A stretch of 64,000 nt of DNA from Anaeramoeba ignava BMAN (taxonomy: Eukaryota; Protista; Anaeramoebae), in assembly GCA_028826165.1 (NCBI GenBank), contig JAPDFW010000056.1, positions 557,627-621,626 of the forward strand, written 5' to 3'. Below are positions 1 to 64,000 of this stretch, one piece after another. Under the pieces are notes generated by a model. It worked only from the letters and a program-made list of their open reading frames with translations, did no database searches and was not told the DNA's origin. The position numbers and the translations under genes are program-made. Every line of letters begins with the position of its first letter. The stretch's first letter is position 1.

Positions 1-178
1 GAGGATTTCCAAACCATTTTCCTGGACTTAAAACCCATTTTCCAAGATCTGGATCATTTTCTGAAAAAACCCATCTTTCTTTCCAATTTCTATCAAAAGT
101 TTCTTTAAAAAAAATTGTTGAAAATGAAGGAAATGAAATGAAAATCAAAATGAAAAAAGAAATTAATTTTCTTTGCAT
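1..178 (-). CDS. CALR: Calreticulin, 5' part (truncated by window edge)
   Basis: Manual translation from ATG 178: MQRKLISFFILIFISFPSFSTIFFKETFDRNWKERWVFSENDPDLGKWVLSPGKWFGNP. This is a signal peptide followed by the calreticulin N-domain pattern (F-K-E-x-F...W..RW..S.....GK(W/F)VLS.GK(W/F)(F/Y)G). Not in the ORF track. Confidence 0.8.
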   Translation of the reverse strand, partial: MQRKLISFFILIFISFPSFSTIFFKETFDRNWKERWVFSENDPDLGKWVLSPGKWFGNP

Positions 179-410
179 AATTTTTTTAATAGAAGAAAAA
201 ATAAAACAATTTAAAAATGAAAATGAAAATGAAAAAATGAAAAAATGAAAAGAAAATTTTTACAAATTTTAACTAAAAATTTGTTTTTTTTAGTTTTTCT
301 TTTAATAACAAAAAATTTTTTAAAATAATAAAAATAATCAAATTTGTTTGTTCTACTTTTTTTTTTCCAATAAGAAAACATTAATAAAAGAAAATAGATT
401 AAATATCATT

Positions 411-2081
411 TTAAATTTTTATAGAAAAAGGTAATTTTCTTGTAATTGCTTCAATAGGTTGAGGAAGAGGTTCAATTTTTCCTTTTATAAAATCATTTAT
501 TTTAAGAGAATTATTCATTTCAGAATCAGAAAATAAACCATATTGATTTGTAGATTTAGGAATTAACCATTGAACTTTACAAAAATAATTTGGATGTTCA
601 ATTTGGAAATTTAAAATAATTGCAAAAATTTCCAATCCTCCTTCAATTCTCATTCCAACACAATCTCCAATAGAAATAACTGTTTCTTCATTTTGATTTT
701 TTTCATTTTGATTTTGAATTTGATTTTGATTTTCAATTTGATTTTGATTTTGATTTTGATTTATATTTTGATTTTGATTTATATTTTGATTTATATTTTG
801 ATTTATATTTTGATTTTTATTTTGATTTTGATTTTGATTTTGATTTTGATTTTGATTTATATTTTGATTTATATTTTGATTTTGATTTATATTTTGATTT
901 TGATTTTGATTTATATTTTGATTTTGATTTTGATTTATATTTTGATTTTGATTTTGATTTATATTTTGATTTTGATTTTGATTTTGATTTATATTTTGAT
1001 TTTGATTTTGATTTTGATTTATATTTTGATTTTGATTTATATTTTGATTTTGATTTATATTTTGATTTTGATTTACATTTTGATTTTGATTTATATTTTG
1101 ATTTTGATTTATATTTTGATTTTGATTTTGATTTTGATTTTGATTTATATTTTGATTTTGATTTATATTTATATTTTGATTTTGATTTTGATTTTTGGTT
1201 ATTGCTGATTTGTTTTTATTATTTAGTCTACTTCTTGTTTGTCTTTTTGAATTTGTTTTCATTCTTTTTGTTAATCCTTTTCTATTTTTTTGATTTTTGA
1301 TTTTTTGTGTTGAATTGACATTTAAAGGTTTTTTTGTATGAGTAATTAAATCAGAAATGGAAAAGTTATTTCTATTTCTTTGTTTTTGGTTGTTTGGAGT
1401 ATTTTGATTTGAATTATTTGGATTACTTGAAATATTTGAAATATTTTGAATATTTTGATTTGGATTATTATTTTTATTTGAATTATTTGGATTATTTGGA
1501 TTATTATTTTTATTTGGATTATTTGGATTATTTTTATTTGGATTATTTGGATTATTTTTATTTGGATTATTTGGATTATTTTTATTTGAATTATTTTTAT
1601 TTGAAATATTTTTATTTGAAAGATTATTTGAAATATTTTTATTTGGATTATTTTTATTTGGATTATTTTTATTTGGATTATTTGGATTATTTTGATTTTG
1701 TTGAATATTTTGGATTCTTGAACTTCTTCTTGGAATAGATTTTAAATTATTTGGAATTGGAGGATTTTTTTGAGAAGGATTATGAAGCAATTGATCAATA
1801 ATTGAAGGATTGTTATTTTGAGAAGTTTGCAAAATGTTAATTTGTGAATCAATTTTATTTTCATTAGTAATGATTGGAATATTTTGTGCTTTCCTTTTTG
1901 GAACTCTTCTTTTGGATTTTCTTGTTTGTGAAGGTCTATCAGTTCCATGTCTTTTTCTATAAACTGCACATGCATTACAATAATATTTTTCTCCTATTTT
2001 TCTCCATAATGGTGTGTTTTTTGTTGAACAATTTGGATTAGAACAAACTTGTACTTCGAGATTTGTTATCTTTGTTTCCAT
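411..2081 (-). CDS. GATA zinc-finger protein with N/Q-rich linker and C-terminal BAH-like domain (GATAD1-like)
   Basis: CSNPNC...TPLWRK...YCNAC GATA finger. The C-terminal IGDCV...FAII...VQWLIP resembles the GATAD1 BAH-like region. Confidence 0.75.
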   Translation of the reverse strand: METKITNLEVQVCSNPNCSTKNTPLWRKIGEKYYCNACAVYRKRHGTDRPSQTRKSKRRVPKRKAQNIPIITNENKIDSQINILQTSQNNNPSIIDQLLHNPSQKNPPIPNNLKSIPRRSSRIQNIQQNQNNPNNPNKNNPNKNNPNKNISNNLSNKNISNKNNSNKNNPNNPNKNNPNNPNKNNPNNPNKNNNPNNPNNSNKNNNPNQNIQNISNISSNPNNSNQNTPNNQKQRNRNNFSISDLITHTKKPLNVNSTQKIKNQKNRKGLTKRMKTNSKRQTRSRLNNKNKSAITKNQNQNQNININQNQNINQNQNQNQNQNINQNQNINQNQNVNQNQNINQNQNINQNQNINQNQNQNQNINQNQNQNQNINQNQNQNINQNQNQNINQNQNQNINQNQNINQNINQNQNQNQNQNQNKNQNINQNINQNINQNQNINQNQNQNQIENQNQIQNQNEKNQNEETVISIGDCVGMRIEGGLEIFAIILNFQIEHPNYFCKVQWLIPKSTNQYGLFSDSEMNNSLKINDFIKGKIEPLPQPIEAITRKLPFSIKI

Positions 2082-2244
2082 TTGCTTTTTTTTTTGTTTT
2101 TTTTTTGTGAATAAAACAATTTGAAAAATGAATTTGGTTTTTTAAGAATAAAAAAAGGAAAAAAAAAAATGAAAAAAAAAATTTTGGAAATTGAATTTTT
2201 GGAATTCAAAGTCGATTTTGTTTTTGTAATCAAAAATAGATTTT

Positions 2245-4850
2245 AGAATTAAAATTAATTAATATTTTGAAATAAATTAATTAAAATTAATTAAATATTT
2301 GAAAATAAATTGATTAAATTTAATTAAATATTTTGAAATAAATTGATTAAATTTAATTAAATATTTTGAAATAAATTGATTAAATTTAATTAAATATTTT
2401 GAAATAAATTGATTTAATTTAATTAAATATTTGGAAATAAATTAATTAAAATTAATTAAATATTTGGAAATAAATTGATTTAAATTAATTAAATATTTTG
2501 AAATAAATTAATTTAAATTAATTAAATATTTTGAAATAAATTGATTAAAATTAATTAAATATTTGGAAATAAATTAATTAAAATTAATTAAATATTTTGA
2601 AATAAATTAATTTAATTTAATTAAATATTTGGAAATAAATTGATTAAAATTAATTAAATATTTGGAAATAAATTGATTAAAATTAATTAAATATTTGGAA
2701 ATAAATTAATTAAAATTAATTAAATATTTGGAAATAAATTAATTTAAATTAATTAAATATTTGGAAATAAATTAATTTAAATTAATTAAATATTTGAAAT
2801 AAATGAATTAAATTTAATTAAATATTTGGAAATAAAATTAATTAAATATTTTGAAATAAATTAAAATTAATTAAATATTTGGAAATAAATTAATTAAAAT
2901 TAATTAAATATTTTGAAATAAATTGATTAAAATTAATTAAATATTTTGGAAATAAATTGATTAAAATTAATTAAATATTTTGAAATAAATTGATTAAAAT
3001 TAATTAAATATTTTGAAATAAATTAAAATTAATTAAATATTTTGAAATAAATTGATTTAAAATTAATTAAATATTTTGAAATAAATTGATTTAATTTAAT
3101 TAAATATTTTGAAATAAATTAATTTAAATTAATTAAATATTTTGAAATAAATTAATTAAAATTAATTAAATATTTGAAATAAATGAATTAAATTTAATTA
3201 AATATTTGAAAAATAAATTAATTAAATTTAATTAAATATTTTGAAATAAATTGATTAAAATTAATTAAATATTTGGAAATAAATTAATTTAAATTAATTA
3301 AATATTTGGAAATAAATTGATTTAAATTAATTAAATATTTGGAAATAAATTGATTAAAATTAATTAAATATTTTTGAAATAAATTGATTTAATTTAATTA
3401 AATATTTTTGGAATAAATTAAAATTAATTAAATATTTTTTAAATTAATTAAATTTAATTAAATATTTGGAAATAAATTGATTAAAATTAATTAAATATTT
3501 GGAAATAAATTAATTAAAATTAATTAAATATTTTGAAATAAATTGATTTAAATTAATTAAATATTTTGAAATAAATTGATTAAATTAATTAAATATTTGG
3601 AAATAAATTGATTAAAATTAATTAAATATTTGGAAATAAATTGATTAAAATTAATTAAATATTTGAAAATAAATTGATTAAAATTAATTAAATATTTTGA
3701 AATAAATCGATTTAAATTAATTAAATATTTTGAAATAAATTAATTTAAATTAATTAAATATTTTGAAATAAATTGATTTAAATTAATTAAATATTTGGAA
3801 ATAAATGAATTAAATTTAATTAAATATTTTGAAATAAATTAATTTAAATTAATTAAATATTTTTGAAATAAATTAATTTAAATTAATTAAAATATTTGGA
3901 AATAAATTAATTTAAAATTAATTAAATATTTGGAAATAAATTGATTAAAAATTAATTAAATATTTGGAAATAAATTAATTTAAAATTAATTAAATATTTT
4001 GAAACCTAAATTAATTTAAAATTAATTAAATATTTGGAAATAAATTAATTAAAATTAATTAAATATTTGGAAATAAATTGATTTTAAAATTAATTAAATA
4101 TTTGGAAATAAATTAATTTAAATTAATTAAATATTTTGAAATAAATTGATTTAAAATTAATTAAATATTTGGAAATAAAAATTTAAATTAATTAAATATT
4201 TGGAAACAAATTAATTTAAATTAATTAAATATTTTTGAAATAAATTGATTAAAATTAATTAAATATTTTGGAAATAAATTAATTAAAATTAATTAAATAT
4301 TTGGAAATAAATTAATTAAAATTAATTAAATATTTTGGAAATAAATTAATTTAAATTAATTAAATATTTGGAAATAAATTGATTAAAATTAATTAAATAT
4401 TTTGAAATAAATTGATTAAAAATTAATTAAATATTTTGAAATAAATTGATTTAAATTAATTAAATATTTGGAAATAAATTGATTAAAATTAATTAAATAT
4501 TTTTGAAATAAATTAATTAAAATTAATTAAATATTTGGAAATAAATTAATTTAAATTAATTAAATATTTGGAAATAAATTGATTAAAATTAATTAAATAT
4601 TTTGAAATAAATTAATTTAAATTTAATTAAATATTTTGAAATAAATTGATTAAAATTAATTAAATATTTGGAAATAAATTAATTAAATTTAATTAAATAT
4701 TTGGAAATAAATTGATTAAAATTAATTAAATATTTGGAAATAAATTGATTAAATTTAATTAAATATTTTGAAATAAATTAATTTAAATTAATTAAATATT
4801 TGGAAATAAATTAATTTAAATTAATTAAATATTTGGAAATAAATTAATTA
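2245..4850. repeat. ~33-bp AT tandem satellite (AATTAATTAAATATTTGGAAATAAATTGATTAA), roughly 80 copies
   Basis: Directly visible tandem array between two divergently transcribed genes. Confidence 0.9.
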
Positions 4851-4930
4851 AGAACAAAAAAGGAAAAAAATTATTTTTTATTTTTTATTTTTTTCATTTT
4901 TTTCATTTTTTTCATTTTTTTTTCTTAATA

Positions 4931-7900
4931 ATGATCAAATTCTTTTTAATAACAATTTTAATAGCGTTAACTTTCGCAAGTATAGCAAATGAATATGGTG
5001 ATCCGTACAGTGAATGTGAAAGTAATTTTTATGCAGGAATACCACCAAAAATGTATTCAGGAAATGTAGCACTTTGTAAAAATGGTTATGCTTTTATTGC
5101 TTATGACGTGGATATGAAAAATCCAGCTTTGACTGCTTATTACTTTAAAAAAGAAACTTTACTTGGTGGGCGAGAAAATTTTAAACTTGATACAGATTTA
5201 GTTGCAATGGGAATTGCTCAAGGTAAATATTAAATTAAATATAAAATATTAAATTAAATATAAAATTAAAAATTAAATATAAAATTAAATATAAAATATA
5301 AAATTAAATATAAAATTAAATTAAATATAAAATTAAATAAAATTAAATTAAATATAAAATATTAAATATTAAATATTAAATTAAATATAAAATTAAATAT
5401 TAAATTAAATATTATATTAAATATTAAATTAAATATTAAATTAAATTAAATATTAAATTAAATATTAAATTAAATATTAAATTAAATATTAAATTAAATA
5501 TTAAAATTAAATATTAAATTAAATATTAAATTAAATATTAAAATTAAATATTAAATTAAATATTAAATTAAATATTAAATTAAATATTAAATATTAAATA
5601 TTAAATTAAATATTAAATAAAATATAAAATTAAAAATTAAATTAAATATTATATTAAATATTAAAATTAAATATTATATTAAATTAAATTAAATATTAAA
5701 TATAAAATTAAATTAAATATTAAAATTAAATATTAAATCAAATATTAAAATTAAATATTATAAAATTAAATATTAAATTAAATATTAAATTAAATATTAA
5801 ATTAAATATTAAATTAAATATTAAATTAAATATTAAATATTTAATATTATATTAAATATTAAATTAAATATAAAATTAAATATTAAATCAAATATTAAAT
5901 TAAATATTAAAATTAAATATTAAATATAAAATTAAATATTGAAGTAAATATTAAATAATATTAAATTAAATATAAAATTAAATATTAAAAATTAAATATT
6001 AAATCAAATATAAAATTAAATATAAAATTAAAAATTAAATATAAATTTAATTAAAAATTAAATATTAAACAAAATATTAAATATTAAATTAAATATTAAA
6101 AATCAAATTAAAAATAAAATTAAATATAAAATTAAATATTAAATTAAATTAAATATTAAATTAAATTTTAAAGCTGCTGTTGATTCTGAGTGTTGGTCTG
6201 AAGATTGGAATAGAGGTCATCTTAAACCAAGTTATGGATCAAGTTATAATAAAGATAAAGGTGGTCCTTGGGATATGACTTATATTATGAGTAATGTTGC
6301 TCCTCAAGCTGGACCTTTTAATCAAGGATCTGTTTGTGATTTAAAATAAAATTCAAAAAAAATAATTTCAATATTTATATTGAATAAAATAATTAATTGA
6401 ATAAAAAAGTGGAATGCTTTGGAAGGAAAGGTTGTTGATTGGATTCAATCAAATGATAATCCTCTTTATATTATTACTGGTGTTGCTTATAAAGATAGAA
6501 GTAATCCAATAAGAAGAGCTGATAATATTGCTCAACCAGATTATTTTTACAAAGTTCTTTGTGATCCAGTTGCAAGACAATCAGCTGGATTTTATGCTTG
6601 TAAATTTAAATTCAAAATAAATTCAAAATAAATTCAAAATAAATTCAAAATAAATTCAAAATAAATTCAAAATAAATTCAAAATAAATTTAAAATAAATC
6701 CAAAATAAATTCAAAATAAATTTAAATCCAAAATCAATTTAAATTCAAAATCAATTTAAATTCAAAATAAATTCAAAATAAATCCAAAATAAATTTAAAA
6801 TCAAAATATATTTAAATTCAAAATAAATTTAAAATAAATCCAAAATAAATTCAAAATAAATTTAAATTCAAAATAAATTCAAAATAAATTCAAAATAAAT
6901 TTAAAATCAAAATATATTTAAATTCAAAATAAATTTAAAATAAATTTAAATTCAAAATAAATTTAAATTTAAAATAAATTCAAAATAAATTTAAATTTAA
7001 AATAAATTTAAATTTAAAATAAATTTAAATTTAAATTTAAAATCAAAATAAATTCAAATTCAAAATAAATTTAAATTCAAAATAAATTCAAAATAAATTC
7101 AAAATAAATTCAAAATAAATTCAAAATAAATTTAAATTAAATTTAAATTCAAAATAAATTCAAAATAAATTTAAAAATAAATTTAAATTCAAAATAAATT
7201 TAAAATAAATTCAAAATAAATTCAAATTCAAAATAAATTTAAATTCAAAATAAATTCAAAATAAATTCAAAATAAATTCAAAATAAATTCAAAAATAAAA
7301 TTAAATCCAAAATAAATTCAAAATAAATTCAAAATAAATTTAAATTCAAAATAAATTTAAATTCAAAATAAATTCAAATTCAAAATAAATTCAAAATAAA
7401 TTTAAATTCAAATAAATTCAAAATAAATTTAAATTCAAATAAATTCAAAATAAATTTAAATTCAAATAAATTCAAAATAAATTTAAATTCAAATAAATTC
7501 AAAATAAATTTAAATTCAAATAAATTCAAAATAAATCAAAATAAATTCAAAATAAATTCAAAATAAATCCAAAATAAATTTAAATTAAATTTAAATTCAA
7601 AATAAATCAAAATAAATTCAAAATAAATTTAAATTCAAAATAAATTTAAAATAAATTTAAATTCAAAATAAATTCAAAATAAATTTAAAATCAAAATAAA
7701 TTCAAAATAAATTTAAATTCAAAATAAATTCAAAATAAATTTAAATTCAAAATAAATTCAAAATAAATTTAAATTCAAAATAAATTTAAATTCAAAATAA
7801 ATTTAAAATAAATTCAAAATAAATTTAAAATAAATTCAAAATAAATTTAAATTCAAAATTTAGGCAATTTACCTGATTCTTGCAGAGATGATATTTCAAA

Positions 7901-7997
7901 ATTCAGAACAGTTGCAGAAGTTGAATCAATTGCTCAATTAACCTTATTTGATTCATTATGCAATAAGAATTCAGTTGATGAATCTCATTGGTGGTAA
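4931..7997 (+). CDS. Secreted DNA/RNA non-specific endonuclease (NucA/EndoG-type His-Me); exons 4931-5222, 6174-6331, 6410-6599, 7864-7997
   Basis: Signal peptide. The spliced product contains NRGHLKP (DRGH motif), TYIMSNVAPQAGPFNQGSWNALE and YIITG...PDYFYKV. All GT-AG junctions keep the frame. Confidence 0.85.
5223..6173 (+). repeat. Intron filled by (ATTAAATATTAA)-like simple repeat
   Basis: 951-nt GT...AG intron made almost entirely of A/T short repeats. Confidence 0.8.
6600..7863 (+). repeat. Intron filled by (TTCAAAATAAA)n repeat
   Basis: 1264-nt GT...AG intron of ~11-bp repeats. Confidence 0.8.
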
Positions 7998-8341
7998 AAA
8001 GAAAAGAATGAAAGAAATTCTTTTTTCTTTTTCTTTTTTCAATTCAAATTTCATTTCCAAAAAAAACAAACAACAAAAGAATTTTTTGGTTAAACCAAAT
8101 AATTGGAATGGAAATTAATTTTTTTTTTCCTATGATCCACTTTTCATTTTTTTTTGCTTTTTTGCTTTTTTGCTTTTGAAATTTTTTTTTTTAGCTTGAT
8201 TTGAATCAAAAAAAAAAAAAATTTCAAAAAATATTTTTTTCATTTTTTTTCATTTATTTTTTTTGATTTGATTTTTTTTTGATTTGATTAAATTTTAAAT
8301 TTTAAAGAAAAATAAAATAAATTAAATTAAATTAAATTAAA

Positions 8342-8995
8342 ATGGGATTTCGATCTTTTATAATTTTTTCAGGATTAATATTTGTTACATTATCAGGATT
8401 TATAGTTGGATTACTTTCTTTATTTACACCAGAACCATGGTTAGTAGATAGAAAATTAGTTGCATCAATTTTAAAAACAACAACAGATAATGAAAAAATT
8501 AATCAAATTCTTAATGATTCTGGATTAGCTGATTTATTAATGGTTCAATATAGATTTGGTTCTATTTTTTTAATTAGTACTTCTGCTTTTGTTTTATTAA
8601 TTACTTTTACTTCTTATGAAAATCAAAATGTTATAAGAATTACTCAAGCTCTTCTTTTGATTTTATTAGCAAGTATTTATCTTATTTTAATTGATGAAAG
8701 AAAGGTAAAAATTTATATTCAAAAAATTCTATAAATTATTTTCTTATTATTATAATTATTATTATTCTTTTTTTTATAGTTTTCAAATAATGCAAAATTA
8801 TGTACTTTTGATTTCATTTATATTTTTGTTGGTTTTATTATTTCTTTATGTTGTGGAATTGGAAAAAAACCAGAAGATTTAAATTTAAAAGAAGATTTAA
8901 ATTTAAAAGGAAATTTAAAAGAAAAAGGAAATGAAAAAGAAAAAGAAGATTTAAATGAAAATTTAAATGAAAATGAATCAAAAAAAGATAAATGA
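8342..8995 (+). CDS. Small multi-pass membrane protein; exons 8342-8704, 8780-8995
   Basis: About four hydrophobic segments. A phase-0 GT-AG intron extends the ORF to a charged tail ending KKDK* (possible KKxx ER-retrieval signal). Confidence 0.6.
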
Positions 8996-9370
8996 ATAGA
9001 ATCAAAATTCCTTTTTTTTCATTTCAACTTTTTTTCTTATTTTAAAATTTAATCAAAAAAAAAAATTCTTTTAAAATTTCAAAAATTATTCTTTAAATTT
9101 GAAAAGAAGAAATTCATAAATTGATATTGAATATTTAAGTGAAATTGATTTTAAGAAAATATTTTGCAATTAAATCAATTTCTATTTTCTTTTTAAATTT
9201 GAATTTGGATTTTGAATTGATTTGAATTTGAAAAAAAAAAGAATTTGAAAAGAATTTGAAAAGAATTGAAAATTTGGAATTTTGTTTTGAATTTTGTTTT
9301 GAATTTTGTTTTGAATTTTGTTTTGAATTTTGTTTTGAATTTTGTTTTGAATTTTGTTTTGAATTTTGGA

Positions 9371-12056
9371 TTAAATATCTAAATCAGTATGTAATTCTTT
9401 TTCTTTTGTAATTTCTTGAATAATTTTGTTTTTTTTTCTTTTTTTAATGAAAATAATTCCAATAATAATAATTAAAATAATCAAAATAGGGATAATTATT
9501 CCAATAGTTATTGCTGTTGTATTTGTTGAATTTTCACTTGTTTGATAGATATCACATTGCATTGATAATGGTATTATTGATGTTGTTGAATTAATTCCTG
9601 AATATTCATTAATTGAACAATTTGAATTAGATGATGAATAAATTGAAATTTCATAATATTCTCCTGACTTTAATCCTGTTGAAATTGAATAATTTCTTGT
9701 TAAATTTGTTAAACAAATTGATGTTGAATTATAATTAAATGAATATGCTTTTAATCCACTTGATAATTCTAATGAATCCCAATTACAATCAAATCCTGAA
9801 ATGAAAGATTTGCAACTTAATGAACTAATATTTCCTAATTTTGCTTTTATTGAAATAATTGAACTTGATTCTCCTAAATATGATGTTTCACAATTTAAAT
9901 CTGAACATCCTCGAATTGAAATATTATATTCAATATTTCCTGATATTTCACTTATTGTTCCAATAACTTCATTTCCACTTAAATCAAGAGATGTAAATTT
10001 TTGCCAATTTGTTTCATTATCAAGTGAAATTGAATAATTATTTGCATTGTTTAATTTTGTGAAATTTAATTCAATTTCTTCAATTTTAGGAATTGAATCA
10101 TAAATTATTGGTGAAATTGGTAAATTATCAGTTGTAATTGAAATTGATGAAATATATCCACATTTTCCATTGGAATTGCAAGCTGAAACATTAATTTGAT
10201 ATTCTTGATTTGGAAATTGAGCTGTAAAATTTTGATTTGATGAATTTGATTGATAATTTCCTGAATCACTTTGAGAAATAGATTGATAAGTAAAATTATA
10301 ATAAAATGGAATTGAACAATTAATTGGTTGATTCCAATTACAATTAATATCTATTGAATATGAAATTGAACATGTTAAATTTGAAACTATTTCAAATTGT
10401 TTTGAAATTGATGATTCAATAATTTCTCCTTTATCATCTTCTTCACATTCAAATGTTCTACATCCACAAATTGAAATTTCATAATCATTTCCGCATTCTA
10501 AATCATCTAAAAGATATGAAGTTGAAGAATTATCAACTAAAATTGAATAAATTGAATCAGGTTCAGATTGAATGAAATAAGAAATATTATAATGATTAAG
10601 ATGAGCAATTCCATCATCAATTTGAACATTTGGAGGAATCCAAATAATATTAATTGAATAATTTGAAGGATTTAATAATTGAAAATCTTTAACAGAATCA
10701 ATTTTAGTTATTAAATTAATTGAAGAAGAAGATTCACCACAAATTGATGATTCTAAATCACAAACTCTAATTTGAATTGAATAATATTCATTTCCTGTAA
10801 TATTATCATAAATTTGAAGAATTAAATTGTTGATAATAAATATTCTCATCTTCAATAATTGGATTTTGAATATCAATCCAACCAATCCCATAATTAATTT
10901 GATATTTCAAAGCAAATGAAGATTGAATTCCTTCCCAATAACATTCAAATGATGAAAATAAAGATGAACAATTAACAATATTAATTTGAAGAATAAGAGT
11001 TTCTTCATAAACAAATGCTTTAGAATCAAAAGAACCAATAACAGTAAAATTATCATAAATTGAAACAGAATCTCCAAAATATGAAAATGAATCTCCAGTT
11101 AATGTTTTTTCAAGATTCCAATTTGTTCCATCATATCGATAAATAAATGCTTGATTTGAATCATAAGCTGCAGCTCCAACAATAATAACATTTTCATAAA
11201 CTGAAACAGAAGATCCAAAATATGAAGGTCCAGGTAATGTTTTTTCAAGATTCCAATTTGCTCCATCATATCTATAAATAAATACAGTATTATCTTCACT
11301 TCCAACTACAATAACATTTTCATAACTTGAAATACATATTCCAAAATTTATATATGAAGTTTTCTGAAAAGAAGTGTACAAATACCAATTTGTTCCATCG
11401 AATGCATAAATATATATTGCTTGATAACCATAAGCACCAATAATAAACCAATCCCCATTAGTTGAAACACTGTCTCCATAATTAGTTGTGTCTTCACTCA
11501 ATGTTTGAACCTTTGAAAATCCACAAGAGATACAATAAACAAATACTTGTCCTTGATCAGGAGCACCAACAAGAAGCCAATATCCATAAATTGCAACACT
11601 TTTTCCATAATTTGAAACAGATTCAGATAGTGTGTAAGACAGAGACCAAATTTGACCATTATATTGATAAGCAAATACTTTCTGATCACCATAAGCTCCA
11701 ACAACAATATAATCCTCATAAACTGCTATACTATATCCAAAAAGTTAAGCAGAATCACTTAATATATCATCAAGATTCCAATCTGTTCCATCATATCTGT
11801 AAACATATACTCTATTATTGCCAGGAGCACTAATAACCATAATATTTTTATAAATTGCAACCAAAGTTCCAAAAGAACCTGAATCCTTAGACAGAGTTTG
11901 TTTTAAATTCCAAGTATAAATTCCATCAGAAGAAGAATAAGGAGAAGAAGAAGAAGAAGAATATTTTGATATTAATAAATTTGATATTTCTGAATTTTGA
12001 ATTGATTCAAATAAAATGATATTAAATATCAAAAAAATGGAAAGAATTGATTTCAT
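9371..12056 (-). pseudogene. Type I surface protein: signal peptide, FG-GAP-like beta-propeller repeats, FN3 domains, TM helix; disrupted by an in-frame TAA and a frameshift
   Basis: Repeats FGxSVSxY...VVGA...YRYDGTNW, FN3-like modules and a C-terminal TM. In-frame TAA at 11747-11745 (SDSA*LFGYSIAVY) and a +1 shift near 10813-10815. Could be consensus errors rather than a true pseudogene. Confidence 0.65.
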
Positions 12057-12489
12057 CTATTTATTTATTTATTTATTTTTTGATTTATTTTTGGATTAAT
12101 AAAACAATAATAATAAAAAAAGAAAAGAAAATTAATTGTTTTTAAATTTGTTTTTAAATTTTTTTTTAGATTTTAAAAACCAAAAATTTTTTTTTATTTT
12201 TGTTTTAAAATTTTCTTTTAGATGTGTTTTAAAAACCAAAAAGTTTTTATTTATTTTTGTTTTCGTTAAAATAAAAAGTTTTTCAATTTTGATTTTTGAA
12301 AAAGCAAAAAATTTTGTGTGTTTTGTTTTGTTTTTTTTTATTTTTTTTTTTATTTTATTTATTTTTTAATTTTTTTATTTATTTTTTTTTTATTTATTTA
12401 TTTAAAAAGTTTTTAAAAATTAAAATTGATTAAAAATGAAAATATTGAGAAAAATTAAATTCTTATTTTATTTAAATTTTAAAATATTT

Positions 12490-14290
12490 TTTTAATTTAT
12501 AAATTAAATATTAAATTAAATCTATTCTTATTTTTTTTATTTTTATTTTTTATTTTTCAATTTTTAATTTTATTAATTTATTAAAAAATTAAATTTTGGA
12601 ATAAAAATTAAATTAAATCTATTCTTAGAATAAAATATTTAAATATTTAAAACATTAAATTATTATTTTAAACATAAAATTAAATATTAAATTATATTTT
12701 TAAATTAATTTATAAATTAAATATTAAATTAAATTTATTCTTATTTTTATATTTATTTATTAAATTATTTTCAATTTTAAATAATAAAATATTTAAATTT
12801 AAAACATTAAATTATTATTTTAATAATAAAATTAAATATTAAATTATATTTTTAAATTAATTTATAAATTAAATATTAAATTAAATATATTCTTATTTTT
12901 TATATTTATTTATTAAATTATTTTCAATTTTTAAATAATAAAATATTTAAATTCTAAAATAATAAATTATTTAAAATATAAAATTAAATATTAAATTATA
13001 TTTTTAAATTAATTTATAAATTAAATATTAAATTAAATCTATTCTTTTTATATTTATTTATTAAATTATTTTAATTTTTAATAAATAAAATATTTAAATA
13101 TAAAACATTAAATTATTATTTTAAAATATGTTAAATATTAAATTATATTTTTAAATTAATTTATAAAATAAAATATTTAAATTAAATTTAAATTTAATGT
13201 TTTTATTAAATTATTTTCAATTTTGAATAAATAAAATATTTAAATTTAAATATTAAATTATTATTTCGTAAAATTAAATATTAAATTATATTTTTAAATT
13301 AATTTATAAATTAAATATTAAATTAAATTTATTCTTATTTTTTATATTTATTTATTAAAATTATTTTCAATTTTTAATTAATAAAATATTTAAATTCTAA
13401 AAATAATAAATTATTATTTTAATAATAAAATTAAATATTAAATTATATTTTTAAATTAATTTATAAATTAAATATTAAATTAAATTTATTCTTCATTTTT
13501 TATGTTTATTTATTAAAATATTTTCAATTTTTAATAATAAAATATTTAAATTCTTAAAACAATAAATTATTATTTTAATAATAAAATTAAATATTAAATT
13601 ATATTTTTAAATTAATTTATAAATTAAATATTAAATTAAATTTATTCTTATTTTTTATATTTATTTATTAAAATTATTTTCCAATTTTTGAATAAATAAA
13701 ATATTTAAATCTAAAATATTAAATTATTATTTTAAACATAAAATTAAATATTAAATTATATTTTTAAATTAATTTATAAATTAAATATTAAATTAAATTT
13801 ATTCTTATTTTTATATTTATTTATTAAAATATTTTCAATTTTTAATTAATAAAATATTTAAATTCTAAAAATAATAAATTATTATTTTAATAATAAAATT
13901 AAATATTAAATTATATATTTTTAAATTAATTTATAATTTTAAATTAAATTAAATTAAAACTTATTCTTATTTTTATATTTATTTGCTTAAATTATTTTCA
14001 ATTTTTAATAATAAAATATTTAAATTCTAAAATAATAAATTATTATTTTAATAATAAAATTAAATATTAAATTATATTTTTAAATTAATTTATAAATTAA
14101 ATATTAAATTAAATCTATTCTCATTTTTTATATTTATTTATTAAATTATTTTCAATTTTTAATTAATAAAATATTTAAATATAAAACATTAAATTATTAT
14201 TTTAAACATAAAATTAAATATTAAATTATATTTTTAAATTAATTTATAAATTAAATATTAAATTAAATCTATTCTTATTTTTTATATTTA
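12490..14290. repeat. ~155-bp AT tandem repeat, family A, copy 1
   Basis: Recurring AAATTAAATATTAAATTATATTTTTAAATTAATTTATAAATTAAATATTAAATTAAATCTATTCTTATTTTT at ~155-bp spacing. Confidence 0.85.
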
Positions 14291-14314
14291 TAAATTAAAT
14301 TTTATTCTGATTCT

Positions 14315-17272
14315 TTATTTCCAAAACTTTAATTTTGAGAAAAAATTTGTTTTCTTTTCAACATTTTCTGTTTTTTCATTTTCTTGTTTTCCTTTTATTT
14401 GATCTTTTTCTTTTTCTTTTTCTTTTTCTTTTGCAATAAGTTTGTTTTTGTTTCTTTCTTCTGATCTTTTTTTATAAATATCAGATAAAATGGGTTTAAA
14501 ATTAAAACCTAAAGTTGGAAAATCTTTTCTTACATTACAAAATGTACGAATTTTTTCCAAAATTTCTTGATGAATTTGAAAACAATTTTGGATTTGATTT
14601 GGATCTAAATTATGATTACTTTTCTCGAATAAATGATTAAAAATTCTTCGATTTCTTCGAATTGTTATTAAAACATCCAAAATAGGATCAACAACAAGAT
14701 TAATCTTATTATGTGGTTGACTAATTATTGTTGAAAAAAAATTCATAACATGTTCTAATATTGGTGAACCTGAACGAATTGCAATTTTTGCAAGAGCTTT
14801 AATACATTCACATTTGATTTCCCAGTTATTAAATGATGAATTATGTTCTAATCTCATAATTGTTAGTTGAATTAATTCATTTCTTCTTTGATATTCTTTT
14901 TGTGATTTATTATCTAATGAATCAAGTTCAACACCTGAAAGTTCATTAGCAAATTCTCCAAGAAACCAATAGCATTCTGTTATTAAATCATTTGAATAAT
15001 TGTTTATATATTCCAAATCAGAAGTTGAATCTGTAATTTCAAATAATTTCGCAAGAAGAATTTCATTATAAATTTTCATTTTAACAATTCTTTGGAAAGA
15101 AAGAAGAATCATATTTCCATTTTGGCTTTGATTTGAATTTTTAATTAATGTGGAAATTAAATCCAATCCAACAGGAACAAAATCTTTTGTAATGTTGATT
15201 CTTTCTTGGATTGTTTTAATCAAAAGGCCGATATGAACATGAGTAAATGTATTTTTCTTCAATTCTTTCATAATAACTTCTTCAAGAATATGAAATTCAT
15301 GAATTTTTTTATAGCTAAATATTTCTGTAAAAGCAATATTTTCATTTTCATCATTTTCATCATTTTCATCATTTTCATTATTTTCATTATTTTCATTATT
15401 TTTATTTGATTCTAAATCATTTATAGGAACTTGATATAATTTTACTAAACAACAAATAGCATGAATTTTAATTGTTGATGAAGATGCTAAATTTAAAATG
15501 CTTAAAATTTGTGTTCTTATTTTGTTGAAATGATTAAAATCAAGAATTCTTTTATCCCATTGATTCATTGATTTGTATATGTTATAAGCATCTAATAATA
15601 AAGATAAGCATCGAAAAGCTCCAATAAGAGTTGATTGAGAAATTTTATCAACATTTGCCATTACATCTTCATTTTTTTCAGGTTGTTTTTCACTTAAAAT
15701 CTTTCCTTTTAAATATTCAATTTGATTTTTTTCCTTTTGTTTTTGTGTTTCAATTTTTTCCAATTCGAAATTAAAAGCAGAAACAATTTGAAGAATTTTA
15801 TAAAGAATATAATCAGAAAGTTTGAGATATTTTGAATTTGTAATTTCTTTTGGATTTGAAATTTTAAAATCAATAGGATCAATAATTTTATAATTCATAT
15901 AACTCCAAGACAATTTTCCTGAAGAAAGTGTATTAATTGCTTGATAAAACAAAGAAATACTTGATAAATGATGCTTCAAATCTTTTTTGGGAGCATCTAA
16001 TAATTGTCTTACTCCAAGTTGAGATGATTGTAGATTTAATCCCATATTCAAATTTGATGTGTTTTCAATTGATGAAATTAAAATGTTATATTTCAATATT
16101 AAAATGATTGTATTATAAAATTTCTGGAAATCTTCATTTGGAATTTCTTTTTTATATAAAGATATAATTGGCTTGATAACTCTTAAATATGAAATTTGAA
16201 CATGAATACTTTGCATATTAATACATAATAATCTTGCAATTCTTGTTTCTTTATCTTCTGTTTTTTTGAATAATAATTGTTGTGATTGATGTTGAAATGA
16301 AATATCATTTGGAAGAATTTGTAAAAGTGATTTCGCAACATCAACAGGTTTTTTTTGAGAATGTTGAATAAGAAGATTTAGAGCAATTCTAGCAGCTTCT
16401 TCATCTTCTGATTTTGAAAGTTCGATTAAAATCTTTTTTTTTTCAAATTAAAATTTAAATTAAAATTTATTATTATTTTTATTATTTTTTACAGGAATAA
16501 GATGTATATTTGTTGGAAATCTAAGAAATGCAACTTTAAGACATGCTGTTTGAATATAAACTTGATCATCAATTTTGTTTGATTTTCTTGAAAATAATCC
16601 TTTTTTCTTTTGAATTTCTGTTTTATCTTTCTTTAAATTTTCAAATAAAAATTTCATAAACTTTTCTAAAAATCAAATAAAATTCAAAATTAAAATAAAA
16701 TTTTTAAATTAAATTAAATTAAATTAAATTAAAAAAAACCTTTTAAAATTTTATCAGAAACACATTTTCCTAAAGTTTGAATAATTGAAATTTTATTTCC
16801 TAAATTTGGAGATGATAAATTTTCACTAAAATAATTAAAAATTTTCTTTTTTTTTTTTAAAAAAATTAAAAAATTAAAAAATATTTTATTATTATTTTTA
16901 TTATTTTTTACTTCAGAAAATTCATCATCTAATTGTCCAATCTTTTCTAATAAATCAAGAATTAAATGAAAAATTGATTGATTTTGATAAATATCCAAAA
17001 CTAAAAAAAGAAAAAAATTAATTTAAATTTATTATTTTTATTTTTAAAATTTTTTATTTTTTACTTTTAAGTAATTCAGGAATAAAAGTTTCTAAATCTT
17101 GTTTTGGAATTTTAAATAATAATAATTCTTGTAAAGCTAATCTTAATTTAGTTGATTGTTTTTTTTCTGTATTTGCAAGAATTTGAAATATATTTTGTTG
17201 ACAAGTTTGAATATTTATTGTTTTTGTTTTAAATTTTCTTGAATAAAGATGTTCATTATTTGTTATATCCAT
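14315..17272 (-). CDS. TSET/TPLATE complex large subunit TSAUCER (TASH3)-like; exons 17272-17065, 17000-16912, 16845-16740, 16665-16493, 16432-14315
   Basis: Frame-preserving GT-AG introns join the ORF pieces into an alpha-solenoid. Motifs CYWFLGEFAN and WEIKCECIKALAKIAIRSGSP resemble TASH3 WFLGENAN and WEVR...ALTTIAIRSGEP (recalled, not searched). Confidence 0.65.
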
Positions 17273-17582
17273 TTTTAATTATTTAAAAAAAAGAAAATGA
17301 GAAAAATGAAAAATGAAAAAAATGATTTTTTTATTTTTGGATTAAATTTTTGGATTAAAAAAAAAAAAGATAATACAGAATTTGAAATTAAAATTGAAAT
17401 TAATTTAGAAATTAAAATTATATTTAAAATTAAAATTATATTTAAAATTAAAATTGAAATTGAAATTAAAATTAAAATTGAAATTATATTTGAAATTATA
17501 TTTGAAATTAAAATTAAAATTGAAATTAATTTAGAAATAAAATTGAAATTATATTTGAAATTTAAAAATTTAGAAATTAAAT

Positions 17583-20500
17583 TTAATTTTTGGAAACAAC
17601 TTCAATAATATTAGATATCATTTTTCCTCTTTGTTCTCTATCATAACTAATTTCAGAAAATCCAATAAATTTATGTAAATTCTTAAATCCAAGATTTGAT
17701 AAAACTTCTGGTTTTTTTTCAAAATTTGATGATAAAAGAAAATCAGTTAATTTAAGAGCAGATTTTTGAACATGAATATTTTGAGTTTGAGATAAAATAT
17801 TTAATAATTTAGGTAAAATAAGATGATGAACATTAGAAAAACTTTCAGGAAAAGAATCAATAGCAGTTACTAAAACATCAAGAATAAATAGTTGATGTTG
17901 ATCATATTCTGACTGAATTAACATTGTTGTGAATAAATAAACAGATAAATTGGAAGTGTTTTTGTCTTGATGAACTAAATATCCAAAGAAAATTTGCTCC
18001 AATTCACCTTCCCATTCTAAATATCTTCCAAGTCTTGTTCTTAATTCTGTAATCTCTTTTGTAGTTAAAAAACTTGCTAATGCTCCTATATATGGTGTAT
18101 TAGATGATGAAATCCCTGTCTTGCACGAAATATCAACAAGCACTCTAAATATGGATACAACTGTATCTCTTAAATCATGCTCTACTCTTCCTGGTAATAA
18201 TATACTTACAAGTCCATATGCAAATCCCATTTTGAAAATGATCCCCATTTTCTCTTCAAAAATTGATATTTGATGATCCAATTCTTGGTTGTTCTTTCCT
18301 TTTTTCTATAAAAACATCCTCTATTGATTTATTCTGGAAAATATTTGCCTTTTCCAAAGTTGTTAAAATGCAATAAAGTAACTCAATCGAAACTGAAAAC
18401 AATCTTGGTTCTTCTAATTGAATCAAAGCAACTGTGACCCAAAACAAATCAAATCTCAATGAGGAATTTGTTTGCAATAATGGATACAAATGCGTTAAGC
18501 AAATTATGATTGAAATGAGCATTTTGGTTTCGTTTTCTGTTGTTTTTGCCTTGTTTAATAATGGATGCATATAAGTAAATATTTTCGCAATAAATGCATC
18601 GCTAATTTGAGATGAAGAAAGAACTCCTAAAACAACCATTGATCGTGGTTGTATCAATGAATTGGAAAATGCTGAGTATTCAGTCAATTCAAGCCATTTT
18701 CTATGCCATTCTTTTCCTAATTCTTTGGGATAATCATAATAACATTGAACAATTCTGAAAAATATTTGAGCAACTTGTTCTGTGCTTTTGATTGTAATTG
18801 GTTCAAGATGATATTTTTCTTTATTTTGGTTTACATTTCGTGATTGAGCCTCAAAATCATCTTCAATATTTGATGTGTTTTCTTGCAAATTTTCAATCAA
18901 TAAATTACTTCCTGAATGTTTTTTTTCAAGTGTAACTTTTTCATCTCCTTCAATAAGTTTATCTTGTAATTTCTTGCTCAATTTCAATATTCCTGTTGTA
19001 TTGATATTTGTTAAACCAGAACTAATTGCATTAAATCCTTTAAAAAGATCGTTAAATTTTGTGCTTCCTGATCCCATAAACAAAATATAAAATCTCAATT
19101 GAGTAACTTCATTCAGAATTGCATTTAATTTTGATTTGTTTTTTTCATCATTTGGAGGTAATTTTGTTGCTAAAGAATGAATAATGTTCACAAGTAAAAA
19201 CAGTAAAGCAGATCTCATAAACAAAGAATCAGCTGAATAAGTCATTAAAATCATATGGAATAATCGAGGAAGAGTTGTTTTCAAACTGATAATATTTTCG
19301 AAACTAAGATATAATAGAAACCTTGTAACAATCAAAATTTCTCCCCATCGATTATAATCCTCAATCCTCTTATTCTCAATATTAATATCCTTACGGGATG
19401 CTGATGATATTCTTCTTAATAAATAATCACTTAATTTAACTGAAATTCGTTTTGGATCAAATGTTGCGATTGTAACAATAATTTGCGCAATTATTTCAGA
19501 TTCTTGAGTATCAATTCCATAAATAAGACTTTCTTCAATAAAAACATTAATAACAAGAAGATCCACAAGTTCCCAAACACTTGATATTTTTTTCCAAACA
19601 TGAACTAAAATTGCTGGATAAAGTTTTTTTTGAGCAATCGTCATTTTGACAAGATTCATGATAATATCTCTTGCAAATTTATATCTTTCATCCTCTTGAT
19701 TCATTTTGATTTTCTTTCTCTTCTTGATATCTTCATTCGGAGAATAAACAAATTCCTTAAGATTAGGAAACCAAGGTGCCATATATTCCAAACAAAGATA
19801 TCTCTCATGCAAACTTGCCTTTTCAAAATATTTCAGGCATTCTCTAAGAAATTCAATTGTGAGTTGTTTTTCATTTGCTGCAAGTTGTTTACTCAAATTA
19901 ATAACAATAGATGTATGTGATTGAGGGATAAACAATCCTTTTGCTTCCATAAGTTGATTTTTAGCTGAGAAATTGAAGCTTTTACAAAGAAGTGTTGCCA
20001 GATTATAAGCTGATTTTCTAAGTGATTCATTATCATTTCCAAGATTAAGAAGCGCAATATTGAGAAGTGATCCTGGAACATCAGATGGTCGAACTTCAGA
20101 AAAAACTTCATTTTTTTGATTCCCTACTTTTTGTTGATGTTCAAATCGACTCTTTGTTTTTTGGATTGCTTGCACAATCTCTTTTCTTGTTGTGCTTCTA
20201 TATGTCAGATTTTTCTGTTCAGAATCTATTGTTAATTTGATCATAAATTGATCTGGTGTTTCTTGGAGAATCTGAACATCGTGAACATCTGTAATATTGA
20301 TAATATCTGTTAAATTTGACATTTTATTAAATAGTGTTTCTTTTGTTTGAATGATTTGTAAATATTTATTTGAAACATTGATGAAAATTTCTCTTTGTCT
20401 AAATTGTGAAACATGGAAAATTTGAGTAAATCTTGATTTAATTGTGGTTTCAATTTCAATAGTTTCAGAAGGTAATTTCTGTTCCTTTTCTGAAATGATT

Positions 20501-23500
20501 CCAAATATTTGTGTTGGAAGATCAAATATTTGAATATTTTGAGATCGTGAATGAGGAATTACTTTGCTGAATCTTTTTGCTGATTTTTTAAATGCTGTTG
20601 TTGGTAAAATGAAGTATGCTTGTTTGAAACTTTCATTCCAAATATCAGGCCATTTGGAAAAGAATTGGGAAATCCATGTTTTGGGTATTTCGTGTTGAGG
20701 AGAAAACCAAGCACAATCAAAAACAACAACAAATGGTTTTGCTGCTCCTTTTGATAAATGCATCTCAAGATTTTTGAATATGTGATAACTAAAAAGCTCC
20801 ATGTTTTCTGATTGAACAATTCTTCTTGTAATGAAATAGAAAACTAATTCTCCCTTTTTGGTTTTTCCATTTTGATAGAAAACAGAATTATATTTAGATG
20901 TATCAAGTCCTTTCATTCTCAACATAAAATCTTTGAATTTCCTGTTTTTTTTCGTGTTTTCCAATGAAGATGTTGTTTCGCTGATGCTCTGTGTTGTTTT
21001 GTTACTTTCATTCTCTAATTCCTTCTTATCTTTTTTTTTCTTGTCTTGAGGTTTTCCAAGTTGTTGTAAAATGGAAAGAAATTGTTCTCCAACTTTTATC
21101 ACTTCTGGATCTTTTTGACGTTTAAAATATATTGAGAATTTTTCCATATTTCTGTTTAAATGCGCATGCAATAAAGAAAGATCTTCCAATTCTTCATCTG
21201 AAAATTCAGTAACTTGAGCAATTGCTTCAGTTTCTTGTAAATTTTCCATTGAAGTAATTTCATTTCCAAATTTGCTTTGAACTTTACTTCTTGGAGAAGA
21301 AAGTCCAAATGATTTATTATCATCTTGTGATTTAGTTTTACTAGATAATGCCATTGATTTAAGTGAACCTGTTCGTTTAATATTAACTTCTACTTTCCCA
21401 TCAATTTTTTTTGATTCTGTCATTTTAATAATAAATTTATCAAATTCTTCCTTTTTTGATTCAATAAAATTGTTTAATGGAAGCATATATTCTTCTTTTT
21501 TCCCAAACATTACTCCACTTGCAAGATTTTGAATTGTTTTTGCAATCAAAATTAATGCTCTTCTTACTTCAGGAGATACTCTTTCACTTACAACTTGTGA
21601 ATTTTCTGGTGAAGTAATTGCAGGACAAATGAATCTCAAAAAGAAAAATCCAGCAACACAAACTCTAACATTTTCAGGAAATCTTTTCCCCACATCTTCT
21701 CTTAAATATCTTGATATTTCCAAAAACTCTTCAGGAATATATTCGATTGAATCTGAAATTTTCTCAAAAAATTGAATTGTGAAACTTTGTAAATTCTCCA
21801 AGTTTTGCTCCAATATTTCTCCTTCTTTCATAAGTGGTTGATTGATTTCAAATTTTTTCTTATTAACATTAATTTCATTGATTAAACTCTTCATCAAATC
21901 TTCAAACATCTTCTTCAAAAAATCTCTTCCAATAATTTGCGAATAAACTCCAAGCATTTTGCTTGCAAATGAATTTCTTCTAAACAACATTTGGGGTTGA
22001 TTTTGTGGAGTTGATTCCACTTCATGTTTAATAAAATAACGGAGTAAATGAAGAGTTGAACCGTTGATTTCATTTATTTTCACAATGAGTTTGGAAACAA
22101 GATCCATTTCAGTTACATCAGTAATTGAACAAACAGCTTTAGTGACAATAAGATTATCAGCAAGTAATAAATTAACCATACTTTGATATTTATCTTCCAA
22201 AGTTTCTTTCAAACTTCCAAATTCTGTTCCTTGTTTGAGAATATTTGTTAAAACATCAATAAATGCTCCTCTTGATTCAATATCATTGATATATCCCATT
22301 GGCAAAGCGTGTTTCAATCCCACATTCACATTGGCATGTATCATATTTGATATTGCCATGATTGTGTGTTGGGATAATTTTCTTGCATCTTCACTAAATT
22401 CTTTCTCTTTTTGGAGTTGTGTTAACATTGATGAGAAAAATGAGAAGTATTGGAGAAATAATTGTGATCTTTGTTCCAATATTTGTTCTCCAGTAAGTTG
22501 TTCTCCAATCTCTCCTGTTCGAGGTTTTTGTAGAATTAGTCCGTAAAACAGTTTTTCAATTGCGCTCATCGATGTAATACTTAATTCTTTCCTCATTCTA
22601 TCAATATCTTTTTGAGGATCTATATTTGGATCTTTTTGTTGTGACATTTGGATTGTATTTTGATTTGAATCTGTTTGTTGAATATTTGCTGTTGTTGATA
22701 GTTTTGTTGGTAAATTTGCACTTGTTTTTTGGGTGTTCATTTGCATTGTTTCTTGATTTGATTTTTCGTATTTATCGCTTTTAATATCTAAATTATGATC
22801 AATTTTTGTTATTATTGATTGTGGATTTTGTTCTGTTATTATTTTTGGAGATTGAGAAATGTTTTTCAATTGATCTTCTTTGGAATCTTGAATATTTTGA
22901 TTATTTAAATCATCAACAACATTTATTGATAAAGAACGGTTTAATTTGTTTGGTGATTGAGCTTGTAATTGTGAATCTGTTTTGGATAATTTTATTGGTA
23001 GTTTTTTGGAATCTTTTTGAATATCTGTTATCCATTCCATTATAATTTCAATCAATTTATTTCTAAATTCATTCTCATGACGGAAAAGAATAGAATCTCT
23101 TTTTTTGGTGATAACTTCAATTAATTGGCACATTTTGCTTTTAATTCTGAGAGATTTTGCATCAACAATGATATGAGAAAGATAATTCATAATAGATAAT
23201 ATCAAATTTTCAAGATCCACTTCTGAAAGATCATCCAAATCAAGAGGTTGTTCCATAATATTTTTCATAATTGAGATTAATTGGTCATAAAACAAAGTAG
23301 ATTCTTCACTAGAAGATTCAACATGACCATCTTTAGAGAAGTTTTCAGAGATTCTTTGGGTAATTTGAGCAAAAAATTGAGGATAAACAGAAGGAGACAT
23401 TACTGATATTGGTTGAACAATAGTTTCCTTGATATATCCAACATCCGATACTGTTAATTTCAAGCATTTCTCAATAAAAGAATCAATAATCATTTTTTGT

Positions 23501-26500
23501 TGTGAATCTTTTGGTTTTGTTGGATCATTTTCAGTTTCTTGTTTTGGATCATTTGGTTTTGGAATAAATTTTGCAACAGCAGCCAAACTACAAAGAAAAC
23601 CTGAATAATTTTGCCATTCAAACTTGATTCTATTCATATCAGCATCACTGAACTCAAACGAAGAACTATTCCCAATTTTGGTTTTTGATCTTGATTTGAT
23701 TTGTTTTTTGGGTTGATTTTCAGAATTTTCTTCAAAAGTGTTATTTTGATGTCGGATAATAATTTTGGTTGATGTGATCCATCTATCATAAATTTCATTC
23801 CAGGCAGCTTTGTTTGCATTAGTAGCAATATCAATACGCCTGAATAAAGCTCTTATTCCTTTTTGTTGAGCTATTTTACCTGTTGTTAATTGACCAACTT
23901 GAGCCAATCTTCGGTAATGAACATAAAGTGATGCGATTGTATTATTTTCATTTTTCAAATCGGATATTAATTTTGTTTCTTCACACAATTCATCAAAACA
24001 CAAAGAAGCTTGTGAGCATATAACAGGATCAGAATTGCACAATAAAATCAACAATGCAATTTCCACTTTTGTGTTTGCATCTTGGTGTTTTGTCATGATA
24101 TTTTTTTGGATGTTTGTTTGATAATTTTCAAATTCTTTTTTGTGGGAAATTAAAAATTCGTTTCTTTTTTTGAGAAGATAGTAAAGTAAATCCAAAAGTG
24201 ATTGAATTTTTTCTTGTGTTATTTCAGGTGTATCAATGATTAATTTTCCAATTTGAGAAAAAACAACTGAAGATGTTTCATAAAATGAATTCATAAGATC
24301 ACGAGGGCACCATTTCTCAATATAAATTGGTTTGAATAATTCTTTTAATGCTTGATTTGCTGAATATGATATTTCACTACTTAGTGTATTGTCAAGACAA
24401 CTTGTTATTCCTTCAAATAATTCAATAATTTCAATTCTTAAAGTATTTGGGTTTGATGTGAATTCAAACAAAATGAATTCAGGATCTTGACAAAATAGAT
24501 TGATAATTTCATTGATAGTTTCAATTTGTAATTGTGCTATTCCTATTTGTTCTTTTTCTTTTTTTTTAAGATTTTGTGTTTCAATAAATGCTGGTAATTG
24601 TTTTTCTCTTCCCAAATCAGTTTGAGTTTTTTGTAAATTTCTTAAATTTGCAAGATAATCTGAAAATATTTTTTTAATTGATGATGAAATTGAATATGTG
24701 ACTTTAAACAATGGATTCCAAGGTAAAGGTTCTTCTTTAGCAATAAAAAGCAGAGTTTTTGCTAGAATTAATTTAAAAAGGATAGGAGCATCTTTATCAA
24801 GACAAACTTGGAAAAGGTCTTTTGGGTTAATTTTAAAAGAAGAAACCAATAATTGAACCAAAACATTTCTATCTGGATATGGACGTAAAGAGTCGAATAA
24901 TTTTTTCTAATTTTCAAAAATCAATTAAAAATAAAAATTCAAAAATAAAAATAAAAATAAAAATTTAAAAATAAAAAAAATTTAAATAAAAATTCAATCA
25001 AAATAAAAATTAAAATCGGATAAAAATAAAAATTCAATTCAAAATAAAAATATATCGGATAAAATAAAAATTCAATATTATCAATTTAAATTAAAATTCA
25101 ATTAATATTAAATTAAAATCAATTAAAAATAAAAATTCAATTCAAAATAAAAATTCAATTCAAAATTAAAATTCAATTCAAAATTAAAATTCAATTCAAA
25201 ATAAAAATTCAATTAATATAAAAATAAAATCGGATAAAAATTAAAATCAATTAAAAATTTGTTTCTTTTCTCTTTTTTTTGTAATTTTTACTTTTAAATC
25301 ACTTTCTACATTTGGAACAATATATCTTAAAGCAGACATATCAGATTTAGAAACATAAGTTGAAGCTCTACATAAATCAACTAAACAAAATGCAGCTTTA
25401 TCTGCTCTTTCACCTTTACCTCTAAATGTTGTTTGTAAAGTTTCAATAAATTGACCTTTTGGTGAAGTTGTAAATTCTTTATTTGCTAATGCAATTTGAA
25501 GAAGAATATCTGGACAAAGCATAATAAGCATTGTTTGAACTGGCCAAAATTCATGACTTTTTTTCTTCATTGAATTTCCCCATTTTCTAAAATAATCAAA
25601 TAATACATCTGGATTTCCATCCATTGTTCTTTTTGATTGTGAAATTTCTGTAAATTGTAATGGATAATGATCAATCCAAGACCAAATTGCTAAAATATTT
25701 TTATTTAATATTTATTTTTGTTAAATATTTATTTTGTTAAATATTTATTTTTTTAAATTAAATATTTATTTTATTAAATATTTATTTTTGATAATATTTA
25801 TTTTGGATAATATTTATTTTGTTAAATATTTATTTTGTTAAATATTTATTTTATTAAATATTTATTTTGGATAATATTTATTTTGAATATTAAATATTTA
25901 TTTTGTTAAATATTTATTTTGTTAAATATTTATTTTGTTAAATATTTATTTTGTTAAATATTTATTTTTATTTAAATATTTATTTTAAAATTTTTTTTTT
26001 AAATATTTTGTTAAATATTTATTTTGTTAAATATTTATTTTGTTAAATATTTATTTTATTAAATATTTATTTTGTTAAATATTTTATTAAATATTTATTT
26101 TATTAAATATTTATTTTTGTTTAAATATTTATTTTGTTAAATATTAAATATTTATTTTTAAATATTTATTTTATTAAATATTTATTTTATTAAATATTTA
26201 TTTTGGATAATATTTATTTTGATAATATTTATTTTGTTAAATATTTATTTTGGATAATATTTATTTTATTAAATATTTATTTTGGTTAAATATTTATTTT
26301 GGATAATATTTATTTTGTTAAATATTTATTTTATTAAATATTTATTTTTATTAAATTTTATTTAAATATTTATTTTATTAAATATTTATTTTATATTAAA
26401 TATTTATTTTATTAAAATTTTGTTAAATGTTTTATTAAATATTTATTTTAGATATTTCGAAAAATATCAAAATTTACCATCTCTAAGACAAGTGGCAATT

Positions 26501-27314
26501 AATTCTCTATGTTGTTTTTTAAAATGTCCAAATGCTTGCTCCAATTTAAATAATAAATTAGATAATCTTTTTGAATTATAATGTAAATATTTAATTAATT
26601 CAAGTTCTCTAAAATCAATTCTATCATCTCCAGATTTAATTGCAAGTAAAGCTTCAGTAACTCTTTTAAAAACAACTTCATAATTTAAATGAGATAAAAA
26701 TTCAACAATTTTTCCAATAGAACTTTCAAAATTTTGTTTATATAAAGTATGTTCTCTTTCAAAAAGAATTTGACTAAGTAATTTAATTAAATTTGCAGCT
26801 AAAGAATCATTTAAAATTCTATGATTGTTTTTTGATTCATAATCTTCAATTTCTTTTTCTGTCTATTTTAATTTAAAAAAAAACACACAAAAGAAGAAAA
26901 TTTTAAATTGAAAAATTTATTTTTTATTATTATTATTTTTTTTGCTTTTTTTTAATTTAAAATTTTTTAAATAAATAAATAAATAAATACCATTTTAGAA
27001 GAATGAAAAAAAGATTGATATAAAACTTCTAAAACAATTAATATTGATTTTTCTATTCCATCAAAACGTGAATCTCCAGATAAAGCAATATTATGATTAA
27101 TGTCTCGAAGTAAATCAGTTAATGCTTTAATAACTGCTTCAAGTCTTACTGTTGAAAATTTAATTAAAACTTCATTTTCCATTGAAATATTTTTCTCAAT
27201 AAATTCTTTTGGAATAAAAACACTTTGATTTTGTGTTGTATCAAATCTTTTATATGGTAATAATTTGGATATTCTTGTTGTTATTGTTGATAAAGTTTTT
27301 TCTTCTTTACTCAT
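17583..27314 (-). CDS. NF1: Neurofibromin (RasGAP + Sec14/PH-like + HEAT regions); exons 27314-26991, 26862-26478, 25689-25292, 24906-17583, with one frameshift near 18300
   Basis: RasGAP motifs LFRRNSFASK, FFFLRFICPAITSP and LILIAKTIQNLA. NF1-specific VRPSDVPGSLLNIALLNLG, CLEYMAPW and WPVQTMLIMLCPD. Confidence 0.9.
25690..26477 (-). repeat. NF1 intron filled with ~17-bp repeat (TTTTGTTAAATATTTA)
   Basis: Visible tandem repeat between GT/AG sites on the minus strand. Confidence 0.75.
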
Positions 27315-27389
27315 TTTTATTTTATTATTAAAAAAATTGAAAAAAAAAAAATGAAAAATGAAAAATGAAAAAATAAATTTTATTTATTA

Positions 27390-28130
27390 AATTTTATTCC
27401 ACTTTTTTATTATAAATTAATTAATAATTTTATTCCATTTTTTATTTATTAATTAAATTAAATATATTTTATTATAAATTAATTAATAATTTTATTCCAT
27501 TTTTTATTTAAAAATTAAATTAAATATTTATTTTAAATTAAAAATTATAAATTATTAAATTTTTATTCCATTTTTATTTATTAATTAAATTAAATATATT
27601 TTATTATAAATTAAATTAATAATTTTATTCCATTTTTATTTATTTATTTAAATTAAATTGAATTTATTTAATTTAAAAAATTAATTTTATTCCATTTTTA
27701 TTTATTAATTAAATTAAATATATTTTATTATGGAATTAATTAATAATTTTATTTTTATTTATAAATTAAAAATCTTATTTTATTATAAATTAATTAATAA
27801 TTTTATTCCACTTTTATTTATTAATTAAATTAAATTTTTTTATTATTTTTATTTTATTTTATTAAAAAATTGAAAATTAAAAAAATTAAATAATTTTATA
27901 TTTAATAATTTTTTATTTTATTATAAATTAATTAATAATTTTATTTTTTTATTTATTAAATTAATTTTATTTATTAATTAAATTAAATAAATTTTATTAT
28001 AAATTTATTATTAAATTTTATTCCATTTTTTATTTATTAATTAAATTAAATATATTTTATTATAAATTAATTAATTAATAATTTTATTCCATTTTTTATT
28101 AATTAAATTAAATTAAATTAAAATTAAATT
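27390..28130. repeat. Degenerate AT tandem repeat with TTTTATTCCATTTTT core
   Basis: Recurring motif between the divergent NF1 and SOD genes. Confidence 0.6.
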
Positions 28131-28449
28131 TATTAAGAGAATTGAATAAAAATAAAAGTAAAAGAGGGATAAAAATTATTGGAAAAATTTTTTTTTTTGA
28201 TCAAAAAAATTTAAAATAAAAAATTTAAATTTAAATTAAAAAAGGGGTGTTTTTTTGTTTTTGATTTTGTTTTTTTGTTTTTGATTTTGTTTTTTTGTTT
28301 TTGATTTTGTTTTTGTTTTGATTTAATTTTTTTGTTTTTGATTTAGTTTTTTTGTTTTTGATTTAATTTTGTTTTTGATTTAATTTTTTTGTTTTTGATT
28401 TAATTTTTTCATTTTTCATTTTTTTCATTTTTTAAATTGAATAATAAAA

Positions 28450-29317
28450 ATGCTTTCAAATCAAACAAAACAAAAATTAAGTTTTAATTTATCAAAATCA
28501 TTAATAAGAGCACTTCATTCACTTCCAAAACCACCTTATAGAGTTGAAGATGGAATTTTTCCAGCAATTAGTTCTAAAACACTTGATTTTCATTATAATA
28601 AACATTTTGCAGGTTATATTAATAAACTTAATGGATTTGTTAAAGGTAATTATTTTTAATTATTATTTTAATTATTATTTTAATTATTATTTTAATTATT
28701 ATTTTAATTTTTATTATTTTAATTATTATTTTAATTATTATTTAAAATTGAATTGAAATTTATTTTAATTTTAGGAACAAGTTTGGAAAATAAAACACTT
28801 GAAGAAACAATAAAAGAAACTGCTAAAGATGAAACAAAAAAAGCAATTTTTAATAATGGTTTATTTTTTAAAAAAAAATAAAACAAATAATTTTGTTTTA
28901 TTAATCATTTTTATATTTTAAAATTAAAAAGCTGCACAAGCTTTTAATCATAATTTTTATTTTAATTGTATGAGACCATTTGGTACTCAAATTCCTGATT
29001 CAGTTAAAAAAATTCTTGAAAAAAATTTTGGAAGTTTTGATGAATTTAAAAAACAATTTTCAGAAAAAGCAAATGGATTATTTGGAAGTGGTTGGTGTTG
29101 GCTTTATTCTGATAATAAAAAACTTGGTATTATGCAAGCAAGTAATGCAATGACTCCTTTAGTTTTTGATCAAAAACCTATTCTTGTAATTGATGTTTGG
29201 GAACATGCTTATTATCTTGATTATCAAAATAAAAGACCTGATTCAGTTGATAAATTTTTTGAAGTTATTAATTGGAATTTTGTTGAAGAACAAATGAAAA
29301 AAGCTGATTTGATTTAA
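28450..29317 (+). CDS. Fe superoxide dismutase with N-terminal presequence; exons 28450-28645, 28775-28858, 28932-29317
   Basis: FHYNKHFAGY, IFNNAAQAFNHNFYF, FGSGWCWL, SNAMTP and DVWEHAYYLDYQNKR. AAQ and SNA are Fe-type signatures. Confidence 0.92.
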
Positions 29318-29404
29318 AAAACAAAAAACAAAAAACCAAAAAACAATTTCAATCAATTCTTTTTTTTTCTTTTTTTCATCAATTCAAATAAAAAATTTTT
29401 CATT

Positions 29405-32400
29405 TCATTTCTTTTCATCAAAAAATGTATATATTTTTAATTCTCTTTCATATGATTTTCTTGATTTTCTTCTTGTTGTTTTTGTTTTATTTTCTTTTAA
29501 AGAATTATCTTTTATAATAATCAAATCTCCATCTTCATTTAAATCAAAAAATGAACAAATTGTTTCATTTTCAATTTCATTTTCTTTAAAATGTTCCCAT
29601 TCTAATAAATGATAATTATTTATGTTTTGAAATCCTGTTTTTTTAGCAATTTGTATTCTTTCTTGATCTAAATTGTAAATATTCGCAACTTCTTTTTGAA
29701 AATTAATACAACTCATTTCTCTTTTGAAAATAACTTCTTTTCTTGTTTTATAATCAACTTTCATTTTTTTTCTTTCTGGAAAATATTGTTCAATCAAAAC
29801 TAAAATTTCATCTTTTTTTGGATTTTCAAATTCTTTTCCTACAATTTGATAAATAAGACATTTCCCATCATGAATATTATTAACATTTGAAAAAATATCT
29901 TTGATTAATAATTCATCTGAATAAATCTTCCCTGCTTTAAATGCTTCTTTTTCCCGAATAATCAAACTTTGATAATTTTCTAAATTGATTTTTTTTGAAA
30001 TTTCTTTTTTTAGTTCTAAAATATTCCAATTTATATTTATTGGGAAATTCATTTCATTTTCAAACATCTTTTCTGAATAAATATCATATTCATAAAATAT
30101 AAAATAAAATTCTTCTTCTGTAAGTGGAATTCCTGATTCAATTTGTAAAATTGTTGATGGGAAAATATTCAAATCATGAAGTGATAAATTTAAATCTTTT
30201 AATTCTTGAATTGGTGAAGATTTTTTGATTCTAAATTTATCTATATCAATCTTAAAAATCTTAGAAATTTCTTTTTTTAATTCATAAAGAGTTTTTCGAA
30301 AATCAAAATTTATAATTTCATTTTCATTTTCATATTCAATTAAAATATCAAATGTATTTTGTTTTTGATAATATAATTTAATTGCTTTGCTTTCTTCATA
30401 ATTGTTTTGATCCGTAATTTCAACAATAATTTCATCTCCATCAACAAGTCCATAATCTTTATATAAACTTTTTTCATCTTCTTCCAATATAATTAATTCT
30501 TTATTAATTTCAATCCACATTTGATTTTGATTTTTGATTTTGATTTTTGATTTTTATTCATTTGTAAATATTTTTCTTTTGCTTTTCCAAGTGTTTCATT
30601 TTTAGAAATGAAAAAATTATTTTCTTGATCAAATTCTTCAGTTATTGAATTAAATAATCTTATTTTAAGAATAATTTCATTTGGATCAATTTTTTCAAAT
30701 TCTTCATTTGGTTCACGAATTTCAACAAATAAAACCTAAATAAATTAATTAAATTAAATTAAATAAATAAATAATTTAAATAAATAATTTTAAATGGAAA
30801 ATACAGTATTTTCAACTATTCCAACTTTTTCTAACATTTCTTCTTCTTCTCCTTCAAATGTTCCTCCTGGAATCCCAAAATCAATTCTATATCTTCTTAA
30901 TCTAATACAATCAATTGTTTTCTCATTTTTGGATAAATTTAACTTTTTAAAAATTTTTTTTGTTAATTCTTTAATAGTAATTCTTTGATCAACAGTAATT
31001 TCATTTTGTTTGTTTTTGAATAAATAATGAATTGAAATTCTTGTTAAATTTCTTTCATATTCTTCATATTCTTTAAGAAATTCTTCATTTTCCTTTTGAA
31101 TAATTTCTTGAATATTTGTAGGAAGATTATTATAAATCAAATCTTTTTCATCTTCTTCTTCTTCTTCTTTTTTTACTTTCCTATACATTAATAAATAAGC
31201 ATTTTCTGATGATTTTTTCTTATCAACTCCTCCTCCAAAAGTTTTTAGAATATCATTCATTTTAATTTTGTTAATTTTTCTTAATTCAAGAATTATTTTG
31301 ATTTTTTTTTTAAATTAATAAAAAAAACCCAAATTTTTAAAAATATTTCTAAATAATTCCAATAACTTACCGATCATTAAAACAATACCAACAATCCATT
31401 TTATTAGGTTTAATATATGCAAAATAATGTCCACTATTACTATTTCCTCTGTGAATTAATATTGAATATAATTCATATAAATTATCTGTATTTTTTTCAG
31501 GTTTTTCCATAAATTTATCTATTGACTTTTCTTTTCCTTTTTCTTTTTCTTTTATATTTTCTTTTAGAAATAAATCTCCATCTAAATAATAATTGAATTC
31601 AACTCTATTATTTAATTTAATTCTTGACATCTAATAATTTTAAATAAATTCAAAAATTAATTTCCTTTCTTTTTTTTTCATTAATAATTAAAATAATTAA
31701 AATAATATAAAACAACACAGTTTTTATATCAAAAGTAAATCTTTTTAATTGAATTGAAAGAATTTCTGGAAGTTTAGAAAATCCTAATTTCTTTAAAGCA
31801 TCAACTTTCTTATTACATTTTTCACAAAAATATCTAAATAAAATATTATTTTAATTTTAAATTTTAAATTTAAAATTAATATTAATTTTGTTTTTTGTTT
31901 ACTGATTATCATCAGTAAGAAGTTCTGGTTGAATAAAATTTATAATTGCATCATTAAGTGTTGAACAATTTTCTATAACTAAAGAAATATCCAAAAATGA
32001 TTCTTTTTTCAAACTAATTTCTCCACAAATCTTATCAATTTAAATCAAATCAAATCAATTTTATTTTTAATTTTAATTTTAATTTTAATTTTAATTATTA
32101 ACTTTGCATTGAACTGAACTTGTTAATTCTCCTTGAAATAAATTTGTTATTGATAATTTTGAATTTTCTGTATTTATAAAAGTTTTTTCAAGAGCATCAA
32201 ATAAAACTCGACTAAATTCTTGAACATCTTGTTGATAATAAGAATCTTTTTCATTCCATCCAAAACTTTTTGTTAAAGAATTTGTTTTAACTTCTCCATT
32301 TAAAGAATATTGTAATTTTGCAAATAATAATTGTAATTGATAAGGAATACAAAATTTAATTGGACCATGTAAATCATTATAACTAAATTTTAAATTTCAA

Positions 32401-32722
32401 TTTTTAAAAAAATTTAATTTAAAAATTTTTCCTTTTTTTTCAAAATTAATTCTTTTTTTATTAACTTGTATTGATAAACAATCTTTCTAAATTCTAAAGT
32501 GTGAAATAATGTTTGCATTAAACTGTTTAAATAACATGTTCCTCCTTGATTTGATAATCCACAAAAATCTATATTTTTTCTTTTATATAATTTTTTCTTC
32601 ATTTTCATTTTATTCTTAAATTTAAATTGATTATTGTTTTTATTATTTGTTTTTTCTTCAATTAAATTATTTTCTGTATTAAATAAATCTAAACCACCAA
32701 AAAGAGAATCAAAATCATCCAT
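29405..32722 (-). CDS. Ubiquitin-specific protease (USP40/USP47-like) with C-terminal ubiquitin-like domains, multi-exon
   Basis: Cys box [25 protein letters not shown], His box [23 protein letters not shown]...FND and NAYLLMYRK. The pieces are joined by short GT-AG introns. Confidence 0.85.
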
Positions 32723-32788
32723 ATTTTTAAATTTAAAAAAAAAATGAAAAAATGAAAAATGAAAAAATCATTTTTTTTCTTTTTAAAA

Positions 32789-34570
32789 ATGAATGATTGT
32801 TTATTTTTTGGTTTAAATCAATATCCAATTCTTATCAAAAATGAAGCAAATAAAATAACAAAACCAATTCAATTTAAATTTGAAAATGAAAATGAAAATG
32901 AAAATGAAAATGAAAAACAAATTAAACAAATTTCATCAGGTTATTTTGCAACAATTTTCCTTTTTAAAAATGGAAAAGCAATAGAATATTTCAAATGAAA
33001 ATGATTCAAAACAAAATATTGAAAAAATCCAAATTGAAGAAAATATTCAAAAAGTAACTGTTGGTTATCAAAATGAAGCTATTTTAACAATAGAAGGAAA
33101 TGTATTTGCCAAAGGAAAATATATTAATTCAAAAAATCCAAATGAATTTATCAATATTTCATCATTAATTGAAGATACAAATGATAGAATAATTCAAGAT
33201 ATTGTTTCTGGAAGATTTTCAATTTACTTATTAACTTCAAATCAAAATGCTTATGGAATTGGTTTAAATGATTACTGTCAACTTGGTTTTGATTTTAGAA
33301 AAATCTTAAAAACAGAAAAACCAATTTTAATGATGAAAAATGTTTCTAAAATATTTTCAGGAAATTCTTCTTATTTTGTTTTTCTTTTAAATTCAAATCA
33401 AGAATTATTTGTTGTGGTTGGAATAAATATGGTCAAGTTGGATTAGGAGAATCAATAAAAGATTGGCAAATCCAAAAATTAACCAAAATCCAAAATATTC
33501 CAAAAGGCAAAATAATTGATATTCAATCTGGAGAATCTTTTTCAATAATGTTGATTGAAAATGAAGATGAAAATCCAAAAAGAAAACTTTATTCATGTGG
33601 TTATTATCAATATAATGGACTTGGCAAAAATAAAAATACTTATGAATTTACTGAAATCAAATCATCTTTATTTGAAAATGATAATAATATTCTTGATTTT
33701 TCTGTTGGATATTATCATACTTTGATTTTAACTTCCAATTCAAAATTAATTGGATTTGGAAGTAATGATTCTGGTCAATTAGGAATTGGAGATAAGAAAG
33801 AATATAAATCAATTCCATTTCGAATTAAACTTCCTAAATTAAGATTTAATGAAAATATTTCTAATTATCATATTTCTTGTGGATATTGGAATTCATTTCT
33901 TTATTATTCTCCTCCTTCTTTTTCCAATCTTGAAGAAGATTTGATAAAATTATTTAGAAGAAAAGAATTTTGTGATATTTCATTTAAAACAGAAAATGGA
34001 GAAATAATTGAAGCTCATAAATTAATATTGAAATATAGATTAAATCAAAATCAAAATGAAATTGAAAAACTTAAAGAAATTATTTCAAATAAATCAATTA
34101 AAGAATCAAATCAAATATTTGAAATGATTTATTCAAATAATTCCAAAATAAATCCAAAATTATATTCAGAAATTAAAGAAATTATAAATTCAAATGAAAA
34201 AATTGAAGAAACAATGAAAAGAATTTATTTAAATGAAAATGAAAAAGAAAAAGATTTTATAATTGAAAGAAAAGAAAAACAATATAAATTTCCTAAATTA
34301 ATATTAATAATGAGAAGTGAATTATATCGAGGAATGTTTTTATCTGTTACAAATGATAAATCAAATAAAGTTACAGATTATAGTGAATTAAGTAATAAAT
34401 CATTTCAAATATTTGAATATTGGATTTATTCAAATCAAATTAAAGATGAAATTCAAATTACACAAGAAATCATTAATGAAATTCAAATTGGAATTGATTA
34501 TTTTCAATTAAATCAAACAAATCCAAATTTATTTGATTTATTAATTAATAAATTTAATAATCAAAATTAA
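32789..34570 (+). pseudogene. RCC1-repeat + BTB protein with two frameshifts (~32990, ~33411)
   Basis: RCC1-like repeats (GYYHTLIL...GFGSNDSGQLG) followed by BTB-like FCDISF...EAHKLIL. The 5' half is continuous only after single-base corrections, so assembly error is possible. Confidence 0.65.
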
Positions 34571-34969
34571 AATCAAAATTAAAATTAAAATCAAAATTAA
34601 AATCAAAATTAAAATTAAAATTAAAATCTGAAAAAAAGAAAATAAGTGTTTCATTTTTTAAATTTTAATTCTTTTCCTATTTTTTGATTTGAAGAATTTT
34701 ATTTGATTTGAAAGTAAAAGAAAATAAAATTGAATTTTGAAAAAAGAAATGAAAACAAAAATTGAAATTTGAAAAATTTGTTTTTTGGAAATTAAATTTA
34801 TGTAAAAAATTGGAATAAATTTAATTTATTAAATAATTTTTAATTTTTGAATTTTAAAAATTATTAATAAATTTAAAACAAATTTCCAAATTAATATTAA
34901 TTCAATTTAATTCAAAAAAAAATAAAATTAATTTCAAAAAAATCATTTTTCAAAATATTTCTTAAAATA

Positions 34970-35400
34970 AAATATTAAATTCTAAAACATTAAATTATTA
35001 TTTTAAACATAAAATTAAATAATAAATTATATTTTTAAATTAATTTATAAATTAAATATTAAATTAAATTTATTCTTATTTTTTATATTTACTTATTAAA
35101 ATATTTCCAATTTTTAAATAATAAATATTAAAATATAAAACATTAAATTATTATTTAAAAATAAAATTAAATATTAAATTATATTTTTAAATTAATTTAT
35201 AAATTAAATATTAAATTAAATATATTCTTATTTTTTATATTTACTTATTAAAATATTTTCAATTTTTAATAAATAAATATTTAAATCTAAAACAATAAAT
35301 TATTATTTTAAACATAAAATTAAATAATAAATTATATTTTTAAATTAATTTTTAAATTAAATATTAAATTAAATCTATTCTTATTTTTTATATTTACTTT
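34970..35400. repeat. ~155-bp AT tandem repeat, family A, copy 2
   Basis: Same unit and orientation as 12490-14290. Confidence 0.8.
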
Positions 35401-35402
35401 AA

Positions 35403-35641
<239 letters not shown>

Positions 35642-35926
35642 GTTTCGATTTTCAAAAAGAAAAAGAAAAAGAAAAAGAAAAAAAATGAAAGAAGGAAGAA
35701 TTTTTATTGATTTGAAATGAAAAAAAAAAAGAAAAAGAAAAAAGAGAAAAAATTAAATTCTTCCAAAACTTCTGAAATTGAAGTAAGAAATTTGTTTGAA
35801 ATCCAATCAATATGGATTCATCAAGAAATTGAATTAAATTGAATTGAATTAAATTAAATTTGAAAATAAATTCTTTTAGTTCTTTTGTTCTTTGGATTTG
35901 GGAAGAAATAAAATGGGAAATCAACT

Positions 35927-38900
35927 TCATTTTTGGTTATTCTTCTCCTAAAAAAAATAAAAAAAATAAAAATGAATTAAGTTAGTAAAAATCCTTTATT
36001 GAAATTATTTTTAAATTTAATTATTTACAGACTATTTATTAAATAATAATAATATAATTAATTAATTTTTGATTTTATTTTATTATTTATTATTTTAAAT
36101 TTAATAAATATTTTTAAATTTAATTATTTACATGCTATTTATTAAATAATAATAATAATAAATATTAATTAATTTTTGATTTTATTATTTATTATTTTGA
36201 ATTTAATAAATATTTTTAGATTTAATTATTTACATACTATTTATTAAATAATAATAATAATAAATATTAATTAATTTTTAATTTTATTTTATTATTTATT
36301 ATTTTAAATTTAATAAATATTTTTAGATTTAATTATTTACTGACTATTTAAATAATATTAATAATAATAAATATTAATTAATTTTTAATTTTATTTTTAT
36401 TATTTATTATTTTAAATTTAATAAATATTTTTAAATTTAATTATTTACATCCTATTTATTAAATAATAATAATAATAAATATTAATTATTTTTTAATTTT
36501 ATTTTATTATTTATTATTTTGAATTTAATAAATATTTTTGAATTTAATTATTTACATCCTATTTATTAAATAATAATAATAATAAATATTAATTAATTTT
36601 TAATTTTATTTTATTATTTATTATTTTGAATTTAATAAATATTTTTAGATTTAATTATTTACAGACTATTTATTAAATAATATTAATAATAAATATTAAT
36701 TAATTTTTAATTTTATTTTATTATTTATTATTTTGAATTTAATAAATATTTTTGGATTTAATTATTTACCCATTTATTTAAATAATATTAATAATAAATA
36801 TTAATTAATTTTTGATTTTATTTTATTATTTATTATTTTTAAATTTAATAAATATTTTTAGATTTAATTATTTACCCACTATTTATTAAATAATAATAAT
36901 AATAATAAATATTAATTAATTTTTGATTTTTAATTTTTAATTTTATTATTTATTATTTTGAATTTAATAAATATTTTTAGATTTAATTATTTACTGCTAT
37001 TTATTAAATAATAATAATAATAAATAATAATTAATTTTTAATTTTTATTTTATTATTTATTATTTTAAATTTAACAAATATTTTTAGATTTAATTATTTT
37101 ATTTATTTATTAAATAATAATAATAATAATAATAAATATTAATTAATTTTTGATTTTATTATTTATTATTTTAAATTTAATAAATATTTTTAGATTTAAT
37201 TATTTACTTTCTATTTATTAAATAATAATAATAATAAATATTAATTAATTTTTAATTTTATTTTATTATTTATTATTTTGAATTTAATAAATATTTTTGG
37301 ATTTAATTATTTACTTTCTATTTATTAAATAATAATAATAATAAATATTAATTAATTTTTAATTTTATTTTTATTATTTATTATTTTGAATTTAATAAAT
37401 ATTTTTAGATTTAATTATTTACAGACTATTTATTAAAAAAATAATAATAATAATAATAAATATTAATTAATTTTTGATTTTATTTTATTATTTATTATTT
37501 TAAATTTAATAAATATTTTTAAATTTAATTATTTACTTCTATTTATTAAATAAATATTAATAATAAATATTAATTAATTTTTGATTTTATTTTATTATTT
37601 ATTATTTTAAATTTAATAAATATTTTTGGATTTAATTATTTACTGGCTATTTATTAAATAATAATAATAAATATTAATTAATTTTTAATTTTATTTTATT
37701 ATTTATTATTTTAAATTTAATAAATATTTTTAGATTTAATTATTTACTTTCTATTTATTAAATAATAATAATAATAAATATTAATTAATTTTTGATTTTA
37801 TTTTATTATTTATTATTTTAAATTTAATAAATATTTTTAAATTTAATTATTTACTTTCTATTTATTAAATAATATTAATAATAAATATTAATTAATTTTA
37901 ATTTTATTTTATTATTTATTATTTTAAAATTTAATAAATATTTTTAAATTTAATTATTTACTGGCTATTTATTAAATAATAAATAATAATAAATATTAAT
38001 TAATTTTTAATTTTATTTTTATTATTTATTATTTTTAAATTTAATAAATATTTTTAAATTTAATTATTTACTTTCTATTTATTAAAATAATAATAATAAT
38101 AAATATTAATTAATTTTTGATTTTATTTTATTATTTATTATTTTAAATTTAATAAATATTTTTAAATTTAATTATTTACATCCTATTTATTAAATAATAA
38201 TAATAATAAATATTAATTAATTTTTGATTTTATTTTATTATTTATTATTTTAAATTTAATAAATATTTTTGGATTTAATTATTTACTTTCTATTTATTAA
38301 ATAATAATAATAATAAATATTAATTAATTTTTTATTTTTATTATTATTTATTATTTTAAATTTAATAAATATTTTTGGATTTAATTATTTACTTTCTATT
38401 TATTAAATATTATTAATAATAAATATTAATTAATTTTTGATTTTATTTTTATTATTTATTATTTTAAATTTAATAAATATTTTTGGATTTAATTATTTAC
38501 ATCCTATTTTTAAAAATAATAATAATAATAAATTATTAATTAATTTTTTAATTTTATTTTATTATTTATTATTTTGAATTTAATAAATATTTTTAAATTT
38601 AATTATTTACCCACTATTTAAATAATAATAAATATTAATAAATATTAATTAATTTTTGATTTTATTTTATTATTTATTATTTTTGAATTTAATAAATATT
38701 TTTGGATTTTAATTATTTACTTTCTATTTATTAAATAATAAATAATAATAAATATTAATTAATTTTTGATTTTATTTTATTATTTATTATTTTGAATTTA
38801 ATAAATATTTTTAGATTTAATTATTTACATCCTATTTATTAAATAATATTAATAATAAATATTAATTAATTTTTGATTTTTTATTTTATTATTTATTATT

Positions 38901-41551
38901 TTGAATTTAATAAATATTTTTAGATTTAATTATTTACTCTCTATTTATTAAATATTAATAATAATAAATATTAATTAATTTTTAATTTTATTTTATTATT
39001 TATTATTTTTAAATTTAATAAATATTTTTAAATTTAATTATTTACTTTCTATTTATTAAATAATAATAATAATAAATATTAATTAATTTTTGATTTTATT
39101 TTATTATTTATTATTTTTGAATTTAATAAATATTTTTAGATTTAATTATTTACTGGCTATTTATTAAATAATAATAATAATAAATATTAATTAATTTTTG
39201 ATTTTATTTTATTATTTATTATTTTGAATTTAATAAATATTTTTAAATTTAATTATTTACATCCTATTTATTAAATAATAATAATAATAAATATTAATTA
39301 ATTTTTAATTTTATTTTATTATTTATTATTTTGAATTTAATAAATATTTTTAGATTTAATTATTTACTTTCTATTTATTAAATAATATTAATAATAATAA
39401 ATATTAATTAATTTTTTAATTTTATTTTATTATTTATTATTTTAAATTTAATAAATATTTTTAGATTTAATTATTTACTTTCTATTTATTAAATAATAAT
39501 AATAATAAATATTAATTAATTTTTGATTTTATTTTATTATTTATTATTTTGAATTTAATAAATATTTTTAAATTTAATTATTTACCTTCTATTTATTAAA
39601 TAATAATAATAAAATAAATATTAATTAATTTTTGATTTTATTTTATTATTTATTATTTTGAATTTAATAAATATTTTTAGATTTAATTATTTACATTCTA
39701 TTTATTAAATAATAATAAATAATAATAAATATTAATTAATTTTTGATTTTTATTTTATTATTTATTATTTTTAAATTTAATAAATATTTTTAAATTTAAT
39801 TATTTACTTTCTATTTATTAAATAATAATAATAATAATAAATATTAATTAATTTTTGATTTTATTTTATTATTTATTATTTTGAATTTAATAAATATTTT
39901 TAAATTTAATTATTTACAGACTATTTATTAAATAATAATTAATAATAAATATTTTTTTTTGATTAGATTAATATTTTGAAATTTTAAAAAGAAAAAGAAA
40001 GGAAAAAATTGAGAAAATGGAATATTTATTTTCAAACTCAAAAAATAATAAAAAAGAAAGAAAATTTTACTTTCTATTTATTTTATCAATAATTTAGATT
40101 TTAACATTAAAAATTATTTCTTTATTTTAAAAAATAATAATTTACTTTCTATTTTTTTATTGAAGGAAATATTTTGAATTGAAATTATTTTTAATGAATT
40201 TATTGAATGAAAAATATTTACTTGCTATTTTTTGTTTAAATGAAAATAAGAAATTTTGGAAAATGAAAGGAAAAATATTAATAATTAAGAATTGAAAGAA
40301 TAATTAAATATTCTTGAAAAAATAATTAGGAATAAATTTACTTCTGGTTGCTTTTCCTTTTCAATTTGTTGTTTTTCTTGAACTAAATTTTGTTTTTGAC
40401 TTTTCAATTTGTTGCTTTTCTTGTATTAAATTTTGTTTTTCCATTTTCAAATTGTTGATTTTTCTTGAACTAAATTTTGTTTTTTTTTCAATTTTTTTCT
40501 TGAATTAAATCTTTTTTTTGATTTTCAAATTCTTTTTTTTCTTGTATTAAATCTTTTTTTTGATTTTCAAATTGTTGTTTTTCTTGAACTAAATTTTGTT
40601 TTTGATTTTCAAATTCTTTTTTTTCAATTATTATTTGTTTCTTTGTTTTGTTAAAATTTTCAATCTATTATTGATTTTAAAAAGATTATTTTTGAATTAA
40701 ATTTGAAAAGAAAAGAAAGTAAAATAAATTACATGTTGATTAATTAATTTGAAAGTAATGTGAGAAGGAAAAAAAGAAAATTTTTGGATTTCATTCATTT
40801 GATATTCTGTAATTGGATGAAGAGATTGAACTTGTTGTAATAAATGAAAAATTAAGTTAGAAAATTCATTTTGTTGATTTTTTGAATCTGGTTTTCGATT
40901 TTTTGTTTGTGTTTCTAAATTATTATGTTTGAACCATTCAATAATTAAATCAGGAATTAAATCAAGTTTATTAGCTTTTTTGTTTGAAAGAATCATTTCA
41001 ATGAAACAAATAATTTCATTTTGTTTAAGGTTTTGAATTTGGTTTTTTTGGATCATTTTATTAATATTCTGGATTAAAAAATCTGCACAAGATTGAATAA
41101 GGAAATCTGAAGAAATTCTTTTAGATTTGGAATAAAAATTAACTAAATTATATTTAGTTAGTGATTCTTGAATTTCTTTTTGGATTCTAATTTGAAGTTT
41201 TGGTAGCATTAGTTTATCAGCTAAAATGTAATAATGATCAAAGAATTGTTGATTAATTTGAATCTCTCCAGTGTATAAAAAACGGATAACAGAATAAACA
41301 ATTTCAAATTCAAATTGAGGAAAATTGATTTCAGTAATAAATTTTGATCGAAATAATGCATGAAAAAATTGGCTTCTTGAACTTAAAACTAATTTGTGAC
41401 AACGAAAAGATTTTAAGTTTTTACCACAAATTATTGTAAAATCAAAAAGAGATTCTTCAGTTTCCAACATTTTTTTGAAATCAGTTGAGCATTCAGAAGA
41501 AAGTAAATCATCAAGTTGTTTCTTTGTTAATTGTAATAAGTTGTTATTCAT
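35927..41551 (-). CDS. BTB/BACK protein with coiled-coil exon and C-terminal tail encoded by ~40 single-codon exons; large exons 41551-40733 and 40664-40342, putative last exon 35947-35927
   Basis: BTB motif FDFTIICG...FRCHKLVLSSRSQFFHALF. The ORF continues through a phase-0 intron into EKQQFENQKQNLVQ repeats (several homopolymer shifts at 40400-40500), then a donor at 40341 and serial AG-NNN-GT cassettes. The 3' structure is inferred from splice dinucleotides only. Confidence 0.7.
36005..39950 (-). repeat. 37-unit, ~108-bp tandem array of near-identical intron + variable 3-nt exon
   Basis: Plus strand TTATTTAC-NNN-CTATTT every ~108 bp equals AAATAG-NNN-GTAAATAA on the minus strand. 33 units are intact, two have 2-nt cores (36995, 37537) and two are degenerate (~36770, ~37100). 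Confidence 0.9.
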
Positions 41552-41689
41552 TTTTTGCTTTTAATTAAATTTTTTTTTGTTTTGAAAAAAATGAAAAAAA
41601 AAATGAAAAAAAAATAAAAATAAATTTTATTTAATAATTAATAATTAATTTAGGAATTTAAAAATAATTAACATTTAAAACAAATTTCC

Positions 41690-42830
41690 AAATTAATATT
41701 AAATTAAATCTATTCTTATTTTTTATATTTATTTATTAAAATATTTCCACTATTTAAATAATAAAATATTTAAATTTAAAGCATTAAATTATTATTTTAA
41801 ACATAAAATTAAATATTAAATTATATTTTTAAATTGGTTTATAAATTAAATATTAAATTAAATCTATTCTTATTTTTTATATTTATTTATTAAATTATTT
41901 TCAATTTTTAAATAATAAAATATTTAAATTCTAAAACAATAAATTATTATTTTAAACATAAAATTAAATATTAAATTATATTTTTAAATTAATTTATAAA
42001 TTAAATATTAAATTAAATTCTTATTTTTATATTTATTTATTAAAATATTTTCAATTTTTAATAATAAAATATTTAAATCTAAAACAATAAATTATTATTT
42101 TAATAATAAAATTAAATATTAAATTATATTTTTAAATTAATTTATAAATTAAATATTAAATTAAATCTATTCTTATTTTTATATTTATTTATTAAAAATA
42201 TTTTCAATTTTTAATTAATAAAATATTTAAATCTAAAAACAATAAATTAATATTTTAAACATAAAATTAAATATTAAATTATATTTTTAAATTAATTTAA
42301 TTATTAAATTAAAAATTTTTATATTTATAAATTAATATTGAAATAAAATATTTTAAATCTAAAATAATAAATTATTATTTTTAAACATAAAATTAAATAT
42401 TAAATTATATTTTTAAATTAATTTTTAAATTAAATATTAAATTAAATCAATTCTTATTTTTATATTTATTTATTAAAATATTTTCAATTTTTAAATTAAA
42501 TATTAAATTAAATCAATTCTTATTTTTATATTTATTTATTAAAATATTTTCAATTTTTAAAAATAAAATATTTAAATTCTAAAATAATAAATTATTATTT
42601 TAAACATAAAATTAAATATTAAATTATATTTTTAAATTAATTTATAAATTAAATATTAAATTAAATCTATTCCCATTTTTTATATTTATTTGTTAAAATA
42701 TTTTCAATTTTTAAATAATAAAATATTTAAATCTAAAACAATAAATTATTATTTTAATAATAAAATTAAATATTAAATTATATTTTTAAATTGGATTTAT
42801 AAATTAAATATTAAATTATATCTATTCTTA
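41690..42830. repeat. ~155-bp AT tandem repeat, family A, copy 3
   Basis: Same unit and orientation as copies 1 and 2. Confidence 0.85.
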
Positions 42831-42912
42831 TTCTCTTTATTTATCTTATTAATTTTAAATTGAAAAATTTTTTTTTTGTTAATTTTGTTTCTCAATTTCT
42901 TTTAATCTATTA

Positions 42913-45900
42913 TTAATTAAATGGATTAAATTGACTTAATTGATAAAAATCTTCTGTATCTTTTAATTCTTGAATAATTGTTGTTGAATCTTCTTTTGGA
43001 TTTAAATTAAATTCTCCAAAATAAAAGTAATGAATAAGTTGTTCAAGACTTTTTTTGCTTTTGCCACTATAATCTTTAACAGAATTTGAATCATCTTGAA
43101 CATTCAAAAACATTTCTCTAAATAAATTTGATCTTGAAATTAAAATCAATTTATGAACTTTGATTTCTGAAGAATCATCACAAATAATTTTGAAATCTGT
43201 TTTTTCAATCTTTTCCAAATAAAGATTAACAAGATCTTTTTTAATTCCTGATTCATCTTTTTTATTTTCTATCCAATTTTTATCAAATCCTAATTCTTGT
43301 AAAATAGATTGAATTTTCTTTTCATTTTGAATTTGGGAAAAATCATTTGGATTTTTTAAATATTCTTGAAATAATTCTTGAGAATCAGAATCTTCAAAAT
43401 TAAATTGGGTTGCTTTCCAATAAAATGAAAAGAATGGATGATTTACTTCAATTAAATTCCATTCATCTTTTTGAAATGAATCCAAATCAAGAGTAGAAAT
43501 TGGATTAATCATTCCAGTATAAATAAAAATCAAGAAAGGAATAACTTGATTTTCAGTTTTTGATGATAAAATTTGATTAATTTTTGTTAAAATTGATTGA
43601 TCATTATCAAATCTCATCAATAAAATTAATTTATGAACTTGGATATTTCCATCTAAATGATTTATTGTGAAATCGCAAAATTCTTGTCTCAAAAATAAAT
43701 TTAATAGATCAAATTGTAAGTTTTTAGAAAGAATTGGGAATTCAAATCTGAAAATTCCACTTATAATAATTGGAGAAAATTCGTTATCTTTGATATATTC
43801 TATTACAAAATCTTGTATAATATCTTTTTCTCGAATAAAATCTGCTTCCAATTCAGAAATTCCTGAATATGTTGATGATAAATTGTATATAAAATTAGAA
43901 TTAGGAATAAGAATGGGTTTTGATTCTTTTAATGATAAAATCATAAATTTATCAGTTTCCAAAGGAGTAACAATGGGAGGAAGACTCCATAAAAATTGAA
44001 CTTTATCTCCAACATTGATTCTATTCAAAATCTTGATTCCAACAAAGTTAATTGGTTCAATTATTATTGGTGATTGACAAATGATTAATTTATAATGAGA
44101 GTAATATCCAATGATAAATTCCTCTTCAATAATGCCACCTCCAAATTGTATTTTGATTTCTCTTTCTGCTTTTTTTTCACATTTCTCATTTTTACAAATT
44201 ATTTGAAAATGTTTTGGTAATTCTTTATCTTTGGATTGGAATTGTGATTTAAAGAAAATTATTTGATCATTTTGATTAGCTTCATAACTATTTGGTAATT
44301 GCCAAGATATTTTTATTGTATCTCCAATTCTTGATTTTTTTGTTGATAGATTAATTCTTCCTTTTATAGAAATAACTTTAATTTCTTGACTCTTTATTAA
44401 TGAATTGTATTGATTATTTGGAAGATATCTAAATTCAAATATTTGATTTTCATCTGTAATATAATTCCCAATTTCAAATGTTAATTTTTCTTTTCTTAAT
44501 TTTGTTGAATTATATTGTTTATTCAAAAAAGAATTATTTGGAGAATCTTTCAAAAATAAACCAATCCAATCTGTATTATTTGGATTAAAATATTCAGGAA
44601 GTTCCCATTCAATATTAATTGAATCTCCAAATGAAATTTCATTTTTGGAAATTGATAACTTGAAATCTTTAATATTAAAGTTTTTAACTTTAATTTCTTG
44701 ACTCTTTATTAATGAATTGTATTGATTATTTGGAAGATATCTAAATTCAAATATTTGATTTTGATCTGTAATATAATTCCCTATTTTAACATTTTTTTTC
44801 CCTTTTCTTAATTTTGTTGAATTAAATAATCTAACCAAAAAAGAATTATTTGGAGAATCTTTCAAAAATAAACCAATCCAATCTGTATTATTTGGATTAA
44901 AATATTCAGGAAATTCCCATTCAATATTAATTGAATCTTCAAATGAAATTTCATTTTTGGAAATTGATAACTTGAAATCTTTAATATTAAAGTTTTTAAC
45001 TTTAATTTCTTGACTCTTTATTAATGAATTATATTGATTATTTGGAAGATATCTAAATTCAAATATTTGATTTTCATCTGTAATATAATTCCCAATTTCA
45101 AATTTTAATTTTTCTTTTCTCAATTTTGTTGAATTAAATTGTTTATTCAAAAAAGAATTATTTGGAGAATCTTTCAAAAATAAACCAATCCAATCTGTAT
45201 TATTTGGATTAAAATATTCAGGAAATTCCCATTCAATATCAATTGAATCTTCAAATGAAATTTCATTTTTGGAAATTGATAACTTGAAATCTTTTGGTTC
45301 ATCAACTTCAAAATGAGAAGAAGTAATCAACATTTTATTTTCATCTGAATTTTTGGGATGAGAAAAGTATTTAACAATAAATGAATGAATTTGGTTTTCA
45401 TTTGTATTTTCTGTTTCAACTTTTTTCTTTTTCAAAATTGGATCTAAATGAAAATCAATAAGACCAAATCTTGAAAGTGAGGTATTGAATTTTTCTATCA
45501 AAGGTTTTTGTGGTAAATCATTTAAATTTGAATAAGGATTGTAATCAAAAAGTGAAATTGAATCTAAAATATTTGGATTGTAACCATCAGGTAATTTAAA
45601 TTGAATATAAAGTGGAAATCCAAATAATGGATTTTTTGTTATAATTTCAATTCCTTCATTTTCAAATAATTGAAATCTGAATGGTTTGCTGATACCTTGA
45701 ATATTATGACCATTTGAGAAATATCTAAATTGAAAATTATCAAGAAAATTGATTTTTTGGAAATCTTTGATTTGGAAAAACATTGAACCTTTTCTATTAA
45801 TCTGAGTAATATTTTTTTGTTCAATATATTTTAAGTTATTTGATTTTTCATAAAATAAACCAATCCAACTATTATTTTTAGGCATATCAATTTCTTCAGA

Positions 45901-46617
45901 AAATTCCCATGAAATTTCAATTAATTCTCCAAATAAAAAATTATCTTTAGATAGAATAAGATTTGTTTCTGGGATTTTGGTGTTAATGAAAAAAGATTCA
46001 CTTTTGGCTATTGTTTGTTGAGTGTATGAAACATATCTAAATTCAAATTCTTGATCATTTCCATATTTAATATATTCTTCAATATAAAAAGTACATTTTC
46101 CACTTTTTTGTGTATATGGATTAATTTGAGAATCCAAAGGATTGCTATTTAAAGAACTTTTCAAAAATAAACCAATTGTGTCATTAGGTCCAATCATACA
46201 TTCTTCCCTATCTAAATATTCGGGATAATAACCATTAGGTACATATAAATCAGGTAATTTCCATTTTATTTCAATTTGTTTTTCATTAATTTCTTCAATA
46301 GTAATTTTAGGTTTTTTAAGTGTAATAATTTCAAAAACTTCAGAAGAAAGAATTGATTTTGATTTATTTTCTATTAAATATCTAGCTTGTAATTTTTTAT
46401 TCATTATTTGGGAATATTCAATACGAAGAGATATTTTTCCTTCTAAATTTGATTTGAAATTATAACTATAAGTTATAGAATGTTGATTTGTTGATTTATA
46501 ATCATAAAGACCAATTATATCTGTTGATTTTGGTTCAAATTCTTCTGGAAGTTTCCATTCAATAATAATTTCATTTTCATTTTTGAATTTAACTTGAATA
46601 AAATATTTTTTACTCAT
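42913..46617 (-). CDS. Multi-SKICH-like domain protein with two C-terminal BTB domains
   Basis: Repeated W..P......DWIGLF...FEFRY modules (SKICH-like). C-terminal FCDFTI...VHKLIL and TDFKIIC...VHKLILISRSNLFREMF. First ATG is at 46617. Confidence 0.75.
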   Translation of the reverse strand: MSKKYFIQVKFKNENEIIIEWKLPEEFEPKSTDIIGLYDYKSTNQHSITYSYNFKSNLEGKISLRIEYSQIMNKKLQARYLIENKSKSILSSEVFEIITLKKPKITIEEINEKQIEIKWKLPDLYVPNGYYPEYLDREECMIGPNDTIGLFLKSSLNSNPLDSQINPYTQKSGKCTFYIEEYIKYGNDQEFEFRYVSYTQQTIAKSESFFINTKIPETNLILSKDNFLFGELIEISWEFSEEIDMPKNNSWIGLFYEKSNNLKYIEQKNITQINRKGSMFFQIKDFQKINFLDNFQFRYFSNGHNIQGISKPFRFQLFENEGIEIITKNPLFGFPLYIQFKLPDGYNPNILDSISLFDYNPYSNLNDLPQKPLIEKFNTSLSRFGLIDFHLDPILKKKKVETENTNENQIHSFIVKYFSHPKNSDENKMLITSSHFEVDEPKDFKLSISKNEISFEDSIDIEWEFPEYFNPNNTDWIGLFLKDSPNNSFLNKQFNSTKLRKEKLKFEIGNYITDENQIFEFRYLPNNQYNSLIKSQEIKVKNFNIKDFKLSISKNEISFEDSINIEWEFPEYFNPNNTDWIGLFLKDSPNNSFLVRLFNSTKLRKGKKNVKIGNYITDQNQIFEFRYLPNNQYNSLIKSQEIKVKNFNIKDFKLSISKNEISFGDSINIEWELPEYFNPNNTDWIGLFLKDSPNNSFLNKQYNSTKLRKEKLTFEIGNYITDENQIFEFRYLPNNQYNSLIKSQEIKVISIKGRINLSTKKSRIGDTIKISWQLPNSYEANQNDQIIFFKSQFQSKDKELPKHFQIICKNEKCEKKAEREIKIQFGGGIIEEEFIIGYYSHYKLIICQSPIIIEPINFVGIKILNRINVGDKVQFLWSLPPIVTPLETDKFMILSLKESKPILIPNSNFIYNLSSTYSGISELEADFIREKDIIQDFVIEYIKDNEFSPIIISGIFRFEFPILSKNLQFDLLNLFLRQEFCDFTINHLDGNIQVHKLILLMRFDNDQSILTKINQILSSKTENQVIPFLIFIYTGMINPISTLDLDSFQKDEWNLIEVNHPFFSFYWKATQFNFEDSDSQELFQEYLKNPNDFSQIQNEKKIQSILQELGFDKNWIENKKDESGIKKDLVNLYLEKIEKTDFKIICDDSSEIKVHKLILISRSNLFREMFLNVQDDSNSVKDYSGKSKKSLEQLIHYFYFGEFNLNPKEDSTTIIQELKDTEDFYQLSQFNPFN

Positions 46618-46699
46618 TTCCAAAAAGAAAAAATGAAAAAAAAAATTTTTTTTTTAATAATTAATCAATAAGGAATAAGAACTTTTTTTTTCAATAATT

Positions 46700-49600
46700 A
46701 ATTTATAAATTATTTTAAAATATAATTTTATTAATATTTCCAAATTAATTTATTATTTATTATTATTTAATTTTATATATATTTATTAATTAAAATATTT
46801 TAATAAATTTATTTTAATATTTAATTAATAATTTATTTATTATTTATTTATAATTTATTTTAAAATATAATTTTATTAATATTTTCAAATTAATTTATTA
46901 TTTATTATTATTTAATTTTATATATATTTATTAATTAAAATATTTTAATTAATTTATTTTAATATTTAATTAATAATTTATTTATTATTTATTAATTTAT
47001 TTAAAATATAATTTTATTAATATTTTCAAATTAATTTTTATTATTTATTTAATTTTTATATATATTTATTAATTAAAATATTTTAATTTATTTTATTTTA
47101 ATATTTTAATTAATAAATTATTTTATTTTATTTATAATTTATTAATTTTCAAAATATAATTTTATTTATTTTTTTAAATTTTTAATTTATTATTATTTAT
47201 TATTTATTTAATTTTTATATTTATTAATTAAAAATATTTTTAATAAATTTATTTTAATAATTTAATTAATAATTTATTTATTATTTATTTATAACAATTT
47301 TAAAATATAATTTTATTAATATTTTCAAATTAATTTATTATTTATTATTATTTTAATTTTTAAAATAAATTAATTAAATTTTTTTTATTTAATTTATTTT
47401 AATATTTAATTTTTAATTTATTTATTATTTATTTATTTAATTTTTTTAATTTTATATAATATTTTCAAATTTTTATTATTTATTATTATTTAATTTTTAT
47501 AAATTTATTTATTTTTAAAATTATTTAATAAATTAATAAATAAAATTTATTTATTATTTATTTATTATTTATTTATAAATTTATTTTAAAATATAATTTT
47601 ATTAATATTTTCAAATTAATTTATTATTTATTATTATTTAATTTTATATATATTTATTAATTAAAATATTTTAATAAATTTATTTTAATATTTAATTAAT
47701 AAATTATTTATTATTTATTTATAATTTATTTCAAAATATAATTTTATTAATATTTTCAAATTAATTTATTATTTATTATTATTTAATTTTTATATTATTT
47801 ATTAATTAAAATATTTTTAATATATTTATTTTTATATTTAATTAATAAATTTATTTTTTTTAAAATATAATTTTATTAATATTTTCCAAATTAATTTATT
47901 ATTTATTATTATTTATTTTATATTTATTAATTAAAATATTTTAATAAATTTATTTTATTATTTAATTAATATTATTTATTTATTTTATAATTTATTTTAA
48001 AATATAATTTTATTAATATTTCCAAATTAATTTATTATTTATTATTATTTAATTTTTATATATATTTATTAATTAAAATATTTTAATAAATTTATTTTAT
48101 TATTTAATTAATAAATTATTTATTATTTATTTATAATTTATTTTAAAATATAATTTTATTAATATTTTCCAAATTAAATTTATTATTTTATTATTATTTA
48201 ATTTTTATATATATTTATTAATTAAAATATTTTTAATAAATTTATTTTAATATTTAATTAATAATTTATTTATTATTTATTTATAATTTTATTTTAAAAT
48301 ATAATTTTATTAATATTTTCAAATTAATTTATTATTTATTATTATTTAATTTTATATATATATTTATTAATTAAAATATTTTAATAAATTTTATTTTAAT
48401 ATTTAATTAATAAATTATTTATTATTTATTTATAATTTATTTTCAAAATATAATTTTATTAATATTTTCCAAATTAATTTATTATTTATTATTATTTAAT
48501 TTTATATATATTTATTAATTAAAATATTTTAATAAATTTATTTTTAATATTTAATTAATAAATTATTTATTATTTATTTATAATTTATTTTAAAAATATA
48601 ATTTTATTAATATTTTCAAATTAATTTATTATTTATTATTATTTAATTTTATATATATTTATTAATTAAAATATTTTAATAAATTTATTTTAATATTTAA
48701 TTAATAAATTATTTATTATTTATTTATAATTTATTTTCAAAATATAATTTTATTAATATTTCCAAATTAATTTATTATTTATTATTATTTAATTTTATAT
48801 ATATTTATTAATTAAAAATATTTTAATAAATTTATTTTAATATTTAATTAATAAATTATTTATTATTTATTTATAATTTATTTCAAAATATAATTTTATT
48901 AATATTTTCAAATTAATTTATTATTTATTATTATTTAATTTTTATATATATTTATTAATTAAAATATTTTAATAAATTTATTTTAATATTTAATTAATAA
49001 ATTATTTATTATTTATTTATAATTTATTTTTAAAATATAATTTTCAAATTAATTTATTATTTATTATTATTTAATTTTTTATATATATTTATTAATTAAA
49101 ATATTTTAATAAATTTATTTTTAATATTTAATTAATAAATTATTTATTATTTATTTATAATTTATTTTAAAATATAATTTTATTAATATTTTTCAAATTA
49201 AATTATTATTTATTATTATTTAATTTTATATATATATTTATTAATTAAAATATTTTAATAAATTTATTTTTAATATTTAATTAATAAATTATTTATTATT
49301 TATTTATAATTTATTTTAAAATATAATTTTATTAATATTTTCCAAATTAATTTATTATTTATTATTATTTATTTTTATTTATATTTATTAATTAAAATAT
49401 TTTAATAAATTTATTTTAATATTTAATTAATAAACTATTTATTATTTATTTATAATTTATTCTAAAATATAATTTTATTAATATTTCCAAATTAAATTAT
49501 TATTTATTATTATTTAATTTTATATATATTTATTAATTAAAATATTTTAATAAATTTATTTTATTATTTAATTAATAAATTATTTATTATTTATTTATAA

Positions 49601-50690
49601 TTTATTTTAAAATATAATTTTATTAATATTTCCAAATTAATTTATTATTTATTATTATTTAATTTTATATATATTTATTAATTAAAATATTTTAATAAAT
49701 TTATTTTTAATATTTAATTAATAAATTATTTATTATTTATTTATAAATTATTTCAAAATATAATTTTATTAATATTTCCAAATTAATTTATTATTTATTA
49801 TTATTTAATTTTATATATATTTATTAATTAAAAATATTTTAATAAATTTATTTTAATATTTAATTAATAATTTATTTATTTATTTATTTATAATTTATTT
49901 TTAAAATATAATTTTATTAATATTTCCAAATTAAATTTATTATTTATTATTATTTAATTTTATATATATTTATTAATTAAAATATTTTAATAGAATTTAT
50001 TTTTATTATTTAATTAATAAATTTATTTATTATTTATTTATAATTTATTTTAAAATATAATTTTATTAATATTTTCAAATTAATTTATTATTTTATTATT
50101 ATTTAATTTTATATATATTTATTAATTAAAATATTTTAATAAATTTATTTTATTAATTAATTAATAATTTATTTATTATTTATTTATAATTTATTTTAAA
50201 ATATAATTTTTATTAATATTTTCAAATTAAATTATTATTTATTATTATTTAATTTTATATATATTTATTAATTAAAATATTTTAATAAATTTATTTTTAA
50301 TATTTAATTAATAAACTATTTATTATTTATTTATAATTTATTTTAAAATATAATTTTATTAATATTTTCCAAATTAAATTATTATTTATTATTATTTAAT
50401 TTTATATATATTTATTAATTAAAATATTTTAATAAATTTATTTTATTATTTAATTAATAAATTATTTATTATTTATTTATAATTTATTTTAAAATATAAT
50501 TTTATTAATATTTCCAAATTAAATTTATTATTTATTATTATTTAATTTTATATATATTTATTAATTAAAATATTTTAATAAATTTATTTTAATATTTAAT
50601 TAATAAATTTATTTATTATTTATTTATAATTTATTTTAAAATATAATTTTATTAATATTTCCAAATTAAATTATTATTTATTATAATTTA
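46700..50690. repeat. ~145-150-bp almost pure A/T tandem satellite
   Basis: Recurring AAAATATAATTTTATTAATATTTCCAAATTAATTTATTATTT unit. It has essentially no G and no splice-site core. Confidence 0.9.
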
Positions 50691-50727
50691 ATTTTTTTCA
50701 TTTTTTTCATTTTTTTTTAAAATAATT

Positions 50728-51373
50728 ATGATAGATTTTAATGAAACAAAATTAATTGAAGTAAATTATTTTTAATTAATTAAATTAAGTTAAAATTAAT
50801 TTTTTAAAAAAAAAATAAAAAGAAAGAAGAGGAAAATGATATAAAAAATTTACCTAATTTTCGTTATTTGAAAATGAAAAATCTACAAATTCAAAATATT
50901 TCTCAAAATTCTAATAAAGAAATTCTTAATAGAAAAGCTATTCAATTATTAAATTCATTAGAAAGATATAATATTAAAAATTTATCTAATCCTTTAGATG
51001 TTTTTTTAAATTCAAAAAAATATCAAAACCAATTAAAAAATTCAAAAGAAGATGAAATTAATGATCTTTTTTATCAACTTTATTCAAAAATTCAATGGAT
51101 TGATAATTTAAATCAAAAAACAAATCAAGATATTATTGATAAACAAATTCAAATTAATCAACTTAAACATAATATTTTCTTTTCTGAAAAAAAATATAAA
51201 CAAAAAAAATATCAAGTAAAAAAATTTTTAATTTAAATTTTTAATTTTTAATTTTTAATTTTTTTAATTTAGGATTTTGGTTATTTATTAATGAAGATTT
51301 TTTATTGGATTTTAATTCTTTTAATTTTTCCAACATTTTTGATAATTTTATTATGTTTTCTTTAAATAAATAA
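50728..51373 (+). CDS. Hypothetical coiled-coil protein; exons 50728-50760, 50823-51215, 51273-51373
   Basis: ATG follows the TTTTCA promoter-like motif. Two phase-0 GT-AG introns keep the frame. Confidence 0.55.
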
Positions 51374-51430
51374 AAAATTTAAATTTTTCATTTTTTTAAA
51401 TTTTCATTTTTTTTTAAATTTTTTAAAAAT

Positions 51431-52150
51431 ATGGAATTATTTTTTGATGAACAAGCATTATCTTTAATGGAATTATATTCAAGTTTTAGAAATGATATGG
51501 TTGTTCTTTATGAAAGAAAAGAAAAATGTGATTTAATATTTCAAGCAACAAATGGATCAATTCCAGTTCATTCATCAATTTTATTTGCAAGATTAAATAA
51601 TATTCCAATAGAAACACTTTCCAAAGTTTTTGGATTTAGAGAAAAAAGAGAAATTGATATTTTTTTTAAATGGATTTATGGAGGTTTAATTGATTCAAAT
51701 GAAGAAAATGATATTATTAATGAAATTGGAATTGAAATTGGATTAAATGAAGAATTAATAAAACAAAAAACAGGAATAGATAAATTGAAAGAAGAAATAT
51801 CATTTTTATATTTTGATGATGAAGGAAAAGATTTCACTATAATTTCTGGTGATTCCTCTGTAAAAATTCATTCTTCAATGCTTTTGGCAAGAAGTGATCT
51901 TTATCGAGGAATGTTATTAATGTGTAACGATGACTCAAATAAAGTTACAGATTATAGTGGATTAAGTATTCAAGCTCTTCAAACTTTAATTCATTTTATT
52001 TATTTTGATGAAATTTTGGAAAATGTTCCAATTTCTGTTCTTAAAGAATTGAAATATATTGAAGATTATTTTCAATTATCTTTAAGTTCAAGTTTAGTAT
52101 TAAAAATTAATGAAATTCTTGAAGAAAGAAAATTAGAAATTAAAAAATAG
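51431..52150 (+). CDS. Tandem BTB/POZ domain protein
   Basis: CDLIF...IPVHSSILFAR and KDFTII...KIHSSMLLARSDLYRGM. Confidence 0.8.
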   Translation: MELFFDEQALSLMELYSSFRNDMVVLYERKEKCDLIFQATNGSIPVHSSILFARLNNIPIETLSKVFGFREKREIDIFFKWIYGGLIDSNEENDIINEIGIEIGLNEELIKQKTGIDKLKEEISFLYFDDEGKDFTIISGDSSVKIHSSMLLARSDLYRGMLLMCNDDSNKVTDYSGLSIQALQTLIHFIYFDEILENVPISVLKELKYIEDYFQLSLSSSLVLKINEILEERKLEIKK

Positions 52151-52193
52151 AAAGAAAATTAAAAATTAATTTATTTTTGTTTTTGTTTGTTTT

Positions 52194-53714
52194 TTAAATG
52201 AAAAAACATTCAAGTTCTTCAATTATCCAATCTTTATAAGAACCTGCTAAATAACTTTTAGATTCTTCTGTTCCATAAATAATTCCATTTGGAAGATTAA
52301 AAGTATGTCCAAAATCACTCCAACCTGGTTGAAGATTTCCATATAAACGAATATCATATCCTGCTCCAAATACTGGACCAAAAGTGGGAATATATTCAAT
52401 TCCATTTGTTTTGCCACTTTTAATTGAAAATTTTTGAGGAGGATCTTTTTTTGGATTTTTCAAAGTGAAAATAAAAGCATCAGGATCAGCAATAAATCTT
52501 TGATTTCCAGTAATAAATCCAACTTTTGTAAATCCTCCAAAAATATAATTCTCAGTTGTTTTGATAATAATTAATGTTTTTCCTTTGTCATCGCAATGGG
52601 AATGAAAAGGTTTATAAGAAAATCCATCTCTTCTTGCTGAAAATCCCAATTTCATTTTGGAAAAGAATTCACTATCATTCAACCATTCTTTTAATTTCTT
52701 GATATGATCTGGATCTTTAATAATGGATGATTTTATCACCACTCTTGAATTGAAAATTAATGAAATGTGATTTGTTTCTGATTGATAGTGCTCGATAAAA
52801 TCTCTTAGTTTTTGAGGTATTTTTTCATTACTAATTTTTTGGAATTCAATCATTTTTTGAGAAATTTGATTTGGAATTAAATCACTTTTTAGAGTTTTTT
52901 TCAATTCTTTTTTTGATAAATCAATAAATCTAATTTTGTGAATAACATTTGAAATTTGATTTTGCAATTGTTCCTTTTCTTGTTTCTTTATTTTTCCTTT
53001 TTGTGAGAAATTTAGTTTATGTCTTCCCCATTTGATTATTGATTCAAAAAGCTCAAATTCGTTTATTAAAATTTGATCGTTTGATAAAATTATATTTAGA
53101 TGATTTTCTTCGAGTTCAAGAAAAAAAGGAGTTTTGATAAATTCTTTAAAATTTTGTGAAATGAATTTAAAACAAGAATCTATTAATTGATTAAAATCCA
53201 TTGATTCAGATAATTTAAGAAGATCAACAACAGTTTCAATTTGAAGATTATTTTTGATAAAATTAGAACAGAAAATTATTAATTCATCAATTAAATATCT
53301 TGAAGAAAACATTAAAATTTCAATTGCATTTTCTAAATTAATTTCAATTTTTCCTGAATAAAAATAATTTAAAATTGAAGATAGAATTGAACTTGAAACA
53401 TCTTTTAGAATTAATTTATTTTCTTGAAATTCTTTCATTTTGGATCTGAAAAGAGATTTAAAATATTCACTTCTTGAAGAAAGAATTGATTTATGAGTTT
53501 TAAATAAAATTTGATTTTTTTCTTGATTTTGTTGATAAACCATTTCAAAATCATTAAAATTTTCTTCTTTTATTGATTTTATTGAAAAAGTTTTTTTATT
53601 TTCTTCACAAATTATTTCAAAATCATTAAAATTTTCTTCATTTGAATTTAAAGATTTAGAAAATAAATCTTCTAAATCTTTTGAGAGTTTATCTGTATTT
53701 GAATAAATTTGCAT
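52194..53714 (-). CDS. BTB-BACK-TLDc protein
   Basis: FKTHKSILSSRSEYFKSLF (BTB), BACK helices and FSARRDGFS...FHSHCDDKGKTLIIIKT...IFGGFT...GPVFG (TLDc). Confidence 0.88.
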   Translation of the reverse strand: MQIYSNTDKLSKDLEDLFSKSLNSNEENFNDFEIICEENKKTFSIKSIKEENFNDFEMVYQQNQEKNQILFKTHKSILSSRSEYFKSLFRSKMKEFQENKLILKDVSSSILSSILNYFYSGKIEINLENAIEILMFSSRYLIDELIIFCSNFIKNNLQIETVVDLLKLSESMDFNQLIDSCFKFISQNFKEFIKTPFFLELEENHLNIILSNDQILINEFELFESIIKWGRHKLNFSQKGKIKKQEKEQLQNQISNVIHKIRFIDLSKKELKKTLKSDLIPNQISQKMIEFQKISNEKIPQKLRDFIEHYQSETNHISLIFNSRVVIKSSIIKDPDHIKKLKEWLNDSEFFSKMKLGFSARRDGFSYKPFHSHCDDKGKTLIIIKTTENYIFGGFTKVGFITGNQRFIADPDAFIFTLKNPKKDPPQKFSIKSGKTNGIEYIPTFGPVFGAGYDIRLYGNLQPGWSDFGHTFNLPNGIIYGTEESKSYLAGSYKDWIIEELECFFI

Positions 53715-53721
53715 ATTTAAA

Positions 53722-53792
53722 AATGAGAAAAATGAGAAAAAATGAAAAATGAAAAATGAAAAATGAAAAATGAAAAATGAAAAATGAAAAAA
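53722..53792 (-). promoter_or_regulatory. Tandem TTTTTCA (Inr-like) motif upstream of ATG; representative of a motif before most genes
   Basis: (TTTTTCA)n lies on the coding strand shortly upstream of the start codon here and at most other genes in the window. Confidence 0.55.
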
Positions 53793-53817
53793 AATTTTTA
53801 TTTAAAATTCAATTGAA

Positions 53818-54491
53818 TTATAAATCAAAATCATCTTCTGATTTATTCTCTTTATTTAATTCATTTCCTCGATTAATTATATTTTGATTTTGATTTTCAA
53901 TTAAATTTTGATTTTGATTTTGATTTTGATTTTGATTTTGATTTTGATTTTGATTTTGATTTTGATAATAATTTTGATAATAATTTTGATTTTGATTTTG
54001 ATTTTGATTTTGATTTTGATTTTGATAAAGAAGAGGTCGATTTTCATTTTGATTTTGATTCTGTTTTAAATATTTTGGATATCCATATTCAAACATTCTT
54101 TTTAATTTTAAAAAATAAATTTTTGGATTAATTTTTTTAAAAATAAAAATTTCTTTTCTTTTTAAATTTTCTTTTTAAATTTTCTTTTTAAATTTTCTTT
54201 TTACTCTTTTTTGGTTTGATAATGAAGAAATGAAACTACAAACCAATAACAAGGTGTGTAAAGCATAAAAAATCCTCCAATAGCCATTAAAGCTATAGAT
54301 GGAATTATCGTTCCTAAAATAATTAAAACAACTGCAATCTATTTTTTTTTTAATTTTTTATTTAATTTTTCATTTATTCAATAAAAAAAAATTATGTCAA
54401 AAAATTTTACAGAAAAAGTTATAAAAGAACACACAAAAAAATGAAAATTTGTTGTTCCCATAAGAGTTTTAAAACTTGTATCAGGAAACAT
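53818..54491 (-). CDS. Small membrane protein with N/Q tail (paralog 1), three exons
   Basis: MFPDTSFKTLMGTTNFHFFVCSFITFS / IAVVLIILGTIIPSIALMAIGGFFMLY... / ...EYGYPKYLKQNQ. Junctions are approximate. Confidence 0.5.
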
Positions 54492-54589
54492 TTTAATTGA
54501 AAAAAAGAAAGAAAAAATGAAAAAAAAATGAAATTTCGAAATGAATTTTTTCCTTTATTTTAATTTTTTTGGATCAAAAAAGAATTTAA

Positions 54590-55055
54590 AATAATTTGGA
54601 AATAAAATAATTTGGAAATAATTTAATTTTGAAATAATAATTTGGGAATAAAATAATTTAGAAATAATTTAATTTAGAAATTAAATAATTTTGAAATTCA
54701 ATAATTTTGAAATAATTTAGAAATAATTTAATTTAGAAATAAAATAATTTAGAAATAAAATAATTTGGAAATAATAATTTGGGAATAAAATAATTTGGAA
54801 GTAAAATAATTTAGAAATAATTTAGAAATAATTTGGAAATAATTTAATTTAGAAATAAAATAATTTGGAAATAAAATAATTTTGAAATAAAATAATTTGG
54901 GAATAAAATAATTTGGAAATAATTTTGAAATAAAATAATTTTGAAATAAAATAATTTGGAAGTAAAATAATTTGGAAATAATTTAATTTTGAAATAAAAT
55001 AATTTAGAAATAAAATAATTTTGAAATAAAATAATTTGGAAATAAAATAATTTTG
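54590..55055. repeat. ~15-bp repeat (GAAATAAAATAATTT)
   Basis: Visible tandem repeat. Confidence 0.7.
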
Positions 55056-55059
55056 AAAT

Positions 55060-56027
55060 TCAATTTTGATTTTGAAATTGATTTTGATTTTGATTTTGAT
55101 TTTGATTTTGAAGAAATTGTTGAAATTGTTGAAATTGTTGAAATTGTTGAAATTGATTTTGATTTTGATTTTGATTTTGATTTTGATTTTGATTTTGATT
55201 TTGATTTTGATTTTGATTTTTATTTTGATTTCAAAGAAATTGTTGAAATTGTTGAAATTGTTGAAATTGTTGAAATTGTTTAAATTGATTTTGAAATTGA
55301 TTTTGATTTTGATTTTGATTTTGATTTTGATTTGGAATTTGATTTTGAATTGGTTTTGAATTGGAATTTGATTTGGAATTGGTTGATATTGATATTGATT
55401 TCGAATTGGAATCTTTTTTTGATTTTGAATTTGTTGATAATATAAACCAAATTGTTTTGATCCAAAAACATCTTTTATTCTTTTTTATTTTATTTTTTGT
55501 TTAAATTAAAATTAAATAAATGAATTGATTTTGATTTTGATTTAAATTTTGATTTTGATTTTGATTTTGATTTTGATTTTGATTTTGATTTTGATTTTGA
55601 TTTTGATTTTGATTTTGATTTTTGATTTTGATTTTGATTTTGATTTTGATTTTGATTTTGATTTTGATTTTGGAAAGTAATTAAATTAATTAAATTAAAT
55701 AAATTTTACTGATATGTTCGAGTACAAAATACTGAAAGTATAACCAAAACAAATATAATTGATAATGCAAAAATTCCTGTACCAATATAACCTAATTCAT
55801 AAACTGCTCCACTATATCCAATACCTCCTAAAACAATTCCAATCTAAATCATTTATATTTTTTTTTAAAAATAAAATAAAAATTTTATTTTAAATTCTTC
55901 TTTTATTTTACAAAAAAATAAATCCAAAAAAATAAAAAACAAAAACACAAACTATCAAAAACAAAGCACAAACTCCAAGAAATTGTGCATTTGATTTGCC
56001 AACAAGTGTTTTAAATGATGTATCCAT
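55060..56027 (-). CDS. Small membrane protein with N/Q tail (paralog 2); 3' end uncertain
   Basis: MDTSFKTLVGKSNAQFLGVCALFLIV / IGIVLGGIGYSGAVYELGYIGTGIFALSIIFVLVILSVFCTRTY. Shares DTSFKTLxG with the neighbouring gene. Confidence 0.45.
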
Positions 56028-56663
56028 TATTTATTTTTATTTTGAAAAAAAATGAAAAAAAAATGAAATTGAATTATTAAATATTTAATTTAATTTAAAT
56101 ATTTGATTTAATTTGATTTAATTTAATTTAAATATTTGATTTAATTTAATTTGATTTAATTTAAATATTTGATTTAATTTAATTTGATTTAATTTAAATA
56201 TTTGATTTGATTTGATTTAATTTAATTTAATTTGAATTAATTTAATTTGATTTAATTTGATTTGATTTAATTTGATTTAAATATTTGATTTAATTTGATT
56301 TGATTTGATTTAATTTAATTTAATTTAAATATTTGATTTAATTTAGATATTTGATTTAATTTAAATATTTGATTTGATTTAAATATTTAATTTGATTTAA
56401 TTTAATTTAATTTGATTTGATTTAATTTGATTTGATTTAAATTTTTTTCATTTTTTTATTTTTCATTTTTCAATTTTTTTATTCTTTAAATTGTCGGTTT
56501 AAAATTTAGTTTATAAAATCCAATAAAAAAAACCTTTTTTTTTTTGCATTTGGTTTTTTTTTTAAAATTCAAATTGAAGAGAAATTAAAATTAAAATTAA
56601 AATTAAAATAAACACAAAAACAAAGATAAAAAGAAGAAATTTAAACTTAAAATAAAAAGAAAA

Positions 56664-59470
56664 ATGGGAAATCAAAACATTTTTGAACTTATTGAAACTG
56701 GAAATTTAAAGAAAATTCAAGCAATTTCAAAAAGAGGAAGGATTGATTTTGAAAAAAAAAATAAAGTAAAAAAAAACAAAAAAAATTTTTTTCAATAATA
56801 AAAATCAATACGTATATATTTTTATTTTATATTTATTTTATTTTTTATTATATTTTAATATTAATTTTAAATTAGGATGTAAACAAAAAAATTTGTTTTT
56901 AAAGATATTAAATTTAATAAAATTTTGTAATTAAATTAAATTAAAATAAATTAAAATAATTTTTTATTAAAGGGTTTACCACTTTTACATTTTGCAATTC
57001 TTAAACAAAAAATTCAAATTATCCAAGAATTAATAACATTAGGGGCAAATGTTAATTCTATTGGAACTTGTGTAATATTTAGAATTATTTCAAAAGAATT
57101 ACATTTGATTAAATTTTAAAAAATATTTTCAATTCATTTTTTATATTTATTTATTTGTATATTTTTTATAGGGAGATACTCCTTTACATTTTAGTTCTAA
57201 ATTAGCAAATGTTAATATTACAAAACTTTTAATTTCATCAGGTGCAAATGTTGTTCAAAATAAAGTATAAATTTATGAATAAATTTATTGGAAATATTTA
57301 TTTAAATTATTATTTTTTGGTTTTAATTAGTTTGTAATAAAAATAAAAATATAATTATTAAAAATATTAAAAATATTAAATTTATTAAAAATATTATTAA
57401 GGGATTAACACCACTTCATTATTCTTGTGATAATCCTAATTGTTGCACAGAATTAATCAAAATTTTAGTTAAAAATGGAGCTGATGTTAATGGAGAAACA
57501 AAAACTGTAAAATAATAAATAAATAAATAATTAATAAATAATAATAATAATTAAATAATTAAATAAAAAGGGTTGGCGTCCACTTCATACAGCTTCATTA
57601 AATTGTTCAAATAAAATTATTAGTTATTTAATTGGATTAGGAGCTGATGTTAATGAAAGAGATTATTTAGTATTTTTTATGATTTATTAAGAATTATTAA
57701 TATTTATTTTGAAATAATTTTTAATTTATTATTAAGGGATTAACACCTTTACATTATTGTGCTCAAAGTGGAAATATTACTGCAGCATCTGAATTATTAA
57801 AAAAAGGAGCAAATATTAATGCTATTGATATAAATGTTTTATATAAAATTAAAATCAAAAAAAATAATAATTAAATTTATTTCTAATTTTGTAAATCAAT
57901 TTTTTAACAAAAAAAAAAAGATGAATACACCATTATTAATTGCATGTGGAAGTAATATTCAAAAACCATTTATTGATTTACTTATTCGTTTTAAGGCAAA
58001 TGTAAATGCACAAGATAAAGATGTAAACTTAAAATTAAAATTAAAATTAAAATTTAAATCTAAATTAAAATTAAAATTTAAATCTAAATTAAAATTAAAA
58101 TTAAATTTAAAATTAAAATTAAATTTAAAATTTAAAATTAAAATTAAAATCAAAATTAAAATTTAAAATTATTTTATTTAAGGGTTGGACATCAATACAT
58201 AAAGCTGTAGTTCGTAGAAGACAAGATATTATTTTAGTTTTATTAAAAAAACATGCTGATGGAAATTTAGCTAATAATGATCAAAAAACACCATTACAAC
58301 TTGCATTGGAATATAGAGATAAAAATAGTGTTAAATTATTAACTTCATGGTCAAAACATCAACTTAAAAAAAAACAAAAATTAGATGCAATTGCTTTGAA
58401 AAAAAATGTTTTAAAAAAGCAAGTAATTCAACCAACATCACAAAAAAAACCAATAAAAACTTATCGAAAAGCATCAAATATTCAAAGATCAATTTCTGAA
58501 AATGATTTAATTGAAATTATTGATGAAAAACAAGAAGAAGATTTAACAGAAAAAGATTTATTAGAAAAAGATGATTTATCAGAAAAGGAAAATTTAACTG
58601 AAAATGAAACAGAAACAGAAAGTGAAAATGAAAATGAAATTTCAAATGAAATTGAAATTGAAAATTCAAACGAAATTGAAAATTCAAATGAAAATTCAAA
58701 TGAAAATGAAACAGAAAGTGAAATTGAAAATTCAAATGAAAATGATTTTTCATCTGAAGCTGATGATATTTTTAATGAAAATACTGATAAACCTAAACAT
58801 AAATCTAAACATAAGCTTTCTCTTGTTTCAAGTCAAAGTTTTGAAATCAAAAGAGAAGATAGTGATTTAACTGATTATTTAATTGATCATATTAATAGTG
58901 AAAATGATGAAAGTTATTTTAATTCTTTATCTGAAAAAGAAGATAATGAAACTGATGAAAATAATGATATTGAAACTGATGAAAATATTCAAAATAATCA
59001 AAATAATCAAAATAATCAAAATAATCAAAATAATCAAAATAATCAAAATAATCAAAATATTCAAAATAATGAAATTCAAAAAATAAAACAAAATATTCAA
59101 ATTAATTTAATCAGGATTCACACAAGAAGCAAAAGTCAAACTGAAAACCGAAATCAATTTGAAAATCAAAATCAAAACGAAAACGAAAATGAAAATCAAA
59201 ATCAAAATCAAAATCAAAATCAAAATCAAAATCAAAATCAAAATCAAAATCAAAATTTAAATCAAAATCAAAATCAAAATCAAATTCAAAATCAATTTGA
59301 AAATGAAAACGAAAATCAAAATCAAAATCAAAATCAAAATCAAAATCAAAATCAAAATCAAAATCAAAATCAAAATCAAAATCAAAATCAAAATCAAAAT
59401 CAAAATCAAAATCAAAATCAAAATCAAAATCAATTTGAAAAAGATCAAAAAATTCTCATTTCAAATATTT

Positions 59471-59472
<2 letters not shown>
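56664..59472 (+). CDS. Ankyrin-repeat protein (~8 repeats) with acidic/NQ tail; exons 56664-56765, 56876-78, 56973-57071, 57172-57264, 57331-33, 57402-57506, 57571-57669, 57737-57835, 57921-58022, 58183-59472
   Basis: Exons begin GLPLLH, GDTPLH, GLTPLH, GWRPLH, GLTPLH, MNTPLL, GWTSIH and most end GA(D/N)VN.... All introns are phase 0. Includes two 3-nt exons (GAT, TTT). Confidence 0.85.
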
Positions 59473-59504
<32 letters not shown>

Positions 59505-59990
59505 ATAATTTTTTTTTGATAATTTAAAAATGTTTAATTTTGTAACTATTTTCACTTTCAAGATTTAGTTAAATATAAACTTTCAAAAAGCCAAAAATCC
59601 AAAAATTAAAAATTAAAAATTAAAAATCAAAAATTGAACTTTTTATAAAAATCAAAAATTAAAAAGTTAAAAATAATAATTTAAATCAAAGTCATTTTCT
59701 TATTTAATTTGATTTTATATTGGCAAAAATACTTTTTATAAAATCAAATTCAAAAAATTCAAAAAGAGAAGAAGAAAAATTAAAATTATTTTTCTTATTC
59801 AATTCTATTTTTATTATTAAATTCTTATATGTTGTTGTTTTGTTTTTTTTTATTAGAAAGAAAATTAAGAATTTGATAATAAAAAATAATTGTTTTTTTT
59901 TTTCTTTTTAAAAAATAAAAATTTCATTTTTTCATTTTTCATTTTTTCATTTTGTTTTGAAAAATAAATAAATAAAAAAATTAATTAGAA

Positions 59991-62105
59991 ATGGATGCTT
60001 TATTGTTTAATTTTTTTGAAGAAGATGAAAGAATTGAAACTCTTGATGAATATGATGATGATAAATTTAATGTAAAAAAAAAAATAATTGAAAAAAATTT
60101 TAATTTATTTTTTATATTAATAATAAAATAGTCAGCTTTAGATTTTTTTGAAGCAATTGATGATAAAAAATCATTTGAAGAATTAGATGAAATTTTAAAA
60201 AATGGATCTGATGTTAATTCAGTTAATGTAAATAAAATTAAAAAAACAAACAAACAAAGGAAAAACATTTTTATTTTATATTTTTGTTATTGATTAATTT
60301 AGGAAGTAAATTAAAATTAAAATTAAAATTAAAATTTATTATTTATTAGAATGTAATTTAATTTAATTTAATTTAATTTAGAATTTGATTATTAAAATGT
60401 TTTAAAAAAAACCTTTTCTTTTTTTTAGTTTGAAACACCTTTATTTTATGTCATTTCAAAAAAAATGAATTTGGAAATGATTAAATATCTTTGTGATAGA
60501 AATGCAAATTTATTTTTTACTAATAATTGTAATGAAAATGCTTTACATTATGCTTTAAAATTTAATTTATCAATTGATATTATTCAATTTTTAATTTCCA
60601 AGAAAATTGATATAAATGCTCAAAATGTAAAAATATTAAATATTAAATATTAATAATTAAATATTAATAATTAAATATTTAGCAAGTAATTATAATAAAT
60701 AAAAGAAAAAGGAAATTGTTTTTATTTTAAAATTTAAATTTAGCAAGTAATTATTATTATTATTATTAATTTAATATGATAAAAATATGAAAAATAAATT
60801 TAAAATTTATATTATGTTTATATTATATTACATTTTATAATTTAAAGAAAGAAACAGTTTTACATATTGAATTAGATAAAAGTAAGCCAAATATTGAAAT
60901 TATTAAATTATTAATTGAATCTGGTGCAAATTTAGATTTACTTGATGTATATATTTTTCTAATTTTTTTAGATTAAATTTTAGTAACAAAACAATTTATT
61001 ATTTATTTTTTAGAAAGTAAATAATTTTTCATTTAAAATATCATTTTAATTCATTTCTTATTTATTAATATTTATTAATATTTTGTTTTTAAAAAAAAAA
61101 GGATGTATTTTTAAAATTAAAATTTATTTTAATTAAATTTAATTTAATTATTTTATTTCCTTTTAAAGAAAAACACACCTTTACATTTAGCTTTAATTAA
61201 AAACGTTTCAGATGAAATTATTAAACTTTTACTTTCAAAAGTGAAAAACTTTGATATTAAAAATGTAATAATATTATTAATAAAAATAAAATTTGAATTT
61301 ATTAATAAATATTAATATAGGAAGTAAAAAAAACAAGATATACCTTTATATTTATTTAATATTTATTTATTTATTTATTAATTATCTAGATGGTAAATAA
61401 TAATTTTTATTTTTATTTATTTAAATTTTTTGGAAATAATATTAAATTTTTAATAGGAAGAAGATTACTTATCATTATCAATAAGAAACAATTCATTAGA
61501 ACATGTTGAAATGATTCTTCAATTTCAAACTGATTTAGAATACAATAATAAAGTATAAAGAAAATAGAATTTTATATTTATATTTATATTTATATTTTAA
61601 AATTTGTTAATTTAACTTAAAAGAGGAGTTATTTAACTTTTGCAATTTTTTCAGGTTGTTCAATTGAAATTATTGAGAAATTAATTGAAAAAGGAATGGA
61701 TATTAATGCAGAAGATGTATATAATAATTTCTTTTTTATTTCTTTTAAATTTCTTTTAAATTTCTTTTAAATTTATAACAAAAAATTAAATAATAGAAAG
61801 TAATTTTATTTATAATAAATTTATATCAAAATATTAAATCTAAATAATATCAATTTAGTTTGGTGATTTCCCAGTTCTTTTAGCTTGCAAACATGAGGAA
61901 TATAAAAAACTTCTTGATTTATTATTTAATAAGGGAATTGATGATATAAAAATTTCAAATGTAAAATTTTCATTTTTCATTTTTTTCATTTTTAAAATGA
62001 TTAAAACTTTTTAATTAAATTAGAATGTAAATATTTAAAAACAAATATAAATTTTTTTTTAAAAAATTAAAATTGATTTTGTTTTTGTTATTAGGCAGTA
62101 AAAAA

Positions 62106-62138
<33 letters not shown>

Positions 62139-64000
62139 CAAAACAAGAATTTAATTTTTATAAATTTATAGAATGAAAATATTCTTCATTTATTAATTAA
62201 TGATCATCCAAATGATCCATTAATTGATGAATTATTAGATAAAGGATTTGATATTAATCAACAAGATGTAATTATTATTTATTTATAAATTTTTTTATAT
62301 TTATTATATTTATTATATTTATTATATATTTTTAAAAAAATAGGTTATTGTAAATTAATTTTAAAGAAAGCAAAACAGATTTTTATTTTTTAATTTTTAA
62401 TTTTTAATTTTTAATTTTTTAAGGGTCGAACAATTCTTCATGTTGAATTACAAAATTCAAGAAATATTGAAAGAATTAAAAAATTAATTAAATTAGGAGC
62501 TGATTTAAATTTACAAGATGTAAATAATATTATTAATATTATCACAAAAAAAAAGATAATTTTAGAAAGAGTTTAATGAAAAAAAATAATAATTGAAATG
62601 AAAAATTAGAAAGTAAAAAAAGAATTAATTTAATTTAATTTAATTTCTTTTAATTTATATTTCTTTTAAATTTTATATTTTAAAGCCAGTAAAATTTAAA
62701 TTTAAATCTTGAAGTAAAAATAATTATATTTATATTTAATATATTTCTCTTTAAGAAACGAACACCTTTTCATTATTTATGTTTTCAACCTTTAGATTTA
62801 GAAATTTTTAATCTTTTTATAGAAAATGGAGCAAATATAAGTATAACTGATGTAAGTAAAAATAAATTATATTTATATTTATATTTATATTTATATTTAT
62901 ATTTATATTTATATTAGAGTGTAAATTTAAGAAATGATTTTATTAATAATATTGATTTATATTTTGTTTATTTTATTAAAAATTTAGCAAGTATTTTTTA
63001 TTTTTCTATTATTATAATTATAAACTAATTAAATAATAAATAAATAAATAAAAAGATTAATTCGCCACTTATTTACATATTAATGAAAAACAGTGATATA
63101 GAACTTATAAAAAGATCAATTAATGAATTTATGAAAACAAAAGAATATCAAGAAAGTGAAGAAAAATCTGTAAGAAATATCAACAAAAAAAATTATTTAA
63201 GTAATTAATAAAATAAAATAAAATTCTTTAAACAAAAAAGTATGTAAAATTTAATTAAATTTAATTATTTTATTTTATTAATTGATTTTAAAACAAAAAA
63301 AGTATGTAAAACTGAATAAAATTAATTTGAATTTAAATTAAATTATTTATTTTGGAAATTAAAATAGTGGACAAAATTATTGTCAACAGTTATATCTAAT
63401 AAAGATACAACACCTGAAATTATTCAATTCTTTGTTGATACTGGAGCAGATTTAAGTGATCAATATTATGTTAGTATTTCATAAATTAATTTAATTTAAT
63501 TTAAAAAAATAATAATAATAATATAAAAAATTATTTCCATTTTCTTTTTTCAAAATTTAGTATGGTGAATCAATAATATGTCAAGCAATTAGAGCAGGAC
63601 AAAATATATCAGTTATTAAAAAATTGTTGAGTTTTAATTTAGAATTGAATCCAAAAGAATATGTTTGATTTTATTTATAAGAAAAAAGAGATAAAATTGA
63701 ATTTTTATTGATTCAAATTTAAATTAATAAAAACTTAGTCATCTCCATCTCCTATTTATGTTGCAATTGAACAATGTCCTGAAAATAATGATTTAATTAA
63801 ATTATTAATTGAAGCAGGTTGTGATGTTAATAATAGAAATGTAAATAATAATATTTCTTTTTTTGATTTAATTAAAAAATTATTATTCTTATTTAGTATG
63901 GTTACTCTGGTTTTGAAAAAGCTTTAATAAATGACGAAGTTTCTATTGAAACTATAAAATTATTAATTGAAGCAGGTGGTGATTTAAATGCGAAAGTAAA
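59991..64000 (+). CDS. Long ankyrin-repeat protein (>=16 repeats, runs off window) with 17 three-nt and one six-nt microexons
   Basis: Main exons 59991-60071, 60132-60227, 60429-60626, 60848-60946, 61169-61264, 61457-61552, 61624-61716, 61859-61960, 62172-62267, 62424-62519, 62756-62851, 63056-63169, 63368-63469, 63561-63662, 63739-63840, 63897-63995. All are multiples of 3, mostly one ankyrin repeat each. Confidence 0.85.

Follow-up and report, generated by a model that had tools for sequence, protein, structure and literature searches.

A tandem repeat downstream of a BTB gene in Anaeramoeba ignava as a possible chain of single-codon exons

The window analysed here, a 64,000-nt stretch of the Anaeramoeba ignava genome, carries a gene annotated as a BTB 'kelch like protein' of this organism and, downstream of it, a repeat of 4.3 kb with near-identical spacers of ~105 nt. 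The public model of the gene, NCBI protein P0001, stops within the first of the introns that lead into the repeat. The parts of the locus, listed in the order in which they would be transcribed, are as follows.

40733..41551, minus strand: exon 1, the BTB/BACK open reading frame (M1-H273), 99% identical to NCBI protein P0001; Pfam PF00651
40665..40732, minus strand: intron 1, 68 nt, GT..AG, from P0001 mapped onto the window and from the sequence
40342..40664, minus strand: exon 2, coiled-coil with 42-nt (14-aa) repeats, ending at the donor that would open the chain; frame broken as assembled
40071..40341, minus strand: lead-in with the putative single-codon exons CAA (40224-40222), AAA (40148-40146) and AAA (40073-40071); its introns are unique sequence
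36029..40070, minus strand: a unique 150-nt intron, then the consensus array (39920-36029), from TRF, unit listing, column variability and G count; 35 AG/GT-bounded units (33 triplets and two 2-nt slots) and two dead units, with G-free introns of ~105 nt
37537..37538, minus strand: damaged unit, AG and GT intact around a slot of only 2 nt (AA)
36995..36996, minus strand: damaged unit, AG and GT intact around a slot of only 2 nt (CA)
35948..36028, minus strand: last intron, 81 nt, unique, with TACTAAC at 35987-35981, a T-run and AG
35927..35947, minus strand: proposed last coding exon, GAG AAG AAT AAC CAA AAA TGA (EKNNQK-stop), phase 0
35785..35811, minus strand: 27-nt element conserved downstream of three homologous arrays, from a pattern search

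The first-pass annotation of this DNA had described a near-constant array interrupted by a variable 3-nt slot, and this description is borne out by TRF, which finds a period of 107 nt with 36.5 copies and 91% matches at 36006-39953, and by the concentration of variability in the slot columns. The slot is also framed by AG and GTAAAT on the minus strand as had been stated, with 38 units bounded by (A/T)AG and GTAAA(A/T), 36 of which have a slot of exactly 3 nt and the other two a slot of 2 nt. In two further dead units (~37107-37099 and 36772-36770) the splice G's are missing, and acceptor AG and donor GT are present at 38 of the 40 array units. The observation that the spacers have G essentially only at their GT and AG ends holds with a single exception, since 83 of the 84 minus-strand G's in 36029-39917 are donor, acceptor or slot G's, and the triplets read as previously reported, with no stop among the intact ones. 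The extent of the repeat requires revision, however, as none of the first four introns (117, 73, 72 and 150 nt) belongs to it, all being unique sequence, and the consensus array occupies only 39920-36029. The downstream flank is likewise to be corrected, the acceptor AG lying at 35949-35948 and the last exon beginning at 35947.

The array is tandem, homogeneous and 96% A+T, with AAA making up 44% of slots, and almost all of its variation lies in the slot. Slot columns have an entropy of 1.3-1.85 bits, compared with 0-0.2 for nearly all intron columns, and a mean pairwise difference of 0.36-0.66, compared with 0.032 for intron columns. Besides the slots, only four columns are variable, and these are C/T dimorphisms (one also with A). 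In two control satellites from the same window (146-bp, 46697-50695; 33-bp, 2247-4851), the most variable 3-column window reached 0.17-0.19, against 0.59 in the array.

The slots show a codon-like composition. This array has no stops in phase 0 as against 8 in phase 1 (P = 0.016, position-independent null), and a slot GC by position of 0.31/0.31/0.08. Across five phase-0 arrays, the 239 slots include no stops where ~12 would be expected (P about 6e-6), GC by position is 0.45/0.31/0.02 as compared with 0.32/0.22/0.10 in the coding sequence of the window, and in 77% of slots the codon is the preferred one of its synonymous set; stops made up 18% of intron control triplets. In five TLDc-gene arrays (95 slots), which have flanking exons in phase 1, the AT-only position is instead slot position 2, which is where split codons would place it, and reading these arrays in phase 1 gives a GC by position of 0.50/0.23/0.06 with no stops, whereas phase 2 gives 24. 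For an ankyrin gene that also lies in the window, exactly two 3-nt exons per hairpin are needed for canonical repeat spacing.

A genome pattern search for the intron family returned 100 matches, all inside four tandem arrays, and none in the control. The four loci include the closest BTB paralogue (on contig C1), which shares 77% amino-acid identity with the gene in the window at a dN/dS of 0.26 and is built alike, with a coiled-coil exon followed by three unique introns, an array, a short last exon and the conserved 3' element. The lead-in introns of the two loci are orthologous (81-87% identity), and the C1 paralogue has a frameshift in its coiled-coil exon and damage in about 7 of its 38 array units. 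Each array has been homogenised separately, the common intron sequence between arrays being limited to the intron ends with array-specific interiors. Pairwise difference inside an array is 0.02-0.05, while divergence between the two loci at their orthologous unique introns is 7-19%. The last intron has homologues at the C1 locus and at a locus on C87; the latter shares the intron type and also has a short last exon and the 27-nt 3' element, and the last exons at the homologous loci end in FK-stop and SD-stop. With 0-1 mismatch, the 27-nt element occurs only in the window (contig C57), at C1:409104 and at C87:270996 (control 0), with one further site, on C100, at 3 mismatches; it probably belongs to the 3' UTR. 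Conservation of slot order between paralogous arrays was not significant (permutation p = 0.5 and 0.6), and therefore no specific tail sequence is preserved. Higher-order repeat copies of the array on C137 show differences at 21-38% of slot bases as against 0.4-4.7% of intron bases. For a REEP gene, considered as a proof of principle for the splicing, a Pfam scan gave only two other loci, and the gene was not taken as such.

As assembled, the reading frame is broken ahead of the array. Exon 2 has three frame breaks, the copies of its 42-nt repeat measuring 42, 42, 35, 44 and 43 nt, and its total of 323 nt is 2 mod 3; the BTB frame meets its first in-frame stop, TGA at 40490-40488, well before the donor. 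The NCBI model bridges the frame break in exon 2 with a non-canonical AT..TA 'intron' (40505-40384), and inspection found no canonical GT..AG rescue of the exon 2 frame. The donor at 40341, previously read as phase 0, is in that phase in the local coiled-coil frame but not in the BTB frame as assembled. This local frame is continuous from the coiled-coil to EKNNQK-stop, but is interrupted as assembled by the two 2-nt slots, with which it would terminate after ...KPKKP and six further residues. The 2-nt slot at 37537..37538 may reflect either a homopolymer error made in the long-read assembly of a repeat or a true frameshift. Nanopore and Illumina reads were combined in assembling the A. ignava genome (PMC11550330), and in this copy the tail is reached by translation only if the frame breaks of the assembly are sequencing errors. 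The central claim of the first-pass annotation, a coding region built from single-codon exons, is upheld in part, with the lack of stops, the G/C at positions 1-2, the phase rotation and the paralogue layout in its favour, and the TGA in the BTB frame and the two 2-nt slots against it.

Protein searches with the BTB region returned NCBI models only, with no EukProt transcript-derived protein for this BTB subfamily, even though the database includes EukProt. A. ignava EukProt Trinity proteins are present in it (P0105, the gene of which is intronless). A search with an ankyrin exon returned a microexon-skipping NCBI model and generic ankyrins, with no transcript source among the ten AT-rich matches, and no description of 3-nt exon arrays was found in the literature, the Anaeramoeba genome papers included.

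Taken at the level of sequence, the 'satellite' may be the 3' part of a BTB-BACK-coiled-coil gene, forming a chain of about 40 single-codon exons, a reading that we put at slightly below even. The repeat would most likely represent a protein tail encoded at one amino acid per exon, and the chain would be genuine, possibly with decay in this copy. Each unit comprises a single codon and, after it, an entire intron of ~105 nt. The introns would be recognised singly and removed in order, every removal extending the upstream exon by 3 bases and setting up the next donor in a manner resembling recursive splicing, and the predicted product is a K/D/P-rich (lysine/aspartate/proline) low-complexity tail of about 40 residues closed by EKNNQK-stop. 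The chain could have originated by tandem duplication of a segment consisting of intron end, codon and intron start, and its uniformity may be maintained as the cloned introns undergo unequal crossing-over and gene conversion with one another, processes that would add, delete or swap single codons in frame. Selection would then be directed at the triplets (no stops, amino-acid-specifying G/C) and at the splice G's. As clones of one another, the introns would allow recombination between them to add, remove or reorder single amino acids without loss of frame. The arrays may thus act as a codon-shuffling cassette by which one locus could give rise to many tail or loop variants over generations, and the whole-triplet swaps between the otherwise identical C137 repeat copies are consistent with this DNA-level version. 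A putative somatic, combinatorial version at the level of splicing, in which alternative splicing of any subset of the exons would give many tail or loop variants even within one cell, appears improbable.

The broken frame could also mean that the chain evolved as coding sequence but that the protein, here and in the C1 paralogue, now ends inside the coiled-coil exon, leaving the array as a spliced or retained 3' UTR relic with codon-like features still uneroded. This fits the three off-length repeat copies and the in-frame TGA in exon 2, the independent frameshift in the coiled-coil exon of the paralogue, the damaged units (4 of 40 here in addition to those of the paralogue), the BTB subfamily being without a transcript-derived protein in the databases searched, and the high share of AAA among slots. 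We nonetheless consider such decay rather less likely, as the BTB part is under purifying selection, judging from its dN/dS, and the splice G's are intact in all but two units, in contrast to three to four intronic C positions at which conversion to T is about half complete. Conservation at three loci also extends to the last intron, the last exon and the 3' element, and indels in A-rich tandem repeats are typical of the residual error in long-read assemblies that short reads cannot polish.

If the triplets never reached the mRNA, either through removal of the whole 4.4 kb (40342 to 35947) or through skipping of all units, the array would simply be an amplified intron. With phase 0 on both flanks, direct joining would preserve the local frame, the TLDc loop is of normal length when its array is skipped, and the public models of the array-bearing genes P0124 and P0154 skip the microexons; 3-nt exons cannot be called by gene finders, however, and so public models are uninformative either way. 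We doubt this reading strongly, since it leaves unexplained the absent stops, the confinement of G/C to codon positions 1-2, the phase rotation of the AT-only position and the strict 3-nt slot length over ~330 slots, and since the ankyrin repeat spacing requires inclusion. Still less credible, and in our view highly improbable, is a non-genic repeat, whether an ordinary satellite, a mobile 'introner'-type array or a host gene for intron-encoded small RNAs. The tandem, homogeneous and AT-rich character of the array would suit a satellite, but the codon signature of the slots does not, and satellites of the same window lack a comparable hot slot; a non-coding satellite was rejected on the difference between slots (0.36-0.66) and introns (0.03), the control satellites reaching at most 0.17-0.19. 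The near-identical introns do resemble introners, yet the family is confined to four tandem arrays and never dispersed in unrelated genes, and introner-like mobile introns were ruled out by the location of 100 of 100 matches in these arrays. Tandem snoRNA host genes likewise combine conserved introns with variable short exons, and the introns of this array fold somewhat better than shuffles (z = -2.85); this fold signal is missing from two of the four arrays, the arrays have only intron ends in common, and no Rfam match was found on three homologous arrays, so that a small-RNA (snoRNA) host was rejected.

Should the triplets of the favoured single-codon chain be spliced in, exon size would be at its physical limit some 40 times in a row, and intron definition by the A. 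ignava spliceosome would have to proceed with no exon context at all. Sequence of this kind would go unseen by standard gene finders and spliced aligners, the public models in the present case being truncated or exon-skipping, and 'satellite' regions of very AT-rich protist genomes may conceal coding sequence. Recombination could edit a protein codon by codon, offering a testable route by which the expanded families of BTB, ankyrin and TLDc proteins could acquire hypervariable tails or binding loops.

Several known systems share features with the proposed chain. In recursive splicing (ratchet points, RS exons), a long region is removed stepwise via acceptor and donor sites that abut each other, every step restoring the 5' exon; such sites contribute nothing to the mRNA, or an exon that is discarded, whereas the A. 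ignava chain would leave one codon per step. In multigene families of the MHC type, conversion and recombination keep introns alike while selection keeps exons different, and the resulting signature of uniform introns and diverse exons is likewise seen here, although in those families it lies between alleles or loci with full-size exons, and in A. ignava within one gene at single-codon grain. Introners are similarly present as many near-identical introns per genome, but are dispersed in unrelated genes, unlike the four tandem arrays of the A. ignava family. The micro-exon genes (MEGs) of Schistosoma contain very short symmetric (multiple-of-3) exons, reported at 3-81 bp (PMC10526429), and resemble the array in having coding sequence mostly in tiny symmetric exons, low-complexity variable products and a frame that is kept upon exon loss or gain. 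The exon lengths of MEGs vary, however, their introns are long and unrelated (up to 5 kb) and their proteins are secreted, whereas the array would have one-codon exons after a cytosolic-type BTB domain. A schistosome-type micro-exon gene was accordingly rejected, the introns being tandem clones of ~105 nt and the N-terminus BTB/BACK rather than a signal peptide exon. Isolated 3-nt microexons are found in animals, plants and dinoflagellates (for examples, see PMC8042270 and PMC12584245), and these are likewise bounded by AG and GT, the known ones being spliced by the ordinary spliceosome. Such microexons occur singly in long introns and often need special enhancers, whereas the A. ignava array would comprise about 40 consecutive microexons, each with a short intron of its own.

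The array on the minus strand downstream of the BTB gene is a real and striking feature. Tandem Repeats Finder places 36.5 copies of a 107-nt period at 36006-39953, and the minus-strand unit reads ...TTTAATAAATAG-NNN-GTAAATAATTAAAT..., with AG and GTAAA[A/T] framing 38 units. The slot between these boundaries is 3 nt long in 36 of the 38 units and 2 nt long in the other two, and a further two units have lost their splice G's. The first-pass annotation described a near-constant array with a 3-nt variable slot, and across 35 aligned units the variation is indeed concentrated there, with column entropies of 1.3-1.85 bits in the slot against 0-0.2 bits in all but a few of the ~105 intron columns, and mean pairwise differences of 0.36-0.66 against 0.032. 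The restriction of spacer G's to the GT and AG ends also holds, as the 84 G's in 36029-39917 comprise 35 in donors, 33-34 in acceptors and 12-14 in slots, with a single one elsewhere. The most variable three-column window reaches 0.59 in the array, against <=0.17-0.19 in two ordinary satellites of the same window (46697-50695, 146-bp units, ~1% G+C; 2247-4851, 33-bp units, 6-10% G+C). The triplets of the proposed peptide had been read correctly and the downstream acceptor and last exon are present, although the last exon starts at 35947; the introns are near-identical within the consensus array, but the first four are unique sequence outside the repeat.

The window (15.8% G+C, standard genetic code) is the end of contig C57 in a 42.8-Mb assembly. 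ORF 41551-40697 shares 99% identity with an NCBI 'kelch like protein' of Anaeramoeba ignava and encodes a BTB domain.

Features of the BTB gene and its array as assembled
41551-40733, minus strand: exon 1, BTB/BACK
between exons 1 and 2, minus strand: intron 1, canonical
40664-40342, minus strand: exon 2, coiled coil of 42-nt repeats, ending ...EKQPE/GTAAAT
37538-37537, minus strand: 2-nt slot AA
36996-36995, minus strand: 2-nt slot CA

Three repeat copies in exon 2 are off-length (35, 44 and 43 nt), which brings the exon to 323 nt (2 mod 3); as assembled, the BTB frame runs into a TGA at 40490-40488, and a search for a canonical intron able to restore the exon 2 frame found none. The donor reported as phase 0 is so in the local frame, but only there, the BTB frame being broken upstream. 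With the 2-nt slots as assembled, the local frame would stop soon after ...KPKKP. The indels could be genuine, or they may be leftover long-read errors in tandem A-rich repeats, as the genome was assembled with Nanopore plus Illumina reads (PMC11550330). The NCBI model spans the frame breaks with a non-canonical AT..TA 'intron' at 40505-40384, continues with a GT..TA intron at 40341-40226, one base off the canonical AG, and ends in the first lead-in intron, and so is no guide for this gene; this suggests that the model was forced across the breaks, or that coordinates shifted after polishing. Among database proteins, no transcript-derived protein was found for the BTB subfamily, though Trinity-derived EukProt A. 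ignava proteins (e.g. P0105) were included, and the single mappable one comes from an intronless gene. Just downstream of the BTB gene lies a perfect (GATT)60 microsatellite (35403-35641), and a run of the GATT motif occupies the matching relative place at the paralogous locus on contig C1 (L045 ~3900-3990).

Five arrays with phase-0 flanks provide 239 slots, none of which is a stop, against ~12 expected under independent slot positions (P about 6e-6), while phase 1 of the same arrays gives 7-22 stops each and control triplets from introns contain 18% stops. G+C by slot position is 0.45/0.31/0.02 in these arrays versus 0.32/0.22/0.10 in coding sequence of the genome, and 77% of slots carry the most-used synonymous codon. 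The C57 array alone, as first noted, lacks stops among its intact triplets (P = 0.016), with G+C of 0.31/0.31/0.08. Judged by sequence, the triplets behave like codons, which is the main positive evidence for a coding chain, and as regards origin and constraint the C57 feature is very probably a series of exons of one codon each. The earlier proposal of a coding region stands on its codon signature but not on the assembled frame, broken by the TGA and the 2-nt slots, and it is uncertain that the C57 copy is still translated.

Five BTB-TLDc arrays (95 slots) served as a phase-1 control, separating codon signal from splice-site effects. The exons on either side of them are in phase 1 (TTT GGA T/GT ... 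AG/CT GAT), and raw slot G+C of 0.22/0.05/0.53 becomes 0.50/0.23/0.06 with 0 stops in phase 1, against 24 stops in phase 2; thus the AT-only 'wobble' position moves to the third codon base set by the flanking exons. Four tandem BTB-BACK-TLDc paralogues at C1:1056000-1075999 (L032, L055, minus) have 15-30 single-codon phase-1 exons in the GPSFG-to-DIEL loop, where ~100 other TLDc paralogues are intronless, with a loop of 1-10 residues; a direct splice over the TLDc array would likewise keep the frame. Within the window, an ankyrin-repeat gene (59991-63924, plus strand) serves as a second control; it has nine hairpin (inter-repeat) introns, each with exactly two AG-NNN-GT 3-nt candidates, one further intron with a single 3-nt exon and another with a 6-nt exon. 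GxD-to-TPLH spacing equals that of the intronless repeat junction only with the two extra residues, and NCBI model KAJ5077940.1 omits all these exons, leaving hairpins two residues too short.

The closest paralogue (C1:413657-414553) shares 77% protein identity, with dN 0.094, dS 0.356 and dN/dS 0.26 over the BTB part. Its layout matches that of C57. The coiled-coil exon, which contains one frameshift, is followed by three unique introns with C57 orthologues (microexons CAA, TAT and AAA) and by ~35 array units; then come a last intron of unique sequence that carries a branch-site motif, a last exon that is very short (FK, stop) and, downstream, the same 27-nt element plus a run of (AATC)n. The introns of this array have the C57 sequence but lack an internal block of ~32 nt, and measure 73-76 nt vs ~105 nt. 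The third homologous array, on contig C87 (L051, C87:270500-280499, minus strand 8002-826), has ~75 units whose slots, mostly NTT, GCT, GGA and GAA, read as long hydrophobic stretches with charged residues on the flanks (LILLIFGFLIFIFILIAIERFR...); phase 0 is the only open phase, and the stretch immediately upstream showed no BTB domain. On contig C137 (L031/L052, 610-622 kb, plus), a ~12-kb run holds >100 units of the C57 intron family, acidic S/D/E/N/H slots preceding a nine-unit higher-order repeat (RNEPR...), with the first unit seemingly lacking a donor. Distant paralogues on contigs C28 and C140 have six microexons (CCA CCT AAA GAA GAA CCA) between a coiled-coil exon and ankyrin-repeat exons, which is probably the seed state. 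In a BTB-ankyrin paralogue, L048 (C28:1-8000, minus), a possible 9-nt exon (AAAAAGGAG) lies within 3252-2998, between linker exon and first ankyrin exon, where the public model has TD instead.

Slot composition by array
C57: K/D/P-rich
C1: R/Y/N/D/Q-rich
C137: acidic S/D/E/N-rich
C87: hydrophobic

The intron-end pattern has 100 genome copies vs 0 in the control, all inside four tandem arrays (C57, C1:409-413 kb, C87:271-278 kb and C137:610-622 kb), and the family is therefore not introner-like in dispersal. Intron interiors are particular to each array and uniform within it (pairwise difference 0.02-0.05), whereas orthologous unique introns differ by 7-19% between C57 and C1; each array was thus homogenised, or expanded, on its own once the loci had diverged. 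C57 intron variants form a mosaic in which every combination of C/T sites occurs, which speaks for recombination or conversion among the units. Copies of the C137 higher-order repeat differ by 0.4-4.7% in introns and 21-38% in slots, with two-base changes in one slot amid hundreds of identical flanking bases; this is most simply read as the replacement of whole triplets through short conversion tracts, which leave no trace where the flanks are identical. The order of slots shows no conservation between C57 and C1 (p = 0.5), and it is composition and codon character that are kept across arrays, not a sequence. Slot diversity exceeds that of the introns >10-fold, an excess that is only partly accounted for; G/C at codon positions 1-2 lies far above its intronic level, which speaks for selection on the amino acids encoded.

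What is demonstrated is how the array is built, its codon-like signature, the existence of homologous loci and homogenisation array by array. As a mechanism, the introns would be defined one at a time by the sole available G's and taken out in order, each removal appending one codon; the tail would be a basic, disordered C-terminal extension, standing in place of the ankyrin domain of more distant paralogues. The main alternative, possible though less probable, is a copy in decay, its array by now a relic within the 3' UTR. The broken frame of both paralogues and the presence of damaged units fit this reading, whereas the kept splice G's and the conserved 3' end speak against it. That the triplets are never included in mRNA is unlikely, since this cannot account for the codon signature. 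Least plausible of all is a satellite, introner array or small-RNA host, given the confinement of the intron family and its array-specific interiors; the control satellites have no comparable hot slot, and for a small-RNA host the three homologous arrays gave no Rfam match and an inconsistent fold signal.

With regard to a single-codon exon chain, no description of such runs between cloned introns was found in the literature, and the papers on the Anaeramoeba genomes say nothing of microexons. Single 3-nt exons are known from animals, plants and a dinoflagellate (PMC8042270, PMC12584245). The nearest kind to the C57 chain is the schistosome micro-exon genes, with symmetric exons of 3-81 bp (PMC10526429), but in these, unlike in the C57 chain, the introns are long and unrelated and exon length varies.
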